In this document: positions 1 through 33,568 of the stretch, piece after piece
Position numbering within the stretch: position 1 is the first letter of the stretch
How the letters are laid out: the number at the start of each line of letters is the position of its first letter
IMG/VR virus record: IMGVR_UViG_3300045988_145346
From: a virus
DNA: 33,568 nucleotides
Direction: 5' to 3' (one strand)
Translations under genes and position numbers: made by a program
Notes under the pieces: model-generated
Seen by the model: the letters and a program-made list of their open reading frames with translations, nothing else
What the model was told of the DNA's origin: nothing
The model's database searches: none

Positions 1-625
1 CGTCTTTAAGATATTGAACAATTCTCATATATCTTTTCCGACTAAAAACATTACTATTTTTATACCAAACAAAAAAGTCATGATTCCTTTTACTAGAATT
101 ACAACTTCTACAAGCCGGAACTACATTTCCATAAGAATATGCGCCACCATCAATTAATGGGACGACATGTTCATGATGTAAATGCTCGCCATAAATTTTT
201 AGAGACTTTTTTTCAGGCATACCACAGTAAGCACAGCTGCAACAAAAAAATGACTTAATTTCAAGCCATTCTTTTTCTGTCAAGGTACTTTCAGAGCCGT
301 ATTTCAAAGTTCTAGACTTTGCACAAGTCATTCGTCGTCTTGTAGGATTATTTTTACACCAATCTTTTTCTGACTGACGACACTTACCTTTATTTTCGTT
401 GTAATAACCTAATTGCCGTTCTTTGATTTTATCTGCATTTTTTTCATAATATCTCTTTTTCTGCTCTAAAATCTTTTCTTTTTTCGTCTCATATCTTGCT
501 TTATCTTTAGCTTTTCGGCAGACTTTACATCGCCCTTCAAATCCACCTTTTCTCTTAAAATTTTTAGGAAAATTATGTTCATCTAGCTCTTTTTCTTGCT
601 TACAGATGCTACAAATTCTTTTCAT
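1..625 (-). CDS. Cysteine-rich HNH endonuclease (216 aa). The 5' part is here and the gene wraps across the window end to a TGA stop at 33424..33426.
   Basis: Own translation of the minus strand from the ATG at 623..625: MKRICSICKQEKELDEHNFPK...HLHHEHVVPLIDGGAYSYGNVVPACRSCNSSKRNHDF. The HNH motif and several CxxC pairs are present. The ORF is open through position 1 and continues in frame at 33449. Confidence 0.7.
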   Translation of the reverse strand, partial: MKRICSICKQEKELDEHNFPKNFKRKGGFEGRCKVCRKAKDKARYETKKEKILEQKKRYYEKNADKIKERQLGYYNENKGKCRQSEKDWCKNNPTRRRMTCAKSRTLKYGSESTLTEKEWLEIKSFFCCSCAYCGMPEKKSLKIYGEHLHHEHVVPLIDGGAYSYGNVVPACRSCNSSKRNHDFFVWYKNSNVFSRKRYMRIVQYLKD

Positions 626-698
626 TATTATCTCCTTTTTCTCGCTCAAGAAAAAATATGTACAGTGACGGCGTGAAGTACGGAGTAACCCAGAGGGA

Positions 699-713
699 GG
701 GGGATATGCCCCC
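699..713. other. Perfect GC hairpin GGGGGATATGCCCCC in the 143-nt gap between the two HNH genes.
   Basis: Seen directly in sequence. No U-run follows it on either strand. Confidence 0.4.
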
Positions 714-769
714 ATAGTTTCTCTCCTAAGCTCATTAAATTATTTTTAATAATATCTATCATAAATAAA

Positions 770-1102
770 TTAAGATACATAAGAAGCCCAATCACGGCTC
801 TGTGGTAAGTTACGATTACCTAATACCTTTGGTTCTTCTTGCTTCACATTGAATAGCTTGTCAGACTTCTGGCGGTTGCAGGTCCAGTGAGCAAGCTGTA
901 AGTTATCCATCGCTGAAGGATGACCACCTTTATTAATTGGAATGATGTGGTCAACAACTGGACTCAATGGATCAGGAGCTTTCAATCTCTTATCGATTGG
1001 CTTGCCACATATTCCACAAGTGTTCTGTGTCTTTAAAAGAATCTTTCTATTCTTATCAAAGGCTACACGATGCGCACCAGTACGGTCAGCACGTAATACC
1101 AT
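770..1102 (-). CDS. HNH endonuclease (110 aa), packaging-associated type.
   Basis: CGICGKPI...DHIIPINKGGHP...DNLQLAHWTCNRQKSD is a classic phage HNH motif. Confidence 0.8.
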   Translation of the reverse strand: MVLRADRTGAHRVAFDKNRKILLKTQNTCGICGKPIDKRLKAPDPLSPVVDHIIPINKGGHPSAMDNLQLAHWTCNRQKSDKLFNVKQEEPKVLGNRNLPQSRDWASYVS

Positions 1103-1227
1103 GGGAGGTCACCTCACTTTCTCCACACGAAAAGCCAACAGAATCTATCCGCTGGCTTTATTTGTTTTATTTGATGATACTATAATACAACATTTATCTT
1201 GTCAGTTTTCGCCCAAAAGGTGACAAA
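1103..1227 (-). promoter_or_regulatory. Putative late promoter and leader region downstream of the ArpU gene.
   Basis: Minus-strand reading shows CTGACA, then about 15-17 nt, then TATAGT/TATTAT-like hexamers. A hairpin AGCCAGCGGATAGATTCTGTTGGCT lies in the leader. Confidence 0.3.
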
Positions 1228-1659
1228 TTACCAGAAGCCGTCACATATCTCATCATACTTCTCAAGTATTGCTCTTCTCTTTCTAAAGTATTGGCGCTCA
1301 GTTATGTGACACTTATCAGCTATCTCTGGTACTGTATAACGTTTACCAGATAACCAACGGTAGTGGAATACCAATTGCATATCTTCATCCTCTCCAAACC
1401 AATCTTGTAACTCATTGATTCGATTCTTAAACTCATATAGGCTTTGGAGTTTACTGTCAGCATCCCATTTCATAACCATATCTTCTACTGGCTTTGAGAT
1501 TATACTTGACCTACCACCACCTACATTATTATCATGTGATTGTTTAACTTCTAACTCATACTTGCGATACTGAATAGCGTGGTCAATTCGTTGACACATA
1601 AAGAGCTTCTTCTCTATAGCTTTCAAGTCGCTGTCAGTAAGGTTATATCTTCTACTCAT
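1228..1659 (-). CDS. ArpU-family late transcriptional activator (TP901-1 Alt-like).
   Basis: 143 aa. It sits immediately upstream of the HNH/packaging genes. The C-terminal region is typical of ArpU-family regulators. Confidence 0.6.
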   Translation of the reverse strand: MSRRYNLTDSDLKAIEKKLFMCQRIDHAIQYRKYELEVKQSHDNNVGGGRSSIISKPVEDMVMKWDADSKLQSLYEFKNRINELQDWFGEDEDMQLVFHYRWLSGKRYTVPEIADKCHITERQYFRKRRAILEKYDEICDGFW

Positions 1660-1712
1660 AGTGTCTTAACTCCTTATATTTATGATATAATAGTAGTTAA
1701 TAAATCTGTTTT

Positions 1713-1745
1713 TAAAGCCCATTGCAGTGGGCTTTTTTTGCGTTC
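1713..1745 (+). terminator. Rho-independent terminator oriented on the plus strand.
   Basis: AGCCCATTGCAGTGGGCT hairpin followed by TTTTTTT on the plus strand. Only TT follows on the minus strand. Confidence 0.5.
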
Positions 1746-1831
1746 AATAAGTCTTTTTTATCTTCTCCTATTTAAAATAATGCAAATATTTATGGTGATT
1801 GATAGTAACGAAATTATGAACGATATCAGAA

Positions 1832-2023
1832 TCACTCCACAACCTCCTTGATATAGGCAACTTTGAAAGCTGCGTTGTCAGCAGTGTACCAACCTGCATT
1901 ACTTTCTATGTCTTGAATTAAATATGCTAAACTATTAGCTTCAATAATACTCATTACACACTTAGGTTTTCTATATTCGCTAACGAATTCTGCGCTATAT
2001 AATTCAAATTTTTTCATCTCCAC
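1832..2023 (-). CDS. Hypothetical protein (63 aa).
   Basis: ORF in an operon context, with a GGTGGAG ribosome-binding site. Confidence 0.4.
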   Translation of the reverse strand: MEMKKFELYSAEFVSEYRKPKCVMSIIEANSLAYLIQDIESNAGWYTADNAAFKVAYIKEVVE

Positions 2024-2128
2024 CTCAATCCATATGTTTATCAGCTTCTGTCATTTTTTTGTTCTCCTTTAAATTCGCTACCCAGTCACACAGTTTTATG
2101 ACCAGCGATATTAGTTTGTCGGTCATTC

Positions 2129-2548
2129 TCAAACCTCCCCAGTGCTACCAAAACCGCCTGTACGCTTTCCATTTGCGTTGTCATCGTCTGTTGTAAGGTA
2201 TTTGACAAATACCCCTTGCATTATTCTTTGACCTTTAGAAATGGTTACAGGCTCTTTTGAGATATTCATAAATAAGCCTTTAAATTCTTGCGGATAGTAA
2301 TCTGAATCTATAATTCCTACTGAATTAATCAATGCAATGCCACGCTTAACTGGATTACTTGAACGGTCGTATAATTTCAATACTTCATCATCACCAAGTT
2401 GAACAGCTAGCCCAGTGCTTACCATTTTAATTTCATCAGGTTGAATCGTAACTGTTTCACTTGCTGAAATGTCATATCCTGCGCTATGTTCTGTCGCTCG
2501 TTCTGGAATAGTCGCATTTCCGTCTAGTTTTTTAAATCCTCTTTTCAT
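2129..2548 (-). CDS. dut: dUTP diphosphatase (dUTPase).
   Basis: AGYDISASE...GIIDSDYYP...RGGFGSTG motifs. Confidence 0.85.
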   Translation of the reverse strand: MKRGFKKLDGNATIPERATEHSAGYDISASETVTIQPDEIKMVSTGLAVQLGDDEVLKLYDRSSNPVKRGIALINSVGIIDSDYYPQEFKGLFMNISKEPVTISKGQRIMQGVFVKYLTTDDDNANGKRTGGFGSTGEV

Positions 2549-3117
2549 TCTCCGTCCTCCACAGGAATCTGTTCATAGCTCCCAGTTTGCATGCTGTCGA
2601 TTTCTTGCTGGGTGAATTTACAATCAATAGTAGATGGTTTTTCCCCTTTTTCAACTCTCAAATGATTTAGTGGACCATCAGAATGTTTAATTGTAAACCA
2701 ATCGTCGTGTTTATCTGTTTTACAAAAATCAATGTGCTTCAAATAGAACAGCTGCGGTTTTTCGACCCTGAAACCAATGAGCAGAGCAGTTAACCACGTT
2801 TTTTGATGATTATCAATCCAATCTAATTCCTTTTGATGTACAGGATAGCTTGCTGTATAGTTAATATGCTTTCCATCTTCAGGGGTACCAAAGGTATTGA
2901 TTAACTTACCAATGAACTCAGGCACGACTGGCAGGGCTTGCTGTGGTTTTGCGTTACTTAGTTTACTTTCAAGATAATTGATATATTCATCTCGTTCTTG
3001 AATACACTTGTGAGCTTCCCTATTTTTGTTAGTATAAAACTCTACGGCATTGCTTGGTAAAGGCTTGATACTATCTTGAGTGATATTGCTAATCGGTCTT
3101 TTCATTTCTTTAGTCAT
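2545..3117 (-). CDS. DUF1642-like phage protein (190 aa).
   Basis: Length and position (before dUTPase, after YopX) fit the lactococcal DUF1642 family. Confidence 0.45.
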   Translation of the reverse strand: MTKEMKRPISNITQDSIKPLPSNAVEFYTNKNREAHKCIQERDEYINYLESKLSNAKPQQALPVVPEFIGKLINTFGTPEDGKHINYTASYPVHQKELDWIDNHQKTWLTALLIGFRVEKPQLFYLKHIDFCKTDKHDDWFTIKHSDGPLNHLRVEKGEKPSTIDCKFTQQEIDSMQTGSYEQIPVEDGE

Positions 3118-3505
3118 TTTTCGTGTCCTCTCTTAATAATTCAGGGTTCTCATAGATATTTCCGATGACTTCATAATTCAATTTATTTGTACTCGCCCAG
3201 TATTTTTGCCGATATAACCTATTTCCTTCAAAAATAATTGAATAACCATATTTTGGATAATATTCAAGATAACCGATTTTGTCATTAGGAGATAAGAATA
3301 TAGCATGCAGTTTTAAAATGTCACCTTCATAAATTTCAACGCCATTTTTATCTTTTATTCCTGTTGACTGCATAAATTCAACGTCTTCATCAGCTTCAGT
3401 ACGTAAATGGTCAAAACGATAATTAATTCTATCTTCGTAATATTCAACCTCTCCATAACTCATACGCTCATCTTGTTTATCCCAAGCTCTTAATTTTGGT
3501 ATCAT
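3110..3505 (-). CDS. YopX-family protein.
   Basis: C-terminal VIGNIYENPELL, typical of YopX. Confidence 0.7.
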   Translation of the reverse strand: MIPKLRAWDKQDERMSYGEVEYYEDRINYRFDHLRTEADEDVEFMQSTGIKDKNGVEIYEGDILKLHAIFLSPNDKIGYLEYYPKYGYSIIFEGNRLYRQKYWASTNKLNYEVIGNIYENPELLREDTKND

Positions 3506-4071
3506 AATCCTAATTCTTCTTTGCGTGCTGCTTCGATTGCCATTTGCGCTCTGATATTTCTTCGCAACCTACGTTCTTCTTTTGTTTCGTGTTTTCTTCG
3601 CTCTTTTTCTTTTGTTCCAATAAGTTCTTCTTCTTGTGGGACTGAAAGCAATGGAAATCTTTTTCTAGTTTCTGCTTCGTTTAAAATCGCATGTTTTCTT
3701 GTTTTTCTGTAATAAAAAGCGTGCTTACCAACTTGGATATATGAATATACGTTACTTTTGCTAATATTTAAAAATTGAGAAATTTCTCGAGCAGTTCCTG
3801 TCATTATGAATTCCCCTTTGTCATAATAATCATAAACAGAAGCGGGAAGTTTGCGCTCTTCTTTTTTCTTTTGTTCCATAAGCTCTTTAGTTTTTTCTTT
3901 ATTTAAAATAGCGTTCTTATATTTAGGGTTAGCTTTTTTAGGGTCTTTCCCATTCTTTATCCATAATGAGATAGAGCTGCGGGAAATATCAAAGTAATCG
4001 GCTATCTCGTCAATTGTTCCGGTTGCTTTTTTTTCGCCTTCAATATAAGCATCAAAGACTTTAACTACCAT
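3502..4071 (-). CDS. DNA-binding protein with two predicted helix-turn-helix motifs and a basic C-terminus.
   Basis: GTIDEIADYFDISRSSISLWIKNG and GTAREISQFLNISKSNVYSYIQVG, followed by a Lys/Arg-rich tail. Confidence 0.45.
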   Translation of the reverse strand: MVVKVFDAYIEGEKKATGTIDEIADYFDISRSSISLWIKNGKDPKKANPKYKNAILNKEKTKELMEQKKKEERKLPASVYDYYDKGEFIMTGTAREISQFLNISKSNVYSYIQVGKHAFYYRKTRKHAILNEAETRKRFPLLSVPQEEELIGTKEKERRKHETKEERRLRRNIRAQMAIEAARKEELGL

Positions 4072-4240
4072 TTTTTTCTCCTAATTTTTTAATTCTTTCG
4101 TGAAACTCAGCTTGCATTTCCTGATTGAATTTATTCTGGCTGTCTAATTCAAGTTCTTTTTTGGTTTGCTCACTCGATATATTTTGACTAGCAAGTTTAC
4201 TGATTCGCCTAGCTTCATTTCTTGTGTCGTAATATCCCAT
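4061..4240 (-). CDS. Small hypothetical protein (59 aa), too short to appear in the ORF track.
   Basis: A GAGG ribosome-binding site lies 8 nt before the ATG. The stop overlaps the start of the next gene in an ATGGTAGTTAA arrangement. Confidence 0.4.
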   Translation of the reverse strand: MGYYDTRNEARRISKLASQNISSEQTKKELELDSQNKFNQEMQAEFHERIKKLGEKNGS

Positions 4241-4351
4241 ATTTAAAACCTCATATTTTAGCTTCTAAGCGCTTTTAGCTTGTTCGTGATAAATTATCCA
4301 TGAAATGGTTTAAGCGCTCAATGTAATCGTAATTTTAATGAATTAGAGCTA

Positions 4352-4603
4352 TTACAGTTCTATTTGTTTATCTTTGGTCAATTCTTCAAGTATTTTGTAT
4401 AAATCTTTCCATTTCATTTGCTTTGAATGGTTGTATTTATTGCAAATATCCAAATAAAGCTGAGAAAGTTCGTGATTGTGCTTAGTTTGACCGCTGATTT
4501 TCACATACAATTCTTTGTGGTTAACGTTGAAATTATTATTTCTTGCCAATCCATACAGCTTTTTCAAAGTGACAAAATTTGTTTTAATCATCTGTAATTT
4601 CAA
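4352..4603 (-). CDS. Hypothetical protein (83 aa); the true start may be an internal ATG.
   Basis: ORF in the operon. The first codon is TTG. Confidence 0.4.
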   Translation of the reverse strand: MKLQMIKTNFVTLKKLYGLARNNNFNVNHKELYVKISGQTKHNHELSQLYLDICNKYNHSKQMKWKDLYKILEELTKDKQIEL

Positions 4604-4755
4604 TTTCTATTCTGTGTGTAATATGTATTTCGTAGTCTTCCATTACCATAACTTATACCTCAAAAATAATAGGGCTGTCGGTGCTATACCTCCTAGAGGG
4701 CTTCATTACTCTACCGACTGTATTAAGTTCCTTGCTGCAACACCCTAATGATTAT

Positions 4756-5067
4756 TTATCCGTTAATAATTTTCATCGCATCTTCAACGCTCCGAGCAAT
4801 TCCTGCAAGTGCGCCGTTTTTACGCATTGTTTCTAAAAAATAGATTTGATCAGGTCTTACTCGACCTGTTTCACTTTTTACTTCAATATAAAATACTTGA
4901 CCGTCTGGGCGAAAGCCGTACAAATCCGCATGGCCTTTTGGCAATCCTGTATCAAACCAACGGCCGTCAATCGTTTGTACTTTCCCAACATTACTGCGAA
5001 ATATTTTATTTCCAGCTTGCGATACTGCAAGCATTATTTCTGACTGGATTGTATGTTCTGACTTCAT
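4756..5067 (-). CDS. VRR-NUC domain nuclease.
   Basis: GHADLYGFRPDGQVFYIEVKSETGRVRPDQ is a PD-(D/E)xK VRR-NUC signature. Confidence 0.7.
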   Translation of the reverse strand: MKSEHTIQSEIMLAVSQAGNKIFRSNVGKVQTIDGRWFDTGLPKGHADLYGFRPDGQVFYIEVKSETGRVRPDQIYFLETMRKNGALAGIARSVEDAMKIING

Positions 5068-5326
5068 AAGTTAAGTTATGGAACAGTTGGAACAGTTTCG
5101 ATTCAGTCATACCAACATTTGAACCATTGTTCCATTTGTTCCATTAATTTCACACTCCTTTTTTATTTATATATTTATCTTTTTATTTACTATTTCTTAT
5201 TTATTAATGGAACAATGGAACAAAAAGATAATAAGTATAGATATATCAAGGTTTTTGAGTTGTTCCATGACTTATTAAATAATGGAACAACTATGGAACA
5301 GTTGGAACAGTTTCCCAACACCATAT
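5061..5326. repeat. Origin-of-replication module A. About 10 direct and inverted copies of the iteron ATGGAACAG surround an AT-rich spacer.
   Basis: Iterons at 5078-5095, 5129-5145, 5208-5222, 5261-5268 and 5282-5310. The module is bounded by ACTTCATAAGTTAAGT. Confidence 0.7.
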
Positions 5327-5580
5327 AACTTCATAAGTTAAGTACGGTAACTACGGTAACAGTTTGAACCCTTATGTTTAAACGGTTGTTACCTTGTTAC
5401 TGTTGTTACCGCCATTTCATACTCCTTTTTATTTATATATTTATTCTTTTTATTTACTATTTCTTATATTTAATAGAAACAAGAGTAACAAGTAATAAGA
5501 ATATAGATAAATAAAGGGTTTGTTAGTGTTACCGTTCTTTTTTAGCACGGTAACAAACGGTAACTACGGTAACAGTTTTA
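5327..5580. repeat. Origin-of-replication module B. It is homologous to module A but carries the iteron ACGGTAACAG (GTTACCGT inverted).
   Basis: It has the same boundary sequence and the same AT-rich spacer. Iterons lie at 5344-5363, 5381-5410, 5527-5534 and 5548-5576. The last copies overlap the 3' end of the primase gene. Confidence 0.7.
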
Positions 5581-7018
5581 CAAAACATTTAGATGTTTTT
5601 TCTTTATCTTCGTTATCCCAACGGAAACCAATATAATAATTAGGAATATCTTCACTTGGCGTAAAATCTTTTGGCCTTACCGTTTTTTTCTCCCATTCCT
5701 TAGATACATGTTTTGGCACTTCTAATTCAAACTGTCTTTTAGCTAAGGATGTATAACCCGAATCTCTACACCACTCTTGATAGAGCCACCATAAGAAACG
5801 AACGGGTAAGACACTTGATTTAAATTGAGGAAACCACTCATTGACAAATTCAATAATTGAGTTGTTCTTTTCTTTGAACTCCTGCATCATCACCTTTGTT
5901 GCTTGCGGTTCATCAAATCGCTCAAAGTTTAATTCAATTGCTTTTTTTAAAACGTATTGAAGGACTTCTTCACGGAAAATGTAATCATCTTTGATTGCCC
6001 AATTATCGTCCTTAGCTGAAAATGTTTTTCTAAAAGGGATAATTAAGAAACGTCGATAGGTTCCGTTTGTTTTATTTCTGACTTTAGGTAGCCCATTCGT
6101 AGATTGAATGACTGTCTTTTTATAAAATGAAACGTAAGGTTGTTTCCCTTTTTCTTCGACAAAAACAGGTTCACCAGTAACTACACTATTAAAGTTTGAA
6201 CTGTCATCAATGTATAGTCCGGCTTGAACATCGTCTCCGATAATAACAGTCTTACCTTCAATCATTGAAAGGGTGAACCGTTCAGAAAATTGATTGATTT
6301 TCAAACTCGCTACATTTTGCAATCCAACTAAATTACTAATTAATTGTTGTAATGTTCCCTTACCATCATTCCCTTCACCGACAAACCAGATAGATTTGCG
6401 ATAAGAATAATTACCATTTAAACTTGCTGAGATGACTTGCCATAATAATTTGACAAGCTCTTTATCTCCACTCATTAAATCAAGTAACCAGTCATCCACA
6501 TTCCAGCCATTGATATTAGGTGCTTCGATTTCTTCGATATATTCCGTTTCAATCGTTGAAGTGAAAACATATCGGTTAGAAAAGGGTTCTAATTTTTTTG
6601 TTTTTTTATTATAGATACCATTTTTTACAGGAACTAAATCACGGCTTGCTGTACTTTCAACTTCTTTCGCCATATTTTTAAGGTGAAAGATAACTTGATT
6701 TGATTTAGCTTCTGAGAAACTAGGTTCAAGCCAGAAAATCACATTATGAAAGAAATCTGCTCGTGTTTCATAAATTCCTTTATCAATGTTATAAACAGCC
6801 AAACGATCATTAATTTTTACAATTGTCATGTGTTCCTGCATCTTAGTTGCTACAACTAAAGGAGGAACACTTTTTACTTTGTCGTTTTCTTCGAGGTAAA
6901 ACTCTCTAAATCTTTTGAAATTATTTCTCAGGTCTCTGAGACTTGTAATTTCATTTGTTGGGAAGCTGACAATTTTCTTTGATTCATTATATTCAGCCTC
7001 CATCGCTTCGAATTCCAT
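5564..7018 (-). CDS. Primase C-terminal / D5-type (SF3) helicase, P4-family.
   Basis: 484 aa with Walker A VGEGNDGKGT. It lies adjacent to PrimPol, and the origin sits downstream as in Sfi21-type replication modules. Confidence 0.65.
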   Translation of the reverse strand: MEFEAMEAEYNESKKIVSFPTNEITSLRDLRNNFKRFREFYLEENDKVKSVPPLVVATKMQEHMTIVKINDRLAVYNIDKGIYETRADFFHNVIFWLEPSFSEAKSNQVIFHLKNMAKEVESTASRDLVPVKNGIYNKKTKKLEPFSNRYVFTSTIETEYIEEIEAPNINGWNVDDWLLDLMSGDKELVKLLWQVISASLNGNYSYRKSIWFVGEGNDGKGTLQQLISNLVGLQNVASLKINQFSERFTLSMIEGKTVIIGDDVQAGLYIDDSSNFNSVVTGEPVFVEEKGKQPYVSFYKKTVIQSTNGLPKVRNKTNGTYRRFLIIPFRKTFSAKDDNWAIKDDYIFREEVLQYVLKKAIELNFERFDEPQATKVMMQEFKEKNNSIIEFVNEWFPQFKSSVLPVRFLWWLYQEWCRDSGYTSLAKRQFELEVPKHVSKEWEKKTVRPKDFTPSEDIPNYYIGFRWDNEDKEKTSKCFVKLLP

Positions 7019-7799
7019 TTCTTCGCCTCATCTCCTTCTTAAACATACTTTCAAAAGTCCTTTCGAACTCTTTATCTTCTAATGGATCACTTGTGGAAAA
7101 ATTAGCTTGTTTAGCTAATTGATAAACCACATCAAAATCCACATTTCTTAAAAACAAACCACCTATAAATCGAGCTAAAGCGTCATTTCTGCCGCCACTA
7201 TCTCCCAAACCATGAACAATTGTTTCAAATAGTTGAGCAGTTTTGCTGCTTCCGCTAGTTGTAAATCCTGAAAAATCATAATGGGTATAGTTGTCACGAT
7301 TTTTCATAATCTCACGAATCAATTCTTTAGGTGCAGTAATAATTGGCAACTGGTTATCCCATTTATACTGACCTTTTCTGGTAACGCTAGGTGGAATCAC
7401 AACATAATTGTTTTCGTGGGCCTTGATGTCAACTCCTTTTAGAAATCCAATGCGTTGAGTCACGGCCATATCTTCACGTTTCAAGAAAAAGTATTGTTTC
7501 CCACCACTTGCCGTTGTTTGTGATAAGGTAGGTTTCCACCATTCTTCATCTAACAGTGGTTGAATAGATTCATAGCCATTTATATCGTTATGAACATCAA
7601 CGTCTACCACAACGAATTTATCGCACTTCATGGCTAAATTTGCTGTAGGGTTTTGTTTCCAAAAATCTTTGATTTCATCTTCTGTCAGTGGCTCACGATC
7701 TGCAAATTCTATCATTGGCTTTTTGTCACGAGAAACTGGAATAATTGATATTCCAAGTTTCTTGTAACGCAAGGCCGTCTCAAGCATTATATTTTCCAT
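6993..7799 (-). CDS. Bifunctional primase-polymerase (PrimPol) N-terminal domain protein.
   Basis: KLGISIIPV...KFVVVDVDVH, a Prim-Pol motif. Confidence 0.7.
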   Translation of the reverse strand: MENIMLETALRYKKLGISIIPVSRDKKPMIEFADREPLTEDEIKDFWKQNPTANLAMKCDKFVVVDVDVHNDINGYESIQPLLDEEWWKPTLSQTTASGGKQYFFLKREDMAVTQRIGFLKGVDIKAHENNYVVIPPSVTRKGQYKWDNQLPIITAPKELIREIMKNRDNYTHYDFSGFTTSGSSKTAQLFETIVHGLGDSGGRNDALARFIGGLFLRNVDFDVVYQLAKQANFSTSDPLEDKEFERTFESMFKKEMRRRNGIRSDGG

Positions 7800-7801
7800 A
7801 T

Positions 7802-8254
7802 TTAGAAAGGTAGAGCGTCGTCGCTGATTTCAGGAGCGCTTTGAGCCGCAAGCATACTGGTTTCCATTTTCTTCACATTCAAGTTTTCGTAAGTCTTACC
7901 ATTGGATTCGCTTGTTTCATTCTTAACTGTGACTTTCAAAGCTTTTCCTTCAAGCATGCCAAGATAGTCATCTAAGCTCTTGAATTTTGTGCCGTTTGGA
8001 ATTCCTGCTTGTTTCGCAAGATTCATAATAGAACCTTCTGGATATTTCCCAGTATCTTTTTTCTGCCAAATTTTATGGAAAATAACACTGTTTTTATGTG
8101 GTTGATCAAAATCAGTACGGATGCGAAGTGGAATATCAAGATAATCAGCTCCATTTGGAGTTGTTTTCTCCATGGAGTGCTCAATAGTTACTTCATAAAC
8201 ACCATCTACAATATTTCCGAATTCTAACGCTTTTTCATAATCGATTTCAAACAT
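7802..8254 (-). CDS. DUF669-like phage protein (150 aa).
   Basis: Position between the helicase and PrimPol, as in Sak4-type modules. Confidence 0.4.
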   Translation of the reverse strand: MFEIDYEKALEFGNIVDGVYEVTIEHSMEKTTPNGADYLDIPLRIRTDFDQPHKNSVIFHKIWQKKDTGKYPEGSIMNLAKQAGIPNGTKFKSLDDYLGMLEGKALKVTVKNETSESNGKTYENLNVKKMETSMLAAQSAPEISDDALPF

Positions 8255-8271
8255 TTTTTATTACCTTGTGG

Positions 8272-9618
8272 CTATAGCCACCCTCTCTTTTTTTGTTGTT
8301 GGAAAACCCAACCGTTTTTATATCCGTGTTGATTTTTAAATTCAACGAGTTCATCAACACTGTCACACATATCAGCACTGATATATGTAGAAACTCGTTT
8401 TTTTAGTTTTTGAACTTTTGCTTCTGTTATTTCTTGAAGCTCAATTTCTTTGATATTTTCAAGCTCTCGCTCAGTTAATTCAGGCTCATGACCACAATAT
8501 GGACAAGCCCTTGTATTTGAACTATCAAAACATCCGAAACACATTTCACATTGCTTGATTGTCAGTTCGCCTTTTGTGTTATACTCAGAACGTTTTTTGG
8601 AGATACCGCTGAGTGTCCACTCTCTATCCTCATTGGGCAGCCCGTGTCTTGTATAATTTCCAACATGGTCAATCAGAATCGCTGTTTTACCAGGTTTAGG
8701 ATTTAATGGCCTCATTGCAAATTGTAAGAATAGGCTGAGTGATTGAGTTGGTCTTAGCATAATGCAAGTCGTCACATCTGGTAAGTCAACTCCTTCAGTG
8801 AATAACTCAACATTAATCAGAACTAATATTTCACCAGCTCTAAATTTATTCATGATAGCTTCACGTTCAGTTTTATGAGTTTTGCCATGAACTACTTCTG
8901 CAGTTATTCCAGCTTGATTGAATTCTTCTGAAATATGTTGTGCTGTTGCTACATTGTGAGCGTAACAGATGGCCTGTTTACCCTTGGATAGTTTATTGTA
9001 GTGAGCAATAACATCACCATAAATTGCTCTTTTAAATGCTTCATCTATTGACTTTTGTGTAAAATCGCCGCTTGTTTTTTTTAGTTGTGAAGTATCAATG
9101 ATATTTGGGGCATAGTATTTAAAGGGAGCAATATTTCCGTGCTCTTGCAGCCACTTGATGGACTTTCCTGTTATTAAGTCATCGGCCATATCTTCAAACC
9201 CTTGACCGTTCAAACGAATAGGCGTTCCAGTAAAGAATAGTTTTAAGGCATTAGGGAAAGCTTCCAGTATTTTTTTATAACTATTCGCTTTGATATGATG
9301 CGCTTCATCCACCAGAATGATTTCAGGCGGTGGAAGTTCATCAATTTTCCTAACTAATGACTGAACACTTCCAATCGTGACATATTCCATATTGACTTGA
9401 TTTAATTCAAAAGTTTTAACAACTTGGTCATTAATTTCTTTTCGGTGACTAAAGAATAGGACATGATTCTTCTTGTCAGTAGCACCTTTGGAAATATCAG
9501 CCATCACAACTGTTTTTCCAGATCGTGGTGGACTTTGCACAATGATTGAGCGATTACCTTTTAAGAATGAGCTTTTAATTGATTCAACTAATTCTTCTTG
9601 ATAATCACGTAGTTTCAT
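8272..9618 (-). CDS. DEAD/DEAH-box (SF2) helicase.
   Basis: Walker A SPPRSGKT and motif II DEAHH. Confidence 0.8.
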   Translation of the reverse strand: MKLRDYQEELVESIKSSFLKGNRSIIVQSPPRSGKTVVMADISKGATDKKNHVLFFSHRKEINDQVVKTFELNQVNMEYVTIGSVQSLVRKIDELPPPEIILVDEAHHIKANSYKKILEAFPNALKLFFTGTPIRLNGQGFEDMADDLITGKSIKWLQEHGNIAPFKYYAPNIIDTSQLKKTSGDFTQKSIDEAFKRAIYGDVIAHYNKLSKGKQAICYAHNVATAQHISEEFNQAGITAEVVHGKTHKTEREAIMNKFRAGEILVLINVELFTEGVDLPDVTTCIMLRPTQSLSLFLQFAMRPLNPKPGKTAILIDHVGNYTRHGLPNEDREWTLSGISKKRSEYNTKGELTIKQCEMCFGCFDSSNTRACPYCGHEPELTERELENIKEIELQEITEAKVQKLKKRVSTYISADMCDSVDELVEFKNQHGYKNGWVFQQQKKRGWL

Positions 9619-10330
9619 CTGGTGTATCCTTTACTTCTGACTTAAACTGCCAAATTTCTTCTTGCTTGGCAAACTTTGCATCCGAAAGCTGATTTTTAGC
9701 AAATGTAGCATTAGATGGTGTAAGAATAAAACCTCGATTGCCCGTTTCTTCATTGATTACTAATCTACCAACCATATTTACTAACCCCATAACATTGGTA
9801 ATTATCTTTTCTCGTATTTGAGGAATAGCCTGATCATAAAGTTGCCCCGTAGGAAGTTTAATTTCACGAGTAGTTTCCCAAGCCGTATAAACTTTATTCA
9901 CATTCGGCCAAGAATTGACATATCGGATAAGATTTGGAAGGTAGAAAGAAAATTTATTATAATCTCCCATTTCAGGTATTCCCATCATTCTTCCATCTTT
10001 AGTTTTGCTCTTTTTAGCTTTCTCCCCAAGCCACGCTTGTTCTAGCTCCGATAGATTATCAATGACAATGTTGTCATAATTTTGAATGTGTTCATCATGA
10101 ATTTCCTCAAGCATTTTTGCAAAACCAACTTCAACATTATTAATATCTGCGTAAACAATATCGATGTTTTCTTCTCCTGATAAAACATTTGTTGTGCGGT
10201 CCACATCAATTACTAACGTTCTGCCAGGTAAATATTTAATGGTTGATGTCTTACCAGTTCCAGGAGGTGCATAGATAAGGGCCGAAAAATTGCTTCCTTT
10301 TTCTAATTCTGACGCTTTAGTTATTTTCAT
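9605..10330 (-). CDS. Sak4-like RecA-fold ATPase (AAA).
   Basis: APPGTGKTS Walker A, 241 aa, and it overlaps the helicase gene. Confidence 0.7.
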   Translation of the reverse strand: MKITKASELEKGSNFSALIYAPPGTGKTSTIKYLPGRTLVIDVDRTTNVLSGEENIDIVYADINNVEVGFAKMLEEIHDEHIQNYDNIVIDNLSELEQAWLGEKAKKSKTKDGRMMGIPEMGDYNKFSFYLPNLIRYVNSWPNVNKVYTAWETTREIKLPTGQLYDQAIPQIREKIITNVMGLVNMVGRLVINEETGNRGFILTPSNATFAKNQLSDAKFAKQEEIWQFKSEVKDTPDETT

Positions 10331-10340
10331 TATCTAAACC

Positions 10341-10859
10341 TCAAACTTTCACTGTAAATTCTTCTGTTTTTTCAAATTTGAAACCATCTACGATTTCGCC
10401 ATCTTCTGAAACAAGCTGACCGCCATCTTTTACAAATGCTTTTAGCGCCTTTTTATCAACACTCTCGGTCGTTTTAGTCTTAACAGAAATGAATTTGCCG
10501 AACCCTTTTTCTTTAAGCTCTGAAAGCAAATTATCGTCATAAGAAGCATTTTCTTTTTTTGAAAATCGAACACTACCATTGATTGTTTTCTTGGGGATCT
10601 TCGTCTCAAGAGTTAAATAATATTGTTCAGCCAGTCCTTTGAAATAATCCATATTTTTCTGTTCTTCAGCTTGAAGTTTTAAACGGCGCTGTTCAATTTC
10701 ATACAATTCGGCATTATATTTTTCTTCGATAGCTTTTCTTGATTCTTCAGCTTGAATTTCATACTCGTCACATTGGATTTGATGTTCTTTATATTTACCA
10801 AGTACCCAGTTCAGTTCACTATCATTTTTAACTTTATACGGTTCTTTTTCTTCTGCCAT
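10341..10859 (-). CDS. Siphovirus Gp157-like protein.
   Basis: 172-aa acidic coiled-coil protein placed before Sak4, as in Sfi21/P335 phages. Confidence 0.5.
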   Translation of the reverse strand: MAEEKEPYKVKNDSELNWVLGKYKEHQIQCDEYEIQAEESRKAIEEKYNAELYEIEQRRLKLQAEEQKNMDYFKGLAEQYYLTLETKIPKKTINGSVRFSKKENASYDDNLLSELKEKGFGKFISVKTKTTESVDKKALKAFVKDGGQLVSEDGEIVDGFKFEKTEEFTVKV

Positions 10860-10894
10860 TATTTCCTCCGATTTGTTATAATGAAGGTATACAC

Positions 10895-10935
10895 ATATAC
10901 CTAGCCTACGTTGCCGCGTGGGCTTTTTTATTTTG
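10895..10935 (+). terminator. Plus-strand-oriented hairpin followed by a T-run.
   Basis: AGCCTACGTTGCCGCGTGGGCT then TTTTTTATTTT. Confidence 0.4.
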
Positions 10936-11098
10936 TCAGTTCAACCGCTGCTTTATAAGCATTTGACCATTCATAAAGCTGAGGCAATAAAGAGTCTTTG
11001 ATAAATTGAATAGAAAAATCTTTTAACAGTTGTTTTTTGTACCACTCAACACTGTGCTGCTGAATAGTTTCTCCGTAATGCGTGACTACTTTTTCCAT
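10928..11098 (-). CDS. Small hypothetical protein (56 aa).
   Basis: A TGATG stop/start overlap with the upstream ORF suggests translational coupling. Confidence 0.35.
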   Translation of the reverse strand: MEKVVTHYGETIQQHSVEWYKKQLLKDFSIQFIKDSLLPQLYEWSNAYKAAVELTK

Positions 11099-11298
11099 CA
11101 GTAAACCTCCAGCAACACTCCACCGCTTCTAAGTGGTGTAAAGTTCATTGTCTTACCTTGATAAAGCACTGTATCAGTTGTTCGTGTGATGATCCATTTA
11201 GCACCATCGATTAGAGCGGTTTGAAGCGCAGCATCTGCTTCTCTCGATGTTAAAATTGTGTTTTTCATCTCTTTCTCCTTTTTTCCAATAATTGCCAA
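11098..11298 (-). CDS. Hypothetical early protein (66 aa).
   Basis: ORF in the early operon. Confidence 0.4.
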   Translation of the reverse strand: MAIIGKKEKEMKNTILTSREADAALQTALIDGAKWIITRTTDTVLYQGKTMNFTPLRSGGVLLEVY

Positions 11299-11495
11299 TT
11301 ATCCGCAATCCATTTAATGATTGGGTCCCGTGGAAAAGCTTCTTCAACATCTCCATTTTTCACAACTGGGAAATTATGTGCATAGCGATAATGCTTATCA
11401 AATGTAGGACCACTTACTCCGATAAATTCAGCTGCTAGTTCCCGAGTCATAATCAACGGATAATCAGAATCATTTTTTAGATTTTTTCTTAACAT
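11265..11495 (-). CDS. Small DNA-binding (HTH, excisionase/regulator-like) protein.
   Basis: MTRELAAEFIGVSGPTFDKHY helix-turn-helix. Confidence 0.5.
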   Translation of the reverse strand: MLRKNLKNDSDYPLIMTRELAAEFIGVSGPTFDKHYRYAHNFPVVKNGDVEEAFPRDPIIKWIADNWQLLEKRRKR

Positions 11496-11507
11496 GATTT
11501 TTCCTTT

Positions 11508-11726
11508 CTAAACTAGTTTTAAACGGTAATAAAAGGCAATATCTGACAATACTTCAAAAGCGGTTCCCCCACTTTCTTTTCCGCTAAGGATATTCGACAT
11601 TCGACTGTCTGGGATCTTATTGCCTTTTTTAGAGGCAATCTCTGATAACCAAGAGTTCGTGTAGCCTTTCCTATTTTTAAGCTCATTAACAGCATTTCTC
11701 AGCTGTTCCAATTTTTCTTGTGCCAT
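11508..11726 (-). CDS. Cro-like HTH regulator; first gene of the leftward early operon.
   Basis: 72 aa, divergent from the XRE repressor. Confidence 0.55.
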   Translation of the reverse strand: MAQEKLEQLRNAVNELKNRKGYTNSWLSEIASKKGNKIPDSRMSNILSGKESGGTAFEVLSDIAFYYRLKLV

Positions 11727-11790
11727 GGCGCTCCTTTCTTGACTTTTATAAAAAAATTAAAGAAAGTTTATAAAATATATATGTTTCCGA

Positions 11791-11808
11791 TTGACATTCG
11801 AGTATCAA
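11791..11808. promoter_or_regulatory. Operator O1: palindrome TTGACATTCGAGTATCAA.
   Basis: 18-bp inverted repeat in the divergent promoter region. Confidence 0.55.
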
Positions 11809-11945
11809 TAAACTACAATAAAAGCATAGTTAAAGAGCCTATAAAACACTTTATAAAACTTGCTTGGCGGCGTTGTTCATTAGTATTTATTTAGGTTTTC
11901 TTTAAACTTTTTATAAACATTCTTTACAAAAACTATTATAGACTA

Positions 11946-11963
11946 TTGATACGCTATTGTCAA
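11946..11963. promoter_or_regulatory. Operator O2: palindrome TTGATACGCTATTGTCAA.
   Basis: Same half-site consensus (TTGAYA N6 TRTCAA), 155 bp from O1. Confidence 0.55.
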
Positions 11964-12022
11964 TACAAAAGTATCTTTTTTCTACAAATATTTTTTGTAT
12001 CATCTGTGAAAGGCTGATATAA

Positions 12023-12367
12023 ATGGATTTATATGAAAAAATAAAAGAACTTGCTTCTCAAAAAAATGTATCAATTAGGCAAGTTGAAGAAAAATTAGGA
12101 TTTGCTAATGGAACAATTAGACAATGGGGAAAGAAAAACCCTGGTATAAATAAAGTTAAAGACGTTGCGAAATATTTCAACGTTTCAGTTGATTTTCTAC
12201 TTGGTTTGGATGATAATCAAAGAAAGAAAGAACCTGTTGACTTGGCGGATTTTGTTGATGATAATAAAGTAAACTGGGCCGAATGGGTTTCGTTTGATGG
12301 AAAACCATTGTCTGATGAAGTAAAAAATGCAATGAAGTTAATTCTCGGAAAACGTTTAGAAGACTAG
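12023..12367 (+). CDS. XRE-family HTH repressor (CI-like).
   Basis: NVSIRQVEEKLGFANGTIRQWGKKNP helix-turn-helix. Confidence 0.8.
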   Translation: MDLYEKIKELASQKNVSIRQVEEKLGFANGTIRQWGKKNPGINKVKDVAKYFNVSVDFLLGLDDNQRKKEPVDLADFVDDNKVNWAEWVSFDGKPLSDEVKNAMKLILGKRLED

Positions 12368-12379
12368 TAAGGAGGCTCT

Positions 12380-12943
12380 ATGCTTAAACAGGAAATTATA
12401 GAGCAGACTATTATAGAAATAGAAAATCATGGAATTGATGTTATAGGGGACAATTCTTTCCCAATTGATGCTATTACCAATAATAGAAAAAAGATAACAA
12501 TTTACAATCCGCAAATCGCAACACCTTTTAAACTCACACATGAACTTATTCATATTATAAATTGTGATATACATCGTTTCAATGACTATGATTCTACATC
12601 TCCGCAAGAAAAACGAGCAAATACCGAAGCAATTTTAAAACTTTGGAATTTCTTTGAACAGCAAGGAGGAACTACTGAGGAATTATACCAATTCATTGAA
12701 GTTACTGGTTGCCCAGAAAAGCTAACTAAAATTATAGTTTTAAAATCAAAAATTAAATCATGGGATAAAGAAGAGGTTCAACATCAAGTAACTCATTATT
12801 TAGATAGCACTGATGATGAACCAGAAAGTTGGAACGTTTATAGTATAATGGATGCGTGCCATATTGATCACAAATGGGAATCATTAGTTATGAGTACACT
12901 TTTGGATTTAAACTCAAAATTTAATTCCCAAAGGGTAATTTAA
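12380..12943 (+). CDS. ImmA/IrrE-family metalloprotease (anti-repressor protease).
   Basis: HELIH zinc motif. It follows the repressor directly, and AGGAGG lies upstream. Confidence 0.7.
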   Translation: MLKQEIIEQTIIEIENHGIDVIGDNSFPIDAITNNRKKITIYNPQIATPFKLTHELIHIINCDIHRFNDYDSTSPQEKRANTEAILKLWNFFEQQGGTTEELYQFIEVTGCPEKLTKIIVLKSKIKSWDKEEVQHQVTHYLDSTDDEPESWNVYSIMDACHIDHKWESLVMSTLLDLNSKFNSQRVI

Positions 12944-12985
12944 AGAGGTGTTTTATGAAATTTAAGTATATTTATTTTGATTAAA

Positions 12986-13030
12986 TTATAAAAAATAGAA
13001 CCGCACTGTTGAGCGATTCTATTTTAATAT
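12986..13030 (+). terminator. Terminator after the ImmA gene.
   Basis: AGAACCGCACTGTTGAGCGATTCT then TATTTTA. A second palindrome GGCGACGGTCGCC lies at about 13057-13069. Confidence 0.45.
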
Positions 13031-13339
13031 ACTTAAATGTAATTAAATATTTAAGGCGACGGTCGCCCTTTTCACCCTACAACCCGCAAGGGGTAGGGCT
13101 ATTTTGTCCCTATTTTGTCCCTACAAAAAATGCCAGCTATTTGCTGACACCCATGTTTAAGAGTTTCATTATACCATATTTGTTGAGGTCAGCAATAATG
13201 TAAACCCGTGAAATTCGACGGGTTTGGATTTAATTCGGAAAATAAAGATGTGCTAATCTACGGACGATTAAATCGCTATATATCAACGTTTATCGTGAGT
13301 TAACGGATGCTTAACGGACGATTAGGTTTAATTTGGAAA

Positions 13340-13372
13340 ATAAAAAAGCCTGACCGAAGCCAGGCATGATTA
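13340..13372 (-). terminator. Rho-independent terminator after the lysin gene.
   Basis: Minus strand GCCTGGCTTCGGTCAGGC then TTTTTTATTTT. Confidence 0.7.
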
Positions 13373-14662
13373 TTAATAATTTAAAGTTTGACCAGCATAA
13401 ATCAAACTAGGGTTTGAAATACCATTCATTGATACTAGACTTTGAACTGTTGTTCCAAGACGACTGGCAATTGATGAAAGGTTATCTCCAGAGCGTACGG
13501 TGTAAGTCCGTGCTGTAGCCCCATATTGACCGCCTGTGAAGCGGATAACCTGACCAGAGTAAATCATGTTCGGATTAGATAAACTGTTCTGACGTGCTAA
13601 TTCTTGCCAGTTTGTCCCCAAGTTTGAAGCAATGCCACTAAGTGTATCACCTTGTTTTACAATATAACTTTTTGCGGGTGTCGTTGGCTGGCTTGTAGAA
13701 GCATCAATAGTTTCCACATCATGAACGGATAACCAGCTCATAATACCATCAAGCAAGACAGTATCTCCATTCTTCTGGATGATTTTATGTGGTTGACCTT
13801 TTACCCATTGAGGAATTGTTTCTCCTGTGGCATAATTCTTAGCGCCAAAGTTTACTTTAACCGTCATTTCAACTTCTACATCGTTTCCTTTAACTTCATT
13901 GGCTTCTTTACCATTTTCAATGGCCGGTGTAGCAGTATCGGGTTTAACTTCTTGGCCTTGCTGTTTTCCGTATCCATTATCTGTGATTCCTGTTAAATCA
14001 ACATTTCCATCAAGTCCGCCAGCAACATAAGTTGATGTGAACTGGAATACTGAAATTCCGTCCATACTTGGGAAGAAGCTATAGTTTGGAACTGGTGTTA
14101 CTTCATAATTTGGATATGCCGCAATCCATAATGAGTTAGGAAATTCTTTGATGATTTGCTTATAGTTGACATTTTCCAAAGTATAAGGCTTATATGAATA
14201 ATACATTGGAGTATATCCAGCCGCTTTTACTCGACGCATTCCGTAAAGAATCGCATCAGTATTGGCCTGTTTATTTCCACTTGCTCCACCTTCATAGTCC
14301 AAAGCTACAATAGAATTCTTTGGCGTTTGAATTTTTGGTAAATAGCGGTCAAGTGCTGCTTTTGCTACTTCTTGTGAACCTCCGACTTGATACCAAATAT
14401 AAGTGTGCGCTCGTTTACCTTGAGCAATTGCTGAAGCTACTTGCGTTTCATAGGTGGCTTGGTCCACGAATGAACCGCCATAAGTTCCTCCGATTTGACT
14501 AAAAGCAAATTTATCATGAGCATAACCAAAATTACCGTAAGTTCCGTTATATTTTGACCAGTCAACCCCTTGGTCACCGACTGCCGCAAATACAGGTCCA
14601 CTTGCTGCAACAACAAAGAAAGCTACCATTCCAATGGCAGCTTTTTTAATTAACTTTTTCAT
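13373..14662 (-). CDS. Endolysin: N-terminal signal peptide, GH25 muramidase domain and two C-terminal LysM repeats.
   Basis: [26 protein letters not shown] is a signal peptide. GVDWSKYNG is GH25. Two ...GDTLSGIAS... repeats are LysM. Confidence 0.85.
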
Positions 14663-14925
14663 TTATTTTCCTCTGATTTATCTTTATTTAAGACTCTATC
14701 ACTATCTCCTAGACCACTGGTCGTTGGGTCAGCAACAACTCCAACAATTGCTAATAGCGCAAAAGCAGCATTAACCACTGCAGCAAGTTGTTGATTTAAA
14801 ATAACAAAGTCCCACTTATAGCCAAATGGCGCTCCTATAGCTTGTATTAGCAAGAATAGAGCAGGTAGTAAAGCTAACCAAAAAGCTTTGCTTTTTAAAC
14901 GTAATTTCCAATTGATTTGATTCAT
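14659..14925 (-). CDS. Holin (two TM helices), lactococcal P335-type.
   Basis: [26 protein letters not shown].... It overlaps the lysin start. Confidence 0.8.
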
Positions 14926-14949
14926 TTTACTCTCCTATTTTTTATGTTT

Positions 14950-16968
14950 TTATGCAGTCCGTTGCCAATAATATATTGTTGTTGAACCAATCACTGCTGA
15001 ACCAATGTTTTCCCATTTGCCTGTAGAATACCCTGACGATAAACTTGAGTTATTTGAGACTACTGAACCAACTGGGTGTGCTTGAGCATAATCTATGCCT
15101 ATTACCGCAGGTTTAAGTAAGCCAGTAGCGTTATCAATTGATACTAACCCCATTGGTAACCATTTATAATCAGAGCTTGTCTTATTAGGTTTAATGATAT
15201 TGCTAAAACCTACATACTTTGGATAATCATTTACTGTAGCTTCGCTAGATGATGGCATGTATGGAGTTGCAATTGAGCCTGGTTCAACTTTCATTCCCTC
15301 TACTTCAAAAATGTGCTTTTCATTAACAACAGTCGCTACATCAAACCAACGTGGTCTAGCTGTAGTGGCGCCACTTGGAACAATCGTCGTGAAACTAAAG
15401 AAGTGTTTTTTACCGTCATGTGTAATTTCAAGTTTACCTTTAGCAGGATATGAATTAGATGTTCCATAAAATGCCATTGATAGTGCGAAGTCTTTAATAT
15501 CTACCGTTCCAATATTTCTTATACAACAACTAACTGTGATTTGGTCACCAGCTTTTACATTTATTGTAGGTCCGTAAGAAAATCCGCCTTGACTACCAAT
15601 AGCTCCGCCATTATTAACTACTTTAATTCCATTATTAGAACCAACTGATAATGAACTTCCGACTCCTGGAGTCCAATTTTTCGGTGTTAAATTTTCTTGA
15701 GTGATTATTGTATTATTTAACAAGTTCAAGTTAGGGTAAACTGTCGTGAAGCCGTCAGTTCCGTCTGCGCTGTTAGCATAGGCAATTGTATTTATAACTC
15801 CGTCACTTGTTGAAGTACCTCCATTTGCAATAGGAAGCACTCCTGAAACTCCGATATTAGTTACATCAGAAGAACCGTCAAAATTTTGCTGTGCTGAAGA
15901 TTGAAGATTTACTCCGAGTTTTCTAGCTGTTTCCAGTTTACTTGCACTAACAGCATTTCCATTAAGTGGTAAACTGTTCGCTTGTGCTTCGGTAGCCTTT
16001 GCCATTGCATTTTTGGCTTCACTTTCAGCTTGTTTTGCTGTTTCTTGAGCAGTTGTTACATTTTTATTTGTTGTTGATAACTCTGATTGTTCAGCTTTTG
16101 TTGAAATTGCAACACCTTGTTTATCAACAGTAGCTTGTAAGTTGTCTAAATCCGTTTGATTGGCTTTTGTTGAAATAGTTGCCGACTGGTTATTGACAGT
16201 ATGCTGTAAACTTTCTAAGTCAGTTTTATTGGCTTTAGGTGAATAATCTCCACCACTCATCAGAGAAATATTGCTCGTTAAAACATTTACTGAGTTTATT
16301 AGTTCGGCTACTTCAGAATCAGTGGCATTATTTGCGATTGCGTCAAGTAACGATTTAATAGTCACTAAATTTTCTGGAGTGATACCAAACGCTTCCACTT
16401 TGTTTTGCAAGCTATTCATCGCACTTTGCAAACTCGTCATATCAGATGAATTTGCTTTAAGCTCGATGTTGCTTGTATTTGATTCAGTTTGAGCGTGTAA
16501 GTCATTCAACTCACTACGCATAACTTGTGGCATATTTTCCAATAATAATTTTGTAAAATCATCAATCTTATTATTTACTTCTTGAGCTAAATCTGTAACT
16601 GTAGAATCATCTGATATAAATGTTAAATTCTTACTGACAATAACTTGTTCTTTATCTTCATTGAGGAGTATTAAATTTGATTTTATTAATCCTGATACTG
16701 TCATCTCAGTAGGAATTATAAGCGTGAATTCTCCCTTGGATATATCATTAGGAGTTAACATAATAAAACCTGATTGAGATTTATACATATATTGATAGGT
16801 TAATTTTACTGAATAACCTGTTAAGTCAAGTACAGAACCATTATCAGTTATCTTAAGAAGTATCGTTCTTGCATTGACATCTCCCTCCATAATTTGAATG
16901 GGCTGTTCAAATGCCTGGTTAATCATATCCCATGTAATAGTTTGCTTTTTGAAATTATCTAAACTCAT
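14950..16968 (-). CDS. Receptor-binding / tail fibre protein (672 aa) with a central coiled-coil repeat region.
   Basis: Last and largest tail gene before the lysis cassette. It contains internal repeats TDLxxLQxTVxxQxxxISTKAxQ and a Gly-rich C-terminal domain. Confidence 0.6.
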   Translation of the reverse strand: MSLDNFKKQTITWDMINQAFEQPIQIMEGDVNARTILLKITDNGSVLDLTGYSVKLTYQYMYKSQSGFIMLTPNDISKGEFTLIIPTEMTVSGLIKSNLILLNEDKEQVIVSKNLTFISDDSTVTDLAQEVNNKIDDFTKLLLENMPQVMRSELNDLHAQTESNTSNIELKANSSDMTSLQSAMNSLQNKVEAFGITPENLVTIKSLLDAIANNATDSEVAELINSVNVLTSNISLMSGGDYSPKANKTDLESLQHTVNNQSATISTKANQTDLDNLQATVDKQGVAISTKAEQSELSTTNKNVTTAQETAKQAESEAKNAMAKATEAQANSLPLNGNAVSASKLETARKLGVNLQSSAQQNFDGSSDVTNIGVSGVLPIANGGTSTSDGVINTIAYANSADGTDGFTTVYPNLNLLNNTIITQENLTPKNWTPGVGSSLSVGSNNGIKVVNNGGAIGSQGGFSYGPTINVKAGDQITVSCCIRNIGTVDIKDFALSMAFYGTSNSYPAKGKLEITHDGKKHFFSFTTIVPSGATTARPRWFDVATVVNEKHIFEVEGMKVEPGSIATPYMPSSSEATVNDYPKYVGFSNIIKPNKTSSDYKWLPMGLVSIDNATGLLKPAVIGIDYAQAHPVGSVVSNNSSLSSGYSTGKWENIGSAVIGSTTIYYWQRTA

Positions 16969-16980
16969 TGGGTATTCCTT

Positions 16981-17205
16981 TTAAAGTATTTTAGTAATTA
17001 GATATCCAATAATAGTTACGGCAAGAGTAAGCATAAAGCCCCAAGCCCACTTATTATTGGCTTCCATTTTTTCTATAAGTTTTGTGTTTGATTGGGCTAT
17101 TAAAAGTGCTCGTTCTGCTTTATCCCGGACTGTTTCATAGTTATCCAACTTTGTTTCAATTCGAGCTAATCGTTCGAGCACTTCTCGCCATGATTGTTCC
17201 TCCAT
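16981..17205 (-). CDS. Small coiled-coil protein with a C-terminal transmembrane helix.
   Basis: ...WAWGFMLTLAVTIIGYLITKIL. Confidence 0.4.
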   Translation of the reverse strand: MEEQSWREVLERLARIETKLDNYETVRDKAERALLIAQSNTKLIEKMEANNKWAWGFMLTLAVTIIGYLITKIL

Positions 17206-17218
17206 AACCCCTGCTTTC

Positions 17219-18250
17219 TTAATCTATTGGATATGTACCAGTCCCACGAGGAGTACCACTGCTCACAGTTGGACCAAACCACTGACATACTCCACTTGAT
17301 GAAATGTCAATATGAAATGAATCCCAACGACCAGCCATGTGACCTACAAGGGAACACCTATTTCTGGGACAAAATTCATTTGGAACACTGAGATTTACTA
17401 AATTGGAATTTGCAAGAATATTAGAGGATATTTCCCCACCAATTGAATATTCAACTGTAGTCCCTTTCTTCCGTAAGCTAAGAGTGATCCCACCTCCGAG
17501 TTGTCCAGACCATGATTTGGTTGGAAGTGTTAATCTTCCATTTACTTCAACGTTACCAGTAAACGTCTTTTTACCAGCAATTGATTCGTCACCAGTTTTA
17601 TGAACAACCTCATGATCATTAGCTTTCTCACTACCTAGATTATCAATTTGATTTTGCAAATTTGAGGCTTGATTATCATCCAGTTGTTTTTTTAAATTCT
17701 TAAACCATGCTTGAAATTCCAAGTCTTTTTGTTCAAATATCTCCTTGTATTGGTCTACAATTCCATCAACATTGATATTATCAAACGGAGTAGACCACCC
17801 ACATACCGTAAAATCACTACGCATATCTGTGATATCCGCATCAGTGATTTGGGTGGCATTAGTTTTTACGGAAATTTTTGCCAATTGTAATTCGTATGTT
17901 GTATCATTTCTAGCAACAGTCGTATCGCCTGGTTTATAGAACAATTGTGTAGTTCTTGCATTTTTATCCATTCGTAAAACAATAGAATCAACACGATCTT
18001 GTATTGATGAGGCAACATTTACTTGAATGCCAATATCCGCATCATTTAAATACGAACTTCCTTCAATTACGGCTGAACCGCTTCCTACTTGAATATTCAT
18101 TCCGTCCTGAGCAGAGCGTACACGCAATCCACCTTTATAAGACATTACAACGCCTGTTTTCAGGAACGCTGCAAAAAATCGCATAAAATCATCTGCGTCA
18201 TAAAGCCGATCTCCGTGTACGTCGTTCCACGGAAAACTATATTGTGTCAT
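17219..18250 (-). CDS. Baseplate protein (BppU/RBP-like, 343 aa).
   Basis: Position after Tal. The C-terminal domain is Gly/Ser-rich and beta-rich. Confidence 0.45.
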   Translation of the reverse strand: MTQYSFPWNDVHGDRLYDADDFMRFFAAFLKTGVVMSYKGGLRVRSAQDGMNIQVGSGSAVIEGSSYLNDADIGIQVNVASSIQDRVDSIVLRMDKNARTTQLFYKPGDTTVARNDTTYELQLAKISVKTNATQITDADITDMRSDFTVCGWSTPFDNINVDGIVDQYKEIFEQKDLEFQAWFKNLKKQLDDNQASNLQNQIDNLGSEKANDHEVVHKTGDESIAGKKTFTGNVEVNGRLTLPTKSWSGQLGGGITLSLRKKGTTVEYSIGGEISSNILANSNLVNLSVPNEFCPRNRCSLVGHMAGRWDSFHIDISSSGVCQWFGPTVSSGTPRGTGTYPID

Positions 18251-19404
18251 TTTATTCTCCTTTTAATAATGTCAAACACAGTTGGACTTTCTTTGTCCCA
18301 TAGCGGTGACATGTGATGACCTGTATTGTCCCAAGTTTCATCTATACCTGCTAACACTGAGGTTTTTGTCAAATTGAATAGTTTACTTGTAAACCGTACT
18401 CTGTCACCTAGTTCGTAATCTTTGCCATATACAAATAAATCACTTTCTAAATCGATATCTCCATTTAGCGTGAGCACTTCTTCTTGTTCTGCAAGTTTTT
18501 CAATTCCACGACTTGTTAAAGTTGCTTTATATTGTGAATCTGTCAATGTGATATCTTTTCCACTTCCATCCTGTGTTTGCTTTTGAATATCTCGTGCATC
18601 AACATAAATTTCTTCACGTTCTAAGCCTGCCAGGTTATCATTTAGTTTCACATTTAGTCGTGCAGAACCATCTCCCTCACCAAAAACCCAAGCCATAGTC
18701 GCTTCATCAAAGTTTGATGATTCATAGCTCTCTGATAGTAAATTATCAAAATCAACGTTGAATTCTACAACATCTGATAAATCTTTTCCTTTTACTATTT
18801 CTAGTTTGTTATGAGGATTTTGTAAATTTGTAGCTGTCTCTCTAATACCAATATCATAAGTTGAGCAAAGGGCATCTACTTCATCGCAAACAACACCATA
18901 AGAATTTTGATAATCAACAGTTGACGTTGACAACGTACCAGGAGAAGTAATAGACAAATATTGGATTTTTCGGCTGGCTTGACTTGGATTGACAACCTCA
19001 TTGTTAATATGATCATAGATAATTTGTTCTGGCTTTTTGGTCTGATGATAAATTCTATAAACAATTCTCTTCATTGATTTTGCACGTAAGGATTTACCAG
19101 ATATAATAACTTCACCCTTTGTTGAATCATTGCATACTACTCTATCAATATAAAAATAAACATCATTTATATTTAGAATATTATCTGAAATAAAAAGCGA
19201 GAAAAGAATATCTTTTCTACGCTGTATTTCCTCACTATTATTAAAAATTATTTTTTGAACATCTTCGAGTAATATTTTTAGTGAAAACTGGGAATAAGTA
19301 TAGTATCTCCAGTTAACTGTTAATGACTCAAAAATATCTAAGATACCAGCAGATTTAAAATTAAAACCACTAGTTCCTACTCGCTTAAATACTTCAATAT
19401 CCAT
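18247..19404 (-). CDS. Tail-associated lysin-less Tal (baseplate hub; short p2-ORF16-like form).
   Basis: 385 aa, immediately downstream of Dit. Confidence 0.5.
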   Translation of the reverse strand: MDIEVFKRVGTSGFNFKSAGILDIFESLTVNWRYYTYSQFSLKILLEDVQKIIFNNSEEIQRRKDILFSLFISDNILNINDVYFYIDRVVCNDSTKGEVIISGKSLRAKSMKRIVYRIYHQTKKPEQIIYDHINNEVVNPSQASRKIQYLSITSPGTLSTSTVDYQNSYGVVCDEVDALCSTYDIGIRETATNLQNPHNKLEIVKGKDLSDVVEFNVDFDNLLSESYESSNFDEATMAWVFGEGDGSARLNVKLNDNLAGLEREEIYVDARDIQKQTQDGSGKDITLTDSQYKATLTSRGIEKLAEQEEVLTLNGDIDLESDLFVYGKDYELGDRVRFTSKLFNLTKTSVLAGIDETWDNTGHHMSPLWDKESPTVFDIIKRRIK

Positions 19405-19408
19405 ACTC

Positions 19409-20305
19409 TTACACTCCTATAATTAAAGGTGTAAATGAAATGGTTGCAAGAATGCTTTCTTGTCCTTTATCTGCCTGCACAACTAAATTATTCGATTCAA
19501 TATTATCTAATGTGAAAAAAGTAGAACCAGGTGTACGAATACCCATAGCATTCGTTGATTTCGGGTCAGTATCATCTTGATGCCATGATTTCTTTTCCCC
19601 ATTAACTGTAGAAAGGAAAACAGTGGTTCCTGCATCAAAAGTTCCTGTCCATCCAAAATACTCTTGAGTGACTACGTTATAAATTCTTGGATTTTTTACT
19701 ACTGCATTACACAAAATATTAAGTTCAAAGCCAACTTCAAAATCTCCTTTGTTTAATATTTTTACAATCTGTCCTGGAGCAATTGTCGCAAAAGCAAAAT
19801 CTGTTTTAATTGATAACGGAAATTTCAATTTATCATCAAATGATGATAAGGGAATGGATTTATTTCGAACGTTTTCATCTCGCCATTCAGGATCTAATGC
19901 TCTAAATTGAATTGACGATTCAGAAGTTGATGTGCTACTATCTTTACTTCCCTCATAACCTTTTAATGGTTCTACATCAATACTATAAAGATTTTCACCA
20001 ATACGAATATATAAAGTTCCTGCAAGTTCTGGGTTGATAATGGCCATCACTTGATGTTCTTTATCTTTCAAAGACTCGTACGTTTCTTCTTTAATTGCAA
20101 TTCCTACTGTCATATCCCTGTATGACAGCGAACTGGAAGTTTTACGCTGTCCAGATTTTCCAAAAATCTTTTGAGAACTAATTTCATTTTCTGGCGAACC
20201 AAAACCTTCATAGCTAGTTAAATAAAAAGGGCCAAAGCGGTCCAATTTTAATTCAACTCCCAACGTATTTTTATAAGAAATTTCCACATTTGGAAGTGTC
20301 GTCAT
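19409..20305 (-). CDS. Distal tail protein (Dit).
   Basis: 298 aa, immediately downstream of the TMP. Confidence 0.65.
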   Translation of the reverse strand: MTTLPNVEISYKNTLGVELKLDRFGPFYLTSYEGFGSPENEISSQKIFGKSGQRKTSSSLSYRDMTVGIAIKEETYESLKDKEHQVMAIINPELAGTLYIRIGENLYSIDVEPLKGYEGSKDSSTSTSESSIQFRALDPEWRDENVRNKSIPLSSFDDKLKFPLSIKTDFAFATIAPGQIVKILNKGDFEVGFELNILCNAVVKNPRIYNVVTQEYFGWTGTFDAGTTVFLSTVNGEKKSWHQDDTDPKSTNAMGIRTPGSTFFTLDNIESNNLVVQADKGQESILATISFTPLIIGV

Positions 20306-20317
20306 TATTTCTCCTTT

Positions 20318-22429
20318 CTAAAAGTCATAAGCGGCTTTTTGCCATTGTAGTTGTTGTTGTCGTGCAATTTCACGTTCAGAAGGGTTTTCTTTCACAACAA
20401 CAGTCATTGGAGCGTGTATCTCCGTTTTTGATTGTTCTTGATTTAAAGCATCGACTGGAATGTTTCCAGCTATTTTTTGAGCAGCGATAATATTTGAGTT
20501 GCTGCCAATGTTCAATGCAGAATCCCATGAATCGTTATTTAAGATATTAGTATCAATTTCATCAGTAATTGCTGATTGAATTTGTTTTGCTATCCCAGAA
20601 ACATTTTTTTGAACAGCTTTAAAGTTTTCCATCAAACTGTCATTAAATCCACCCATAATAGCTTCACCAGCTGGAATTAGTAGTTTTCTATCATAACTAA
20701 TTGGTCCTTTATGTTCTTTAATCCAATCAGCAATTCCACCTACAAAACTTTTTACATTTTCGAATCCTGATTTGAGGCCACCTAAGAATCCATTTATAAT
20801 CGCAGAACCCGCTTCAATGAGCGAATCAGGTACGAACACTCCAACTATTGCTCTAAGCAGTTCTCCGGCTGCACTTCTTATATCATCTTGACGACTACTT
20901 ATGTTTTTAGCCAAATCTCTTATTAATTCAATACCAGCATCCATCAATCGACCTGATGCTTGGCCAATTCCACGAACCATTGCGTCAACTAAATTCATTG
21001 CAGCATTCACGATATCCGGAATTCTATTGGCGATCCCTTCTAAGAACTTGGTAATCAAATTAACTGCAGCATTGATGATTTTCCCTAAATTATTGGCAAT
21101 TCCATTAACAAAATTTGCAATCAAGGTAGCAGCTGCACTAATGATATCTGGCATTCGAGCGGCTAACGCATTTGTAAATTTAACCATTAAATTTACCGCA
21201 GTGTTGACGATTTTCGGCATATTTTGGGCAATTACTTGAGCGAAATTCAAAATGATATTTAACGCTTGTTGTGATACTTTACTAATATTATTGGCAATTC
21301 CCTGCATGAAGGTCAGCAGAAGATTCATTCCAGCTTGTAGTATTTTTGGTAAATGAGAATTGAGTGCAGTCAACCAAGTCACAATCAATTCTGCTGTATT
21401 TGCAACTAACGAAGGAATTTGAAGTGTGATCCCTTGAAGTAACGCATTGATCAGAGCTGCACCCGATGCGACTATTTGTAAAGCAGAAGCAGTTAATGCC
21501 CCGATAAATGCCACAATAATTGTCGTGGCAGACGTAGCTATTGTGGGAATAAGTAGCAACATAGCTCCTGTAAATGCTGTAATCAATTGCGCTGCCGCTA
21601 GAGTTAGCTGCGGCAATCCTTGTGCTAGGCCTGCCATAAACCCGGCAATCACTTTCAATCCTCCGGAAACAATTCCTGGCAACGCTGCTGCGATTGCTGT
21701 TAAGATTCCCTCTAGAGCAGTACCAAATGTTGAACCGAGCTTGGGAGCATTTTGCGCCATACTTGAAGCTAGTTCTTCAAATGATTGGGAAATCTGACTC
21801 ATTCCGCCTTTTATCCCTTTGTTTTGAAATGCATTAGCAATCATACCAACTACTTTCAGAACTAGTCCAGCTGGTCCTAGCAATGCACTAAAAGCCACTT
21901 GGAGAATTTTTAAACCAGCTGTTGGTAAATCAACTTTTGATTTTAGGTTTGAAAAAGTATCCCCTAATTTATCGAATCCTTTAAATGAACCCGTAATCTT
22001 TTTTTCAATATCCCGAAATGGCTCTAAAGCTGATCCTAATAAATTGCCGATTCCTTCTTTCACATATGGAATGGCCGCTTTGATAAATGTGACGACCGCT
22101 CCAGGAAGAGCCTTTAAAATATTTCCTACCATTGGAATAAAGTTCTTGAATAAGAATGTTGATGTTGTTGACGCCAACGCTTTCAATGGTCCTTGCAAAT
22201 CACGGCCTAGTGATAAGTTCCCCAGAACATTAGACATTGCAGATTTCATTGAATTAAATGACCCACTAAATGTTGTTGATGCTTCTTTCGCAGTTGTGCC
22301 TGTAATGTCCATTTCTGTTTGGATTGCATGAATCGCTTGCGTGATATCTGAGAAGTTTGAAATATCATACTTTTGACCAGTAAGCTTTTGAGCATCAGTC
22401 AAGAGTCGTTGCATTTCTTCTTTTGTACC
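20318..22429 (-). CDS. Tape measure protein, exon 4 (703 codons plus stop).
   Basis: Begins GGTACAAAAGAAGAAATG ([16 protein letters not shown]...). The 14 codons the ORF track places upstream (22430..22471) are the intron 3 terminus. Confidence 0.8.
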
Positions 22430-23355
22430 CAGTTGTACCCCTTGTTTCCAAGTATTTAAAAGGACTTGCATTTCTGCAAATCCTCAGGGCTTAGACTATA
22501 TCTTTATCAAAATCTTTTTCAAAATACCATTCATAACCTTTGTGTGTTTTTAATTTTTTGTGGCAACATTTAGAAATGCTTGTCACATCGAACCCATCAT
22601 TTTTTGCTAATATCTTTGCCTCGTAAAGTTTTGTTTTTCCTGTTTTTCGTTCATATTGTATGACAGGTTTAGCTGTTTTACTGTTTTCTGCAAACTTTCC
22701 AAAACTTGGATGTTTTTCGCCTCTTGGCATATTATTTCTTAATCCATTAATTTTAGCATGATATAAATTTTCTTTTGATGTTGCCCATTCAAGGTTGTTG
22801 ATATTGTTATTTTGTTTATTGCAATCTATATGGTTAACTTGTGGTTTGTTTTCAGGATTATCTATAAAATGGATAGCTACAAGCCGATGAATAGATAAAA
22901 ATTTTCGCTTGTTATGTTTCCTTAATCCAACTTGTAAATATCCATTATGTTTAAGCGTAGGTTTTATTAGTTGCCCAATTCTTTCATGTACTCCGTCATG
23001 TCTTGTGACACTTCTAACGTTTCCATTGTCGGACACTTGATAATATCCTTCAAAACCTTTAATATCTTTCCAAATTTCCATATTTACCACCGTTCCTTTG
23101 TTACTTATATTTTAACAAAATCTATGGTGGTTTGCAATTATAATTTTGATAGTAGGCGTTTCGAATGTCGTATTAATAGACACCCTACGAGCAAAGCTCT
23201 AGTCGTTGAACCTTCCTCTTTACAGAGGCTTGGCATAGGATTGTCATAGGATTCAGCCCTTAGATGTTCCCTATTAGCACATACTTATTTTTTATTAGTG
23301 TATGCACACCCATTAATAAAATGGTTAACCTACTTTTAATACGGCAATGTAGTTT
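22430..23355 (-). mobile_element. Group I intron 3 in the TMP gene (926 nt) carrying an HNH ORF.
   Basis: The 5' exon TACGGT pairs with the internal guide sequence GCCGTA. The core is homologous to introns 1 and 2 (GGGTGTGCATAC...GACAATCC...AACGACTA...TAGACTATATC). The intron ends on G, 8 nt after a GGGG run. Confidence 0.75.
22491..23081 (-). CDS. Intron-encoded HNH homing endonuclease 3.
   Basis: ...VNHIDCNKQNNNINNLEWATSKEN.... AAAGGAAC ribosome-binding site before the ATG at 23081. Confidence 0.8.
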   Translation of the reverse strand: MEIWKDIKGFEGYYQVSDNGNVRSVTRHDGVHERIGQLIKPTLKHNGYLQVGLRKHNKRKFLSIHRLVAIHFIDNPENKPQVNHIDCNKQNNNINNLEWATSKENLYHAKINGLRNNMPRGEKHPSFGKFAENSKTAKPVIQYERKTGKTKLYEAKILAKNDGFDVTSISKCCHKKLKTHKGYEWYFEKDFDKDIV

Positions 23356-23383
23356 ACCGTACCCCAGTTTCAAGTTATCTAAC
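23356..23383 (-). CDS. TMP mini-exon 3 (28 nt: G TTA GAT AAC TTG AAA CTG GGG TAC GGT, encoding (M)LDNLKLGYG).
   Basis: In-frame continuation between introns 2 and 3. It restores the ...[23 protein letters not shown] motif. Confidence 0.7.
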
Positions 23384-24248
23384 CAAATATACCCCCATTT
23401 TCATGGTATTTAAAAAGACCCACAATGCGTAGGTCTTAGGGTTTAGACTATATCTTCAACTAAATTAAAAACCCAGTTTTTCTTTTTACCTTTAACGTAG
23501 GTTTTTCCATATACAAAATTAGATTTGTTGCATTTGAAATAATTTGCGGTCGAATCTCTTGAATCAAATATGATTTCCTCGTTAGTGACAGTGTTGAAAG
23601 CTCGAACTTTCTTCTTTCTGTTTTCTATTCTGCTATGGTATCCATGACCGTAAGCATTTTCGGAAACGGTGACCCATCTTAAATTGGAAACGTGATTATC
23701 TTGTTTGTTTCCGTTTATATGGTCTATTTGAGGTAGATTATTAGGGTTATCGATAAAATGCTCACCGACTAACCTATGTATATATAGAGGTGTTGTTTTT
23801 CTACCTAACATAACTTGGCAGTATCCGTCTTTTCTAACAGAAACCTTTAACACCCTACCCGTTTTCTTGTTGCGAACTTCACCGTTTTCACTAACCTCAT
23901 AATTTGGTTTATTTTCAATTTCTTTCCACATATTAAAGCCCCCTTTTGATATTTTAATTATAGCATCTTAGGGGTTTAAATACAACTAAACTTACATGTA
24001 CATTTGTTAGTTGGTATGCACTTCCAACAACGTGCTAATAGTTGCCGTACTCGGTGACGAACCGATAGTCGTTGAACCTTCCTCTTTACAGAGGCTTGGC
24101 ACAGGATTGTCATAGCATCAGCCTTAGATTTTCCCTGTCAGCAAAATAATTTCAATAGCCATTTCCTGCTATATTTTTATTTCACACCGCTAGCTAGCGT
24201 TCACATACACTCGTTTGCATAATCACTTATGCAACGGACATTAGATTT
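23384..24248 (-). mobile_element. Group I intron 2 in the TMP gene (865 nt) carrying an HNH ORF.
   Basis: Homologous core and terminus (...GGGGGTATATTTG). The 5' boundary is inferred from reading-frame continuity, and the P1 pairing is weaker. Confidence 0.65.
23443..23931 (-). CDS. Intron-encoded HNH homing endonuclease 2.
   Basis: ...IDHINGNKQDNHVSNLRWVTVSEN.... GGGGG ribosome-binding site. Confidence 0.8.
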   Translation of the reverse strand: MWKEIENKPNYEVSENGEVRNKKTGRVLKVSVRKDGYCQVMLGRKTTPLYIHRLVGEHFIDNPNNLPQIDHINGNKQDNHVSNLRWVTVSENAYGHGYHSRIENRKKKVRAFNTVTNEEIIFDSRDSTANYFKCNKSNFVYGKTYVKGKKKNWVFNLVEDIV

Positions 24249-24325
24249 ATCGTGTAGTTCGATTTAGCAAAACCTTGATAAGCATTTTGAATATCACCAA
24301 CATTTGTACCCATCTTATTTGAGTT
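24249..24325 (-). CDS. TMP mini-exon 2 (77 nt encoding NSNKMGTNVGDIQNAYQGFAKSNYT plus AT).
   Basis: Own translation of the minus strand between the introns. Confidence 0.7.
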
Positions 24326-25239
24326 CCTAGATACCCCCACTTTCGTGGTATTTAAAAAGACCCACATGCAGTAGATCTTTAGGGAGTAGACTATATCATA
24401 TTGGCAAATTCGAAAAGATGACCTTTGTGTATTCCACCGTGATTACAACACCTTGATACTTCTGATTTTGTAAAACCATCTTTGACAGTTTCAACAATGG
24501 CACTGTATCTTTTCGTTTCATTTGTGATAATGTTAGTTGCTATAACTGGTTTTGCTTTTTTACTTTCAGCACCAAATTTACCATAATTGAAATGTTCTTT
24601 ACCGCTTATATGTTTTGTCAACCCATTCTTATAAGCATGTATAACATTATCTTGAACAGTAACCCACTCTAGGTTATCTAAGCTATTATTTAGCTTGTTC
24701 CCGTCTATATGGTTAACTTGTGGCAAGTTATCAGGATTCGGTATGAAATATTCAGCGATTAGTCTGTGGACGTAAAATTGTTTTCTTTTTCTGTTAATCG
24801 AAAAAGTAACCCTGTAATAACCATTAGGCGCAATATCTGGATTTAGCGTTTTGCCTTTCCAAGACCTTGTTCTACCAATTTTATCAGTTACAGTTCTGTC
24901 CTTACTTCTAATCTCTCCATTTGACGATATTTCATAAAATTCTTCGTACCCTTTTATTTTTACCCAGTTCATATTTAATACCCCCATATTTATTCTTTGT
25001 ATGGTTGTATTATATCACAAATTTGTTATTTTTACCAATCGCACCGCTTCGAGTTATGTATCAATAATAACTCTACTTCTAAATAGAATAGTCGTTAAAC
25101 TTTCCACTTTCGTGGCTTAGCACGGGATTGTCTTCGCCTGATAGCGTTAAGAGTTTCCCCGTCAGCACATACTTATTTTTTGTTTGCGTATGCACACCCT
25201 TGATAAGGTTCAATGCGTTTTAATCGGACTGATTAGTTA
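24326..25239 (-). mobile_element. Group I intron 1 in the TMP gene (914 nt) carrying an HNH ORF.
   Basis: The exon end TCGGAT pairs with the internal guide sequence GTCCGA 10 nt into the intron, with a U.G pair at the splice site. The intron ends ...GGGGGTATCTAGG. Confidence 0.75.
24391..24987 (-). CDS. Intron-encoded HNH homing endonuclease 1; the likely start is the ATG at 24972.
   Basis: ...VNHIDGNKLNNSLDNLEWVTVQDN.... Confidence 0.8.
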   Translation of the reverse strand: MGVLNMNWVKIKGYEEFYEISSNGEIRSKDRTVTDKIGRTRSWKGKTLNPDIAPNGYYRVTFSINRKRKQFYVHRLIAEYFIPNPDNLPQVNHIDGNKLNNSLDNLEWVTVQDNVIHAYKNGLTKHISGKEHFNYGKFGAESKKAKPVIATNIITNETKRYSAIVETVKDGFTKSEVSRCCNHGGIHKGHLFEFANMI

Positions 25240-25677
25240 ATCCGACATATCAACAATTGCTTGGTTTGATAAATCTGCGGCCTTAGCTGTATCTCCGTTC
25301 AATGATTTAATCATTGATGCAGAAAAACCTGTTACAGTTTCCATATATGCATTCGCAGACATACCAGCCGTTTTATAACCTTCTGTTGCATATTTTTTTA
25401 CTTTATCTGCATTATCTTTAAATAGAGTTTCGACCCCACCTAATGATTGTTGTAAATCAGCTCCTTCAGAAATTGATGAAGAAATTAATTTACCAAGTGC
25501 TGCTCCTGTTGCTACCACACCAGCTATTGCGGCGACCTTTAAGGCAGAACCAATTTTTAGACCTGCGCTATTTCCTGCCGACTCAGCTTCTGGGTCTAAT
25601 ATCCCAGACATTGAACCTGATATTCCTTTGGCAGATGGCATAATTTGCACATAAGCTTGTCCTAATTCTGTTGCCAT
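25240..25677 (-). CDS. Tape measure protein exon 1 (146 codons, ending ...AIVDMSD).
   Basis: GGAGG ribosome-binding site. A hydrophobic Ala/Gly-rich N-terminus is typical of TMPs. Confidence 0.8.
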
Positions 25678-26075
25678 TAACTTCGTCCTCCTTTTTGAAA
25701 TAGTTGCTGACGATATTTTTCAAAATCCTCACCAGAATGAAATCGGATTTTTCTATCAGTTTTTTCTTTTGGTTTATTGATGATATCGGTAACAAGTTTT
25801 GGCCTGTTCTTACCTTTCTGACCATCTTCTGTTTTAAACCATAAAGACATACTTAAACGGTCTTGAATCCCAGCTAAAAGAAGTGTATTAATTGGAAACT
25901 TTTGTCCACTCATCTTCATTTTTATCCTAGATTCTTCATTCAAACCTATAGAAAAAACAGCTATCTTTAGAGGAGATAGCTGTTTGTAATCGTAAATATG
26001 ATAAATTTCTGCAAGGTCGCACATTAGTGCTTCTTCATCAAACTTTATCATTCTGGCAAGGAGAATTAGTTTTTT
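25677..26075 (-). CDS. Tail assembly chaperone T-part, reached by a -1 frameshift from the G ORF (GT fusion).
   Basis: The frame is open from 26078. The minus-strand slippery heptamer A_AAA_AAC lies at 26069..26075, just before the G-frame stop. Confidence 0.6.
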   Translation of the reverse strand, partial: KKLILLARMIKFDEEALMCDLAEIYHIYDYKQLSPLKIAVFSIGLNEESRIKMKMSGQKFPINTLLLAGIQDRLSMSLWFKTEDGQKGKNRPKLVTDIINKPKEKTDRKIRFHSGEDFEKYRQQLFQKGGRS

Positions 26076-26326
26076 ATTTTATTTTGAGCTGCAAAAATAT
26101 CTTCAAGCGCTTCTCTGATTTTGTCAGTCGAAACAAGACCTTCTTCATCTCGAAGATAGTTTTTTAAATTTTTAGATTGATGTTCTCCCAATAAGAGATT
26201 TAACATTTTTGGTAACAGAAGAGGATTTTCATCAACTTCTGACAAAATTTCTACCAACTCGAAATTATTTAAACGTTCAGTTGTAATTTCATAACGAAAT
26301 CCGGATTTTGTTGTTCCTTTTAACAT
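26066..26326 (-). CDS. Tail assembly chaperone (gpG-like).
   Basis: 86-aa acidic protein between the major tail protein and the TMP. Confidence 0.65.
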   Translation of the reverse strand: MLKGTTKSGFRYEITTERLNNFELVEILSEVDENPLLLPKMLNLLLGEHQSKNLKNYLRDEEGLVSTDKIREALEDIFAAQNKIKN

Positions 26327-26368
26327 ATTTCTCGCTTTCTTTATTTAATATTTACGGGGTCATTAGAG

Positions 26369-26926
26369 TTAAACAGTTGTATCGACTATGTAGTCGTAGT
26401 GAGAGTTGCCAGCTTTATCTGGTAAACCAGTAAGAGTAATCTCAAATCCAACAGCATCAGAGTCGTTATAAGAAATATCTCCAATTTCAGATACTTTCCC
26501 CTGTGGAATTACAATTCGCTTAAATACTCCATCACGTACTGTCATATCAATGACAACCGGATGCTCAATAAGTTCTTTTGAATTAGCCTTAACCGTAATT
26601 CCAGTTTTAAGGGTTCCGGTTACATTGTCAGCCCCGTATACTTCTTTAAGTACTTCAACATTCAAAGCTTCAATCAGCGTATAGCTAAATGTATCTTCTT
26701 TTTCAGTTTGTACTGTAGCAACCGTATCGCCACCCCAAGCTTTGATACTATCAGATTTTGGTGAATTTTTATTTTTTAATCCATCTTCTGAAATATATCC
26801 CAACGGTTTAAAAGCAACATTTAGTGTTGTTTTTGCATCAGTTGGTAAAGCTGTACCTTTTGGCGCTGAGTAAATAGCACCATCAATTTTGGGCTTTGCA
26901 GTAGTTACATTTTCTACTTGTGCCAT
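26369..26926 (-). CDS. Major tail protein.
   Basis: Start MAQVENVT with a GGAGG ribosome-binding site; 185 aa, in the position expected for a major tail protein. Confidence 0.7.
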   Translation of the reverse strand: MAQVENVTTAKPKIDGAIYSAPKGTALPTDAKTTLNVAFKPLGYISEDGLKNKNSPKSDSIKAWGGDTVATVQTEKEDTFSYTLIEALNVEVLKEVYGADNVTGTLKTGITVKANSKELIEHPVVIDMTVRDGVFKRIVIPQGKVSEIGDISYNDSDAVGFEITLTGLPDKAGNSHYDYIVDTTV

Positions 26927-26936
26927 TTTAATCCTC

Positions 26937-27272
26937 CTAATAATGATTAATATCAAATACCGCTTGATAGCGGTATTCTTTAGTTTCTGTGTCAGTAAAG
27001 TTGTAGTCACTGTTCAGTGATACATTGCTAATTTCATTTAGTTCGATTAGCTGTTCTATAACTTCTTTCAATTGTTCATTTAGCTTTGCTGCTTCATACA
27101 TAGAAGGAGCATAGCTCTGAAAAGCAAATGTTGAAGATAAAAGATGATTACTCTTGCTACTACCTGTTTTTTCAAACAAAACATAGCTTAATGGCATCTC
27201 TCCTTTTTTCTCCAAAAAAGACGATACCGATAAATGAGTATCAAGAAAATTTTTAATAATAATCTCAATCAT
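26937..27272 (-). CDS. Tail completion / head-tail joining protein.
   Basis: Position in the operon. Confidence 0.45.
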   Translation of the reverse strand: MIEIIIKNFLDTHLSVSSFLEKKGEMPLSYVLFEKTGSSKSNHLLSSTFAFQSYAPSMYEAAKLNEQLKEVIEQLIELNEISNVSLNSDYNFTDTETKEYRYQAVFDINHY

Positions 27273-27509
27273 TTAACGCACCGCCTTTAAAATTGTATTG
27301 TTTTTCATGTTGTCACGCTTTGCTTGATAAGTTTCGGCAAATACCATCGCATTAGCACGATTTTTACCAACATGCATATCTTGACCATAACCTGGTCCAC
27401 AACGCTGTTTAACAGCAGATGCTTTTTCTTTAAGAATTGCTTGCATTTCCGGTGATTTCATCATACTAGCAACTCCACTACGATTTAATTTGAATAGATT
27501 TTTAGCCAT
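27273..27509 (-). CDS. Head-tail joining protein (78 aa).
   Basis: Position in the operon. Confidence 0.4.
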   Translation of the reverse strand: MAKNLFKLNRSGVASMMKSPEMQAILKEKASAVKQRCGPGYGQDMHVGKNRANAMVFAETYQAKRDNMKNNTILKAVR

Positions 27510-27849
27510 AGTGTTCCACCGTCACTTTCTTGTTCCAATCTAATGGAATAAGTTCCTCGATTCCTTCAAGTGGTTCTCCAAAAGTCCGCCACGTTTTACC
27601 AAAGAATCTAACTTTTTTATTTTCCCAATCATGAGTATCCTTTTTTGGAATAGCTAGAGTATAGATTGCTTTTTTTCCTGTCAAAGTAAGCTGATTAACA
27701 ATATCATCCGATGAGGTTGGGGAAACCAAGACGTTATTGACCACGATTTCCTTATCTTCATAAATTGGGTTTCCAAAAGGGTCTTTTCCTGTTTCTACTT
27801 TGTCAATCAAAGTCACAGCAATTCCCTTAATCATTCCCATAAAAATCAA
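27502..27849 (-). CDS. Head closure / head-tail adaptor protein.
   Basis: Position in the operon. Confidence 0.45.
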   Translation of the reverse strand: MIFMGMIKGIAVTLIDKVETGKDPFGNPIYEDKEIVVNNVLVSPTSSDDIVNQLTLTGKKAIYTLAIPKKDTHDWENKKVRFFGKTWRTFGEPLEGIEELIPLDWNKKVTVEHYG

Positions 27850-28225
27850 TCACCCCAAATCTTTGTTTTTTTAGTCCTAAACGGCTTAATTCAGAATTTT
27901 TTATGAATAAACCACCTCCAGGAACAAGATATGAGCCAGAAACAGAGTAACCAAGTGCACTCTCTGTTGTCTGAGTCATGGGTTCTTGATCAGTTGATGT
28001 CATAAGCGTTCTAGCAACAATATCTACCGTAACTGACTTTACAACACTTGAAAAATAAGAAGGTTTTTCAGAAATCATTACATCTAAATCCCTCCCCACT
28101 TTATCAGCTTCTTCACGTAAGGTATCCGAGACAATTTCAAGCAACTTTTCAGCTCGTTCTTTTTCATCTCCCTTTAATGGGCGCCATAGCATCGTTAAAT
28201 CATCAACTGTAGCAAAAGGATTCAT
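27827..28225 (-). CDS. Head-tail connector protein.
   Basis: Position in the operon. Confidence 0.45.
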   Translation of the reverse strand: MNPFATVDDLTMLWRPLKGDEKERAEKLLEIVSDTLREEADKVGRDLDVMISEKPSYFSSVVKSVTVDIVARTLMTSTDQEPMTQTTESALGYSVSGSYLVPGGGLFIKNSELSRLGLKKQRFGVIDFYGND

Positions 28226-28226
28226 A

Positions 28227-28526
28227 TTACTCCTTTCCTTGCTCCATCATCAAATCATAAAGCACTTGTTTGTTTGCACGTTTATCATATCTAATACCGA
28301 AAGCATCAAGTTCTTGCATGATTTGATCTTTAGTAATCCAGTCATAGTTCCCATCTACATTTGATTCTTCCACAACTTGCTCTTGTTCAGCTTTTTTGGA
28401 GTCTGCATCATTAGCTTGGATATCTACAACAGCTTCTTTCGATTCATTTTCAAGTACCCAATCTCCGCCAGAAATTTTGAAATCTGTGTCGATTGTAGCT
28501 TTAGTTAATGTATTAAAGTATCTCAT
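28227..28526 (-). CDS. Small acidic protein with a C-terminal HeH/Rho-N-like motif, downstream of the major capsid gene.
   Basis: ITKDQIMQELDAFGIRYDKRANKQVLYDLM. Confidence 0.4.
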   Translation of the reverse strand: MRYFNTLTKATIDTDFKISGGDWVLENESKEAVVDIQANDADSKKAEQEQVVEESNVDGNYDWITKDQIMQELDAFGIRYDKRANKQVLYDLMMEQGKE

Positions 28527-28540
28527 TTAATACCTCCTTA

Positions 28541-29437
28541 TTAATTAGCTTCAGTTACCCGAGCAAATTTAGTAGCATCAAGGATACCCCAACCAAGGAA
28601 TAATTCAGCACGGATGTAAACTTGGTTATATCCTTTAAGGTCAAGACCTGAGTTGTCTGGGTCACCGTATTGGATAACTTCGAGTGGCACTTCTTTCGCG
28701 TAACCCCATTTAAATCCGTTAGCAAAATCTCCGATGATAGCGCGGTCTCTTTGCGTCAACGACATATCAGATACTGTCTTATTGACATCTACTGGCAAGC
28801 CGTTGATAGTATCTGGTGTTGCTCCCCATTTCAATTCAGGGAAAAGTGCATTTCCTTGCAAGTCTTTTTGTTTAGCGAGGGCTGAACGGAATGATGGATT
28901 GATTGCAATACCAGTTACATCAGCATCAACACCAGTTAACAACTCTACCGCATTTTCAATAGCGCCGTTGGGATCTGCAATGCCTCTTGGAGCTTCAACT
29001 TTTTGCGTAACTTTAGAGTCAAAGTGGTTTGTCCCAATAACAGCCGATGCTGTACCTAGGCGAGGGTTGACACCGTGAAATGCCATTAAGTCAATACCAC
29101 GAGCAACTTTTTTAGCAAAACCGTCATTAAACGCCTGCAAGATGTTAATTTTTTCTTCATCTGATGCGTACATAAATTCGTCTGAAATACGTGCACCGTA
29201 TTCAACTTTGATTGGTACCATTGTTTGTGGTGCAAGTGTTACTCCGCCGTGGGTTTTCTTACCGCTCTCTGCTACGACATCAATTTCTGAATCCATCGTA
29301 AATGTGAAAACTTTTTCACCGTTGAACGGAATAGGTTTTTGAGCTGACAAGCGTGCGATTGAGCTTTTTCCAGCTACTTTGCTGATTAGGTCTGTGACCA
29401 ATTCTGGGTCAAATAATGTTCCTTTGTTTAATACCAT
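28541..29437 (-). CDS. Major capsid protein (HK97 fold).
   Basis: 298 aa. It follows the scaffold gene, and the sequence is characteristic of Sfi11/A118/TP901-type capsid proteins. Confidence 0.85.
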   Translation of the reverse strand: MVLNKGTLFDPELVTDLISKVAGKSSIARLSAQKPIPFNGEKVFTFTMDSEIDVVAESGKKTHGGVTLAPQTMVPIKVEYGARISDEFMYASDEEKINILQAFNDGFAKKVARGIDLMAFHGVNPRLGTASAVIGTNHFDSKVTQKVEAPRGIADPNGAIENAVELLTGVDADVTGIAINPSFRSALAKQKDLQGNALFPELKWGATPDTINGLPVDVNKTVSDMSLTQRDRAIIGDFANGFKWGYAKEVPLEVIQYGDPDNSGLDLKGYNQVYIRAELFLGWGILDATKFARVTEAN

Positions 29438-29440
29438 GTT

Positions 29441-29905
29441 TTATTCTCCTTCTGTTTTTAGTCCATCGACTAATTTACGATAAGCTCCATCTTTTCCGTC
29501 ACCCAAATTTGGTTCAACATCTTTAAGTGGTGCAGGTGGAGTTTTTGGTTTAATGAATCCGCTGAAACGTTCAGCATCAGCTTTAAGTGATTCTTCATCA
29601 TCGCCTGAAAGTCGGTCAGCCAAATCTAATGGCAAACCAGCTTTAATAGCAATAGATTGTTTGAGTTGAGTTGTTTTGTAACCACTGATTTGTTTTTCAT
29701 AATCAGCTTTTTCTTGTTCCCAAGACTTTGATTCTTCAATAGTTGCTTGATATGCAGTGTTATCTGCTTCAAGTGCAGCAATTTTAGTTTTGAGTTCATC
29801 ATAATCAGCAAAATTAGCTTCAATTGTTTCTTTTTGGCGTGCCAATCTTGTTTCAATGATTTGGTTTAACTCTTCTTGCGTTTTTGGTAAATTATTTTCT
29901 GACAT
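29441..29905 (-). CDS. Scaffolding protein (start at MSENNLPK).
   Basis: Coiled-coil acidic protein. AGGAGAAAGGA ribosome-binding site. Confidence 0.65.
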   Translation of the reverse strand: MSENNLPKTQEELNQIIETRLARQKETIEANFADYDELKTKIAALEADNTAYQATIEESKSWEQEKADYEKQISGYKTTQLKQSIAIKAGLPLDLADRLSGDDEESLKADAERFSGFIKPKTPPAPLKDVEPNLGDGKDGAYRKLVDGLKTEGE

Positions 29906-29951
29906 AGTCAAATCCTTTCTCCTGCTTGCCCGGCAGTTCGGTAATTTTTGG

Positions 29952-29980
29952 TACAAAAAAACGACTTAAAAAGTCGTCTA
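29952..29980 (-). terminator. Hairpin followed by a U-run directly after the large terminase stop (an intra-operon attenuator).
   Basis: Minus strand ACGACTTTTTAAGTCGT then TTTTTTTG. Confidence 0.45.
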
Positions 29981-31387
29981 ATACCGTATTTGTTGTTTTT
30001 TATTCGGCTTGTTATTACTACAAGCCCAATGCGCCAACAACGCACTGTCCATTAAACTGATATCCATATCATCAAATTGTGATTTATATCCAAATCCACC
30101 GCTAGTACCGATATTTCTCTTGTCACAGTTAGTGACTACAGTAGAAAGTGAAGGTTGTCCAGAATGGCAAAAGTTTTTTTGAAAAATCCCTTGTTCCCAT
30201 AGGGAATTAGCATTGATAATTTCTTTTACAGTTGGTAGTATCGGTTCTTTCAATTTGAAATCTTTCATTTCACTCGTTAAGATACTTTGACCACTTTGAC
30301 CATCAATAACAACTTTTTCAACATCTGCTTTCTTTAAGAAATTGATAATCCATTGGTTGCCATTCCTTATGGACTGACAATCGATTGTTTCAACAAATAC
30401 CTTTCCTGATAGTGTTTTCACCGCAATACTCATTGCAACATTTGCACCATCATTCCCATACTTAATACCAACAAAGAGCTTCCCTTTGATAACTGGCAAA
30501 CGATTAACCTTGAGCGCATTCCATTCTTGTTCTGAAATGACTGATTTCTGGTTATATTTTGGCCAATAACCAAGACGTTGAACATTATGATCCAACTTAT
30601 CTTCACCAAGTTCGGCTTCGATTTTACGTTCGTTTAAGTGATAGCCCATAGATGGATTAGAATTGTACCAGGCTTCGACATCATGAATGTCCTTGACATC
30701 TTCAACCGACCACTCCGCCCAACCTGAATACTTTGCTTTACCAGCTATGGTATTATCTCGATAATTTGTAAAAACAGTTCCACTTGATACTGGTGTTGGA
30801 GGTGTTCCACACATTATAGTCATTGGATTATCACTGTCAGTAACAGTATATTTCAATGCTGATTCTTGCTCAGTAGTATATTCCTGAGCTTCATCAATTA
30901 CTAAAATGTCAAATCCTTCTCCAAGACCACCACTTGATGTTCTTGTTCTGAACTGAATTACTCCACCAGACTCAATTAATTCCAATCTTTCTTGCCCTTT
31001 AGCTTTGATAGATTTGAAATCTTCTCCTTCAACATAACCACTATCTTCAAGATATTTTTTTAATTTCTCATAAGATGAGTGAGACGTACTAATTCGGTGT
31101 GCTGTATGAAGAATACTTAAGCCTTGTTCAAGTGACCATAATTCAAGGATATATACAATTTCTGTTTTACCATTCCGCCGTGGGATTGAATATCCAAACT
31201 TTTGATGTGTCCATAAACCATCTTCATCAATGGCCATAACCTCTTTCAAAAGGTTCTTTTGCCATGGATAACACTCATGTTTAGATTTTTCGTAAATCTC
31301 AATAGCTTCTTGATATTTTGTTTCAGTAAATGGAAGTATTACCGATTGAGTAGGATACTGATTGCCAAATCTTTTTTCAGCAGTCAT
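29978..31387 (-). CDS. Terminase large subunit.
   Basis: Walker A PRRNGKTE, Walker B ILVIDEAQE, and a C-terminal nuclease domain. AAGGAGGAATAAC ribosome-binding site. Confidence 0.85.
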   Translation of the reverse strand: MTAEKRFGNQYPTQSVILPFTETKYQEAIEIYEKSKHECYPWQKNLLKEVMAIDEDGLWTHQKFGYSIPRRNGKTEIVYILELWSLEQGLSILHTAHRISTSHSSYEKLKKYLEDSGYVEGEDFKSIKAKGQERLELIESGGVIQFRTRTSSGGLGEGFDILVIDEAQEYTTEQESALKYTVTDSDNPMTIMCGTPPTPVSSGTVFTNYRDNTIAGKAKYSGWAEWSVEDVKDIHDVEAWYNSNPSMGYHLNERKIEAELGEDKLDHNVQRLGYWPKYNQKSVISEQEWNALKVNRLPVIKGKLFVGIKYGNDGANVAMSIAVKTLSGKVFVETIDCQSIRNGNQWIINFLKKADVEKVVIDGQSGQSILTSEMKDFKLKEPILPTVKEIINANSLWEQGIFQKNFCHSGQPSLSTVVTNCDKRNIGTSGGFGYKSQFDDMDISLMDSALLAHWACSNNKPNKKQQIRY

Positions 31388-31437
31388 GTTATTCCTCCTT
31401 CAATCTAAATGCATGATAACCCTGTCGCTGGGATGAG

Positions 31438-32202
31438 TTATTTTTTACTTTTTAAATTCAAATTTTTACGTTCAGCAATCTTTGCTTCTTTATCTGGGTC
31501 AACCCAGTTTTTAGACCAAACATCCTGACGTAGTTTATGAATACCTCTAGGATCGTATTCTACTGTGCAACGGCAACGCTCATGACGATGATACACGTCA
31601 CTTGGAACATTAGGATAATCGTATGAACCTGCCAAATTTCTACACCAATCGCATGCTTTACCTACTAACTTTCGTACAATTTTTGGTTTTAAACCTGCTT
31701 TTGCTTGAAAATCAATATTTTTCTTAATCGTATCATCAACAACACTCTGGCTAAATGTTACTATTGGCTCTTTCAAAAGCCAAAGTATTTTTTCAAAATC
31801 ATCTTCACTAGAAATACGGTTAACAATGCCATCAATTCTATCTTGGTTTAATTCTGGTACTTGTGATTTTAATTTAAACCCAGCTAACTGATTGAGTTCA
31901 CTTTGAACATCTATTGAATAGCCTGAAATTAATTCAAAATTTTTATTCAATATGGAATTGAACAATCTATCTGCAATGTTGAAATACATTTTTCCGTCAG
32001 GTAAAACATCTACTGTTACATGAGTTCCCAAAACATCAGATAAAATTTGACCAACTTCGACACCAAATTCATTTGCTTGAATATAAGTTGCTTTTTTAGT
32101 TTTCAACAATTCCATTGATTGCTTCAACTTTTTACTATTTGCTGCTCTTTCATCAAAATCTTGATTTATTTTTTCTAAAAGAGGTGGTAAAATGTCTTCC
32201 AT
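31438..32202 (-). CDS. Minor head / head morphogenesis protein (MuF/SPP1 gp7-like) with a C-terminal Cys/His cluster.
   Basis: CDWCRNLAG...YHRHERCRCTV. ATG overlaps the portal stop in a TAATG arrangement. Confidence 0.55.
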   Translation of the reverse strand: MEDILPPLLEKINQDFDERAANSKKLKQSMELLKTKKATYIQANEFGVEVGQILSDVLGTHVTVDVLPDGKMYFNIADRLFNSILNKNFELISGYSIDVQSELNQLAGFKLKSQVPELNQDRIDGIVNRISSEDDFEKILWLLKEPIVTFSQSVVDDTIKKNIDFQAKAGLKPKIVRKLVGKACDWCRNLAGSYDYPNVPSDVYHRHERCRCTVEYDPRGIHKLRQDVWSKNWVDPDKEAKIAERKNLNLKSKK

Positions 32203-33431
32203 TATTCAGCTCCTTTAATTCCAGTTAAATCACGAATAGTATCTTTATTGATGAACTCAGGAATTGCTTGATTGAGTTTAATTGCTCCATCTCCAATAAG
32301 ACTTAACATGCTTGCATCAGCTTCAAACAATGGTTCCCATTTCGGTTTTGTTTTGCTAAACTGTTCTCTTAGATAAGGTACATCATCACGCAAACATGCT
32401 GCAAGATAAGCTACATTTAGTAATCCTGCTCCCAAACTTCGTTGAGCCTTTCTACCAGCCAATCGTAAGTTTTCATGACTTGCCTTAATTGCTTCAACCG
32501 ATGATGGATTATCAGAAACGAATCCTAAATCATCAAGAGTTAATCCAGTTTCACCAGCAAAACCAGCCGCTGCAGTTCTGAGTTGTTCAGTAAATGGAGA
32601 CATGCTTGGTTGAGTAAATTGTCCAAGAGTTGGTTTATCGCCATCCTCATCTTTTGTAAATTGCAACATGCTTGAAACTGTTGCTTTCCAAGTTTCCATT
32701 GGTTCCGCATCATCACTCAATCCAGTTACATATTTTTGAGGGAAAGAATAAAACTCAGCAGTTACATCAGCTCTTTCAAGTGTTCGTTTTGCATTGCTTT
32801 GCCAATACATTCCTGAACGTGTAATACGAGAACGCCCAAATGGACGAACTGCATCAGGGCGGTGAATGATAGGTACTAACAGTGGATGACCTGTTGGATT
32901 TGCAATCGAAATATTATTATGTGAATCACGATAATAATAATCTGTTCTATCAGGCAAGAAATGAGCTTCAAGAACAACGTTATTGTTTTCATCTCGTTCT
33001 AAAACTGCATATCCCTCTGTCAGTAATCCAGTAATTGGGTCAATGATTCCTGTTGCATTGACCGCTTCAATAACTTGAAGTCGTACTGCATCATTTTCAC
33101 CTTTAGAAATATAAATAAAGCTACATGATGCAATAAGCGCTGACAAGATAGCACTATCAAAAAATATATCAGGATTATTTTCCTCAAAAATTTCATTTAC
33201 TGTAAAGTCATCATTTTCAAATTCTCGAAAAACAAGACGGTCTGCAAGACTATCAACTCCTTTTGCACACCAGCCTAATATTGAACGATATTGTTGGCTT
33301 AATGCTTGTGGAATTGTAATCCCTTTGAATCTATCAACATATTTCATCGCATATTGCTCATAGCGCATTTCTGCTCTTTGTTTATGAACAGATAGCTTAA
33401 ATCTCAGGTATCCAATACCTTTTTCAGTCAA
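32202..33431 (-). CDS. Portal protein. The likely start is the TTG at 33429..33431, after GAAAGGAG. The ORF track extends it to a TTG at 33470.
   Basis: About 410 aa, upstream of the MuF-like protein. The start overlaps the end of the 216-aa HNH gene by 8 nt. Confidence 0.65.
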   Translation of the reverse strand: MTEKGIGYLRFKLSVHKQRAEMRYEQYAMKYVDRFKGITIPQALSQQYRSILGWCAKGVDSLADRLVFREFENDDFTVNEIFEENNPDIFFDSAILSALIASCSFIYISKGENDAVRLQVIEAVNATGIIDPITGLLTEGYAVLERDENNNVVLEAHFLPDRTDYYYRDSHNNISIANPTGHPLLVPIIHRPDAVRPFGRSRITRSGMYWQSNAKRTLERADVTAEFYSFPQKYVTGLSDDAEPMETWKATVSSMLQFTKDEDGDKPTLGQFTQPSMSPFTEQLRTAAAGFAGETGLTLDDLGFVSDNPSSVEAIKASHENLRLAGRKAQRSLGAGLLNVAYLAACLRDDVPYLREQFSKTKPKWEPLFEADASMLSLIGDGAIKLNQAIPEFINKDTIRDLTGIKGAE

Positions 33432-33568
33432 TTTTTTGCTCCTTTCTCTCGTCTTTAAGATATTGAACAATTCTCATATATCTTTTCCGACTAAAAACAT
33501 TACTATTTTTATACCAAACAAAAAAGTCATGATTCCTTTTACTAGAATTACAACTTCTACAAGCCGGA
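33424..33568 (-). CDS. 3' end of the 216-aa HNH endonuclease gene. 33450..33568 duplicates positions 1..119 (the circular join).
   Basis: Exact 119-nt identity between 1..119 and 33450..33568. Confidence 0.7.
   Translation of the reverse strand, partial: PACRSCNSSKRNHDFFVWYKNSNVFSRKRYMRIVQYLKDERKEQKID

What the first reader, a model, noticed from the sequence alone, without database searches (positions are those of the whole stretch)
5061..5580. Tandemly duplicated origin with two different iteron specificities
Two non-coding modules of about 260 bp share boundary sequence (ACTTCATAAGTTAAGT) and a near-identical AT-rich spacer (CTCCTTTTTTATTTATATATTTAT..TTTTATTTACTATTTCTTAT). The flanking iteron arrays differ. 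Module A uses ATGGAACAG (TGTTCCAT inverted). Module B uses ACGGTAACAG (GTTACCGT inverted). The last B iterons overlap the 3' end of the D5-type primase gene. This looks like an origin duplication followed by an iteron switch, or recombination between two phages with different initiator specificities. No obvious iteron-binding Rep or replisome-organiser gene is present.
Basis: seen in the sequence. Interest (0 to 1): 0.72.

Follow-up and report, generated by a model that had tools for sequence, protein, structure and literature searches.

The report
Two different phage origins in tandem
A dairy Lactococcus phage carries two complete replication origins side by side; one matches its own initiator protein and the other is an intact "orphan" of the phi31 type taken from a different phage, so the parts are ordinary and only the tandem arrangement is new.

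Summary
Window 5061-5327 (module A) and 5328-5580 (module B) are two complete, positionally homologous origin cassettes with different 8-bp iterons: ATGGAACA and CGGTAACA. Related Lactococcus P335-group phages carry exactly one cassette between the same two genes. Five alleles (A-E) exist. Module A is the phi31 intergenic region (98.5% identical). Module B is 100% identical to that of three unnamed phage genomes.

The tandem arose by illegitimate recombination between two phages, not by duplication and drift. The junction (5327/5328) fuses 7 nt of the downstream gene to the last 37 nt of an A-type initiator gene. It is not an assembly artefact: six independent assemblies carry the identical junction.

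The "D5 primase" (5564-7018, minus strand) is a close homologue of SaPI5 PriRep5 (E 1e-123), a self-loading helicase-initiator whose C-terminal winged helix binds iterons just downstream of its gene. Only residues 431-484 track the iteron allele. The window's protein is type B, so module B is the cognate origin and module A has no cognate initiator in this genome.

Whether module A fires, acts as a decoy or is a passenger is untested. This is a new variant of a known kind, of moderate interest.

The parts
5564..7018 (-). Rep: a 484-aa SF3 helicase-initiator, annotated 'DNA primase' or pri31 in relatives. It has D5_N, DUF5906 (ATPase) and Pox_D5 (C-terminal domain) regions.
   Evidence: Pfam. 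PDB 7OLA, SaPI5 PriRep5: E 1.4e-123 over residues 37-449. AF2 model pLDDT 87.6. Foldseek top hit 7OLA, E 3e-46.
5567..5728 (-). Type-specific segment of the Rep C-terminal winged helix (codons 431-484, type B). It covers the C-terminal half of the predicted recognition helix (H427-437), strand 442-447 and the tail.
   Evidence: All residues that partition by origin type lie here. A-versus-B nucleotide divergence starts sharply at rep nt 1292. Secondary structure. Association table.
5328..5580 (.). Origin module B, cognate to the resident Rep. It has 9 iterons CGGTAACA (<=1 mismatch) in both orientations around an AT-rich core. The outer triple overlaps the last rep codons and the stop codon.
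   Evidence: It is 100% identical to the single origin of LT985574, LT985583 and LT993229, and 96.8% identical to Dub35A.
5412..5474 (.). AT-rich core of module B, the presumed DNA-unwinding element. On the minus strand it ends in the invariant motif AAAAAGGAGTATGAAAT.
   Evidence: GC 0.22. Invariant columns in alignment A1.
5061..5327 (.). Origin module A, the phi31 type, with no cognate Rep in this genome. It has 10 iterons ATGGAACA (<=1 mismatch) in the same layout as module B.
   Evidence: Identity is 98.5% to phi31 (AJ292531), 99.6% to proPhi7 and 99.3% to LT985582. No A-type C-terminal domain is found anywhere in the window.
5145..5206 (.). AT-rich core of module A.
   Evidence: GC 0.18. 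A 55-nt match at 94.5% to the core of module B. Alignment A1.
5291..5327 (-). Remnant of the 3' end of an A-type rep gene (encodes ...IWCWETVPTVP*). The recombination junction lies between 5327 and 5328.
   Evidence: tblastn 100% over 11 aa at 5326-5294. Comparison with proPhi7.
5276..5343 (-). Displaced copy of the VRR-NUC ribosome-binding region and its ATGAAGT start. It now opens a 19-codon junction ORF (MKLYGVGKLFQLFHSCSII*).
   Evidence: Read directly from the minus-strand sequence. The 16-nt boundary repeat is family D1.
4756..5067 (-). VRR-NUC nuclease gene (103 aa). In all relatives it is the gene that follows the origin.
   Evidence: Pfam VRR_NUC. Annotated neighbours. Identity 96-99% irrespective of origin type, except phi31 at 86%.
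6993..7799 (-). PrimPol primase (268 aa; Prim-Pol + PriCT_1). It is the counterpart of the Pri part of SaPI5 PriRep5.
   Evidence: Pfam. Identity 98-100% irrespective of origin type, so it is not the specificity determinant.

Best explanation
The region is the replication origin of a phi31-like, apparently lytic, Lactococcus P335-group phage.

The replicon is of the 'Rep-then-ori' type known from staphylococcal pathogenicity islands. The 484-aa protein upstream is a self-loading SF3 helicase-initiator. Its C-terminal winged helix is inferred to bind 8-bp iterons. These start inside its own last codons and lie on both sides of an AT-rich unwinding element. Two hexamers are thought to load there, and the separate PrimPol then primes.

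In this phage lineage two allelic origin cassettes sit in tandem. Module B (CGGTAACA) matches the type-B C-terminal domain of the resident Rep and is the working origin. Module A (ATGGAACA, the phi31 type) was joined on by one illegitimate crossover with an A-type phage. That crossover ran between position +7 of the VRR-NUC gene in the B-type parent and 37 nt before the rep stop codon in the A-type parent. Module A therefore arrived without its cognate Rep domain.

Module A is most likely not fired efficiently by the resident Rep. It is an intact orphan origin that could respond only to an A-type Rep supplied in trans, for example by a co-infecting phage or an induced prophage.

Shown: the anatomy, the homologies, the allele series, the association between C-terminal domain and iteron type, the junction, and the recurrence in independent assemblies. 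Inferred: binding of the C-terminal domain to the iterons, firing of B, and silence of A.
For: 1. Rep identity. Sequence match to PDB 7OLA (SaPI5 PriRep5) at E 1.4e-123, and the same top hit by fold. PMC9371898 states that SaPI Reps bind iterons through a C-terminal winged helix. It also states that the origin lies immediately downstream of rep, with iterons on each side of an AT-rich region and at least two per side pointing in opposite directions.
2. The same anatomy is seen here and in streptococcal relatives at 55% Rep identity.
3. Allele series. Five iteron types occupy identical positions and orientations.
4. Specificity. Across about 25 distinct lactococcal-type loci each iteron type goes with one C-terminal variant, with no exception. 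Rep residues 1-430, PrimPol, DUF669 and VRR-NUC are 96-100% identical regardless of type in five of the six phages compared; the exception is phi31, whose VRR-NUC is 86% identical. DUF658 does not track type. Residue 446 is T, L, V or K with iterons CGGTAACA, CGGTTACA, CGTTAACA and [CT]GGGAACA / ATGGAACA respectively. It is K with G at iteron position 4 in two different sequence backgrounds. The variable residues map to the predicted recognition helix and the following strand.
5. Only a type-B C-terminal domain is present in the window.
6. Recombinant origin of the tandem. Each module is 99-100% identical to single-copy origins elsewhere, and a remnant of an A-type rep gene sits at the junction.
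7. It is real and persistent. Six assemblies from six samples, made with different assemblers, share the identical junction. Five have the full 586-nt origin region with 0 mismatches to the window; the sixth contig ends inside it and has the junction. Their flanks differ from the window by 0-18 substitutions and an indel.
Against: - No binding or replication experiment exists for this phage.
- The association between C-terminal domain and iteron type could in part reflect physical linkage, since the variable codons lie only about 100 nt from the iterons.
- A and B iterons share the 3' half (AACA) and G at position 3, so some cross-recognition by the type-B Rep cannot be excluded.
- Module A shows no decay, which suits either a recent event or selection for function. 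The lineage's diversity (<=0.3%) is too low to tell these apart.
- That the phi31 region is an experimentally defined origin (ori31 / Per31; O'Sullivan et al. 1993, Madsen et al. 2001) rests on my own recollection. Those papers were not in the library.
Confidence: 0.7

Rival explanations
1. Both modules are working origins for the single resident Rep. The type-B C-terminal domain tolerates the A iteron, so the phage initiates at two adjacent sites, or loads more helicase.
For: The A and B 8-mers share 5 of 8 positions (G at position 3 and AACA at positions 5-8). Module A is fully intact and has been kept in a lineage seen in many samples. In PMC9371898, Rep1 discriminated poorly between origins in vitro.
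Against: There is a perfect one-to-one pairing of C-terminal variant and iteron type in all single-origin loci. B and C differ by a single iteron base and still have distinct C-terminal variants, which argues for fine discrimination. No other of 72 Rep-homologue loci has a second origin, so two origins give no general benefit.
Confidence: 0.15
2. Module A is kept because it acts in trans against, or at the expense of, A-type replicons. It would titrate the Rep of co-infecting or resident A-type phages, as a natural form of the 'phage-encoded resistance' decoy effect, and/or let this genome be replicated by their Rep.
For: A-type replicons occur in L. lactis prophages and phages: proPhi7, and the KW2 prophage, whose replication module matches phi31 (PMC3757294). 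Origin fragments in trans are known to inhibit phages of the matching type (PER). Module A is intact and the lineage is widespread.
Against: There is no direct evidence. No signal of selection can be measured at this level of diversity. The arrangement is unique to one lineage. No natural plasmid carries these origins.
Confidence: 0.12
3. The tandem is an assembly or chimera artefact made from a mixture of A-type and B-type phages.
For: A-type and B-type phages share long identical flanks, which can confuse assemblers. JGI metagenomes, IMG/VR and GTDB representative genomes contain no tandem.
Against: The identical junction occurs in six contigs from six samples, assembled by different pipelines (MEGAHIT-style, SPAdes-style, Logan). 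The protein is indexed in 120 blocks of the collection. The junction ATGAAGT|TATATGG lies at no shared k-mer, so a de Bruijn graph would not create it.
Confidence: 0.02
4. The repeats are operator sites for a transcription regulator, such as the DUF658 double-HTH protein, and not replication iterons.
For: There are short repeats in both orientations in an intergenic region, and an invariant SD-like motif follows the AT-rich core.
Against: DUF658 does not co-vary with repeat type and was not found within the ~3-kb flanks fetched for two related phages. The promoter-like sites found number no more than chance (2 against 5.5 expected). The layout and its position relative to rep match the SaPI origin description.
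Confidence: 0.03

Closest known systems
Origin region of Lactococcus phage phi31 (between pri31 and the downstream ORFs, record AJ292531), known to me as ori31 / Per31
   Same: Module A is 98.5% identical to it. The flanking genes are the same, and so is the replication module (PrimPol, DUF669, helicase at 99%).
   Different: phi31 and every other relative have one module. Here a second, B-type module lies between rep and the phi31-type module, and the resident Rep is type B rather than type A. The experimental status of ori31 is from my memory only.
SaPI replicons (SaPI5 PriRep5, SaPI1 Rep1, SaPIbov1 Rep) and their origins
   Same: Rep is homologous (E 1e-123). The origin lies immediately 3' of rep. 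Short iterons sit on both sides of an AT-rich region in opposite orientations. A C-terminal winged helix acts as specificity domain.
   Different: Primase and Rep are separate genes here but fused in SaPI5. The host element is a phage, not a satellite island. The iterons start inside the rep coding sequence. Two heterospecific origins are present.
Noncoding origin of Streptococcus thermophilus phage Sfi21 (PER element) and related streptococcal phages
   Same: It is a noncoding origin-like element in the replication module. In streptococcal relatives of this Rep the element lies just downstream of the rep gene, and the AT-rich core is 72-75% identical to module B. The layout of iterons, AT core and iterons is the same.
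   Different: Different iteron alleles, Rep only about 55% identical, and a single origin.
Lambdoid O protein / ori specificity alleles (lambda, phi80, 82, P22)
   Same: The initiator's DNA-binding segment and its iterons are exchanged together as one recombination cassette, which gives a series of specificities in otherwise near-identical replication modules. This comparison rests on established knowledge.
   Different: The proteins are unrelated. In lambda the iterons lie inside the O gene and the N-terminal domain binds them. No tandem heterospecific origins are known to me.
Satellite phage P4 alpha protein with ori and crr
   Same: A primase-helicase whose C-terminal domain binds iterons, with two iteron-bearing regions per genome. 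This comparison rests on established knowledge.
   Different: P4 ori and crr carry the same iteron, are 4.5 kb apart and are both needed. Here the two modules have different iterons and are adjacent.

Membership tests
phi31-type origin of lactococcal P335 phages | Position between the rep (pri31) gene and the VRR-NUC gene of the phi31-type replication module | tested here: met
   Gene order and Pfam. The same order holds in phi31, Dub35A, 98201 and proPhi7.
phi31-type origin of lactococcal P335 phages | Sequence identity to the phi31 intergenic region | tested here: met
   Module A is 98.5% identical over 267 nt. Module B is an allele that shares the invariant core.
phi31-type origin of lactococcal P335 phages | Phage-dependent replication of the fragment, and interference when it is supplied in trans (Per phenotype) | not testable with these tools
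   This needs infection experiments. The primary papers were not available in the library.
SaPI-type Rep/ori replicon (self-loading SF3 helicase-initiator) | Rep homologous to SaPI Rep, with an SF3 ATPase and a C-terminal winged-helix domain | tested here: met
   7OLA at E 1.4e-123. Foldseek E 3e-46. The model shows a helix-strand-helix-helix-strand pattern at 387-447.
SaPI-type Rep/ori replicon (self-loading SF3 helicase-initiator) | Origin immediately downstream of rep: 6-12 short iterons, an AT-rich centre, and at least two iterons on each side in opposite orientation | tested here: met
   Iteron map, GC profile, and the definition quoted from PMC9371898.
SaPI-type Rep/ori replicon (self-loading SF3 helicase-initiator) | Sequence-specific binding of the Rep C-terminal domain to its own iterons | tested here: inconclusive
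   The evidence is comparative only: a perfect association of C-terminal variant and iteron type over 5 alleles. Linkage is not excluded and there is no binding assay.
Replisome-organiser origins (TP901-1 ORF13, Tuc2009 Rep2009, lambda O) | Direct repeats located inside the gene of a dedicated origin-binding organiser protein, with a helicase loader | tested here: not met
   No such gene is in the module (Pfam). Apart from the outermost iterons, the repeats are intergenic. Description of that family in PMC8965321.
Bipartite same-specificity origins (P4 ori + crr) | The two regions carry the same iteron, bound by one initiator | tested here: not met
   The A and B iterons differ at 3 of 8 positions and belong to separate alleles.

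The most novel reading that the evidence does not exclude
The orphan phi31-type origin is not a passenger but a selected trans-acting device. A lytic phage would carry a competitor's origin. Its own multiplying genomes would then soak up the A-type Rep of co-infecting phages or induced prophages, or be replicated by that Rep. This would be a natural, phage-borne version of the engineered 'Per' decoy, and a form of origin piracy between phages.
Probability: 0.12. Interest if true: 0.75.

Novelty: new variant of a known kind. Interest (0 to 1): 0.5.

Why it matters
There are three reasons.

1. It corrects the annotation logic for a large group of dairy and streptococcal phages. The gene labelled 'DNA primase' is the origin-binding initiator, and the origin begins inside its last codons.

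2. The five-allele series gives a ready-made, directly testable recognition code for a winged-helix initiator. The replication modules are otherwise near-identical. The switch from B to C is one iteron base plus a few residues. Residue 446 is Lys in both cases where iteron position 4 is G.

3. Origins of this kind are the basis of 'phage-encoded resistance' in starter cultures. The allele series predicts which phages a given decoy origin can affect.

In addition, a widely sampled phage that carries a heterologous origin would, if that origin responds in trans, be a natural case of cross-talk between phage replicons.

Tried and rejected
- Exact junction search in GTDB representative genomes: 0 hits.
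- Search for any tandem of the conserved core in JGI metagenomes: 0 hits.
- Single-core searches in IMG/VR, GTDB and JGI: 14 loci, each with one module.
- Self-comparison of 72 Rep-homologue loci for a repeated core: only the window has one.
- The tandem was found only by exact-protein look-up in ENA and Logan assemblies.
- Plasmid collection: no match, so there is no natural plasmid-borne decoy of these origins.
- Rfam: only sub-threshold miRNA-like hairpins caused by the inverted iterons.
- Promoter and terminator scan: promoter-like sites at or below the chance level and none on the transcribed strand inside the modules. A promoter-in-origin idea gets no support.
- Short ORFs behind the invariant SD-like motif (13 aa in A, 8 aa in B, 13 aa in C) are not conserved as peptides, so they were rejected as genes.
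- DUF658, PrimPol, DUF669 and VRR-NUC as specificity determinants: rejected, because none co-varies with origin type.
- Parentage of the flanks: the VRR-NUC start of the window resembles B-type Dub35A more than the A-type phages. Later mosaic exchange has therefore blurred the donor, and I did not pursue it.
- Literature: the primary papers on ori31 / Per31 and on SaPI origins were not held. Term searches gave nothing relevant.

Full report
**The observation**

In this part of the window the genes run on the minus strand. A 484-aa gene (5564-7018) is followed by 496 non-coding bases and then a 103-aa VRR-NUC gene (4756-5067). The non-coding stretch consists of two units, 5061-5327 (A) and 5328-5580 (B).

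- Both units open with ACTTCATAAGTTAAGT.
- They share an AT-rich core: a 55-nt match at 94.5%, with GC of 0.18-0.22.
- Ten of the window's 22 TGGAACA lie in A, and seven of its eight CGGTAAC lie in B. No shuffle reaches either count.
- As 8-mers the iterons are ATGGAACA (10 copies with at most one mismatch) and CGGTAACA (9 copies). Both orientations occur on each side of each core.
- The stop codon of the 484-aa gene lies within the outer B iterons.

**What the modules are**

The window is a Lactococcus P335-group phage. It has a lysin, a short repressor and no integrase-sized ORF on the opposite strand, like the lytic phage phi31.

Every related phage has a single module between the same two genes.

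- Module A is 98.5% identical to phi31 (AJ292531), 99.6% to proPhi7 and 99.3% to LT985582.
- Module B is 100% identical to LT985574, LT985583 and LT993229, and 96.8% to Dub35A.
- Phages 98201 and 56701 carry a third allele.

An alignment shows that the alleles are positionally homologous. The iterons sit at the same places in the same orientation and differ only in their core bases. A central stretch of about 60 nt, ending in AAAAAGGAGT[GA]TGAAAT, is invariant.

Scans of IMG/VR, GTDB representatives and JGI metagenomes, plus 80 loci fetched through the protein, add two more alleles. The series is:

| Allele | Iteron |
|---|---|
| A | ATGGAACA |
| B | CGGTAACA |
| C | CGGTTACA |
| D | CGTTAACA |
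| E | [CT]GGGAACA |

. Streptococcal relatives with about 55% protein identity have the same layout. Their AT core is recognisably homologous.

**The initiator**

The 484-aa 'primase' has D5_N, DUF5906 and Pox_D5 domains. It matches PDB 7OLA at E 1.4e-123 over residues 37-449. An AlphaFold model (pLDDT 87.6) finds the same entry first by fold. 7OLA is PriRep5 of SaPI5.

The paper describing it (PMC9371898) makes three relevant statements:

- SaPI Reps are self-loading SF3 helicases that also act as initiators through a C-terminal winged helix.
- The origin lies immediately downstream of rep.
- The origin consists of six to twelve short iterons on both sides of an AT-rich region, with at least two per side in opposite directions.

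That is the anatomy seen here. The separate PrimPol gene upstream (6993-7799) corresponds to the Pri part.

**The specificity determinant**

Among seven phages the Rep is about 99-100% identical over residues 1-430. Nearly every residue that partitions by origin type (15 of 17 alignment columns) lies in 431-485. The two exceptions, at residues 7 and 168, are single differences in the one C-type phage compared. At nucleotide level the A-versus-B divergence starts abruptly at rep nt 1292, which is codon 431 (window 5726-5728). B and C diverge only from codon 446.

Over all distinct lactococcal-type loci the pairing is without exception:

| C-terminal variant | Iteron |
|---|---|
| ...NWQKKKIRPKDE... 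| ATGGAACA |
| ...EWEKKTVRPKD... | CGGTAACA |
| ...EKKL[VI]RPKE... | CGGTTACA |
| ...EKKVTRPKN... | CGTTAACA |
| ...EKKKVRPKQY... | [CT]GGGAACA |

Residue 446 is Lys in both alleles that have G at iteron position 4, although their surrounding sequences differ. In the model, residues 427-437 form the third helix of the winged helix and 442-447 the following strand. The variable residues therefore sit where base contacts are expected.

The other proteins do not track origin type. PrimPol, DUF669 and VRR-NUC are 96-100% identical regardless of type, apart from an 86% VRR-NUC in phi31. The double-HTH DUF658 protein is 92-94% identical in an A-type and a B-type phage, and was not found within the ~3-kb flanks fetched for two others.

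The last few Rep residues are encoded by the iterons themselves, so their co-variation is trivial. That does not apply to 431-460. Linkage could still contribute, and binding remains an inference.

**How the tandem arose**

On the minus strand the junction reads ...CGTACTTAACTTATGAAGT | TATATGGTGTTGGGAAACTGTTCC... The left part is module B with the ribosome-binding region and first 7 nt of the VRR-NUC gene. The right part is the last 37 nt of an A-type rep gene, encoding ...IWCWETVPTVP* (100% match at 5326-5294).

The two parental sequences share no homology at the join. One illegitimate crossover between a B-type and an A-type genome explains the structure. Duplication followed by divergence does not, because both alleles exist unchanged elsewhere.

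The window contains only a type-B C-terminal domain. Module A therefore has no cognate initiator in this genome.

**Is it real?**

None of the phage records, IMG/VR contigs, GTDB representatives or JGI contigs has a tandem. A look-up of the exact Rep sequence, however, found it in 120 blocks of the ENA/Logan collection.

- Six contigs of 23-33 kb, from six samples and different assemblers, all carry the identical junction.
- Five have the full 586-nt origin region with 0 mismatches to the window; the sixth contig ends inside that region.
- Their flanks differ from the window by 0-18 substitutions and a 15-bp indel.

The join is not at a shared k-mer. This is a circulating lineage, not an artefact. 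Its diversity (at most 0.3%) is too low to say whether module A is under selection.

**Mechanism and alternatives**

The best-supported reading is that Rep(B) binds the B iterons, opens the B core and loads itself, and PrimPol then primes. Module A is an intact orphan origin of the phi31 type.

Three alternatives remain:

- The type-B Rep may also use module A. The two iterons share 5 of 8 positions.
- Module A may be retained because it responds to A-type Reps in trans. It could act as a decoy, as in the known 'phage-encoded resistance' effect of origin fragments, or as a way of being replicated by a competitor.
- Module A may be a neutral passenger.

A-type replicons occur in L. lactis prophages (PMC3757294), so the trans scenario is ecologically possible. 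It is untested.

Readings as transcription operator sites or as an RNA gene found no support.

**Comparison and novelty**

The origin type, its position and the initiator logic are known from phi31 (from my own knowledge of the ori31 / Per31 work, which I could not retrieve), from S. thermophilus phage Sfi21 and from the SaPIs.

As far as the collections and the library searched here show, three things are new:

- the explicit link between the lactococcal 'primase' and the SaPI Rep mechanism;
- the five-allele specificity series, with a candidate recognition residue;
- a stable tandem of two heterospecific origins in one phage lineage.

I rate this a new variant of a known kind, with moderate interest.

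Noticed in passing
L001 (phi31, AJ292531) about 2250-2285, compared with window 5061-5076 and 5328-5343: In phi31 the first 12 nt of the VRR-NUC gene (ATGAAGTCAGAA) are followed by an inserted 169-aa ORF9 with its own ribosome-binding site. In the window the inserted DNA (module A) follows the first 7 nt. The start of the origin-proximal gene looks like a recurrent insertion point.
   Followed up: partly
L011 / L037 (IMGVR_UViG_2847507588_000001), origin region: In this A-type origin both outer iteron pairs, at the two ends of the origin, carry the same change between the two iterons (AACTG to AGATG). The change is concerted, which suggests gene conversion or a shared constraint.
   Followed up: no
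L001 (phi31 pri31) and L013 / L036 (IMGVR_UViG_2576861588_000007), last ~50 Rep codons: Two A-type Rep genes are frameshifted at different positions into the same alternative frame (...FYLRMMFQIIILVFVGIVKIKKSLYGVGKLFQ.FHSCSII*), which would remove the wing of the C-terminal domain. This may be a homopolymer sequencing error or a real variant. The window's 19-codon junction ORF (5335-5276, minus strand) reads the same frame.
   Followed up: no
window 5150-5166 and 5412-5431 (minus-strand motif AAAAAGGAGT[GA]TGAAAT): A Shine-Dalgarno-like motif immediately after the AT-rich core is invariant in the three alleles aligned (A-C) and slightly altered in D and E. It is followed by short ORFs that are not conserved as peptides (13 aa in A, 8 aa in B). 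Its role is unknown; it could be priming, a host factor site or translation.
   Followed up: partly
window 12023-12367 (+) and 13373-14662 (-): There is a short 114-aa Lactococcus phage repressor next to the lysin gene, and no integrase-sized ORF on the + strand. Matching contigs are about 33 kb. The phage looks like a lytic derivative of a temperate P335 phage, as phi31 is described.
   Followed up: partly
window 5073-5094 / 5128-5149, and 5345-5361 / 5395-5411: In each module the outer direct iteron pair and the next inverted pair form a 17-22-nt imperfect palindrome with a 33-nt loop. This produces sub-threshold miRNA-like Rfam hits. It could form a hairpin in single-stranded DNA.
   Followed up: no
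L016 (Lactococcus nasutitermitis NBRC 111537, contig NZ_BOVQ01000005.1) about 4750-5100: A B-type origin and Rep are present in a non-dairy Lactococcus species from a termite gut, so the alleles are not confined to dairy L. lactis / L. cremoris phages.
   Followed up: no

Follow-up and report, generated by a model that had tools for sequence, protein, structure and literature searches.

Three related group I introns with predicted HNH endonuclease genes in the tape measure gene of a lactococcal phage

How could a phage make a full-length tape measure protein (TMP) from a gene that is interrupted three times? This question is raised by IMG/VR virus record IMGVR_UViG_3300045988_145346, whose 33,568 nt are the whole stretch of DNA that we analyzed (hereafter, the window). 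The window is the genome of a Lactococcus phage of the P335 group, a temperate-type siphophage, and its TMP gene runs from 25677 to 20318 on the minus strand, with three introns inside it. The most probable explanation (we would put it at about 0.88) is that the gene is interrupted by three group I introns that are paralogues of the td-like (IA) type, each with its own HNH gene; that these are spliced out to give the mRNA for an 884-aa TMP; and that they spread by endonuclease-driven homing.

The exons and the predicted product

As the reference for the boundaries, we used the intron-less TMP gene of Lactococcus phage 50101 (2532 nt). With blastn, nucleotides 1-438 of this gene align to 25677-25240 of the window, 445-515 to 24319-24249, 520-543 to 23379-23356, and 544-875 to 22429-22098. 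When these blocks were extended by reading the junctions, we obtained exons of 438, 77, 28, and 2112 nt (2109 nt plus the stop codon):

25240..25677, minus strand: TMP exon 1, 438 nt, aa 1-146; its 3' end is GAT, with U at the 5' splice site
24249..24325, minus strand: TMP exon 2, a 77-nt mini-exon, NSNKMGTNVGDIQNAYQGFAKSNYT plus the first two bases of a Met codon
23356..23383, minus strand: TMP exon 3, a 28-nt mini-exon, G (the third base of the Met codon) plus LDNLKLGYG
20318..22429, minus strand: TMP exon 4, 2109 nt plus the stop codon, aa 182-884

Exon 1 is 99.3% identical to nucleotides 1-438 of the 50101 gene, and the two mini-exons match nucleotides 439-515 and 516-543. Exon 4 matches nucleotides 544-875 and 2038-2532, with a mosaic between them. 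The exons are collinear with the 50101 gene, with no indel at any junction. The introns lie after nucleotides 438, 515, and 543 of the coding sequence, so all three insertion sites fall inside 105 coding bases. Joining the exons yields 2655 nt with a single ORF of 884 aa and one terminal stop, and the computed junction peptides are DMSD-NSNK, NYTM-LDNLK, and LGYG-GTKEEM (hyphens mark the junctions). An earlier reading of this DNA (the original prediction) had proposed the same junction peptides, an 884-aa product, and splice sites that give exons of 438, 77, 28, and 2109 nt; the intron-less gene and the computed spliced sequence bear out all of these.

The joined sequence resembles known TMPs across the junctions: the N-terminal 330 aa of the spliced protein match PHROG TMP families, and the matches run unbroken through the three junctions (E = 2.5e-93 to 1e-39). 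The gene order DUF5361 - TMP - Sipho_tail also holds, and searches of the TMP against Pfam and NCBIfam gave no match. Both mini-exons have counterparts in metagenomic contigs. L015 and L050 both have the 28-nt exon, flanked by an intron on each side, with seven synonymous codon changes and one non-synonymous change. In L067, a homologue of the 77-nt exon, with its protein motif conserved, is flanked by two ORF-less introns. Because the PHROG match is unbroken and the changes in the 28-nt exon are mostly synonymous, these comparisons indicate that the mini-exons are translated.

The three insertions as group I introns

The introns and their main elements are as follows:

24326..25239, minus strand: intron 1, 914 nt, group I, last base G at 24326
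~25217-25032, minus strand: 5' core of intron 1 (P3-P4-P6-P7-P7.2-P3'-P8 5')
24407-24326, minus strand: 3' core of intron 1 (P8 3', J8/7, P7 3' UAGUC, P9 hairpins)
25228-25223, minus strand: internal guide sequence of intron 1, GUCCGA, which pairs with exon UCGGAU
23384..24248, minus strand: intron 2, 865 nt, group I, last base G at 23384
~24208-24006, minus strand: 5' core of intron 2
23464-23384, minus strand: 3' core of intron 2
24234-24215, minus strand: P2 hairpin of intron 2
24239-24237, minus strand: weak P1 of intron 2, GUC, which pairs with exon GAU
22430..23355, minus strand: intron 3, 926 nt, group I, last base G at 22430
~23333-23144, minus strand: 5' core of intron 3
22512-22430, minus strand: 3' core of intron 3
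23345-23340, minus strand: internal guide sequence of intron 3, GCCGUA, which pairs with exon UACGGU

The introns had been described as sharing a conserved core. Three sets of motifs are indeed common to all of them (GACAATCC..TGCYAAGCC, GGAARGT..AACGACTA, and GATATAGTCTA), but the block GGGTGTGCATAC...AAAAAATAAGTATGTGCT is found in introns 1 and 3 only; at this position, intron 2 has another hairpin. The element GATATAGTC, which had been assigned to P7, corresponds to J8/7-P7. In introns 2 and 3, J8/7 and the 3' strand of P7 read (A)AGAUAUAGUCUA, which is the consensus of the Rfam model RF00028 ('UgAAGAUAUAGUCuaa'), and intron 1 has the variant AUGAUAUAGUCUA.

We aligned 29 cores, trimmed of their ORFs, and analyzed them with RNAalifold plus the P7 pseudoknot. 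In this alignment, 97.9% of cells pair (versus 33-42% with slid partners), 34 of the 56 pairs show compensatory changes on both sides, and the covariation score is 0.607 (versus 0.156 in shuffles; none of 500 shuffles reached 0.607). Covariation was found in P3, P4, P6, P7.2, P8, and the GNRA hairpin of P9, where the P8 pairs of the ORF-containing members depend on our fixed-length trimming. P7 (GACUA/UAGUC) is paired in all 29 sequences and is invariant, and is therefore uninformative for covariation. As for the subgroup, P7.2 covaries in 7 of 7 pairs and P7.1 hairpins were seen by eye. Atypically, all three ribozymes have a two-hairpin insertion between the 5' strand of P3 and J3/4-P4, which the Rfam consensus lacks. 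The introns may resemble the td intron of T4 (IA2).

When the whole window was searched with RF00028 (Intron_gpI, curated threshold of 50 bits), there was no match, and the full-length model scored below the threshold on all three introns; an ORF of 0.5-0.6 kb in P8 splits the core of each. On sub-ranges, the covariance check that had been suggested gave partial matches: intron 2 scored 39.5 bits (E = 5.8e-9; P4-P6-P7 only, 24138-24066) and intron 3 scored 32.6 bits (E = 6.3e-7; 3'-truncated, 23337-23128), both below the 50-bit threshold, but intron 1 had no match, sub-ranges included. Six ORF-less relatives, a set without the intron 1 type, all scored above the threshold: L015 (67.8 bits), L008 (60.3), L066 (68), L016 (73.7), L010 (62.5), and L013 (60.8). 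L015 contains an ORF-less near-twin of intron 3 (at 2729-2995), and L066 has an ORF-less relative at the intron 2 site.

A profile built from these six relatives (nhmmer) identified exactly three 5' cores and three 3' cores in the 33.5-kb window, all on the minus strand, and no further core elsewhere in it, so the matches are not fortuitous. The 5' cores had E = 1e-44 (intron 3), 9e-34 (intron 2), and 8e-25 (intron 1), and the 3' half of intron 1 had E = 1.5e-3. The assignment of intron 1 to group I, in which all helices pair, rests on homology (the sequence profile) and covariation. Overall, the covariation, the partial Rfam matches in the window, and the full matches to ORF-less relatives support, by comparative analysis, the proposal that the three insertions are related group I introns.

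All three upstream exons end with U and all three introns end with G; collinearity with the intron-less gene fixes the positions of the terminal G's. As judged by eye, P1 has six pairs, including a terminal U.G, in both intron 1 and intron 3, and 3-4 conserved pairs in intron 2 (GAU/GUC and one A-U pair). Compared with intron-less alleles, the exons differ by synonymous changes (TCT to TCG, ACC or ACA to ACG, and TAT to TAC) that create or strengthen P1 pairs of introns 1 and 3.

The HNH endonuclease genes

Each intron has an HNH gene in the loop of P8:

24391..24987, minus strand: HNH gene of intron 1, 198 aa from the ATG at 24987, P8 loop
23443..23931, minus strand: HNH gene of intron 2, 162 aa, P8 loop
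22491..23081, minus strand: HNH gene of intron 3, 196 aa from the ATG at 23081, P8 loop

All three proteins exceed the Pfam thresholds for both NUMOD4 and HNH_3 (E = 5e-17 and 4.5e-12 for intron 1, 3.5e-12 and 1.1e-9 for intron 2, and 1.9e-17 and 1.3e-8 for intron 3). The intron 1 protein, which was the one of the three that we compared to solved structures, is similar to I-HmuI (PDB 1U3E; E = 1.7e-15 over residues 6-194). For this gene, a start at the ATG at 24972 would give a better alignment to the paralogues. These results support the claim of one HNH homing endonuclease per intron, and we predict that all three are I-HmuI-like NUMOD4+HNH enzymes.

The ORFs were originally said to read through GATATAGTC. 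This is correct for intron 2, whose ORF continues through P8 3', J8/7, and P7 3', and for intron 3, where the same elements encode the C-terminus (KDFDKDIV*), but in intron 1, the ORF ends at a TAG inside GATATAGTC, with its last codons overlapping P8 3' and J8/7. The exact proteins were found in 44 (intron 1), 328 (intron 2), and 43 (intron 3) blocks of the collection. Versions that lack the ORF or have a decayed one are known for each intron type, and contig L008 retains a decayed remnant of the intron 3 ORF.

Relatives and probable mobility

Intron 1 is precisely absent from phage 50101 and from L068 and L070, two metagenome contigs whose flanks are 99.3-99.7% identical to the window. In contigs of the L068/L070 type, intron 3 is replaced by an r1t-type intron near site 3. 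The breakpoints of these near-isogenic contigs coincide with the predicted splice sites; for instance, the alignment to L068 and L070 stops exactly at 25240. Introns are also inserted at the site of intron 2 in phage 38502, in Str-PAP-1 and Javan271, and in many contigs of IMG/VR. Exon changes cluster at the insertion sites. From these clustered changes, and from the presence/absence polymorphism between 99%-identical genomes, we infer homing. The identical trio occurs in many independent metagenome assemblies, where it is joined to two different variants of exon 4, which speaks for the viability of phages that carry it. A search of 50,697 phage records did not find the trio in any of them.

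A proposed mechanism and its alternatives

We infer that the trio is spliced. The late transcript would hold all three ribozymes. Each guide sequence would pair with the 3' end of the preceding exon and form a U.G pair at the splice site; guanosine would be used for the 5' cleavage, and the exons would then be joined after the terminal G of the intron. Removal of all three introns would give the mRNA for the 884-aa TMP. Each endonuclease gene in a P8 loop would have its own ribosome-binding site and promoter-like sequence (the region has 17 promoter-like matches versus 11.8 +/- 3.8 in shuffles, so there is no enrichment). If a relative with an intron-less TMP allele is co-infecting or resident, the enzymes would nick or cut that allele close to the insertion site, and repair from the intron-bearing copy would transfer the intron along with flanking exon sequence. 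The three sites are within 105 bp, and therefore the trio probably travels as one co-converted block.

We also considered whether the TMP gene might simply be broken by three free-standing HNH genes, with no splicing and with separate fragments of 146 aa and 717 aa in use. ORF finding in the window does yield these two ORFs, and public annotations of r1t, 38502, and Str-PAP-1 divide the "tape measure" into separate CDSs and show the HNH genes as stand-alone. But this would leave unexplained the covariation of a structured RNA around each HNH gene, the Rfam group I matches, and the U...G boundaries. Furthermore, the 77-nt and 28-nt fragments are conserved in frame although neither has its own start codon or ribosome-binding site, and the intron-less alleles are exactly collinear. 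We consider this explanation very improbable. Another alternative, which is quite unlikely, is that these are genuine group I introns but that at least one of them, most plausibly intron 1 or 2, splices poorly, so that the gene is impaired, the phage is defective, or a protein cofactor from the host or the phage is needed. The lack of a direct RF00028 match for intron 1, the short P1 of intron 2, and the atypical insertion near J3/4 in all three introns would fit with this. On the other hand, all invariant core positions and all covarying helices are intact in the three introns, synonymous exon changes have preserved P1, and the mini-exons are under purifying selection. Also, the trio is found repeatedly in many independent metagenomes; the contigs are phage-sized, their structural genes are intact, and either of two TMP variants follows downstream.

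If the introns are spliced normally, some mRNAs might nevertheless skip exons: joining exon 1 to exon 4 would drop 105 nt (35 codons) in frame and give a shorter TMP, possibly with a second tail length. The mini-exons do add up to a multiple of three (77 + 28 = 105 nt), the three cores are homologous with identical P7 and J8/7, and there are precedents in Twort (a 23-nt exon and similar IA2 introns) and in an engineered Tetrahymena construct with a 24-nt exon (PMC10136302). However, a hybrid ribozyme would be poorly paired because the three introns have different P8 and P3 strands, and the 35 residues that would be lost are the most conserved part of the N-terminus of TMP, so we view skipping as unlikely. 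It is similarly doubtful that the trio is a single 2.8-kb homing cassette, in which any one cut co-converts all three introns, combined with cross-reaction of the ribozymes that skips both mini-exons, 105 nt in frame. If this were true, the phage would make a TMP that is 35 residues shorter and have a second tail length. In contrast to these alternatives, the preferred explanation remains splicing of all three introns, with homing by their endonucleases.

Comparison to known systems

The arrangement was originally called exceptional, which is overstated given the precedents in Twort orf142 (PMC10136302), in Bastillevirinae (PMC11878797), and in the TMP genes of Bacillus cereus prophages (PMC2504315). 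A trio of introns in TMP is an instance of a known phenomenon: TMP introns have been published for B. cereus prophages and for phage r1t, and Bastillevirinae have up to three introns per gene (PMC11878797).

In Staphylococcus phage Twort, the tail tube gene orf142 has three group I introns and a 23-nt mini-exon (Landthaler & Shub 1999, summarized in PMC10136302 and PMC11878797). As in our phage, one tail structural gene has three group I introns, at least two of them with similar IA2-type ribozymes, and a very short internal exon (23 nt versus 28 nt). Unlike in Twort, the gene is TMP, the phage is a lactococcal siphophage of temperate type, and each of the three introns has its HNH gene intact. 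Twort has been shown to splice these introns and to skip exons, while here splicing is predicted from sequence and skipping is hypothetical.

In prophages of the B. cereus group, the introns TMP-IVS1, IVS2, and IVS3 occupy three alternative sites in TMP genes, with up to two of the three sites filled per gene in the strains described there (Tourasse & Kolsto 2008, PMC2504315). These introns resemble ours in several ways: they target several alternative sites in the conserved part of the same gene, they are homologous IA-type introns adapted to different sites through P1, they are variably present between related prophages, and their homing endonuclease genes decay. The differences are that in the window, three sites within 105 nt are filled at once, each with an intact homing endonuclease gene, and that the host is from another clade.

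The intron of the SPO1 DNA polymerase gene, with I-HmuI (1U3E), is another NUMOD4 and HNH gene inside a phage group I intron, but the host gene is different, and I-HmuI is a characterized nicking enzyme whereas ours are predicted from sequence. Other relatives are in the same phage group and the same TMP gene, with exons 95-97% identical: r1t (ORF40/41/42), proPhi7, C41431, and 38502 each have a single group I intron, with its HNH ORF, at this hot-spot, where the window has three. The intron of 38502 is at the site of intron 2 and is ~72% identical to it. The r1t-type intron is inserted after nt 537, just 6 nt from site 3; its ORF is in P6, not P8, and its P3-J3/4-P4 region is ordinary.

Predicted exon structure of the tape-measure gene

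Over just 24% or so of its length, the window is 95-99% identical to the P335-group Lactococcus phages 50101, 86501, phiLC3, 63301, and r1t; the remainder is a mosaic that is related to phages 63301, phiLC3, and 86501. In these phages, the gene that matches 25677-20318 (minus strand) is annotated as tail length tape measure protein (TMP) and is flanked by a DUF5361 chaperone-like gene and by Dit. The TMP gene of phage 50101 is 2532 nt and uninterrupted, and its blastn alignments to the window are collinear.

Blocks of the 50101 TMP gene in the window (blastn)
nt 1-438: window 25677-25240, minus strand
nt 445-515: window 24319-24249, minus strand
nt 520-543: window 23379-23356, minus strand
nt 544-875: window 22429-22098, minus strand
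nt 2038-2532: window 20812-20318, minus strand

When we read the junctions on top of these blocks, we obtained exons of 438, 77, 28, and 2112 nt, which are separated by three insertions.

Insertions in the TMP gene
25239-24326, minus strand: intron 1, 914 nt
24248-23384, minus strand: intron 2, 865 nt
23355-22430, minus strand: intron 3, 926 nt

Joining the exons gives a single ORF of 884 amino acids, and the predicted spliced protein (AIVDMSD/NSNK, then SNYTM/LDNLKLGYG/GTKEEM) aligns to 50101 without gaps at the junctions. The figures of the original prediction, which had proposed a TMP of this length split by three introns, were thus all correct. The spliced protein has no matches in Pfam or NCBIfam. 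However, PHROG families for TMP match its N-terminal 330 residues in single stretches (residues 21-313), and because these matches are unbroken, the mini-exons appear to be used in the TMP. In contigs L015 and L050, too, the 28-nt exon is flanked by a pair of introns; there, it differs from the window by seven synonymous codon changes and one nonsynonymous change. A 77-nt exon lies between two ORF-less introns in a Tissierellia MAG (locus L067).

In all three introns, the last base of the upstream exon is U and the last base of the insertion is G. Differences between the window's exons and intron-less alleles mainly adjoin the insertion sites. The changes nearest to each splice site are synonymous (TCT to TCG, ACC or ACA to ACG, and TAT to TAC), and they add P1 pairs or make them stronger. 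This outcome is expected from co-conversion and likewise from selection for splicing.

The annotation should be corrected to one 884-residue TMP, instead of two TMP fragments and three stray HNH genes. The same kind of misannotation affects the public records of r1t, 38502, C41431, proPhi7, Str-PAP-1, and Javan271. In the records of r1t, Str-PAP-1, Javan271, and loci L003, L004, and L007, the intron-split TMP is broken up into CDSs that are named "tape measure" or "minor tail," with stand-alone HNH genes.

Evidence for group I introns

Rfam did not report a group I match in the entire window at the gathering threshold, or in 22300-25400 at E ≤ 10, because an ORF of 0.5-0.6 kb splits each core. 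Running Rfam's group I models on each intron, as suggested with the original prediction, gave partial matches for two of the three: in sub-range searches with RF00028 (threshold 50 bits), intron 2 scored 39.5 bits (E = 6e-9; P4-P6-P7 only), intron 3 scored 32.6 bits (E = 6e-7; truncated at the 3' end), and intron 1 had no match.

A search of IMG/VR with a pattern for the core identified 59 loci. The distance between the two strands of P7 is bimodal across these loci: 57-145 nt without an ORF and 575-833 nt with one. ORF-less relatives score 60-74 bits on RF00028, which is above the threshold. Among them are L015 2729-2995, with a core almost the same as that of intron 3, and L066, which occupies the intron 2 site. 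We used six ORF-less relatives that were validated on RF00028 to build an nhmmer profile, which found three 5' halves (E = 1e-44, 9e-34, and 8e-25) and three 3' halves in the window, and no further match anywhere in it.

The 3' element that the original prediction compared to the T4 td intron matches the RF00028 consensus of J8/7 and the 3' strand of P7 (introns 2 and 3 have AAGAUAUAGUCUA, and intron 1 has the variant AUGAUAUAGUCUA). The other blocks described as common to the three introns are shared as well, with one exception: GGGTGTGCATAC...AAGTATGTGCT is found in introns 1 and 3 only, and intron 2 has another hairpin in its place.

We then aligned 29 cores (the three introns and 26 relatives), with the ORFs removed by fixed-length trimming. 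RNAalifold independently recovered P3, P4, P5, P6, P7.2, P8, and a terminal GNRA hairpin. Once the P7 pseudoknot was added, 97.9% of cells pair, versus 33-42% if the partners were slid, and 34 of 56 pairs have changes on both sides. The covariation score was 0.607, compared to 0.156 in shuffles, and none of 500 shuffles reached it. P1 can be drawn with six pairs for intron 1 (UCGGAU/GUCCGA) and for intron 3 (UACGGU/GCCGUA); the P1 of intron 2 is weaker (GAU/GUC). These introns may belong to subgroup IA2; their splicing is predicted, and their P10 pairing is putative.

We rejected the "standard" P3 next to J3/4, which is non-canonical in Rfam's own alignments; covariation favors an upstream strand. 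In the three introns and their relatives, this 5' strand of P3 is, unusually, set off from J3/4-P4 by two hairpins, whereas in r1t-type introns and in the Rfam consensus, the two elements are adjacent. The intervening sequence consists of UGAAC, then one hairpin, the invariant GGUGUG, and another hairpin, which is variable. In relatives with this insertion, Rfam's consensus P3 is flagged as non-canonical.

Two-hairpin insertion (columns 9-76 of the alignment of 29 cores)
25211-25163, minus strand: intron 1
24202-24139, minus strand: intron 2
23327-23275, minus strand: intron 3

We also considered other kinds of elements. Inteins are rejected: the insertions begin with or soon meet in-frame stop codons, and they have their own ORFs. 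Group II introns are rejected as well, because the insertions encode no reverse transcriptase and have a group I core. Finally, the three group I introns could have arisen by recent tandem duplication of one intron, but their ribozyme cores are only 62-67% identical and their endonucleases are only 38-44% identical (pairwise). Thus, they are old paralogs instead of recent duplicates.

The endonuclease genes

The HNH ORFs of introns 1, 2, and 3 encode 198, 162, and 196 amino acids, and all three proteins contain NUMOD4 and HNH_3 domains. The intron 1 ORF matches I-HmuI (1U3E), the intron nickase of SPO1 (E = 1.7e-15). The proteins are predicted to be active endonucleases that would promote homing. 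Each ORF lies in the loop of P8, and its final codons encode the 3' strand of P8 and J8/7, plus the 3' strand of P7 in introns 2 and 3. The intron 1 ORF has two in-frame ATGs (24972-24987). The second (24972) follows a GGGGG and lines up with the positions at which the other two endonucleases begin. This protein is probably 193 amino acids instead of 198.

Promoter-like sequences precede the HNH ORFs, but they are not enriched over shuffles, so independent transcription of the endonuclease genes is a guess. Some relatives of introns 2 and 3 (L008 3786-4064, L018, L020, L029, L033, L034, and L042) have a partly deleted HNH ORF in P8, and others are cleanly ORF-less. This is consistent with the cycle of gain, decay, and loss that homing endonuclease genes go through.

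An insertion hot spot in the TMP gene

Across relatives, a conserved stretch of about 105 bp in the TMP gene holds at least five insertion sites.

Insertion sites (coordinates of the 50101 TMP gene)
438: intron 1
~459: Str-PAP-1 intron A (82 bits on RF00028)
515: intron 2, phage 38502, Str-PAP-1 intron B, Javan271
537: r1t, proPhi7, C41431, second intron of Javan271
543: intron 3

Str-PAP-1 has two introns, and so does Javan271, whose two introns are separated by a 22-nt mini-exon. In a TMP-like gene of the Tissierellia MAG (L067 4872-5579, JAUMZM010000023.1), an intron of the intron 1 type and one of the intron 2 type, both ORF-less, lie in tandem with 77 nt between them. Thus, neither this intron family nor its sites are confined to lactococcal phages; both reach well beyond them. 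A pattern that runs from the 3' end of intron 1 through the 77-nt exon into the 5' start of intron 2 matched nothing in IMG/VR and only one case in the GTDB representative genomes, which is double and ORF-less.

Nearly isogenic metagenomic phages have different combinations of introns at the hot spot. ENA contig L069 matches the window at 100% identity across 8.5 kb. Two other ENA metagenome contigs, L068 and L070 (equivalent to 28846-19445), are 99.3-99.7% identical in the flanks, but they lack intron 1: the alignment stops exactly at 25240 and restarts near 24319. They retain intron 2, and in place of intron 3 (after nt 543), they have an r1t-type intron with a 186-residue HNH protein after nt 537. 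These two sites are 6 nt apart, and the introns may be mutually exclusive. As a small, naturally occurring system of selfish elements, the hot spot could be used to examine how homing endonucleases compete with and exclude one another, as well as co-conversion between them.

We traced the three introns together (the trio) by exact look-ups of their HNH proteins. The 162-residue protein of intron 2 is found in 328 collection blocks; about 44 blocks have the protein of intron 1, and about 43 have that of intron 3. Every sufficiently long contig with the intron 1 or intron 3 endonucleases contains the complete trio, which is joined to two variants of exon 4 (717 and 648 amino acids). Thus, the trio is a circulating haplotype, which argues that it splices well enough for the phage to be viable. 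Comparing L073 and L079 to the window shows one three-intron N-terminal module with two different C-terminal parts, which implies that the TMP gene has recombined downstream of its introns. Many metagenome contigs (L075-L077 and L083-L085) stop either right past the HNH gene of intron 1 or about 150 nt upstream of that of intron 3; the probable cause is that assembly breaks down at polymorphic introns or where the ribozyme cores repeat.

Comparison to known systems

The TMP gene is also the target of published introns in prophages of the Bacillus cereus group, which have IA1 and IA2 introns at three sites, with P1 fitted to each site; in the strains described, two of the three sites are filled per gene (PMC2504315). 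Twort orf142 is described as a phage tail gene with three group I introns, a 23-nt internal exon, and exon skipping (PMC10136302; PMC11878797), and polymerase and terminase genes of Bastillevirinae have up to three introns (PMC11878797).

The trio was absent from all 50,697 phage records that we searched, and our literature search found no paper that describes it. It is a fresh instance of a known phenomenon, and the element is not of a new kind. This example is compact, as it combines a 28-nt exon with three homing endonuclease genes that are all intact, and it could help to explain how tandem ribozymes a 28-nt exon apart fold and splice correctly.

Another, putative triple-intron structural gene is in L025 (IMGVR_UViG_3300029787_002084; 2212-3508, minus strand), with three ORF-less RF00028 matches (72.8, 74.6, and 62.1 bits) within 1.3 kb. 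By eye, the ORF fragments that they split resemble a major capsid protein (MAVPSNTREVHSAIGVREDLANVIYDISPTT...).

Follow-up and report, generated by a model that had tools for sequence, protein, structure and literature searches.

A phage tape measure gene interrupted by three group I introns

We observed that the tape measure gene of an r1t/P335-like lactococcal phage, encoded on the minus strand of a 33,568-nt stretch of viral DNA (IMG/VR record IMGVR_UViG_3300045988_145346, hereafter the window), is very probably interrupted by three paralogous IA2-like group I introns, which carry homing endonuclease genes and are spliced out to give one mRNA. The inserts are 914, 865 and 926 nt long (introns 1, 2 and 3). 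All coordinates below are minus-strand features of the window.

The exon structure is established directly from homologs. Exon 1 (25677..25240; 438 nt, 146 codons) shows 99.3% identity to nt 1-438 of the uninterrupted tape measure gene of Lactococcus phage 50101, and has been called as a separate 146-aa ORF because an in-frame TAA opens intron 1. Exon 2, a mini-exon of 77 nt (24325..24249), corresponds to nt 439-515 of the 50101 gene and translates as (D)NSNKMGTNVGDIQNAYQGFAKSNYT(M); on one side it adjoins the terminal G of intron 1, on the other the intron 2 5' splice site (...ACGAT^, where ^ marks a splice junction). Exon 3, a mini-exon of 28 nt (23383..23356), corresponds to nt 516-543 and translates as (M)LDNLKLGYG, and this 28-nt exon is also found between a site 2 and a site 3 intron in a related locus (L113). 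Exon 4 (22429..20318) has 2112 nt including the stop codon. Both mini-exons had been proposed in the initial annotation, and the match to the blocks of the 50101 gene places them at the same coordinates. It had also been predicted that an ORF-based annotation would miss the exons, and public gene calls indeed do so.

When joined, the four exons give 2655 nt in frame and encode a protein of 884 aa, which is colinear with the tape measure protein of phage 50101. The same four blocks were recovered exactly by blastn of the 50101 gene against the region. The splice junctions are unambiguous, since the flanking bases at the 5' and 3' splice sites differ. The predicted junctions are GTCGGAT^AACTCAA between exons 1 and 2 (in context, ATGTCGGAT^AACTCAAAT), CACGAT^GTTAGAT between exons 2 and 3, and TACGGT^GGTACAA between exons 3 and 4 (i.e. 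TACGGT^GGTACAAAA), and the predicted junction-spanning peptides are AADLSNQAIVDMSDNSNK, SNYTMLDNLK and LGYGGTK. A 46-residue spliced sequence predicted earlier was checked by alignment, and could be read exactly in the phage 50101 protein.

The exon pieces match the homolog at 90-99% DNA identity and together restore an unbroken match to tape measure profiles, which puts the four-exon structure far beyond chance. Residues 1-216 of the spliced product match phrog_6900 in a single stretch (E 4e-93), and this profile and three further tape measure profiles (phrog_3981, phrog_58 and phrog_991) each gave one unbroken match to the spliced N-terminus, across all junctions. Pfam and NCBIfam searches of the spliced N-terminus gave no match. 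Tail proteins of Enterococcus phages, 891 aa long and encoded without interruption, align with 94% of the spliced product at 80% identity. Homologs of the spliced protein are annotated as tape measure protein, and a DUF5361 ORF with an A_AAA_AAC -1 frameshift site is located upstream; the gene has both the family homology of a tape measure gene and its position after the tail assembly chaperone pair. The closest phages are the r1t/phiLC3/50101 set of lactococcal temperate phages. By megablast against the phage collection only exon sequence was matched, the introns being matched only in a distant-mode search. A collection of 5.8 billion proteins contained no contiguous spliced protein of ~100% identity, such as a metatranscriptome or an intron-less twin might have supplied, only the mis-called 717-aa ORF.

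The N-terminus of this 717-aa ORF is false. As had been suggested, its first 14 codons (22471..22430) are the 3' end of intron 3, consisting of the P9.1/P9.2 region and the 3' tail, and homology to intron-less genes resumes directly after them, at 22429. The 14-codon reading frame is not conserved, since a TAA comes immediately after this ATG in both L053 and L113a, which are orthologs.

Layout of the three introns

Intron 1 (25239..24326, with boundaries from the 50101 comparison) has the guide GTCCGA at 25229..25224, P3 at 25217..25211 / 25046..25040, the R element and P7 5' strand at 25096..25089, P8 at 25039..25032 / 24407..24400, the S element and P7 3' strand at 24397..24389, a terminal GNRA hairpin at 24348..24337, and its last G at 24326. 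Intron 2 (24248..23384) has the guide GTCCGT (24239..24234), a P2 hairpin (24233..24216), P3 (24208..24202 / 24020..24014), the R element (24073..24066), P8 (24013..24006 / 23464..23457), the S element (23454..23446), the terminal hairpin (23406..23395) and the last G (23384). The corresponding elements of intron 3 (23355..22430) are the guide GCCGTA at 23345..23340, P3 at 23333..23327 / 23158..23152, the R element at 23207..23200, P8 at 23151..23144 / 22512..22505, the S element at 22502..22494, the terminal hairpin at 22452..22441 and the last G at 22430.

The 5' exons end in U in all three cases (T in the DNA), as claimed initially. The guide pairings TCGGAT/GTCCGA of intron 1 and TACGGT/GCCGTA of intron 3 proved exact, giving P1 helices of 6 bp each (UCGGAU/GUCCGA and UACGGU/GCCGUA). 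For intron 2, the P1 (CACGAT/GTCCGT) had been described as poor. It is weak here, with three contiguous pairs, or five with a one-base bulge, but this is not a defect of this copy, since the weak P1 is kept in 21 orthologs (ACGAU against GUC[C/U]G, with the bulged base itself varying); from these sequences it reads as a trait of the family. P10 pairings were weak or absent by eye.

The terminal base is G in 3/3 introns, at a position that is fixed independently by homology to intron-less genes. The initial annotation had placed this G exactly 8 nt after a run of four to five Gs; the spacing holds for the three introns here, but not as a rule of the family, in which the tails of relatives are 8-11 nt. 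The G run is made up of the 3' strand of the last GNRA hairpin and the GGG that closes P9.

Covariation and Rfam analysis of the ribozyme fold

We extracted 12 helices (62 bp) from 36 family introns (34 distinct sequences) by fixed offsets from invariant motifs. Fixed offsets were used because the MAFFT alignment A1 had P1/P2 and the P3 5' strand out of register between the sites; automatic picking of P8 by best complement was dropped, as several strands were mis-picked. Across the 36 introns, 98.6% of the 62 bp were paired. Shuffling of columns gave 73.5 ± 0.6%, and sliding the 3' partner by 1-3 positions in the 5' direction gave 31-37%. Compensatory double changes were seen at 40 of the 62 bp, and every pair of P7.2 and P8 varies. 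Covariation is uninformative on P7 and on the CCC/GGG stem, since both are invariant. P1 covaries with the exon (UCGGAU/GUCCGA here, GCGGAU/GUCCGC in the ortholog L118).

All 12 helices are intact in all three window introns, and fully paired in intron 1. The classic R element AACGACTA and S element AAGATATAGTC are present, and so is the conserved catalytic core, with the P3-P8 and P4-P6 domains, P7 between R and S, and the P3/P7 pseudoknot. Covariation establishes the ribozyme fold. P7.1 and P7.2, which follow the P7 5' strand, precede the P3 3' strand and are a trait of subgroup IA2, were found in 36/36 introns, with compensatory changes at 4/4 bp of P7.1 and 7/7 bp of P7.2. In the standard IA2 layout (td and Twort introns), J3/4 alone separates the P3 5' strand from P4. 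Here, two hairpins lie between the P3 5' strand and P4, with covariation behind both (they occur in 11 and 20 sequence versions), and because of them we have termed the introns IA2-like and not IA2. A literature search for such P3.1/P3.2 hairpins in group I introns returned nothing relevant.

Rfam gave no matches on the whole window at gathering score. In E-value mode (E<=10), positions 22300..25400 returned no group I intron; what appeared was noise far below the thresholds, from snoRNA, tmRNA and a fragment of a plastid group II intron. This is presumably due to the endonuclease gene of 490-630 nt in each P8, in which case the null result would not count against a group I intron. ORF-less orthologs do match: that of intron 3 (L053/L109, with 94% core identity) scored 60.3 bits against RF00028, above its gathering score of 50. 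The R and S elements, the covarying helices and this Rfam match all agree with the initial reading of the inserts as group I introns.

Homing endonuclease genes in the P8 loops

Each intron contains one I-HmuI-type NUMOD4/HNH gene in its P8 loop, and both NUMOD4 and HNH_3 scored above the Pfam cut-offs in 3/3 ORFs. Endonuclease gene 1 (24972..24391) encodes 193 aa from the second ATG, the start in the ORF list being 24987 (NUMOD4 5e-17, HNH_3 4.5e-12). Its homology to I-HmuI (PDB 1U3E) is full-length, with ORF residues 6-194 (in first-ATG numbering) aligned to chain residues 1-170 (E 1.7e-15), and the end of its coding sequence runs into the P8 3' strand and the S element. Endonuclease gene 2 (23931..23443; 162 aa) matches NUMOD4 (3.5e-12), HNH_3 (1.1e-9) and also PHROG HNH endonuclease families, while endonuclease gene 3 (23081..22491; 196 aa) matches NUMOD4 (1.9e-17) and HNH_3 (1.3e-8). 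The C-terminal codons of these two genes (...LVEDIV and ...DFDKDIV, each followed by the stop) coincide with sequence of J8/7 and of the 3' strands of P8 and P7.

We also observed a promoter-like sequence for each gene: TTGGTA-18-TATAAT with TG at 25038..25009 for gene 1, an extended -10 (TGCTATAAT) at 23965..23957 for gene 2, and TTGCAA-17-TAAAAT with TG at 23137..23109 for gene 3. Overall, promoter-like sites were not enriched over shuffles (19 against 13 ± 3.7).

Orthologous introns and their spread

All three insertion sites hold orthologous introns in other phages, and the tape measure proteins of phages with same-site introns are 60-99% identical to that of the window. In a first survey of 89 homologous loci, limited to the best 80 viral loci, no site 1 or site 3 intron was seen except in L053. 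A motif scan of IMG/VR yielded six site 1 introns (L116, L118, L121, L125, L137 and L141) and seven site 3 introns. Site 2 has about 20 orthologs, including those of phage 38502, Str-PAP-1 and Javan271. ORF-less copies (293-355 nt) were found in L053, L113a, L115, L118 (293 nt) and L129. The site 3 relative L110 has an A in place of the terminal G, and decay thus does occur in the intron family.

The ribozyme cores of the three introns show 68-72% identity among themselves and 78-97% identity to same-site orthologs in other phages, and the three endonucleases are 37-44% identical to one another. As the cores are closer to their same-site orthologs than to each other, and the endonucleases this divergent, we infer that the three introns had independent origins. 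The cognate exon hexamer was always present in intron-plus alleles, and in only 3/26, 6/26 and 3/26 of the intron-less alleles at the three sites. Flanking exon bases common to intron-plus alleles were likewise absent from most intron-less alleles.

At least 43 blocks of metagenome assemblies have contigs that encode proteins identical to endonucleases 1 and 3. These contigs always had the layout of a 146-aa ORF, three HNH ORFs and a 717-aa ORF, or variants of it in which the last ORF has 648 aa or is split into 393 and 329 aa.

Proposed mechanism and alternative explanations

We propose that each intron RNA would fold into a ribozyme after transcription. P1 would form when the internal guide sequence pairs with 5-6 bases at the 3' end of the upstream exon, a U-G wobble marking the splice site; a guanosine-initiated transesterification, followed by attack at the terminal G, would then remove the intron. 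Ligation of the 438-, 77-, 28- and 2112-nt exons would give one mRNA, and from it the 884-aa tape measure protein. The P8-loop genes are predicted to encode nicking homing endonucleases of the I-HmuI type, each having promoter-like and ribosome-binding sequences of its own from which it may be expressed; the last 6-9 codons also supply J8/7 and the 3' strands of P8 and P7. In mixed infections or phage-prophage encounters, these enzymes may cut intron-less alleles near the insertion site, and repair would copy the intron and flanking exon bases into the cut allele. The three introns were probably acquired independently, from lineages each specialised for one site.

It is also conceivable, although unlikely, that some transcripts skip exons; this would complement the splicing described above and not replace it. 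The two mini-exons add up to 105 nt (77 + 28), a multiple of three, so that skipping both would give an in-frame tape measure protein shorter by 35 aa, whereas skipping one would cause a frameshift and truncation. Such skipping would arise from closely related IA2 introns flanking very short exons; the three cores have the same architecture. Skipping has precedents in a Bacillus phage polymerase gene (PMC11878797) and, as summarised in PMC10136302, at the 23-nt exon between similar IA2 introns of Twort orf142 and a 34-nt exon of the Coxiella 23S rRNA. However, no part of the protein family is better conserved than these 35 residues, and an isoform without them may not function. The three introns moreover have distinct guide sequences, and such distinctness suppresses skipping in engineered tandem introns (PMC10136302). 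A more speculative version, which we consider equally improbable, would have an exon-skipping module that tunes tail assembly or late-gene dosage. If so, ligation of exon 1 to exon 4 would yield an isoform without the 35 most conserved residues, and single-exon skips would yield frameshifted, truncated products. Separately, the P3-P4 hairpins could define an undescribed structural variant of IA2 ribozymes that has specialised on the five insertion sites of a 105-nt hot spot in the tape measure genes of siphophages.

We think it very unlikely that the introns are non-splicing relics, the tape measure gene a pseudogene and the element a defective prophage. The weak P1 of intron 2 and the A in L110 would be in keeping with decay, but the helices of all three window introns are intact, the four exons are open, in frame and have the conserved residues, and the three endonuclease ORFs are intact as well. 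The occurrence of the same arrangement in many independent metagenome assemblies, with length variants of the downstream tape measure ORF, fits a replicating lineage.

Hardly any probability can be given to free-standing HNH genes inserted without a ribozyme, with the tape measure protein made as separate polypeptides (or, as a variant, an intein origin): public annotations do list split 'tape measure protein' CDSs with an 'HNH endonuclease', but ~290-320 nt of conserved structured RNA surround each endonuclease gene, ORF-less versions occupy the same sites, neither mini-exon has its own start codon or ribosome-binding site, and the strong covariation and the Rfam match of the ORF-less ortholog already contradict it. 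An intein was rejected, as the host reading frame does not stay open through the inserts (a stop codon lies at the exon end or at most 8 codons from it) and the endonucleases have no Hint domain. The reading as group II introns was also rejected.

Comparison with known introns and significance

A tape measure gene split by three group I introns is a known kind of arrangement in phages and is nothing conceptually new. The group I intron of lactococcal phage r1t (ORF40/ORF41/ORF42) was reportedly described by van Sinderen and colleagues in 1996. In the r1t record (U38906), this intron likewise interrupts the tape measure gene within its conserved N-terminal region; the tape measure protein is near-identical, and the intron has an HNH ORF and a split-ORF annotation. 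However, r1t has a single intron after nt 537 (..CTGGGT^), 6 nt upstream of site 3 of the window. It is of a different lineage with different 5' and 3' ends, and the window has none at nt 537 and three at nt 438, 515 and 543.

In Bacillus cereus-group prophages, TMP-IVS1/2/3 interrupt tape measure genes (Tourasse & Kolsto 2008, PMC2504315). There, too, introns have entered tape measure genes repeatedly, at three sites, and related IA2 introns, some of them ORF-less, are adapted to their sites via P1/guide and spread on prophages. The tape measure family and sites are different, and at most two introns per gene were described, whereas in the window all three sites lie within 105 nt and all are occupied in one gene.

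As far as Landthaler & Shub 1999 is summarised in PMC10136302 and PMC11878797, orf142 of Staphylococcus phage Twort resembles the window in having three group I introns in one phage tail structural gene, and a very short exon. Unlike the window, it is a tail tube gene of a phage with another host, and exon skipping was shown there experimentally, while in the window it is only conceivable; all three window introns still have intact endonuclease genes. The Bacillus phage SPO1/SP82 DNA polymerase intron, with I-HmuI/I-HmuII, has the same endonuclease family, full-length, inside a phage group I intron. It is found in another host gene, and nicking and the cleavage position are known for I-HmuI, whose window counterparts are putative nicking enzymes. 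In Streptococcus thermophilus phages, a lysin-gene intron and deletion derivatives of it (Foley et al. 2000, as cited in PMC3952083) offer a dairy-phage group I intron with and without an endonuclease ORF at one site, to which the ORF-less copies listed above are comparable, though it lies in a lysin gene and at a single site.

Dozens of public assemblies list this tape measure gene as ORFs of 146 aa and 717 aa with three HNH genes between them, and published relatives (phage 38502, Str-PAP-1, Javan271, r1t, proPhi7 and C41431) are annotated as split genes. The mini-exons of relatives, of 22-77 nt, are invisible to ORF finders. As tape measure length is used for tail-length prediction and for dairy phage classification, the correct product of 884 aa matters. 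The window also offers a natural system for the coexistence of nearby homing endonucleases and tandem ribozymes, including possible exon skipping. The codons for residues 146-182 of this protein family are a dense homing hot spot: a span of 105 nt has five insertion sites (after nt 438, 456, 515, 537 and 543), and they are used by at least three intron lineages in Lactococcus and Streptococcus phages, with up to three introns in one gene.

The tape measure gene is interrupted at three sites

The phage is a P335/r1t-like Lactococcus phage whose tail module lies on the minus strand at 19.4-27 kb of the window; the module includes the major tail protein, two chaperone ORFs, the tape measure protein, Dit and Tal. 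We observed that the tape measure gene was broken: a 146-aa ORF (25677..25237) and a 717-aa ORF (22471..20318) stood apart, with three same-strand ORFs of 198, 162 and 199 aa between them. When the tape measure gene of Lactococcus phage 50101 (KX456207), which has no interruption, was compared with this region by blastn, four colinear blocks were obtained, in which nt 1-438, 445-515, 520-543 and 544-875 matched 25677..25240, 24319..24249, 23379..23356 and 22429..22098, respectively; the 3' end of the gene also matched. Extending the two short blocks to contiguity gave exons of 438, 77, 28 and 2112 nt (25677..25240, 24325..24249, 23383..23356 and 22429..20318), separated by inserts 1-3 (24326..25239, 23384..24248 and 22430..23355). 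Joined, the exons make up 2655 nt in frame, encoding 884 aa.

The spliced sequence predicted in the initial annotation is exactly what the 50101 protein reads, and around the junctions the window differs from 50101 at two residues (NSNK, AKSNYT). The flanking bases differ at every splice site, both 5' and 3', which fixes the position of each junction. The spliced N-terminus matched four tape measure PHROG families, each in one unbroken stretch over all three junctions (phrog_6900: residues 1-216, E 4e-93), and uninterrupted Enterococcus phage tail proteins (891 aa) matched the spliced product with 94% coverage and 80% identity.

Immediately upstream of the gene, an A_AAA_AAC slippery heptamer (26069..26075, minus strand) lies just 5' of the TAA of an 86-aa ORF (26066..26326). 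A -1 shift there leads directly into the ATG-initiated 124-aa DUF5361 ORF (25677..26051). The site has the appearance of the canonical frameshift of tail assembly chaperones.

The inserts are group I introns

As first noted, T is the last base of each 5' exon and G the last base of each insert. The classic R (AACGACTA) and S (AAGATATAGTC) elements are also present in every insert. An Rfam search of the window gave no match; each insert has about 490-630 nt of coding sequence within one loop. A metagenomic phage contig (L053, also L109) carries a 355-nt intron version at the exact intron 3 site (TACGGT^AAACTACATTGCCGTA...ACAACTG^GGAAC; carets mark splice sites), in which the endonuclease gene is deleted except for its last ~25 codons and the core is 94% identical to intron 3. 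This version matched RF00028 at 60.3 bits (E 6.5e-15; gathering score 50). We conclude that the inserts are group I introns, and they are predicted to splice.

A motif scan of IMG/VR yielded 55 loci of this intron family, most of which lie in homologs of the tape measure gene and occupy the same three sites. Site 1 (..TCGGAT^...G^AACGC) is occupied in loci L116, L118 (ORF-less), L121, L125, L137 and L141, site 2 (..ACGAT^...G^GTTAGA) in about 20 loci and in phages 38502, Str-PAP-1 and Javan271, and site 3 (..TACGGT^...G^GG(T/A)AC) in L109, L110, L113a, L115, L120, L126 and L159. In L110 (IMGVR_UViG_3300010283_000022), the intron 3 ortholog reads ...GGGGGTATCAATTA^GGTACAAAAAG at its 3' end (~3180-3195), and the tape measure frame is kept only if the last intron base is A, not the universal G; either a sequencing error or a copy defective in splicing may explain this. 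ORF-less short introns of the family also occur outside tape measure genes in IMG/VR (L114, L122-L124, L133, L139, L146-L148, L151 and others). They share the S element, the CCC...GGG stem and the GNRA hairpin, and several of these contigs are labelled GVMAG (binned as giant-virus genomes).

The ribozyme fold shows covariation

Twelve helices (62 bp) were placed on 36 introns (34 distinct) at fixed offsets from invariant motifs, with pairing not optimised. We observed canonical pairs in 98.6% of cells, against 73.5 +/- 0.6% (maximum 75.7%) in column shuffles and 31-37% when the 3' partner was slid 1-3 positions 5'. Compensatory double changes were found in 40 of the 62 bp. P3 occurred in 15 versions (e.g. 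CGCAUUG/CGGUGCG, GUACGUG/UGCGUAC, GUAGGU/GCCUAC), P7.2 in 22 and P8 in 21, the last two variable at every position. No variation was seen in P7 or in the CCC/GGG stem that closes P9, so covariation is uninformative for both.

The layout that we infer is P1 - (P2, only in site 2 introns) - P3 - two extra hairpins - P4 - P5 - P6/P6a - P7 - P7.1 - P7.2 - P3' - P8 (endonuclease gene in the loop) - P7' - P9, where P9 would enclose a long hairpin and a GNRA hairpin, followed by 8 nt and the terminal G. Subgroup IA2 is recognised by P7.1 and P7.2 lying between P7 and P3'. The two extra hairpins, which separate the P3 5' strand from P4 (approximately 25205..25160, 24196..24140 and 23321..23277, minus strand), are supported by covariation, with 11 and 20 sequence versions and clear compensatory changes among the 36 family members. 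The standard IA2 layout has nothing at this position, and searching the literature for such P3-P4 hairpins yielded no name for them. We therefore term the introns IA2-like.

The G run proposed to fix the 3' splice site consists of two parts, the GNRA hairpin's 3' strand and the GGG that closes P9. Its spacing of 8 nt holds in the window introns, but not as a rule, the tail being 8-11 nt in relatives. The P8 5' strand of intron 2, CAACTAA (24013..24007), has its distal partner at 23463..23457, adjoining the S element, and also a local complement, TTAGTTG, 15 nt downstream (23989..23983); phages 38502 and Str-PAP-1 have a similar local complement. Ahead of the endonuclease gene, the local pairing may form as a competing structure or a transient one.

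In introns 1 and 3, P1 is a 6-bp helix whose U-G wobble lies at the splice site. The P1 of intron 2 is indeed weak, and the same ACGAU against GUC[C/U]G was seen in 21 orthologs, where the sole variable P1 base is the one obliged to bulge. In L118, exon and intron have changed in a compensatory way, with GCGGAU in the exon and GUCCGC as the guide sequence. The cognate hexamer was present in all intron-plus alleles; among distinct intron-less alleles it was found in 3/26, 6/26 and 3/26 (sites 1, 2 and 3), the differences being synonymous third-position changes (TCT>TCG, ACC>ACG, TAT>TAC). This bias fits a P1 requirement, co-conversion of the flanking exon in homing, or both.

The introns carry putative endonuclease genes

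NUMOD4 and HNH_3 scored above Pfam cut-offs in all three intron ORFs. Endonuclease 1 aligned over its full length with I-HmuI, which nicks DNA and is encoded by the SPO1 polymerase intron (PDB 1U3E, E 1.7e-15). The three ORFs are predicted to encode active endonucleases. The 3' ends of the ORFs (..DIV*, ..NMI*) double as the P8 3' strand, J8/7 and the P7 3' strand. Inside the P8 loop, 5' of each ORF, are extended -10-like sequences (TGATATAAT, TGCTATAAT, TGTTAAAAT) and purine-rich ribosome-binding sites. Similar motifs are present in relatives; as the promoter scan as a whole showed no enrichment over shuffles, these are candidate promoters. A 40-60 nt P6a insertion in several site 2 relatives (L005, L112, L140, L144, L150, L162, L163) contains a near-consensus promoter, e.g. 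TTGACT-17-TATAAT in Javan271, which suggests a sub-lineage with the endonuclease promoter in a different loop.

ORF-based annotation misses the exons

The N-terminus of the 717-aa ORF is false, as had been proposed: its 14 residues at 22471..22430 correspond to part of intron 3, namely its P9.1/P9.2 region and tail. The corresponding ATG lies directly before TAA in L053 and L113a. Contigs with the exact endonuclease 1 and 3 proteins were found in at least 43 blocks of metagenome assemblies, and all contigs shown were called as 146-aa, three HNH and 717-aa ORFs, or with variants of the last ORF (648-aa; split 393 + 329 aa). The sole close database protein was the 717-aa mis-call, with 68 member sequences. 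The exons are thus missed by ORF-based annotation everywhere, as anticipated.

In two assemblies (L098/L104 in ENA ERZ28648424; L100/L106 in ERZ28645089), an identical three-intron region is followed by differing exon 4 versions, with a 648-aa last ORF or a split 393 + 329 aa, and the tape measure repeat region is therefore variable, or frameshifted, among carriers.

The introns mark an insertion hot spot

Among the window introns, the cores are 68-72% and the endonucleases 37-44% identical, while identity between each core and its orthologs at the same site in other phages is 78-97%. This argues for three invasions by site-specialised lineages and against local duplication. In contrast to the window, r1t, proPhi7 and C41431 have an intron of a different lineage after nt 537, 6 nt upstream of site 3, and Str-PAP-1 has another after nt 456. 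With the window's three sites, there are thus five insertion sites within 105 nt.

The r1t ORF41 intron (record U38906) was reportedly described in 1996. In Bacillus cereus-group prophages, three sites of the tape measure genes carry group I introns, and related IA2 introns there have been retargeted via P1 (PMC2504315). Twort orf142 has three introns, with a 23-nt exon flanked by two similar IA2 introns, and shows exon skipping (PMC10136302; PMC11878797). Given these precedents, the arrangement belongs to an already known kind. Two points are distinctive: in the window, three endonuclease-bearing introns all lie within 105 nt, and use of the hot spot proves to be widespread. The mini-exons (77 + 28 nt) total 105 nt, so that skipping both would keep the frame and may give alternative products.

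Unannotated short exons were also seen in relatives. Javan271 (L005, MK448723) has a 22-nt exon (3471..3492) with a site 2 endonuclease intron on one side and an r1t-type intron that lacks an ORF on the other, and Str-PAP-1 (L004, KP208803) a 59-nt exon (2486..2544) flanked by two endonuclease introns. In L113 (IMGVR_UViG_3300045593_000136), the same 28-nt exon as in the window lies between introns at sites 2 and 3, the latter ORF-less.

Follow-up and report, generated by a model that had tools for sequence, protein, structure and literature searches.

Introduction

In the intron of phage SPO1, an IA2 ribozyme has the ORF looped out of its 3′ part, and in the ribozyme of phage Twort, according to its published structure and as can also be read from its sequence, the P3 5′ strand stands immediately before J3/4. 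I-HmuI, an endonuclease of the nicking type, drives homing (PMC3984707, on nicking HNH enzymes). Genes bearing several introns have been described in a number of phages: orf142 of Staphylococcus phage Twort carries three group I introns (Landthaler and Shub, 1999, as cited in PMC11878797), the DNA polymerase and terminase genes of Bastillevirinae phages have two or three each, explained by sequential colonisation (PMC11878797), and in prophages of the Bacillus cereus group the introns TMP-IVS1, IVS2 and IVS3 (group I, IA1/IA2) are found at three positions of the tail tape-measure (TMP) gene (Tourasse and Kolsto, 2008; PMC2504315). TMP-IVS1 and IVS2 are homologous and 80% identical, and reach different sites through changes in P1 and the internal guide sequence (IGS); HEG loss and a patchy distribution are reported for this group, and no single prophage is described there in which three introns with HEGs are spaced by 77 and 28 nt (PMC2504315). 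At the lysin intron of Streptococcus thermophilus, ORF-containing and deletion-derivative forms coexist at one site (Foley et al., 2000, as cited in PMC5601072).

The stretch of DNA analysed here (33,568 nucleotides, IMG/VR record IMGVR_UViG_3300045988_145346; hereafter the window) has Lactococcus P335 phages as its closest records, and its source is a Lactococcus P335-type phage, similar to r1t, phiLC3 and 50101. Its TMP gene holds three insertions which, with a probability of roughly 0.85, we take to be three units of a group I intron and an I-HmuI-type HNH gene, belonging to old site-specific lineages that have accumulated in one gene, and not to be copies made within this genome.

The interrupted tape-measure gene

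The TMP gene occupies 25677..20318 on the minus strand and is interrupted by insertions at 25239..24326, 24248..23384 and 23355..22430. When these are excised in silico, a single TMP ORF of 884 aa is obtained, without internal stop and colinear with the TMP of phage 50101, which is intron-less and to which the TMP was aligned in order to set the exact exon/intron junctions. The exons are the following:

25240..25677, minus strand: TMP exon 1, 146 codons, ending ...VDMSD; 99.1% identity to the 50101 TMP up to the junction
24249..24325, minus strand: TMP exon 2, 77 nt, NSNKMGTNVGDIQNAYQGFAKSNYT + AT, by the 50101 alignment
23356..23383, minus strand: TMP exon 3, 28 nt, G + LDNLKLGYG, by the 50101 alignment
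20318..22429, minus strand: TMP exon 4, 99.2% identity to 50101 from the junction on

Site 1 falls after TMP codon 146 (..DMSD|N), site 2 within the Met codon of ..NYT(M)LDN, and site 3 between two Gly codons (..LGYG|GTK). With spacing exons of 77 and 28 nt, the three sites lie within 105 bp, which bears out the geometry of the initial annotation (three adjacent target sites within about 110 bp). A listed ORF of 717 aa (22471..20318) has its start inside intron 3. The triple arrangement is present in four independently assembled metagenome contigs, at 99.35–100% identity, and is for this reason not an assembly artefact.

Evidence for group I introns

The three insertions, with the parts that could be assigned to each of them, are:

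24326..25239, minus strand: intron 1, 914 nt, site-1 lineage, last base G
Intron 1, minus strand, 5′ helices: IGS GTCCGA 25224-25229; P3 25212-25217 / 25040-25045; P4 25157-25162 / 25122-25127
Intron 1, minus strand, P7 region: P7 5′ strand 25089-25095; P7.1 25077-25088; P7.2 25051-25073
Intron 1, minus strand, 3′ part: P8 25031-25039 / 24400-24408; J8/7 and P7′ 24388-24399; GAAA-loop hairpin 24337-24348
23384..24248, minus strand: intron 2, 865 nt, site-2 lineage
Intron 2, minus strand, 5′ helices: IGS GTCCGT 24234-24239; P2 24215-24234; P3 24203-24208 / 24014-24019; P4 24133-24138 / 24101-24106
Intron 2, minus strand, P7 region: P7 5′ strand 24066-24072; P7.1 24051-24065; P7.2 24025-24047
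Intron 2, minus strand, 3′ part: P8 24007-24013 / 23457-23463; J8/7 and P7′ 23445-23456; GAAA-loop hairpin 23395-23406
22430..23355, minus strand: intron 3, 926 nt, site-3 lineage
Intron 3, minus strand, 5′ helices: IGS GCCGTA 23340-23345; P3 23328-23333 / 23152-23157; P4 23269-23274 / 23246-23251
Intron 3, minus strand, P7 region: P7 5′ strand 23200-23206; P7.1 23189-23199; P7.2 23163-23185
Intron 3, minus strand, 3′ part: P8 23143-23151 / 22505-22513; J8/7 and P7′ 22493-22504; GAAA-loop hairpin 22441-22452

At each of the three sites the exon finishes with T and the intron with G, and the exon ends (..TCGGAT|, ..ACGAT| and ..TACGGT|) place a U·G wobble in P1 at the 5′ splice site. P1 pairs TCGGAT with GTCCGA at site 1, with the compensatory GCGGAT/GTCCGC in one related locus (L033), TACGGT with GCCGTA at site 3, and ACGAT with GTC(C)G at site 2, where one bulged C is needed in intron 2. 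The internal guide sequence of each ribozyme pairs, as sequence and covariation show, with the 5–6 bases that end the exon at its own site. Guide and exon bases vary together, and the exon bases beside occupied sites are fixed, whereas unoccupied alleles are variable at the wobble positions (7/7 vs 5/35, 27/27 vs 2/19 and 10/10 vs 5/29).

Covariation was counted in anchor-defined helices of 36 distinct family members. Canonical pairs amount to 216/216 in P3 (with up to four pair types per position), 216/216 in P4, 144/144 in P6a, 250/252 in P8, 139/140 in P7.1, 250/252 in P7.2 and 140/140 in the GAAA-loop hairpin, with many two-sided changes among the core-helix pairs; P7 (GACTA/TAGTC) is invariant and therefore uninformative in this respect. 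A P3 placed at the canonical IA2 position was rejected, just 29–51% of its pairs being canonical, against 100% at the position used. The IA2-type hairpins P7.1 and P7.2 are present, and covary, between P7 and the P3 3′ strand, and the IA2 core blocks match by eye the Twort orf142-I2 ribozyme, the sequence used for it being 99% identical to the Twort genome. Two further covarying hairpins (hpA, 138/144 canonical pairs; hpB, 213/216) separate the P3 5′ strand from J3/4, and the family is for that reason described as IA2-like with an extra 5′ insertion.

The Rfam search called none of the three window introns, even at E<=10, a 600–700-nt ORF being seated in P8, and the label of intron therefore rests on further tests. 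With RF00028 (gathering threshold 50 bits), ORF-less site-3 relatives score 67.8 (L024) and 60.3 bits, above gathering, and another 48.6 bits; below the threshold are the ORF-less relatives of site 2 (L054 and L031, with 38.2 and 34.9 bits) and of site 1 (L033, 4153-4413, with 32.4 bits, E=1.2e-4), the E values at these two sites ranging from 1e-4 to 2e-6. ORF-less introns at the site used in phage r1t reach 53–72 bits.

The missing Rfam call, together with public annotations of related phages in which “tape measure protein” appears on either side of an HNH gene, would suit another interpretation, namely that three free-standing HNH genes split TMP into non-functional or separately translated fragments, the flanks being endonuclease-associated DNA. 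We consider this extremely improbable, since removing the insertions at U|...G| boundaries yields a continuous TMP of 884 aa, colinear with intron-less homologues, since exons as short as 28 and 77 nt cannot stand as genes of their own, and since the flanks show extensive compensatory covariation in eight helices, score as RF00028 at the same sites when ORF-less, and contain a guide sequence that varies together with the exon bases. Judged by their sequence, the three insertions are group I introns of one IA2-like family, and all three would have to self-splice after transcription to give the 884-aa TMP, as the restored frame and the conserved core suggest. Their homology, proposed in the initial annotation, is upheld by the single ribozyme architecture that they share; its description of “near-identical intron scaffolds” is too strong, as identity of the non-ORF parts is just 65–67% overall and 52–78% by segment.

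The HNH endonucleases

One HNH gene is found in each intron:

24391..24972, minus strand: HNH gene 1 (H1), 193 aa, MNWVKIKGY..., start MNWVKIKGYEEFYE; P8 loop of intron 1
23443..23931, minus strand: HNH gene 2 (H2), 162 aa, MWKEIENKPNYEV...; P8 loop of intron 2
22491..23081, minus strand: HNH gene 3 (H3), 196 aa, MEIWKDIKGFEGYY...; P8 loop of intron 3

All three exceed the Pfam cut-offs for PF07463 (NUMOD4) and PF13392 (HNH_3), with 4e-17 and 4.3e-12 for H1, and 1.9e-17 and 1.3e-8 for H3. The match to I-HmuI (PDB 1U3E) extends over aa 1-189 of H1 (E=1.5e-15) and aa 4-185 of H3 (E=1.6e-20), and over aa 2-100 only of H2 (E=2.1e-15), whose C-terminus is shorter and different; H2 shares 59–60% identity with the HNHs encoded in TMP introns of phages 38502 and Str-PAP-1. 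In the alignments to I-HmuI and in the alignment of the intron HNH family, with motif positions as assigned in the present analysis, all three ORFs keep the H of (D/N)H(I/K)(D/N), the N of NL(E/R)W and the next (E/D)N.

The starts quoted for these minus-strand ORFs in the initial annotation (MEIWKDIKGFEGYY, MWKEIENKPNYEV and MNWVKIKGYEEFYE) were correct, and so was the remark that each ends close to or inside GATATAGTCTA, as all three stop inside or at it. Pairwise aa identity among H1, H2 and H3 is 37–44%, and the ORFs are not near-identical, a state that had been named as contradicting their divergence. That divergence had been attributed to N-terminal domains, lengths and C-termini alike, and it holds for the last two (H2 is some 30 residues shorter); conservation is highest in the NUMOD4 and HNH modules at the N-terminus, and the differences lie in the linker and the C-terminal region, which is where H2 lacks its residues.

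The stop of H1 (TAG) is within J8/7, its end reading ...ATG ATA TAG, while H2 and H3 both finish ...GAT ATA GTC TAA: H2 ends ...EDIV* across P8-3′/J8/7/P7′, and the last eight codons of H3 (KDFDKDIV*) are themselves P8-3′/J8/7/P7′. Because the HNH gene reads into these elements, translation of the ORF and folding of the ribozyme are probably mutually exclusive on one and the same RNA molecule. Each HNH gene has its own ribosome-binding site and a promoter-like sequence. For H1, a promoter-like TTGGTA-18-TGnTATAAT is seen at 25038..25009, and for H3 a TCGAAA-16-TATAAT at 23164..23137; in comparison with shuffled sequence promoter-like sites are not enriched (19 found vs 13.8 ± 3.4 expected).

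Each intron is, on this reading, a composite mobile element made up of a ribozyme and an I-HmuI-family HNH gene lodged in its P8 loop. By analogy with I-HmuI, each predicted endonuclease would nick the intron-less TMP near its own site, either in a co-infecting phage or in a resident prophage, and repair from the intron-bearing copy would bring in the intron along with a few flanking exon bases. Indirect signs that would agree with such homing are the presence/absence polymorphism at each site, the substitutions clustered in the flanks, and the mixture of intact, degenerate and lost ORFs.

Origin of the triple array

The introns were compared with some 45 related TMP introns on contigs of other phages, a sample gathered by one conserved 19-nt core motif and so biased towards this intron family. 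The comparison of intron and ORF phylogenies suggested in the initial annotation gives congruent results: the trees of the 5′ ribozyme cores and of the HNH proteins, simple neighbour-joining trees of short alignments without bootstrap support, both split by insertion site. The 5′ core of intron 1 is 85% identical to a same-site relative (L038) and that of intron 3 96% (L035), with 90% to the ORF-less site-3 intron of L024; intron 2, compared over its whole length, shares about 70% identity with its site-2 counterpart in Lactococcus phage 38502; the three cores of the window are 51–61% identical among themselves. The proteins behave likewise, with same-site identities of 98% for H1 (L051), 76% for H2 (L069) and 90% for H3 (L035), against <=46% across sites. 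In other phages site 1, 2 or 3 is occupied alone, or 1+2, or 2+3, and at each site intact, broken, remnant and absent ORFs are found among the relatives.

These values bear directly on serial duplication within this genome, the first of the two causes offered in the initial annotation, whereby one intron and HNH unit would have been copied into two neighbouring TMP sites and the copies would have diverged in place. Three units with one ribozyme architecture and one endonuclease family, packed into 105 bp, are what such a process would leave, and introns 2 and 3 (53 nt, 96%) and introns 1 and 2 (49 nt, 86%) do share highly similar patches. As a proximate cause it is nevertheless very improbable: (i) cores and proteins of each unit are far closer to same-site relatives elsewhere than to their neighbours; (ii) each lineage is found alone in other phages; (iii) the exons flanking the introns are 99% identical to those of an intron-less phage, which makes the host gene young in comparison with the split among the introns; and (iv) gene conversion at a later time is the better account of the patches. 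The patches show some exchange between co-resident introns, which blurs the lineage signals. Independent invasion by related introns, which had been offered as the second possibility, is favoured as the proximate cause, the lineages occurring singly and in other combinations.

Duplication survives solely as remote history. Since the ribozyme and protein trees are congruent, and the architecture and the I-HmuI-like endonuclease are shared, the ancestral unit must once have moved to neighbouring sites, and this move was made long before this phage existed. A remote common ancestor was retargeted to neighbouring positions of one highly conserved TMP motif, and the resulting lineages circulate among siphophages of Bacillota. 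The three units, whose common ancestor is distant, arrived in this gene by homing or recombination.

Their acquisition by this phage, in contrast, appears to be recent. In the outer exons, 99% identity to intron-less 50101 extends to <=6 nt from sites 1 and 3, and substitutions with respect to 50101 cluster beside each site; in exon 2 the differences fall in the roughly 12 nt nearest site 1 and the roughly 19 nt nearest site 2. As to this last step only, a variant of accumulation from site-specific lineages replaces three separate homing events with the gain of the whole 2.8-kb segment, from intron 1 to intron 3, in one recombination with a triple-intron donor. The contrast between the outer exons and the two small internal ones (90–92%) would agree with it, as would the same triple block on TMP backbones that differ elsewhere (in L006 the last exon is of 648 aa, vs 717 aa). 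The odds are nonetheless somewhat against a transfer in block, given that the substitutions of exon 2 stand at both of its ends and its central 46 nt equal 50101, a pattern also expected from three short site-centred co-conversion tracts, and that the intermediate occupancies 1+2 and 2+3 exist in other phages.

Significance of the locus

The TMP motif DMSD-NANKMGT..IQNAYQGFAKQNYT-MLDNLKLGYG-GTK of Bacillota siphophages has at least four verified insertion positions in about 35 codons, or up to six with two candidates. It is conceivable, although we propose it only tentatively, that this motif serves group I introns as a dedicated landing pad, three of these positions being occupied by sister lineages whose guide sequence, endonuclease and P7.1 hairpin would have co-diversified after retargeting to adjacent sites. 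If so, it would offer a natural series for how an intron/HNH pair changes its target.

Three stacked predicted nicking endonucleases in an essential gene might favour the dairy phage over intron-less P335 phages or prophages in mixed infection. Such an advantage might act through marker exclusion or through interference of the kind reported for an endonuclease encoded by an intron of phage PhiPA3 (PMC11620839).

These introns escape both annotation pipelines and Rfam, and consequently TMP is annotated as two fragments and three “HNH endonucleases”, the 77- and 28-nt exons being lost, with the result that TMP length is mis-stated for many dairy and streptococcal phages. Tail length is set by the length of TMP.

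Comparison with known systems

The triple array is an unusually crowded case of otherwise ordinary intron homing, with precedents in r1t, in the TMP of B. cereus prophages and in Twort orf142, and no new mechanism is revealed by the TMP locus. It brings together three co-evolved ribozyme/endonuclease pairs at adjacent positions of one motif, with relatives that are intact, decayed or ORF-less, and would make a convenient natural system for studying homing endonuclease retargeting, co-conversion and, in cheese starter cultures, possible competition between phages.

The TMP intron of Lactococcus phage r1t (ORF40/41/42; also proPhi7) belongs to the same phage group, gene and conserved N-terminal motif, and likewise has an HNH ORF (r1tp41) and a core with P7 ...AACGACTA / GATAGTCTA. 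However, r1t has one intron and the window phage three, none of them at the r1t site (..LKLG|YGG, 9 nt upstream of site 3), and the r1t intron is of a different type, with its ORF elsewhere in the ribozyme and about 78% identity over some 47 nt to the introns of the window. The TMP introns of B. cereus-group prophages follow the same evolutionary logic, and are set apart, as described, by other hosts and another TMP family.

Twort orf142 resembles the present case in that a single structural gene of a phage is interrupted by three related IA2 introns, with the core blocks ..CAAUCCUG.GCUAAGC.. and ..GCAACGACUA-P7.1-GUAG-P7.2-GAAAU-P3′-P8..GAUAUAGUCU in common; it differs in that the P3 5′ strand and J3/4 are separated by two additional hairpins in the family described here, and in that every intron of the window has an intact HNH gene in P8. 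The DNA polymerase intron of SPO1/SP82 encodes I-HmuI/I-HmuII, and I-HmuI is a homologue of H1 and H3 over their full length and of H2 over NUMOD4 and HNH only; that intron resides in another host gene, and identity between I-HmuI and the proteins of the window is about 35–40%, judged by eye from the alignments. The Bastillevirinae and S. thermophilus cases involve different genes. What is particular to the TMP case is the spacing by exons of 28 and 77 nt, combined with three co-diverged site-specific lineages.

The tape-measure gene and its insertions

On the minus strand, the structural-gene block of the window carries one ORF of 146 aa (25677..25237) and another of 717 aa (22471..20318), between which the ORF listing places three further ORFs of 162-199 aa. 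In a megablast search of phage records the window groups with the Lactococcus P335-type phages phiLC3, 50101, 86501, 63301, r1t, 38502 and proPhi7, in which the 146-aa and 717-aa ORFs correspond to opposite ends of the gene for the tape-measure protein (TMP). The spliced TMP has no match in Pfam or NCBIfam, and its identity comes from annotated homologues and gene order. When the window is aligned with the uninterrupted TMP gene of phage 50101 it falls into four colinear pieces, and the junctions between them delimit the following features:

25239..24326, minus strand: intron 1 (914 nt), inserted at site 1
24325..24249, minus strand: exon 2 (77 nt)
24248..23384, minus strand: intron 2 (865 nt), inserted at site 2
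23383..23356, minus strand: exon 3 (28 nt)
23355..22430, minus strand: intron 3 (926 nt), inserted at site 3

Joining the exons gives a single ORF of 884 aa free of internal stops (...AIVDMSD|NSNKMGTNVGDIQNAYQGFAKSNYT(M)LDNLKLGYG|...), and the insertion sites span 105 bp as measured from the junctions, in agreement with the estimate of about 110 bp in the initial annotation. No phage record found by megablast carries the triple arrangement, the best covering at most 27% of the 3.4-kb query; it is found, at 99.35-100% identity, in four dairy metagenome contigs from independent assemblies, so that an assembly chimera can be dismissed. In one of these contigs, L006 (99.35% identity; 5611-7557), the ORF of the last TMP exon has 648 aa against the 717 aa of the window (22471-20318), a length variant of the protein from which a shorter tail would be expected. 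Several short-read assemblies of the phage (Logan contigs L009-L012) end 149 nt upstream of H3, the ORF of intron 3, and within that intron, which fits with assemblers having been confused by the repeated intron core.

Intron 1 opens with an in-frame TAA (GAT|TAA; window 25237-25239, minus strand), and ribosomes on unspliced RNA would thus halt exactly at the 5' splice site; in intron 2 the stop comes after 7 codons, and in intron 3 only after some 30. At site 1, AAA takes the place of this TAA in most other introns.

Group I identity of the insertions

Rfam, run over the window at the gathering threshold and at E<=10, returned no group I match, and for this reason the group I label needed other tests; the weak matches that did appear (SNORA81, tmRNA and plastid group II) are attributed to chance. 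Taken together, the splice-site bases, the related introns, the covariation, the P1 pairing and the constraint on the exons establish, at the level of sequence, that introns 1-3 are predicted group I ribozymes of IA2-like design. Each of the three introns ends in G and is preceded by an exon whose last base is U. IMG/VR was scanned with a 19-nt motif taken from P4'/P6, which yielded 62 loci; most of them, according to tblastn with the TMP N-terminus, are TMP genes split at exactly sites 1-3, several of their introns having no ORF. Two such ORF-less introns at site 3 score 67.8 and 60.3 bits with the Rfam group I model RF00028, over its gathering score of 50 bits, and the intron of one relative (L024) matches intron 3 in the 5' core at 90% identity. 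Other ORF-less relatives reach 48.6 bits (site 3), 38.2 and 34.9 bits (site 2) and 32.4 bits (site 1), with E values from 1.6e-9 to 1.2e-4.

Covariation was assessed in 36 distinct family members after removal of the P8 loop. Because a MAFFT alignment of the ORF-deleted introns misplaced, in the introns at site 1, both P1/P2 and P3'/P8, pairs were counted in helices set by invariant anchors. Canonical pairs account for 216/216 in P3 (as many as four types of pair at a position), 216/216 in P4, 144/144 in P6a, 139/140 in P7.1, 250/252 in P7.2, 250/252 in P8, where two-sided changes occur at 7/7 positions, and 140/140 in the 3' hairpin with a GAAA loop. In P1 the last 5-6 exon bases and the guide pair as TCGGAT/GTCCGA, ACGAT/GTC(C)GT and TACGGT/GCCGTA in introns 1, 2 and 3, and one relative has the compensatory change GCGGAT/GTCCGC. 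The exon bases beside occupied sites are essentially fixed, while in unoccupied alleles these codons are free to vary at wobble positions (7/7 against 5/35, 27/27 against 2/19 and 10/10 against 5/29; Fisher p from 3e-5 to 1e-10, rough values since the sequences share kinship). P7.1 and P7.2 lie between P7 and P3', and the conserved blocks match those of the Twort orf142-I2 ribozyme, the sequence of which was checked against the Twort genome.

The whole family departs from that ribozyme at one point: in the Twort IA2 ribozyme P3 directly adjoins J3/4, whereas here two covarying hairpins separate the P3 5' strand from J3/4, in the region between that strand and P4:

25163-25211, minus strand: extra-hairpin region of intron 1
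24139-24202, minus strand: extra-hairpin region of intron 2
23275-23327, minus strand: extra-hairpin region of intron 3

The canonical placement of the P3 5' strand, as in the Rfam alignment, was also tried and gives 29-51% canonical pairs against 100% for the placement used. These extra hairpins, together with an ORF of 600-700 nt in P8, explain why RF00028 misses the introns of the window, and the hairpins may also underlie the sub-threshold scores of the site-1 and site-2 members. One sequence, CCACGAAAGTGG, forms both the P6a hairpin of intron 1 and its 3' GAAA-loop hairpin (window 25104-25115 and 24337-24348).

Inteins and free-standing HEGs were considered as other accounts of the insertions and set aside; the presence of complete endonuclease ORFs as free-standing genes is countered by the restored 884-aa ORF, the covariation and the ORF-less forms.

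The intron-encoded endonucleases

Each of the ORFs H1, H2 and H3, in introns 1, 2 and 3, encodes a NUMOD4 module followed by HNH_3. NCBIfam gave no match for these proteins; the sole PDB match of all three is I-HmuI (1U3E), over aa 1-189 of H1 (E=1.5e-15), aa 2-100 of H2 (E=2.1e-15) and aa 4-185 of H3 (E=1.6e-20). The initial annotation is right in its main lines in naming them intron-encoded HNH endonucleases. Their pairwise amino-acid identity is 37-44%. The divergence had been assigned to the N-terminal domains, which is incorrect: conservation is concentrated in the N-terminal NUMOD4 and HNH modules, and it is the linker and the C-terminal DNA-binding region that differ, H2 being shorter there by about 30 residues.

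Each ORF is housed in the P8 loop, and its 3' end is at the same time the P8 3' strand, J8/7 and P7'. The ORFs do end at TAGACTATATC, as had been noticed, H2 and H3 finishing with ...GAT ATA GTC TAA and H1 with ...ATG ATA TAG. Since the ORF overlaps the catalytic core, translation of the endonuclease and folding of the ribozyme would compete on the same RNA, by analogy with the T4 td/I-TevI system. A purine-rich ribosome-binding site can be read ahead of each ORF. Promoter-like sequences (10/12 matches) lie upstream of H1 and H3, and they are only suggestive, as such matches show no enrichment over shuffled sequence.

Origin of the three introns

The initial annotation saw three near-identical scaffolds and proposed for them either serial duplication or independent invasion by related introns. 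The cores are indeed clearly homologous, but "near-identical" overstated the case: outside the ORFs the overall identity is 65-67%, and the similarity is a mosaic. In the segment upstream of P4 the identity of introns 1 and 3 is 77%, and that of intron 2 to each of them 52%; introns 2 and 3 agree at 78% between P4 and P3', and introns 1 and 2 at 77% in the 3' segment. The longest stretches in common are 53 nt at 96% between introns 2 and 3 in P4'-P6-P7 (window 23200-23252 vs 24066-24118), with a P6a hairpin that is identical in the two and missing from other site-2 introns; 49 nt at 86% between introns 1 and 2 in the P9 region (23389-23437 vs 24331-24379); and 57 nt at 81% between introns 1 and 3 in a long A-rich hairpin upstream of P4 (23255-23311 vs 25143-25199). 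This mosaic suggests that gene conversion took place between neighbouring introns in one genome.

Serial duplication in this genome, the reading favoured in the initial annotation, is not supported by the trees. In neighbour-joining trees of the 5' cores (n=44) and of the intron-encoded HNH proteins (n=22) the clades follow the insertion site, with sites 1 and 3 as sisters. The cores of the window are 51-61% identical to one another, and each is closer to its same-site relatives elsewhere, with 85% for site 1 (L038), about 70% for site 2 (L003/L030) and 96% for site 3 (L035); the HNH proteins reach 98% (L051), 76% (L069) and 90% (L035) with theirs, against at most 46% among themselves. The P7.1 hairpin is likewise specific to the site, TTCYn..RGAA in site 1, TCGGTTCGTCACCGA in site 2 and GAGCnnnGCTC in site 3, as is the length of the ORF (about 190-198, 162-170 and 196-216 aa, respectively). 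Duplication is thus kept only for the distant ancestry of the lineages. The three units are concluded to belong to three old site-specific lineages that have accumulated here by homing or recombination, and they may have come in stepwise or together, already assembled as a block.

The host gene, for its part, is young relative to the introns, since exons 1 and 4 match the intron-less 50101 at 99% to within 6 nt or less of the outer junctions. In exons 2 and 3 the differences from 50101 cluster no more than about 20 nt away from each junction, and the majority restore P1 pairing.

Each site is also found occupied alone, site 1 in three loci (L036/L038/L055), site 2 in Lactococcus phage 38502 and many contigs, and site 3 in three loci (L035/L014/L015); double occupancy occurs as 1+2 in L078 and as 2+3 in L024 and L057. 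At every site there are intact ORFs, broken ORFs, remnants and clean ORF-less introns, a series that is the classical cycle of gain, decay and loss, with snapshots of endonuclease decay and deletion. The ORF is broken and the intron length kept in full in L030, L044 and L053, and just the last HNH codons remain in the P8 loops of L029, L041-L043 and L049. Site-2 introns classed as "ORF-less" retain the last HNH codons, ..KGWTFELVEDIV.

Introns elsewhere in the TMP motif

Introns have a hot spot of insertion in the conserved TMP motif, with up to six positions in about 35 codons, that is, sites 1-3 and three more. A different type of intron follows ..LKLG| in r1t, proPhi7 and the loci L033, L049 and L059, its ORF-less forms scoring 72 and 53 bits with RF00028:

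L002 (phage r1t), 860-1795: r1t-type intron after ..LKLG|
L033, 3764-4074: r1t-type intron after ..LKLG|
L059, 1876-2124: r1t-type intron after ..LKLG|

The locus L004 is likewise listed among those with introns of other types in the motif. Another intron follows ..NSNKMG| in Streptococcus phage Str-PAP-1 (L013, 1343-1629; 82 bits with RF00028), which has a separate gene annotated as "homing endonuclease", and a candidate element of about 200 nt, for which Rfam made no call, follows ..LDNL| in L051 (4490-4685).

The contigs with TMP-hosted members are assigned to Lactococcus, Streptococcus, Tissierellia, Lachnospiraceae, Oscillospiraceae and Epulonipiscium. A scan of genome contigs with the core motif led mostly to unrelated taxa and genes, with TMP in only 7/27 loci, and matched no Lactococcus representative genome. 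A Firmicute-type TMP with these introns is present on contigs labelled "Streptomyces sp. P17" (L091, NZ_JAVRBF010000076.1) and "Muribaculaceae" (L081, a MAG), assignments that probably reflect contamination or mis-binning; the matches of the TMP fragments of L091 have the same identities and spacing as those of the IMG/VR locus L051.

Comparison with known systems

In the searchable literature, outside which most subscription journals lie, no description was found of the lactococcal/streptococcal three-site TMP system or of this triply occupied gene. The elements themselves have clear precedents. A group I intron in the TMP gene of r1t has been known since the description of that genome (van Sinderen et al. 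1996, as cited in PMC5601072), and in the prophage TMP gene of the Bacillus cereus group, group I introns occupy three positions, two of them being homologous IA2 introns, 80% identical, with P1 adapted to different sites (PMC2504315). Three introns in one phage gene are reported for Twort orf142 (as cited in PMC11878797), and two or three per gene for the DNA polymerase and terminase genes of Bastillevirinae (PMC11878797), while intron homing driven by HNH nicking endonucleases is established in SPO1/SP82 (PMC3984707). The triple-intron TMP gene matters mainly as a trap for annotation and as a natural system for the retargeting of endonucleases and ribozymes, and in comparison with these precedents it is an unusually dense case of a known type of element.
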